DNA from: an uncultured virus (IMG/VR IMGVR_UViG_2061766007_004178)
Lineage: Duplodnaviria; Heunggongvirae; Uroviricota; Caudoviricetes
Strand: one strand, 5' to 3'
Length of the DNA: 15,421 nucleotides
Virus record (IMG/VR): IMGVR_UViG_2061766007_004178
The notes below the pieces were generated by a model. It was not told the origin of the DNA. It saw only the letters and a list, made by a program, of their open reading frames with translations, and did no database searches. How positions within the stretch are numbered: position 1 is the stretch's first letter; the number at the start of each line of letters is the position of its first letter. Positions 1 to 15,421 of the stretch are shown here, one piece after another. Position numbers and translations under genes: made by a program.

Positions 1-935
1 CCCTGCGGATCAAATTGAATTTGGTCGCGATATTGAACATATCGCAGGTGACGTCCATGTACGCCTGCTTGCCGGTCTCATCGAACATATAGGTGATGAA
101 GCCGCCGCCGCGGGTGGTAGGCGCGGNNNNNNNNNNNNNNNNNNNNNNNNNNNNNNNNNNNNNNNNNNNNNNNNNNNNNNNNNNNNNNNNNNNNNNNNNN
201 NNNNNNATTGGCGTCGACGAACTTTCTTCTGCCGAATCTGATTCTCGTCGAAGCGTAGAATTTGACGGCGTCGCCGCAAGGCTCATCTAAGATATCGGCG
301 CCGGTATAGGTTTTGCCTTTGACTCTCGTTTGGTTGATCAGAATCAAATCGACGTCATTGGCTTTCATGGACGGAATAAGCTCGCGCTGCCATTTATATA
401 AGAACTTCGCGAGGGTTCCGCGCATGCCGTTGTCTTTCTCGAATTCGCTTTCGTAATCGATAGACGGGACTAAGGCAGGGATGGAATCGATGATGACCAA
501 CGATAAATCGCTGATGTTGTTCACCATATCAAGAACCGTGCCTAAAATGACTTCGCCAGGTTCGCCGACATCTGGGCTGTATACGTAAACCCTATCCGGG
601 TCGAACGAGTTTGCTTTCGCGTGGTATTTGACGTCATAGGTGTTTTCGACGTCCACGTACAGCACGATTTTGTCTTGGAAATTTCGCTGATAATCGGCGA
701 GTATGGCGCTGACGCCTGAGGTCTTGCCGCTGGAGTTTAGGCCAGATACTTCAGTGATTCGACCGCCGTGCGCAAAGCCGCCCCAAGTAGGATAGGCGAT
801 GCCTGGGCACAAAGATTTGATTCTGGTATATTGCGGAATTAAGCTCGACAATCTCAGAATCTTATCGTTTTTTCTCTCTTTCGCGAATTGCTTGGCATAC
901 TCCGCGAATGACATTTTCGTTGTTTTCTCTGCCAT
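1..935 (-). CDS. recA: RecA/UvsX-like recombinase (3' end runs off the window; an N gap shifts the apparent frame)
   Basis: GGFAHGGRITEVSGLNSSGKT (Walker A), YVDVE, LVIIDSIPAL (Walker B), ILINQTR, PCGDAVKFYASTRI. After the gap another frame continues APTTRGGGFITYMFDETG...LIRRG with no stop. RBS AAGGAG upstream of ATG 935. Confidence 0.93.
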
Positions 936-946
936 AATTCTCCTTA

Positions 947-1450
947 TTATTGACCTTCGTAATTATCGGTCAGCTTTCTGTCGCTGGCCCTTGAGATTAG
1001 AATGCTTTTGAGCGTATCGACGACGCGATGCGCCTCATCTAGCTTGGTTTTGATCTGGCTGGCGACCAGCTTATACAGCTTAGCGACGGCTTTTTCTTTG
1101 CTGGATGCTAAAATAGCGTGGTTTTTTCTCTGCTCGTTGTTGCCTGCCGCGGTATTCCAAGCCTCGGCTTCGGTCTCATCTTGGATGATTTCGGCGATCT
1201 CAGCGGCGATGCAGGTTTTGTCCTTCAATTCACCTAAATCATACGCCATCAGCGAAAGCTGAAGCTCGATGTTGCGAATCGCCTCATTGGATAGATTGTT
1301 GATGTCATCGCTGACTGACTTGATCAGGTCATCGATTTGCTTCGTGTAGTTCTTCACGATCTCTTTGGCCTGCGAATTCAAGCTGTTGTAAATAGTCTGA
1401 ATATCAGCCATTCCTTCGGCTAAAGTCTGGTCTAATTGAGTGATATCCAT
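947..1450 (-). CDS. Helical/coiled-coil protein, possibly a UvsY-like recombination mediator
   Basis: Likely start is ATG 1450, overlapping the recU stop (TAATG). 167 aa, all-helical pattern, directly upstream of recA. The function is inferred from size and context only. Confidence 0.55.
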   Translation of the reverse strand: MDITQLDQTLAEGMADIQTIYNSLNSQAKEIVKNYTKQIDDLIKSVSDDINNLSNEAIRNIELQLSLMAYDLGELKDKTCIAAEIAEIIQDETEAEAWNTAAGNNEQRKNHAILASSKEKAVAKLYKLVASQIKTKLDEAHRVVDTLKSILISRASDRKLTDNYEGQ

Positions 1451-1989
1451 TAGTCGTTGCCCTCCGTAAAGCAGTTTCGAGCTCTGCACTCGTTCAATAC
1501 GTCATCTGCTATCAAACGGGTGTAATCAGTCTCTAAAAACACCCTTTTCTTAGTCGATGGCAATTCTATTATATAATACGATTTATCGTTCAGCATTTTA
1601 AGGCTGATTGATTTCAATCCGTCTTTTTTCATCCTAAGAGCCTCGGCTGCCGGGCATGCGATCACCTTATCGTGGCTTCTGAACCAGATGATTATGTAAG
1701 TCTGCGTATCTTTGACGCCGATGAAGTCCTGCAATGAGCTGTCGCCGCTGCCTTTGCGGTCGAGCTGCGGTATCTTCGCGAAGTTTAATGTGCCTTCTTT
1801 GGTCTCCTTGCACTCAAGCATCCACATATAGCCATGATGCATGCCTAAGAAATCGCAAGGGTTCTGTGACGTTGTTTTGTATCCGGTGACCTGATCGTGC
1901 AGGCGGAGAAACCACGTATTTGGAAAACAGCACATCCAATCTTTTTTAAAGGTGCTCTCGAATTTTTTGCCGTAGTCGGAATTACTCAT
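1450..1989 (-). CDS. recU: RecU-like Holliday junction resolvase
   Basis: N-terminal GKKFE, NPCDF, LECKET (PD-(D/E)xK core) and IPQL pattern typical of RecU. 179 aa. Confidence 0.8.
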   Translation of the reverse strand: MSNSDYGKKFESTFKKDWMCCFPNTWFLRLHDQVTGYKTTSQNPCDFLGMHHGYMWMLECKETKEGTLNFAKIPQLDRKGSGDSSLQDFIGVKDTQTYIIIWFRSHDKVIACPAAEALRMKKDGLKSISLKMLNDKSYYIIELPSTKKRVFLETDYTRLIADDVLNECRARNCFTEGND

Positions 1990-3130
1990 TTACCGGATTG
2001 ACCTCTGATTCCTTTAGCTCTGGGATGAGATTGCTGATGTTTCCTCTGACGAATACGACGGCTTTATGGTTGCCGCAGTTCATCGTGACGTGATCGTTCT
2101 TGCATGAATCGACAATCAGCTTGATGTCGGCGAGGTTCACCGCCATAGAATAGCTCTCATCGACGTAGCTGCCGTTCTCGACGGTGACGGTCTCGATGTT
2201 TCCGAACTTGTCTCTGAGGACGAGCTCGTCGTTATCCATCGTGCAAGTGGCCGGAATGAAGGCCATGTTGACCTTATCGACGCTGTTCTTCGTGAAAAGC
2301 ATCAATCTGGAGATGGCCGCGGAGACCTCTTTGGCCGAAAGGACGACATGGTGGGCGTATGGCTCATCTAAGAAGCGCTTGGTCTGAATGCAAGGCTTCT
2401 GGACTTTATTGATGAGCATATCGTCGCTGGTGATGATGGCGGCAAGGTAAACGCTAGGTGTCTCAAGGGTGATTTTCGTCCTGGTGGTGCCGTTCGGCAA
2501 TGGGTCTTGGCCTAAGCTGAACAAAACGTCTTCTTTGAAAAGCTTGAAGAGCTTGACGATTCGCTCATTCAAGAGCAATTTGACAGGCTTTTCCAGCTCA
2601 AAGGCATTGACACAGGCGCCAGTCGTGAACGTAAAGCATCCGGTTTCGTCGATGTAGTACATCTTCTGAAGCTCATTGACGTCCATTTTCTTGACTTTGG
2701 CGACTTCTTTGCTGTTGACTGTGACGATGCTGTCGAGGATATCCCAGCTGATAGGCATCTCGACCGTTTTGTTCATGATTCTGATAGGCGGCAGAGACAT
2801 GAGCTTGTCGTTATCGTAAATCATAGGCAATTTGTATTTGCTTCTGCCGCTAGTCACGATGACCGCGTTGCCTTCGGTGGTCAGACCGAACGTCTCGCTC
2901 GTGATTTGGGAGACGAGATCGAGGAACAAAGACGCGTCGACGGTGGCCGTGAATTCGGTCGCTTCGGCAAGCTCGAACTTGCATGATACGTAATACTCTT
3001 TATTAGTTACGTTCAGGTATAGGCTCGTGTCTTTCGCTACGACCTCGAGGTTGGCTGCGTTGGCGTCTAAATCGGCGGCGAACAGAATCTTGTTCGCGAC
3101 TTCTTGGAAATCTTTGGTTTTTATGATCAT
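1982..3130 (-). CDS. dnaN: DNA polymerase III beta-type sliding clamp
   Basis: 382 aa with three-domain clamp-like patterns (LYLNVTNKE, ATVDASLFLDLVSQI, VIVTSGRSKYKLP, AVNLADIKLIV...NLIP). Follows polA. RBS TAGGAG. Confidence 0.8.
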   Translation of the reverse strand: MIIKTKDFQEVANKILFAADLDANAANLEVVAKDTSLYLNVTNKEYYVSCKFELAEATEFTATVDASLFLDLVSQITSETFGLTTEGNAVIVTSGRSKYKLPMIYDNDKLMSLPPIRIMNKTVEMPISWDILDSIVTVNSKEVAKVKKMDVNELQKMYYIDETGCFTFTTGACVNAFELEKPVKLLLNERIVKLFKLFKEDVLFSLGQDPLPNGTTRTKITLETPSVYLAAIITSDDMLINKVQKPCIQTKRFLDEPYAHHVVLSAKEVSAAISRLMLFTKNSVDKVNMAFIPATCTMDNDELVLRDKFGNIETVTVENGSYVDESYSMAVNLADIKLIVDSCKNDHVTMNCGNHKAVVFVRGNISNLIPELKESEVNPVNE

Positions 3131-3142
3131 CTGTCTTATCTC

Positions 3143-4480
3143 CTAAAATTCAAGGTCTGTGCCATCGTTGATGGCGCTATCTATGACCGCTTTGTCCAAT
3201 TCCGTGTGCAAAGCGTNNNNNNNNNNNNNNNNNNNNNNNNNNNNNNNNNNNNNNNNNNNNNNNNNNNNNNNNNNNNNNNNNNNNNCATTGGAACGTTGAT
3301 GTACGGCTTAGCCGTGTCGATCATAATCTGAGGAAGCCTTTTCTCGACTTGGTCGGCATACAGAGCCGGGCATTCGACCAAGACTTCGTCGTGGACGGTG
3401 ATAATCAGATGCGCGTCGAGCTCATTCAGCAATGGGTCTCTGTCGATGTTGATCATGGCGAGCTTCGTGAGGGAAGCGGCTCCGCCTTGGATGCNNNNNN
3501 NNNNNNNNNNNNNNNNNNNNNNNNNNNNNNNNNNNNNNNNNNNNNNNNNNNNNNNNNNNNNNNNNNNNNNNNNNNNNNNNNNNNNNNNNNNNNNNNNNNN
3601 NNNNNNNNNNNNNNNNNNNNNNNNNNNNNNNNNNNNNNNNNNNNNNNNNNNNNNNNNNNNNNNNNNNNNNNNNNNNNNNNNNNNNNNNNNNNNNNNNNNN
3701 NNNNNNNNNNNNNNNNNNNNNNNNNNNNNNNNNNNNNNNNNNNNNNNNNNNNNNNNNNNNNNNNNNNNNNNNNNNNNNNNNNNNNNNNNNNNNNNNNNNN
3801 NNNNNNNNNNNNNNNNNNNNNNNNNNNNNNNNNNNNNNNNNNNNNNNNNNNNNNNNNNNNNNNNNNNNNNNNNNNNNNNNNNNNNNNNNNNNNNNNNNNN
3901 NNNNNNNNNNNNNNNNNNNNNNNNNNNNNNNNNNNNNNNNNNNNNNNNNNNNNNNNNNNNNNNNNNNNNNNNNNNNNNNNNNNNNNNNNNNNNNNNNNNN
4001 NNNNNNNNNNNNNNNNNNNNNNNNNNNNNNNNNNNNNNNNNNNNNNNNNNNNNNNNNNNNNNNNNNNNNNNNNNNNNNNNNNNNNNNNNNNNNNNNNNNN
4101 NNNNNNNNNNNNNNNNNNNNNNNNNNNNNNNNNNNNNNNNNNNNNNNNNNNNNNNNNNNNNNNNNNNNNNNNNNNNNNNNNNNNNNNNNNNNNNNNNNNN
4201 NNNNNNNNNNNNNNNNNNNNNNNNNNNNNNNNNNNNNNNNNNNNNNNNNNNNNNNNNNNCGCTCTTTACCCTGCTTGCTCATGTGGGTCTTGTATCCGCA
4301 AACGATTTGCTTGCCGTTTTCTTCTATCACTGTGCCTTCCGGATAGAATTCGAGGTTCTCTTCGTATTTATTGTGGAATGCGGACTGCGCGATGACCGCG
4401 TAGAGGTCTTGGCCTTGCATATAGGCGTCGATCATCTTCTGGTCTTGACTGACGAACGCTGTTAAACGTGGTTCTTGAGC
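3143..4480 (-). CDS. polA: Family A DNA polymerase, C-terminal part (distal motif A, motif B region in gap, motif C); no start codon upstream of QEPR in its own frame
   Basis: AQEPRLTAFVSQDQKMIDAYMQGQDLY...GKER, then gap, then IQGGAASLTKLAM...LIITVHDEVLVE (motif C)...VPM, then gap, then ALHTELDKAVIDSAINDGTDLEF-TAG (3143-3145). Confidence 0.9.
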
Positions 4481-4542
4481 TAAGCAGAGTAGTCAGAACC
4501 AACAATTTTATATCTTGTTCTTGTATTGATCTTTCTACTCAT
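4480..4542 (-). CDS. 20-codon ORF MSRKINTRTRYKIVGSDYSA* carrying the first half of PolA motif A
   Basis: Strong RBS (AGAAAGGAAGGTGA) before ATG 4542. YKIVGSDYS matches the PolA motif A pattern (e.g. IVSADYSQIELR). Ends in TAG at 4482-4480. Not present in the ORF track. Confidence 0.8.
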   Translation of the reverse strand: MSRKINTRTRYKIVGSDYSA

Positions 4543-4610
4543 AATGGGCATCACCTTCCTTTCTAATTTAAATAATGGTATTTAGTGCTTTACGGCTTTA
4601 TAGCCTAAAA

Positions 4611-6604
4611 TTAAATATGCACGGAATATTCTTTTCTGTCTGCATTATAGACAATATTCTGAATAGTGGCGATTTCGCCGTCATCGACGACCAATTTGTC
4701 ACCGACCGACAGGTCTTTGCAATAAGCGAAGCCATTCGGCGTCTCAACTTCCGTTATCTCTGGGATTATGAACGGCTCATTGTCTTCGACTTCGATCTGC
4801 TTTTCGATTGTCTGAGCTTTGAAAAGCATACGTATTTCAGGGTTATGCGAAGGAATGTTTTGGATGTTGATGCCAGGAAGCTCGACTTTTCTGTTGTTTT
4901 CGTCGAGGTACTTCCATTTTCCGCCTGAAGAATAGCGGCCTGTGTCGGTGCCGGTCGAATTGAGCCTGAATCTGATGCGTCCGTCCGGCCAATGTTCGGC
5001 TAATGCTGGGATAGGGTCGATATAAGTCGATACGAGCTTGGTGATGCCGCGGCGCTGAAGCAATAATCCGCAGAGGCTGGCGGCNNNNNNNNNNNNNNNN
5101 NNNNNNNNNNNNTGCTGCCGTTCAATTCGACGGAAAGCTGGTCTTCGTCGCCGTCGACGGCGTCCATCTCGATGGCTTTGGTCAAAGCCTCCTGCTGTTC
5201 GACCGTGACGCGGCCTTTCAAAGCTTCGGCGATGCCTTTCAAATCGTCTTTTCCGGTTTTGCGGTCTTCCGATTTATAGGCTTCGCTTACGCATAATATG
5301 TCATAGAAAAGAATCGCGAGCTGCTGAGACGCGTTGAGGTTGATAGGGTCTTTGAGCTGCTCGGCCTTAGGCTTCGTCTCTTTGTAGCGTCTGCCTTCTG
5401 AATCGATCAAAGTGAATTGCGCCTCGATTTTTTCCTGCGACATCTTCGATTTCTTGGAGACGTACGTCTTGGTCTTCTCGTTCGCCTCAGGAGTGAGCCT
5501 CCAGGCGTCGATTATGCCTTTGAGCCTGGCCAATTCGGCGTTGATCTTCGCGTCGATCTCAGTAAGGCTGGCGTTGTATTTCTCTCTGAGCTTCTCGCCG
5601 AAGACCTGGTCGATAGGGACGCCTCGCATCTCCATCTTCGCGGTGACCTCGACGATAGGCATCTCGATATTATGGAACAGCCAGCTGAACATCGTGTTCT
5701 CTTCGCCTTCGAAATAAGGCGCTTCCCAAAGGTACATCTTATCGGTCATCATGGAGTCCGTAGCGGCGTAAAGCGCGAAAATCTCCGGCGGAACGAAGAT
5801 ATATGGGATATTCTCGAACAATCCTTCGATGTCGTACTTGACCTGTTTAGGATCGATGAGCGTGACGTAAAGGTATTTCAAGCTCGTCTTCTTGTCGCTG
5901 TATAGGTTCTCGTCTATGAGCCTGGCTCCGACGAGCGTATCCCAATCTGGGGCGAGGGCGACGCCGGTGTTCTTGAGGATGACCTCATAGTCGAACTTGC
6001 CGTTATGCATGATGACCTTGAAGTCGGCGAGCGGGATGAACGGCAGGTCTCCGACGTGGATTTTGAACCACTCGGAATACTGCTGTCCTTGATAGTCAGG
6101 CATCCATGCGCCGTGAATGGCGTTTCTGTACGCGACTATCCTGCGAAGCTGCTTGGCGCAGTCTTCGTACGTCAATTGCCCTGGCAAAAGCTCACCGGTT
6201 TTGTAATCGACGTGCTTTATAGGTATATAAGCCTGCTTCTGGCCAGGAACGTAAAGGCAAAGGCCGACCATTTCGGAATTCATAGCGTCGGTCGTGTTGT
6301 TCGTTTCGGTGTCGACCGCGATCCTGCCTGCTTTGAGGGCCTCGTCTATATAAGCAGAAAAGTCATCAATGTTCCTGATGACCACGGTGTTCGTTCGCTG
6401 CGATCCTAAGACCTTGATGACTTTCTCTGATATGAGCGCAAGTCGTTCTTCGATGGTCAGGTTCTTGGACGCCAAAAGCCTCTCCTCATCGGATTTGGCT
6501 GACCGCTTGCCGGATTCACCGGAAGCTTTTTTGGCGAGCTTCTTAACGTCGGCCTTCGTCTGGCTTAGGTTAATAGCGAAATCTTCTCCGAATAATCCTT
6601 CCAT
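4611..6604 (-). CDS. polA: Family A DNA polymerase, N-terminal part (3'-5' exonuclease, thumb, start of palm) ending in a Hint-like tail
   Basis: ExoI AVDTET, ExoII HNGKFD, ExoIII YAATD, IEMPIVEVTAKMEMRGV, INLNASQQL, KLVSTYID, TGTDTGRYSS, NIQNIPS...IRMLFKA. The two track ORFs (5000-6604 and 4611-5063) join across the N gap at 5085-5112. Confidence 0.93.
4614..4814 (-). other. Degenerate intein N-terminal (Hint-like) segment, 67 aa, at the C-terminus of PolA-N
   Basis: TEVETPNGFAYCKDLSVGDKLVVDDGEIATIQNI resembles the intein N-terminal pattern TxVxTxxGxxxIxDLxVGDxV. There is no Cys/Ser at the expected position 1 and no TxxH block. Confidence 0.6.
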
Positions 6605-7068
6605 CGAAGTCTCNNNNNNNNNNNNNNNNNNNNNNNNNNNNNNNNNNNNNNNNNNNNNNNNNNNNNNNNNNNNNNNNNNNNNNNNNNNNNNNNNNNNNNN
6701 NNNNNNNNNNNNNNNNNNNNNNNNNNNNNNNNNNNNNNNNNNNNNNNNNNNNNNNNNNNNNNNNNNNNNNNNNNNNNNNNNNNNNNNNNNNNNNNNNNNN
6801 NNNNNNNNNNNNNNNNNNNNNNNNNNNNNNNNNNNNNNNNNNNNNNNNNNNNNNNNNNNNNNNNNNNNNNNNNNNNNNNNNNNNNNNNNNNNNNNNNNNN
6901 NNNNNNNNNNNNNNNNNNNNNNNNNNNNNNNNNNNNNNNNNNNNNNNNNNNNNNNNNNNNNNNNNNNNNNNNNNNNNNNNNNNNNNNNNNNNNNNNNNNN
7001 NNNNNNNNNNNNNNNNNNNNNNNNNNNNNNNNNNNNNNNNNNNNNNNNNNNNNNNNNNNNNNNNNNNN

Positions 7069-7184
7069 AAGGCCTCTTCTCCGTCTTTGAGCTTGAAAAA
7101 GCCGATTTTGACGGCGTTGGACGTCTGGGCGGAAGCGGCCTTGTTGACCACCTCTTGGTATTGGTTGTAATTGAATTGACTCAT
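7069..7184 (-). CDS. gp32-like single-stranded DNA-binding protein, N-terminus (continues into gap)
   Basis: RBS AAAGGAG; MSQFNYNQYQ...GFFKLKDGEEA. Lies between primase and polA. Confidence 0.7.
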
Positions 7185-7196
7185 TTTCTTCTCCTT

Positions 7197-7234
7197 TAAT
7201 ATCTTTTATGAGTATCTTTGTATTTATATTATAC
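7197..7234 (-). promoter_or_regulatory. Putative SSB promoter (-10 TATAAT at 7228-7233) followed by two AAAGATAYT boxes abutting the RBS
   Basis: Minus strand reads GTATAATATAAATACAAAGATACTCATAAAAGATATTAAAGGAG. The GTATAATAT 9-mer is shared with 11948-11956. Confidence 0.55.
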
Positions 7235-7237
7235 GAC

Positions 7238-7842
7238 CTAACCGCGAGCGGATTCGAGCACTTTTTCGAATTCTTCGCGCGTCATTTCGTTAATATCCTT
7301 GCGATTGTCAGGGAACTTTGTCTCGACGATGATTATTCGCTTCGTCAGCTTCTCTTTCAAGGTCTTCAAGAAGCTTCTGCCTGCGGCATCGTTGTCGAAC
7401 ATGGCGTACAGGATGGTCAGGCATGATTTGTTGAGCTGGTCTATCTGATGGTCAGATATCTTGCCTAACGTCGCTATGGCGGGCATGCCGTACTCATAGC
7501 TCGTAAGGCAATCGAATGGGCCTTCCGTGATGACGGCGGTCCTGATATTGTGCTTCATGATGTAATCAAGGCAGTAGACCGGTTTCTCGACGTCTTTGTC
7601 GAGGTAGAACGTTTTCGTGTCTATTGCCCTTTTAGGTAGCATGACCAATTTCCCATGCATGTCGTACGCCGGGAAGATGACCTGTCTGTATTTCGGGTCG
7701 TATCTGACCTTGAATCTCTCGCAGACCTCGCGGGATAGCTTTCTTTTAGACAGGTATGGCGTCCATTTCTGATATTGGTCGAGGATGGATTCGTCGAGCC
7801 CTGGCTTGATGCCTTTGTTCTTGTTCAAGACGATCGGGTCGT
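7238..7842 (-). CDS. dnaG: DNA primase, C-terminal TOPRIM part
   Basis: VIFPAYD...KRAI, ITEGPFDCL, AIATLG, AMFDNDAAG, KDINEM. The 5' part is cut by an N gap. Confidence 0.88.
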
Positions 7843-7852
7843 NNNNNNNNNN

Positions 7853-8268
7853 CTGAAGTTGTCGAAAGCGCTGAAGTCGGTCGTGACGGCCTCTGGCTTA
7901 TCGTAGACAGGGATGTAGTCGATGCTGTATCTAGTGTCTTTTCCGGCTCCCATACGGGTGATCTTGAAGACGTGGGCAGAAAGGTCATTGAAGTCCCTTA
8001 ACTTCGTAGCGAGATCTCTTGAGAAATTGGCTGGTCTCTCCCAAACGACTGGCTTGGCTTCGCTGAAGGCTCCGGTGGTTGGATCCTTGTAGGCGACGAG
8101 CATCTGGACGTAAACGGTCTTGACGGCTTTGCCAATGACGTCATGTCCGGCCGCGGCTGCTTTGCAGAATGGGCAGGTATCGGAATAGGAACCGACCTCA
8201 TTGAGGCAGCTGACTGGGGTGAAACCAGTGCCTAAGCCTTCGAACTTCTTGCCATAGGCTGGCTTATG
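7853..8268 (-). CDS. gp32-like SSB, middle fragment (contig probably misplaced; belongs in the 6614-7068 gap)
   Basis: H...VSCLN...DTCPFC Zn ligands, PVVWER, FKITRMGAGKDTRYSI. These patterns are typical of gp32-like phage SSBs. Confidence 0.7.
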
Positions 8269-8929
8269 NNNNNNNNNNNNNNNNNNNNNNNNNNNNNNNN
8301 NNNNNNNNNNNNNNNNNNNNNNNNNNNNNNNNNNNNNNNNNNNNNNNNNNNNNNNNNNNNNNNNNNNNNNNNNNNNNNNNNNNNNNNNNNNNNNNNNNNN
8401 NNNNNNNNNNNNNNNNNNNNNNNNNNNNNNNNNNNNNNNNNNNNNNNNNNNNNNNNNNNNNNNNNNNNNNNNNNNNNNNNNNNNNNNNNNNNNNNNNNNN
8501 NNNNNNNNNNNNNNNNNNNNNNNNNNNNNNNNNNNNNNNNNNNNNNNNNNNNNNNNNNNNNNNNNNNNNNNNNNNNNNNNNNNNNNNNNNNNNNNNNNNN
8601 NNNNNNNNNNNNNNNNNNNNNNNNNNNNNNNNNNNNNNNNNNNNNNNNNNNNNNNNNNNNNNNNNNNNNNNNNNNNNNNNNNNNNNNNNNNNNNNNNNNN
8701 NNNNNNNNNNNNNNNNNNNNNNNNNNNNNNNNNNNNNNNNNNNNNNNNNNNNNNNNNNNNNNNNNNNNNNNNNNNNNNNNNNNNNNNNNNNNNNNNNNNN
8801 NNNNNNNNNNNNNNNNNNNNNNNNNNNNNNNNNNNNNNNNNNNNNNNNNNNNNNNNNNNNNNNNNNNNNNNNNNNNNNNNNNNNNNNNNNNNNNNNNNNN
8901 NNNNNNNNNNNNNNNNNNNNNNNNNNNNN

Positions 8930-10097
8930 AGCAAATGAACTTGCCTAAGTTGAAATCGGCCTTATAGACCAGCTTTCCGGTTCCGCCGTCTCTCGATTTG
9001 GTGATATCCATGATCAGGCGGTCGTCTTTGACCCTGGTCTTCTCTTTGTCCTCGTATTCGCGCTCTCTGTCGAGCATGATTACGCAAGTCGCGTCTTGGC
9101 CGATGCGATCAGACAGACCGATTTGGGTCGTGTCTTTCTCGCCATCTTCGTTCTTGGTTCTGTTCATCTGAGCGACCGATATGATCGGGATGCGCTCCAT
9201 GACCTGAAGATTCTTGACAGCCTTCGAGATATTGGCGACCTTCTCATGCGTCGTCGTCGCTTTGCTCGTGTCTTCGAGCAAGGAGTATTGGTCGATGAAC
9301 AATATGTCGAGCTTCTCTTTGTCGACGAAGGCCTTGAGGGCCATTACTGTTGCAGGTCCGGCGATATCGTTAGGCGTAAGCACCTTTATCGTGCCGCCAT
9401 TATAAATATTCGTCTTCAAAGTCTCAAGATATCGCTTATATTGGGACTGGACTGAGGTGTCGATGCCTCTAGTGATGATATTGTTGTTGATGCCACCTAA
9501 GAGGGTGTCGAGACGATAGCCGACCTTATCGACGGCCATTTCGCCCGAATATATGCCGACCCTCAGGCCTTGCTTGGCTGCGCTTGCGGCCATGAGCAGC
9601 AACGTCCATGATTTGCCGATGCCGGTTCTGGCTGCGATGACCATGTTCTCATTCTCGCGGTCGATGCCGCCGATGATGCGATCCAGCTCATCGAAGCCGG
9701 TCCTGACGTAATATTTGTCGTGATTGGCGACCCTTTCGAGATAATGGTCGTATCTGCTGGTGTCTTGGAACAGGTCATGCGATTGGATGGCCGAGCCCTT
9801 ATGCAGGCCTTCGACCGCCTTCATCATGTAATCTTTGGCTTCGGCAGATTTGTCTTCTTCGACGAGCTTTTTGACGTTGTTGAACGTCGTGGCTATATAA
9901 TTCGTGTTGTAGTCATTATACAGCTGTTCGATCAAATAGCTATCCGGTTCATTGACGTCTTGGATGTCGAATTCGCGGAAGATGCCCAAAAACGTGAGCC
10001 TGTCTGGGACGGTTCCGTATTTCTCGTAGTGGTTCTTGATGTAGTTGAACTCGGCCTTGTAGTTGAAGAAGAAATCTTCAGTCAGATTGTTCAGCTC
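8930..10097 (-). CDS. dnaB: DnaB-family replicative helicase (both ends in gaps)
   Basis: TGFDELDRIIGG, AARTGIGKS (Walker A), YSGEM, LFIDQYSLL, VAQMNR, SDRIGQDA, ITKSRDG. Confidence 0.92.
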
Positions 10098-10392
10098 NNN
10101 NNNNNNNNNNNNNNNNNNNNNNNNNNNNNNNNNNNNNNNNNNNNNNNNNNNNNNNNNNNNNNNNNNNNNNNNNNNNNNNNNNNNNNNNNNNNNNNNNNNN
10201 NNNNNNNNNNNNNNNNNNNNNNNNNNNNNNNNNNNNNNNNNNNNNNNNNNNNNNNNNNNNNNNNNNNNNNNNNNNNNNNNNNNNNNNNNNNNNNNNNNNN
10301 NNNNNNNNNNNNNNNNNNNNNNNNNNNNNNNNNNNNNNNNNNNNNNNNNNNNNNNNNNNNNNNNNNNNNNNNNNNNNNNNNNNNNNNNNNNN

Positions 10393-10470
10393 CTGAACGA
10401 CGACAACCCAGAGTACAGCGCAAGCAGATACGAGATGCCTGCGTCTAACGCAGAAGGACAGAATTTCTAA
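10393..10470 (+). CDS. Probable C-terminal tail of the helicase on an inverted contig
   Basis: LNDDNPEYSASRYEMPASNAEGQNF-TAA overlaps the primase ATG (TAATG). This matches the helicase-primase order of the minus-strand operon. Confidence 0.55.
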   Translation: MNDDNPEYSASRYEMPASNAEGQNF

Positions 10471-10685
10471 TGAGACAGCTCATAGTGGGCAATTACGTGA
10501 TACATAAGCCGATTGAGGACATCCTGAACGTCTTGAGGATCACGTTGACTAATGGCAAGCTGAAAGACATCGAGGTCAAGTCTGATAACATCGTCGTGAC
10601 TTGCCCTGTCCACAGCGGAGGCCATGAGAATAAGCCTGCGTGCAATATCTATATTGGCGAGGACACGAAGCTGCCATACGGCTGG
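10470..10685 (+). CDS. dnaG: DNA primase N-terminal zinc-binding domain (inverted, misplaced contig)
   Basis: VTCPVHSGGHENKPAC...GW is the start of a CHC2-type Zn finger. It complements the TOPRIM half at 7238-7842. Confidence 0.8.
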
Positions 10686-10695
10686 NNNNNNNNNN

Positions 10696-11355
10696 GTAAC
10701 GTTTGTCGGCCCCATGGAGCTCGACGTCGATGGATTTGTTGCATATTCTGCTCGCCAAACGCTCCCCAAGGGCGTTTTCGAGCTCTTTTTTGCCTAAATT
10801 AGACGTGAAAATGTTGCTTTTTCCGGCGTCCATTCTGGTGTTTATTATATTTAATAGGTGATTCAGTTCGAATTCTGTGCCCATTTTCGTGGCTATGTCG
10901 TCCCAAACGACCAAATCGACGTCTAAGATATGCTTATTCACCTGATCCGCATACTCGTTTTTGCCCGATATGCTCTCTTTCAAGGCCAATAAGTATCTAG
11001 GGACGCTCACGAAAATGCCTTGGCATCCGAAGTTCGAACGCGGCCAGACTTTGTTGAAATAGCTCTTGAGCAGCTTTATGCTCCAAGAGGTCTTTCCGTT
11101 GCCGCAGTTGTATGAATGTATATACAGGTTGGAACCGCTTTCGACGAACTTGTCCATGCGCTCTTCGATTTTCTTGAGCTTCTGGAATTCGTTCAGGTCC
11201 GTGCCGTCTTTGTCTACGAACAAAGGCTTGTCCTGGCGCTGCTTATCTGTCAGCAGCGACTTATCATATAGGCAGTCTAGGCGATATTTGCGCATGCAGA
11301 AATCTTTGTCGCAATCTATGCCGCTGCATTTGTTCTTATATGGGCATTCTGCCAT
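10696..11355 (-). CDS. dnaC: DnaC/IstB-like AAA+ helicase loader (stop in gap)
   Basis: N-terminal Cys cluster (CPYKNKC...C...C), LYIHSYNCGNGKT (Walker A), LVVWDDI (Walker B), INTR...SNIFTSN, GERLASRI, GADKR. Confidence 0.88.
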
Positions 11356-11916
11356 TTAATTGACTCCTGTGCTGCCTTTCCAGCCGTCGCCTCTGCTCGT
11401 TTTCTCAGTATAGAACTCCTCTGGGGTGACATCTCTCAAGATTTCGAGCGGGGCGGTATCGATCAAATGAGGGATGAACTGGATTACTTTCTTGCCGCAT
11501 TCGACGAATTGCCATTTGGTCGACGTATTGATCAAGTGGATATGCCATTCGCCTTGGTATGAGCAGTCGATTACGGACGCTCCGTAAACGAGTTTCTTGC
11601 CTGTAGCGATGCCTGATTTGTTGTTCGCAATCAGCGCGAGGTTCGGTCCGAACTTGCTCATGATGCCGCTGGGGATGATGACGTCGAAATGAGGCTTGAT
11701 CCAGATCTTTCCGGTCTCGTATTCGAAAACGACCGGATGCGAGCTGCTCGGACAATCCGGATCGCACGGAATCGGCGAAATATAGGCATAATGGTTCTTC
11801 TTGCTGAAAGAATTCCTGAAATCTTCTGTGTTCTCTGGGACGTAAAAATCGATGCCAGCGTTCTCTTTCTCGTCTCTGACTGGGTCTTTGACGTCTCTGG
11901 TCTTGATAATCTGCAT
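11356..11916 (-). CDS. dut: Trimeric dUTPase
   Basis: Motifs AGIDF, NKSG, VIDCSYQGE, KVIQF, RGDGWKGSTG. Likely start is ATG 11916 after GAAAGG. Confidence 0.9.
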   Translation of the reverse strand: MQIIKTRDVKDPVRDEKENAGIDFYVPENTEDFRNSFSKKNHYAYISPIPCDPDCPSSSHPVVFEYETGKIWIKPHFDVIIPSGIMSKFGPNLALIANNKSGIATGKKLVYGASVIDCSYQGEWHIHLINTSTKWQFVECGKKVIQFIPHLIDTAPLEILRDVTPEEFYTEKTSRGDGWKGSTGVN

Positions 11917-11947
11917 ATAGCGCTGCCTTTCTTCTAATAACTCAATA

Positions 11948-11956
11948 ATATTATAC
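11948..11956 (-). promoter_or_regulatory. Putative -10 element (GTATAATAT) for the replication operon
   Basis: TATAAT at 11950-11955, just after a terminator and about 35 nt before the dut start. Same 9-mer as upstream of SSB. No canonical -35. Confidence 0.55.
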
Positions 11957-11982
11957 AATAATATCCCGCGGAAAACTGGCGC

Positions 11983-12017
11983 AAAAATAAAATATCGCCC
12001 AAAACTTTGGACGATAT
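11983..12017 (-). terminator. Intrinsic terminator
   Basis: Minus strand ATATCGTCCAAA-GT-TTTGGGCGATAT inverted repeat (one G-U pair) followed by TTTATTTTT. Confidence 0.8.
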
Positions 12018-12042
12018 CTAACTTAAATGCAGACTTTGTACG

Positions 12043-12090
12043 AGTATCTTTGAAGTATCGTTCGTAATATCTTTTAAGCTAAATATCGTT
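12043..12090. repeat. Four direct repeats A(A/G)TATC(G/T)TT
   Basis: + strand copies at 12043 agtatcttt, 12054 agtatcgtt, 12066 aatatcttt, 12082 aatatcgtt. Two more copies at 7198 and 7211. Confidence 0.75.
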
Positions 12091-12127
12091 GATATTTTAT
12101 CTTAAGGAACGCTGTTCCGCGCTCATT

Positions 12128-12136
12128 TAATTTAGC
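12128..12136 (-). promoter_or_regulatory. GCTAAATTA motif, putative phage-specific promoter
   Basis: The identical 9-mer is at 13624-13632. Both are intergenic, in the same orientation, and just after a stop codon. Confidence 0.45.
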
Positions 12137-12141
12137 TGATT

Positions 12142-12513
12142 TTAAAGCTCGAAAATCGAGAGTTGGTCGAGCTTTTCGCAATACATTTCATCCAGCGCCT
12201 CGAAGGCTTCCATGAAGTCGAATGATTCGGTCTTCGGCGCTTCGTACGCGGCGACTTTGGCGCACTGCTCTTTGTATTTGTCGGAGAGCCTGATGGTCTC
12301 TATCTTGGCGAGCTCGTCGTCGGAGAGGTTCTTTAGATGCTCTTTGCAATCCGCCAGCGTCTTCAAACCGGTCGCGATGGACATGCCGCTCGCCTTATCG
12401 GTTATGTTCCAGCCGATGCTGGANNNNNNNNNNNNNNNNNNNNCGGTGACCTCTTTAAGCCCTACGTTGCGGGTGTCTATGACATAGGTCTTCAAAGCTT
12501 CGAAAAATTCCAT
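12142..12513 (-). CDS. Hypothetical protein with C-terminal QLSIF clamp-binding-like motif
   Basis: RBS AAGAGGAG; about 123 aa; ends KLDQLSIFEL. Confidence 0.75.
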   Translation of the reverse strand: MEFFEALKTYVIDTRNVGLKEVTXXXXXXXSSIGWNITDKASGMSIATGLKTLADCKEHLKNLSDDELAKIETIRLSDKYKEQCAKVAAYEAPKTESFDFMEAFEALDEMYCEKLDQLSIFEL

Positions 12514-12515
12514 GG

Positions 12516-13241
12516 TTACTCCTCTTTCACATTATCATACAGACCGTCGGTATCGTATTTGGTATGGTACTTAAGCGGGTCGAACAGCTTGGTGATGCAG
12601 AAATGCTTCTCAAGCTTGACTTTGACGTGGTTGATGGCCCTCCATCCGAGGAATGGGACCATATAGCCGACGACGTCGCAATGGTCGTAGAAATTATATA
12701 CGGCCTCGCAGCAAGTGCTGACGTATTTCCAGGTCCTCTTGCCGAAGAACGGCTTGACGGATCCGTAAGTATATAAGTAAGGCTTGACGCCGAATTTGAA
12801 ATAGATGTCCTCAGCGGCCAGCTGCGCGATGCCTGAACCGAGCGACCAGCCGAAAACCTCGATATAAGCCTTAGGATGCTTGAGCATCAGGTCTTTTATC
12901 TCATCTCTGACCATATCCTGTATAACCAGCCACATCCTGACCCAGCCGCCATGAGCGCGGATCTGAATGAGCTTGCCGTCGAACGTGAATTGATCGTAGA
13001 TTTTCTTAGGGAAATCGAAATTGACTATCCAATCCGATTTCTGGTAGGTCTGCTGGAAGATGGCCTGTATGCAGCCGCGCTTCTCATCGTACCTAACTTG
13101 ATAGTTGGCGTAGAATGTCTTGCCTTTGTACTGATATGGCACGTCTTTGTAGACAGCCAGCTCGAGGTCGGTCTCTTTCTTATTTCAGTTGTCTGAGCAG
13201 ATCGTGAAATAATCTTCGAAATTGAGTCTCTTATAGCTCAT
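12516..13241 (-). CDS. Class 3 lipase-like alpha/beta hydrolase; the likely true start (13241) requires decoding an in-frame TGA at 13185-13187
   Basis: SDW..NF, AHGGW, VFGWSLGSGIA (GxSxG), YTYGSVKP, DVV...P and a C-terminal His. ATG 13241 has a GGAG RBS, overlaps the upstream gene end, and is in frame with GTG 13142. Confidence 0.8.
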
Positions 13242-13607
13242 CTGACATCTCCCAATCCATATCGAACGGGTCCTCCTCGCCTAGTAGCTCATTTAGAGCC
13301 TCTTGTCTGTTCGAATAGACCCAGTCGATATTGTCGTATACCTCTTTGCGAAGCTCGTCGACGCGCGATTTCGCGGTCTCTCTGATGGCGAAATAGTCAA
13401 CGTTCGCTATCGTGATGTCGCTGTCGCTATGCCCGTAATATTCTTCCGAGAACGGATCGATCCCGCATTTGATCTGAATGGCGTAAAGATAGCGGCTGTC
13501 TTCCTTGACAAGCTCTTCGNNNNNNNNNNNNNNNNNNNNNNNNNNNNNNNNNNNNNNNNNNNNTTCATATGACGCGTCTGCTGTCTGATGAAATCCATGA
13601 TATCCAT
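13231..13607 (-). CDS. Hypothetical acidic protein (frame joined across an N gap)
   Basis: RBS GAGG, MDIMDFIRQQTRHM, then gap, then EELVKEDSRYLYAIQIKCGIDPF...DPFDMDWEMSDEL-TAA. Confidence 0.7.
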
Positions 13608-13623
13608 AAATCAGTACCTCGGA

Positions 13624-13632
13624 TAATTTAGC
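13624..13632 (-). promoter_or_regulatory. GCTAAATTA motif, putative phage-specific promoter
   Basis: About 16 nt upstream of ATG 13607 and just before its RBS. Identical to 12128-12136. Confidence 0.45.
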
Positions 13633-13645
13633 AAAATAAAAGAGC

Positions 13646-14434
13646 TTATTTGCTAAGCTCTATTAAATTGTCTATGACGGCTGTTCTCGTTAGAAGACCT
13701 ACACCACCTGGCACTGGGCTCTGGAACGCGACAGGCAATCCTGGGTCGCAGTCTCCGCAAAGCTTTCCGTCTTCGTCGACGTTGATGCCGACGTCTATGA
13801 CTATCGCGTCAGGCTTCAAGACTGCATCGCTCGTTATGGTATGCCTATGGCCGGTGGCCACGACGATGAGGTCGGCGTAAGCGAGATAGTGTATCTTGTC
13901 GATGGCGGTCGTCTTACTGTGCAGGACCGTGACGTTCATGCTTTCTTTGAGCAGCAATTGGGCCATCGGCTTACCGACGATATTGCTGCGTCCGATGACC
14001 ACGGCGTTCTTGCCTTGGAAATCGTAATGCATGTCCTTAAGATAATTATATATGCCGAGCGGGGTCGCTGGGACGGTCTTGGACAGCGGATGGAATCCGT
14101 CTATGTCTTTCTCCGGGGCGATGGCCAGCTTGACTTTCTCTTCGCTGATGCCTTCCGGAAGCGGGAGCTGAACAAGGTATCCAGTGACAGATGTGTCTTC
14201 ATTCAAGCCAGTCAGAAGCTTCAGCAGCGCCTCTTCGGTTATGTCTTCTGGAAGGTTGATTATCTCACAGTCGATGCCGACTTCGCCAGCGTCTTTGGCT
14301 TTATTCCTAACATAACGATCAGACGCCGGGACATGGCCAACCTGGACGATGACCATCTTCAGAGTGGCGTGCTGAGACAGCTCTTGTCTCAGTTTTTCTT
14401 TCTTCTCGGCGACGTATTCTTTAATTGTTTGCAT
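13646..14434 (-). CDS. folD: Bifunctional methylenetetrahydrofolate dehydrogenase/cyclohydrolase
   Basis: YVRNK, VQLPLP, PEKDIDGFHP, PATPLGI, GRSNIVGKP, DVGIN, GDCD, SPVPGGVG. RBS TAGGAG. Confidence 0.96.
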   Translation of the reverse strand: MQTIKEYVAEKKEKLRQELSQHATLKMVIVQVGHVPASDRYVRNKAKDAGEVGIDCEIINLPEDITEEALLKLLTGLNEDTSVTGYLVQLPLPEGISEEKVKLAIAPEKDIDGFHPLSKTVPATPLGIYNYLKDMHYDFQGKNAVVIGRSNIVGKPMAQLLLKESMNVTVLHSKTTAIDKIHYLAYADLIVVATGHRHTITSDAVLKPDAIVIDVGINVDEDGKLCGDCDPGLPVAFQSPVPGGVGLLTRTAVIDNLIELSK

Positions 14435-14443
14435 AATATTCTC

Positions 14444-14687
14444 CTACCATGCGACCATTATCTCTCGGTTGCTTGGATAATTGCATTTTACATCAAATCC
14501 CATAAATTCTAATTGCTTGACGATTCGCCAGACGAATGAGTCGTATTTATCTGGGATTCTATATAGCAGGTCTCTCTTGCCGCGGCTGGCTNNNNNNNNN
14601 NNNNNNNNNNNNNGTCCTTGGGTCTGCACCGGCCAATTTTCTGGCCTCTTTTGCAGTAATTTCCGTTTTCTTACGCATCGTCTTCAT
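14444..14687 (-). CDS. Small hypothetical phage protein
   Basis: MKTMRKKTEITAKEARKLAG, then gap, then ASRGKRDL...LEFMGFDV...IMVAW-TAG. Start is 14687 or 14678, overlapping the upstream gene. Confidence 0.65.
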
Positions 14688-15089
14688 GGTCCTCGATTTC
14701 GATGAAATCATATATTACATGGCGCTTCTTCCTGAACTTCTGGGCCAATGGCGTCCATTCTTCCCANNNNNNNNNNNNNNNNNNNNNNNNNNNNNNNNNG
14801 TGGAGATAGCCATCGTTATATGAATAATTGCCATAATACCACTTATTGTTCTTAAACAAGTAGTGCACGTCGACGTAAAACCACGTTTTGATGAAATCTT
14901 CTTCATTCAGCGCTCGTTTGACGATATTCGAATATCTGCCTTCCCAGCCCGATANNNNNNNNNNNNNNNNNNNNNNNNNNNNNNNNNNNNNNNNNNNNNN
15001 NNNNNNNNNNNNNNNNNNNNNNNNNNNNNNNNNNNNNNNNNNNNNNNNNNNNNNNNNNNNNNNNCTCCAATCAATGCTCTAGTTGCCAT
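14671..15089 (-). CDS. Hypothetical phage protein (MATRALIG...), joined across two gaps
   Basis: ATG overlaps the upstream stop (TAATG). One frame reads SGWEGRYSNIVKRALNEEDFIKTWFYVDVHYLFKNNKWYY...EDDA-TAA. Confidence 0.65.
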
Positions 15090-15409
15090 TATTCTCCGTC
15101 CTTCGGGTCGCCGAATTGCAAACCCATGTTATTTATCTCAGACCAAGGCGCCTGTCGTTTGTCGGCCGCCTCTTGGGCCATTTGCTCGGCCTCCATCTCG
15201 ACCTTCATGCGTTCTCTCGCGTCGGCCAGCTGATCGCCGCTGACGTTGCCGCCTTTGAAGAAACCGCAGAACGGGCATTTCCTGCCTAAGCGCTTCAGCT
15301 GCGATTTCGCGTAGTCGTCATATTGGTAATTGGCTTCGCTTTCGAGCGCGTAAAAGCTCTTACCGCAGCAGGGGCACTCGAGCTCCACTATCGCCTCGCC
15401 GGTCTTCAT
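15089..15409 (-). CDS. Zinc-ribbon hypothetical protein (may extend beyond the window)
   Basis: CPCCGK...CPFCG. The frame is open to the window edge. Confidence 0.7.
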   Translation of the reverse strand: MKTGEAIVELECPCCGKSFYALESEANYQYDDYAKSQLKRLGRKCPFCGFFKGGNVSGDQLADARERMKVEMEAEQMAQEAADKRQAPWSEINNMGLQFGDPKDGE

Positions 15410-15421
15410 GGCCAGCTCGGT

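What the first reader, a model, noticed from the sequence alone, without database searches (positions are those of the whole stretch)
4469..4542. Candidate programmed ribosomal bypass (stop-hop) inside the catalytic motif A of a phage DNA polymerase
Seen: the minus strand reads GGT TCT GAC TAC TCT GCT TA GCT CAA GAA CCA CGT. The 20-codon ORF (strong RBS, ATG 4542) gives ...YKIVGSDYSA, then hits TAG. The rest of PolA (QEPRLTAF...) is in another frame that has no start codon or Asp upstream of QEPR. Take-off from GCT (4485-4483) and landing on the identical GCT 5 nt on (4480-4478) skips the stop and gives DYSAQEPR, with exactly the DYSxxExR spacing of motif A. A plain -1 shift would add two residues (DYSALAQEPR). 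Known: motif A Asp is essential, and matched take-off/landing codons flanking a UAG is the logic of T4 gene 60 bypassing. Inference: recoding is obligatory for active polymerase and could throttle its level or sense release-factor/tRNA status.
Basis: partly seen in the sequence, partly recalled or inferred. Interest (0 to 1): 0.9.

Follow-up and report, generated by a model that had tools for sequence, protein, structure and literature searches.

The report
Short ribosome hop in split phage polymerase
A rumen phage's DNA polymerase gene is cut in two and carries five untranslatable bases inside its catalytic motif, and about two dozen related phages carry similar 5-12-base gaps that only make sense if the ribosome hops over them, as it does in the textbook T4 gene 60 case.

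Summary
On the minus strand a 20-codon ORF (ATG 4542) ends ...GSDYSA at TAG 4482-4480. The rest of PolA (QEPRLTAF...) follows 5 nt out of register, and GCT is repeated on both sides of the gap.

It is not an assembly error or a one-off. The same 5-nt gap occurs in two distant relatives and in a contig from another study. Of 61 distinct related motif-A sequences, 25 carry 5-12-nt gaps at four positions inside DYSxQEPR. All 25 lie in split PolA genes. None of the 18 unsplit genes has a gap.

All 16 gap types begin with a stop codon directly after the last sense codon. In 14 of 16 the last three bases match the first two bases of that codon. Gap lengths cover all three frames, and both flanks evolve mostly at third codon positions. 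A second set of gaps sits in motif B.

In relatives the spacer between the gene halves holds homing-endonuclease genes. The window has only 68 nt there.

Best reading: a gene-60-like mobile cassette (C-terminal extension, endonuclease, strong RBS, short N-terminal ORF, coding gap). Its gap is crossed by a peptidyl-tRNA stop-hop and probably protects the endonuclease's target site. Translation itself is untested. I found no description of this in print.

The parts
5113..6604 (-). PolA N fragment, first visible part (3'-5' exonuclease domain and start of the polymerase domain), from ATG 6604 to the masked run
   Evidence: Pfam DNA_pol_A_exo1, E 3.3e-10. tblastn with an unsplit relative covers residues 5-496 at 75% identity.
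5085..5112 (.). Masked run of 28 N inside the N fragment. The reading frame differs on its two sides: 29 nt lie between the last and first readable codons.
   Evidence: The content cannot be read, so the frame change is unexplained.
4611..5084 (-). PolA N fragment, last part. It holds the fingers/palm segment (..GINIQNIPSHNPEIRMLFKA) and the extension listed in the next part, and ends at TAA 4613-4611.
   Evidence: Pfam DNA_pol_A, E 3.7e-7.
4614..4787 (-). C-terminal extension (CTE) of the N fragment: a small all-beta domain, part of the cassette
   Evidence: All-beta model with pLDDT 81-91. The top Foldseek hits are inteins, but weakly (E 0.08, prob 0.97-0.99). It is homologous to the extension found at a second cassette site in motif B of relative L076 (40% identity over 50 aa, E 2e-8). 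HMM hits occur at motif-A, motif-B and exonuclease-domain split sites of relatives.
4543..4610 (-). 68-nt spacer between the two PolA genes. It holds an extended Shine-Dalgarno sequence, AGGAAGGTGAT (4560-4550), and no endonuclease gene.
   Evidence: In relatives the same spacer holds GIY-YIG or LAGLIDADG endonuclease ORFs, or 570-624-aa ORFs with DUF7487 matches. GGAGGTGATG-type RBSs recur in gap-bearing relatives.
4483..4542 (-). Start of the C fragment: 20 codons, MSRKINTRTRYKIVGSDYSA. It carries the motif A Asp and ends at the take-off codon GCT 4485-4483.
   Evidence: It aligns with ..TRYKIIGSDYSA of unsplit relatives.
4478..4482 (-). 5-nt coding gap TAGCT: stop TAG 4482-4480 in the A site at take-off, landing codon GCT 4480-4478
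   Evidence: An identical TAGCT gap occurs in L042/L068 and L076, where the take-off codon is GCC and neighbouring codons differ synonymously. The gap is kept in the X3 contig.
4260..4477 (-). C fragment after the gap: QEPRLTAFVSQDQKMIDAY... up to the masked run, which begins at motif B
   Evidence: Pfam DNA_pol_A. 88% identity to residues 694-767 of an unsplit relative.
3181..3494 (-). C-terminal end of PolA (motif C region, ..IITVHDEVLVECP..), read in a different frame from 4260-4477, across 765 masked bases. Ends at TAG 3183-3181.
   Evidence: Pfam DNA_pol_A, E 4.4e-13..

Best explanation
The window holds the only DNA polymerase type of an uncultured large rumen phage. A mobile homing-endonuclease cassette has 'fractured' this family-A polymerase.

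The cassette adds a small beta-domain and a stop to the upstream half. In relatives it carries an endonuclease gene, which is lost here. It restarts the downstream half with a very strong ribosome-binding site and about 10 new residues. It also places a short untranslatable gap inside the DNA that encodes catalytic motif A.

To make the C fragment, the ribosome translates 20 codons to GCU (Ala) and meets UAG in the A site. The peptidyl-tRNA-Ala unpairs and re-pairs with the identical GCU 5 nt downstream. Decoding resumes at CAA, giving an exact DYSAQEPR motif. The two polymerase halves then assemble without a covalent link.

By analogy with T4 mobA/gene 60, the gap most likely exists because it breaks the endonuclease's recognition site in the most conserved DNA of the gene without adding residues to the active site.

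Shown: the anatomy, the conservation, the codon-matching rule, and the link to split genes and endonucleases.

Inferred: that hopping occurs and how efficient it is, the immunity function, and non-covalent assembly.
For: (1) Continuous relatives fix the expected protein. 18 of 18 distinct unsplit relatives read G[S/A]D[Y/F]SxQE[P/L]R without interruption.

(2) The gap recurs. 25 of 61 distinct motif-A sequences carry a gap, all 25 in split genes (25 of 43 split, 0 of 18 unsplit; Fisher p 8e-6).

(3) There is a rule. In 16 of 16 motif-A gap types a stop codon follows the last sense codon (TAG 9, TAA 5, TGA 2). In 14 of 16 the last triplet of the gap shares its first two bases with that codon (p 1.5e-15 against 1/16). 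Lengths of 5-12 nt fall in all three frames (6, 6 and 4 types for length mod 3 = 0, 1 and 2). Skipping the gap always restores the exact motif.

(4) Both sides are under purifying selection. For the window against L042, differences at codon positions 1/2/3 are 3/4/8 upstream and 11/4/33 downstream. L048 (+9 gap) and L127 (+8 gap) differ downstream by 12 synonymous and 1 non-synonymous codon changes, although the gap length, and so the frame, differs. All 5 X3 substitutions listed's table lie at third positions of the frame on their own side of the gap (4495 upstream; 4475, 4448, 4415 and 4403 downstream). The run summary counts 6 substitutions.

(5) The same 5-nt gap is found in three carriers that fall in three separate well-supported clades.

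(6) A complete 223,464-bp relative (L042's record: terminal repeats, CheckV 100%) has this split, gapped PolA as its only hit to PolA, PolB or DnaE families.

(7) Cassette context. In relatives the spacers hold GIY-YIG ORFs (L089, L090, L098, L129), a LAGLIDADG ORF (L099) and long DUF7487-type ORFs (L082, L124, L127). 8 of these 9 ORF-bearing loci, counting L091's unclassified ORF, have a gap. L002's spacer keeps the 3' remnant of a GIY-YIG gene.

(8) The architecture repeats at motif B in six relatives: extension, endonuclease-sized insert, GGAGGTGATG RBS, a ~33-codon ORF and a 6-12-nt gap.

(9) TAG is an ordinary stop in three other genes of the window.

(10) A hairpin is predicted around the window's gap (-9.3 kcal/mol, z -3.0).
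Against: - There is no protein, ribosome-profiling or RNA evidence. No RNA run holding the stretch was listed, and only contigs, not raw reads, could be laid.
- Two of 16 motif-A types land on poorly matched codons (CCG to TCG, GCT to GTA). At motif B only 3 of 6 match in the first two bases, and L093 and L076 match poorly.
- Hairpin support is uneven. An exhaustive test of the free gap bases gave p 0.016-0.06 for the 6 gaps after QE or QEP, but nothing for the 8 gaps after DYS or DYSA (combined p 0.016).
- 18 of 43 split genes have no gap, and one endonuclease-bearing locus (L082) is continuous, so the gap is not required for a split gene.
- Gap position does not track endonuclease family.
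- The window itself has no endonuclease, so any immunity role would be historical here.
- Synthetic short stop-hops in E. coli are reported as inefficient (recalled, not checked here).
- Two more frame changes of this gene lie in masked stretches and cannot be explained.
Confidence: 0.78

Rival explanations
1. Three-piece enzyme. The ribosome terminates at UAG and releases a 20-residue peptide that carries the motif A Asp. The rest of the C fragment is made by re-initiation near the stop. The pieces then assemble non-covalently.
For: The gene is already split once and evidently tolerates that. The stop is always present. Ribosomes can slide and re-initiate after termination (PMC11194080, abstract only, from the listing).
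Against: There is no ATG/GTG/TTG between the upstream stop of the downstream frame and QEPR in the window. This reading gives no reason for the landing triplet to match the take-off codon (14 of 16). A free 20-mer would have to supply a catalytic beta-strand. The break point moves between four positions within 5 residues, which a structural split would not require.
Confidence: 0.07
2. The 5-12 nt are removed from, or skipped in, the RNA by processing, editing or polymerase slippage, so the mRNA is continuous and translation is ordinary.
For: Many gaps lie in predicted hairpins, some closed by a GTAA loop (L002, L076 motif B), which could in principle be recognised by an RNA enzyme. No RNA data could be examined.
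Against: No known bacterial or phage system excises 5-12 nt. This reading does not explain the obligatory stop codon directly after an in-frame codon, or the synonymous landing codon. Hairpin evidence is absent for the gaps after DYS and DYSA, including the window's type.
Confidence: 0.05
3. Inactive remnant. The gap is a disabling indel in a decaying gene, or an assembly or sequencing artefact.
For: The window's PolA shows two further frame changes across masked runs. The assembly is metagenomic.
Against: The same gap occurs in three divergent lineages and in a contig from another study. There are 25 distinct gapped loci, with third-position-dominated divergence on both sides. Downstream ORFs stay open for 290-407 codons where the locus allows it. 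A complete 223-kb relative has no other polymerase.
Confidence: 0.02
4. Conventional recoding: a -1 or +2 frameshift in the window (giving DYSALAQEPR or DYSAAQEPR), and stop-codon readthrough for the in-frame gaps of relatives.
For: The frame relation in the window (-1/+2) would allow it. The in-frame 6-, 9- and 12-nt gaps could be read through.
Against: There is no slippery heptamer at the site. Products would carry 1-4 extra residues inside DYSxQEPR, a spacing that is invariant in all 36 continuous relatives. Three different mechanisms would be needed for one family. Close relatives change gap length by single bases (7, 8, 9 and 10 nt after QE) while staying under purifying selection.
Confidence: 0.04

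Closest known systems
Phage T4 gene 60 translational bypass within the mobA homing-endonuclease cassette (Manning & Atkins, bioRxiv 10.1101/2022.08.31.505936, abstract and passages read; the mobility experiment is cited there as their ref. 19)
   Same: - An essential replication gene is split by a free-standing endonuclease gene.
- The cassette adds a C-terminal extension to ORF1 and a short N-terminal ORF to ORF2.
- A non-coding gap follows within a few dozen codons of the new start.
- A stop codon follows the take-off codon, and take-off and landing codons match.
- There is stem-loop potential at take-off.
- The gap lies in highly conserved DNA.
- Relatives exist that have lost the endonuclease, lost the gap, or re-fused the ORF while keeping the extensions. 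Here these are the 'fused with extension' relatives such as L003.
   Different: - The gene is a family-A DNA polymerase (motifs A and B), not topoisomerase II. That paper states the known elements are exclusively in Topo2L.
- Gaps are 5-12 nt, not 50 nt.
- There are at least 16 gap types at four codon positions, plus a second site.
- Endonucleases of several families (GIY-YIG, LAGLIDADG, DUF7487-type) are found instead of the HNH MobA.
- Take-off is at codon 18-36 rather than 46.
- The extension is a Hint-like beta-domain.
- No sequence similarity to the T4 cassette was tested.
- Nothing here is shown experimentally.
Synthetic short 'stop-hops' in E. coli, with matched codons flanking a stop (described in Atkins et al. 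2016, PMC5009743, passages read; original work cited there as ref. 54)
   Same: The codon-stop-codon geometry is the same, with peptidyl-tRNA re-pairing a few bases downstream. The window's GCU-UA-GCU is a +5 hop and L092's UCU-UAG-UCU a +6 hop.
   Different: Those were engineered constructs. The review says that no natural occurrences of in-frame stop hopping are known. Here the hops would be natural, obligatory for an essential enzyme and evolutionarily conserved.
Mitochondrial bypass elements ('byps') of Magnusiomyces capitatus (as summarised in PMC5009743, passages read)
   Same: Many short inserts in coding genes are rendered harmless by bypassing. Take-off and landing matching is imperfect in some cases. 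The inserts behave as mobile or spreading elements.
   Different: Those are in mitochondrial ribosomes, with an unused sense codon rather than a stop in the A site, and are described there as independent of mRNA context. Here the setting is bacterial translation, a stop is always present, and the gaps are tied to endonuclease cassettes at two specific motifs.
'Fractured genes' with split inteins and free-standing homing endonucleases (Dassa et al. 2009, PMC2677866, passages read)
   Same: A replication gene is broken into two adjacent ORFs with an endonuclease gene between them. The upstream half ends in a domain whose best, though weak, structural matches are inteins, including gp41-1.
   Different: The extension is only about 60 residues. 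It has no conserved N-terminal Cys/Ser. The downstream ORF has only about 10 extra residues and no conserved Asn plus nucleophile. Protein splicing is therefore not expected. Fractured genes were not reported to carry coding gaps.

Membership tests
Gene-60-type programmed translational bypass | A non-coding gap interrupts an ORF whose continuous form is known from relatives | tested here: met
   18 of 18 unsplit and 18 of 43 split relatives read DYSxQEPR continuously. Skipping the gap restores it exactly in all 25 gapped loci.
Gene-60-type programmed translational bypass | [quoted passage not shown] | tested here: met
   In the window, GCT and GCT are identical. Across 16 motif-A types, 6 pairs are identical and 14 share the first two bases. 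At motif B, 3 of 6 do.
Gene-60-type programmed translational bypass | A stop (or slow) codon immediately 3' of the take-off codon | tested here: met
   22 of 22 gap types (16 at motif A, 6 at motif B).
Gene-60-type programmed translational bypass | A take-off stem-loop | tested here: inconclusive
   The window has a predicted hairpin of -9.3 kcal/mol, z -3.0. The enumeration test supports selection for pairing only in the gaps after QE and QEP.
Gene-60-type programmed translational bypass | A nascent-peptide signal that promotes take-off | not testable with these tools
   A basic K.(I/V)KTRT.YK peptide precedes every gap. It is equally present in gapless and unsplit relatives.
Gene-60-type programmed translational bypass | A gap of about 50 nt with an internal Shine-Dalgarno-like element | tested here: not met
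   Gaps are 5-12 nt.
Gene-60-type programmed translational bypass | A joined protein product demonstrated | not testable with these tools
   No expression data. No RNA run was listed.
MobA-type mobile cassette (homing endonuclease plus bypass) | An endonuclease gene lies between the halves of the split host gene, with cassette-encoded C- and N-terminal extensions | tested here: met
   Met in relatives. The window keeps the extensions and the RBS but has only a 68-nt spacer.
MobA-type mobile cassette (homing endonuclease plus bypass) | Homology to MobA (HNH) and insertion in topoisomerase II | tested here: not met
   The host gene is PolA. The endonucleases found are GIY-YIG, LAGLIDADG and DUF7487-type. 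No comparison with MobA itself was run.
MobA-type mobile cassette (homing endonuclease plus bypass) | The gap protects the target site from the cassette's endonuclease | not testable with these tools
   Inference only. Supporting hint: a distant PolA (L064) has a GIY-YIG ORF, flanked by sub-threshold group I intron matches, inserted exactly after DYS.
Split intein ('fractured gene') | Catalytic Cys/Ser at the intein start, and a terminal Asn followed by Cys/Ser/Thr | tested here: not met
   There is no invariant Cys/Ser at the start of the extension. The residue before TRT in the downstream ORF varies (N, R, K, Q).
-1 / +1 programmed ribosomal frameshifting | A slippery site with overlapping re-pairing in a single fixed frame change | tested here: not met
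   There is no slippery heptamer. Relatives need shifts in all three frames.

The most novel reading that the evidence does not exclude
A previously undescribed family of mobile homing-endonuclease cassettes repeatedly invades the catalytic motifs A and B of the family-A DNA polymerase of large rumen phages. These cassettes carry their own short coding gaps. Host ribosomes cross the gaps by natural 5-12-nt stop-hops. This would be the first natural short-range stop-hops and the second independent bacterial or phage bypass system after T4 gene 60. Gap length and position evolve freely because hopping does not depend on frame.
Probability: 0.72. Interest if true: 0.92.

Novelty: new variant of a known kind. 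Interest (0 to 1): 0.87.

Why it matters
Programmed bypassing in bacteria and phages has rested on one case, T4 gene 60. A 2022 survey found homologues only in topoisomerase genes and called the bypass cassette unique. The 2016 recoding review states that shorter counterparts with matched landing codons had long been presumed, and that no natural stop-hop was known.

This locus and its relatives would supply more than 20 natural sequence variants, covering different codons, stops, gap lengths and hairpins. These are ready for reporter assays, so the minimal requirements for hopping become directly testable.

It also extends the idea that a homing endonuclease protects its own target with an untranslatable insert to a second gene and to several endonuclease families.

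It has a practical side too. Gene callers will annotate these essential polymerases as broken.

Tried and rejected
- **Group I intron or other known RNA at the site.** Rfam at gathering threshold found nothing in the window or in L064, L002, L007, L048 and L042.
- **Cultured relatives.** blastn against 50,697 phage records found no match. tblastn found only matches under 60% identity (listed rows 36.5-37.1%) to crAss-like and Clostridium phage PolA.
- **Whole genome of the window.** None is held.
- **Earlier findings of this scan.** None.
- **Expression.** No RNA holder was listed. Only Logan contigs, not raw reads, could be laid, so removal at the RNA level could not be examined.
- **tRNAs in the window.** None, so no phage suppressor or special tRNA is visible here.
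- **Alternative genetic code.** Rejected for the window: TAG, TAA and TGA all end ordinary genes, and reading TAG as Gln leaves the frame wrong.
- **Split-intein trans-splicing.** Rejected: no catalytic residues.
- **Hairpin as a universal feature.** Not supported for the gaps after DYS and DYSA.
- **Link between endonuclease family and gap position.** None is apparent.
- **Promoter and terminator scan of 4300-5100.** No more sites than in shuffles.
- **Literature.** Five searches found no report of bypassing in a DNA polymerase gene. That library lacks most subscription journals.
Full report
**1. What is in the window**

The minus strand of the 15.4-kb window (49% G+C) is a phage replication module. 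It encodes a RecA-like protein, RecU, a sliding-clamp homologue, PolA, a Toprim primase, a DnaA/DnaC-like ATPase, dUTPase and FolD. Fourteen stretches are masked as N.

PolA (exonuclease plus polymerase domains) starts at ATG 6604. It is not one ORF.
- The N fragment runs to TAA 4613-4611. After ..NIPSHNPEIRMLFKA it carries about 60 residues that ordinary Pol I enzymes lack.
- After a 68-nt spacer comes AGGAAGGTGAT, an extended Shine-Dalgarno sequence. ATG 4542 follows and opens MSRKINTRTRYKIVGSDYSA, which stops at TAG 4482-4480.
- QEPRLTAF... continues 5 nt out of register.
- GCT stands immediately before the stop (4485-4483) and again at 4480-4478.

**2. It is not an artefact or a one-off**

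A Logan contig of run X2 spans 4416-5080 with no difference. X2 may be the source sample. A contig of run X3, from another study, spans 4390-4563 with 6 substitutions and no gap, so it keeps the 5 nt. The 5 X3 substitutions listed's table all fall at third codon positions of the frame on their own side of the gap: 4495 upstream, and 4475, 4448, 4415 and 4403 downstream (coordinates).

Scans of IMG/VR and JGI/ENA metagenome contigs gave 144 loci. Two divergent relatives have the identical TAGCT gap: L042/L068 (a 223-kb phage) and L076. In both, the take-off codon is GCC and the neighbouring codons differ synonymously.

**3. The family-wide pattern**

I extracted every G[STA]D[YFW]S site from all loci and removed duplicates, which left 61 distinct sequences.

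| Gene state | Motif A continuous | Motif A gapped |
|---|---|---|
| Unsplit | 18 | 0 |
| Split | 18 (one of them, L134, is odd for another reason) | 25 |

Fisher p is 8e-6.

The gaps fall at four positions of DYS|x|QE|P|R and form 16 sequence types:
- After DYS: tagTCT, taggTCA, taagTCT, taacgtTCT, tgaagagTCG, tagcgaaagTCA (and variants), taggtaaggTCT.
- After DYSA: taGCT (the window's type), taaaaaaGTA.
- After QE: tagcGAG, tgactGAG, tagctGAT, tagcctGAG, tagccctGAA.
- After QEP: taaggtTCG, taaggttgCCT.

Four features hold across the types:
- In all 16 the gap begins with a stop codon in frame with the upstream ORF.
- In 14 of 16 the final triplet shares its first two bases with the preceding sense codon (6 are identical). 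The binomial p is 1.5e-15 against 1/16.
- Gap lengths of 5-12 nt fall in all three frames.
- Skipping the gap restores the exact motif spacing every time.

The two exceptions are CCG to TCG and GCT to GTA. They could still pair through G-U pairs; that is my inference.

Downstream ORFs stay open for 290-407 codons wherever the locus is long enough. The exceptions are cases where a second cassette interrupts them.

**4. Selection**

Among gap carriers, divergence on both sides of the gap is dominated by third positions and synonymous changes. Close relatives differ in gap length, and so in frame relation, while remaining under purifying selection downstream.
- L048 (+9) against L127 (+8): 12 synonymous and 1 non-synonymous change in 45 codons.
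- L106 (+10), L089 (+8) and L104 (+7): 15-18 synonymous against 4 non-synonymous.

Only a frame-independent way of crossing the gap fits this.

The complete genome that contains L042 (223,464 bp, terminal repeats, CheckV 100%) has no PolA other than the split, gapped one. It has no PolB or DnaE hit either.

**5. Context: a mobile cassette**

In relatives the spacer between the halves holds endonuclease-type ORFs:
- GIY-YIG ORFs: L089, L090, L098, L129.
- A LAGLIDADG ORF: L099.
- 570-624-aa ORFs with DUF7487 and sub-threshold REase_MTES_1575 matches: L082, L124, L127.
- An unclassified 322-aa ORF: L091.

Eight of these nine loci carry a gap. L002's 220-nt spacer retains the last ~20 codons of a GIY-YIG gene. 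L048 and L127 are collinear except for a 1.95-kb endonuclease segment.

The extension at the end of the N fragment is a confident all-beta domain (pLDDT 81-91). Its best, but weak, structural matches are inteins (E about 0.08, prob 0.97-0.99). It lacks intein catalytic residues.

The same extension (40% identity, E 2e-8; HMM hits), the same GGAGGTGATG-type RBS and a ~33-codon ORF recur at a second split just before motif B in six relatives. There too a 6-12-nt gap starting with a stop interrupts ..LxL|AATYGMSG. Half of these have well-matched landing codons. A third split, without a gap, lies in the exonuclease domain of L124.

On a tree built from the flanks only (56 rows, quick method), the states 'no extension', 'fused with extension', 'split' and the gap types are interleaved among near-identical polymerases. 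The three +5 carriers sit in three separate starred clades. This is the behaviour of a mobile element.

A distant PolA (L064) has a GIY-YIG ORF, flanked by sub-threshold group I intron matches, inserted exactly after DYS. Motif-A DNA is therefore a homing site in its own right.

**6. Mechanism proposed**

Shown: the anatomy and the rules above.

Inferred: at GCU with UAG in the A site, peptidyl-tRNA-Ala unpairs, the mRNA slips 5 nt, the anticodon re-pairs with the second GCU, and CAA is decoded next. The 20-residue nascent chain is still inside the exit tunnel at that point.

Possible stimulators:
- The stop codon itself.
- A predicted hairpin pairing GGUUCUGACUA with UAG-C-UC-A-AGAACC (-9.3 kcal/mol, z -3.0).
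- The very strong RBS, which could compensate for low efficiency.

The hairpin evidence is solid only for the gaps after QE and QEP.

The likely reason for the gap follows the T4 mobA/gene 60 logic described by Manning & Atkins (passages read). An insert in the endonuclease's recognition DNA gives self-immunity. In a catalytic motif, only an untranslated insert is tolerated. In the window the endonuclease is gone, and the split plus the gap remain as a functional scar.

**7. Comparison with what is known**

Manning & Atkins (2022 preprint) state that the known bypass cassettes are exclusively in Topo2L and that the cassette 'remains unique'. Atkins et al. 2016 state that shorter counterparts with matched landing sites had long been presumed, and that no natural in-frame stop hop is known. 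Dassa et al. 2009 describe fractured genes with split inteins and considered bypassing only as an unlikely alternative.

Five full-text searches found nothing on bypassing in a DNA polymerase. That library misses most subscription journals.

I therefore file this as a new variant of a known kind. It works like gene 60, but it is not a member of that element family: the gene, the gap length and the endonucleases differ, and homology was not tested.

**8. Open points**

- No expression or protein data exist.
- Two further frame changes of this PolA lie inside masked runs. One spans 29 nt across 5085-5112. The other is within 3495-4259, which begins exactly at motif B. They could hide more gaps, but cannot be read.
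- Poorly matched landings (L090, L093, L076 at motif B) and gapless endonuclease-bearing L082 show that the rules are not absolute.

Noticed in passing
window 5085-5112 (masked) with flanks 5113-5141 and 5070-5084: The PolA N fragment changes reading frame across this 28-N run. 29 nt separate the last readable codon (AGC) from the first (GCC), a +2/-1 offset. Close relatives are in one frame here. This could be another short gap, an indel, or a masking effect.
   Followed up: partly
window 3495-4259 (masked): The masked run begins exactly where motif B (RRxxGKxLxLAATYGMSG) should start. The frame differs on its two sides (net +1), and about 150 nt more than in relative L003 lie between them. 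In six relatives motif B carries a second split and/or a 6-12-nt stop-led gap, so the window may hide a second one.
   Followed up: partly
L076:1150-1560, L124:5020-5456, L096:4520-4700, L093:4520-4700, L104:4520-4700, L110:4620-4800: A second cassette site lies before motif B: a beta-domain extension plus stop, an insert of up to 1.3 kb, a GGAGGTGATG RBS, and an ORF M..IKVKSPAKILNK.GKERRS.GK.L.L followed by a gap. The gaps are CTT tgatgCTA, CTT tagggaaggCTC, TTG tgacaaaacTTG, CTG tagGTG, ACG taagtagTCA and CTT tagggccGTA.
   Followed up: partly
L124:1-1830: A third split of the same PolA lies in the exonuclease domain, after ..ALYASHDAGMTY... It has the same kind of beta-domain extension and a 238-aa ORF with a ..ELNAHWTH.. 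motif in the spacer. No gap follows it.
   Followed up: no
L064:5725-6786: A distant PolA (about 22-30% identity) has a ~1-kb insert exactly between DYS and QEPR. The insert contains a GIY-YIG ORF flanked by sub-threshold group I intron matches (RF00028: 25.4 and 19.8 bits against a gathering score of 50).
   Followed up: partly
L134:2669-2671: An in-frame TAG stands at the conserved Gln of ..NFQNIP.. in an otherwise intact PolA. This suggests the phage reads TAG as Gln. It is unrelated to the gaps.
   Followed up: no
L087:490-1023: In one split, gapless relative the spacer between the PolA halves holds a NADAR-domain ORF (Pfam E 1.5e-48) instead of an endonuclease.
   Followed up: no
window 4549-4560 and the RBS regions of L042, L048, L096, L104, L110, L124: Gap-bearing cassettes at both sites share an unusually long Shine-Dalgarno sequence, (A)GGAGGTGATG, 6-8 nt before the ATG. 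Gapless split relatives mostly have ordinary GGAGG or GAGG sites.
   Followed up: partly
window 7825-8934 / 8232-10406: Two long minus-strand ORFs overlap across the 661-N masked run 8269-8929. This means either two genes or another frame change, and it cannot be read.
   Followed up: no
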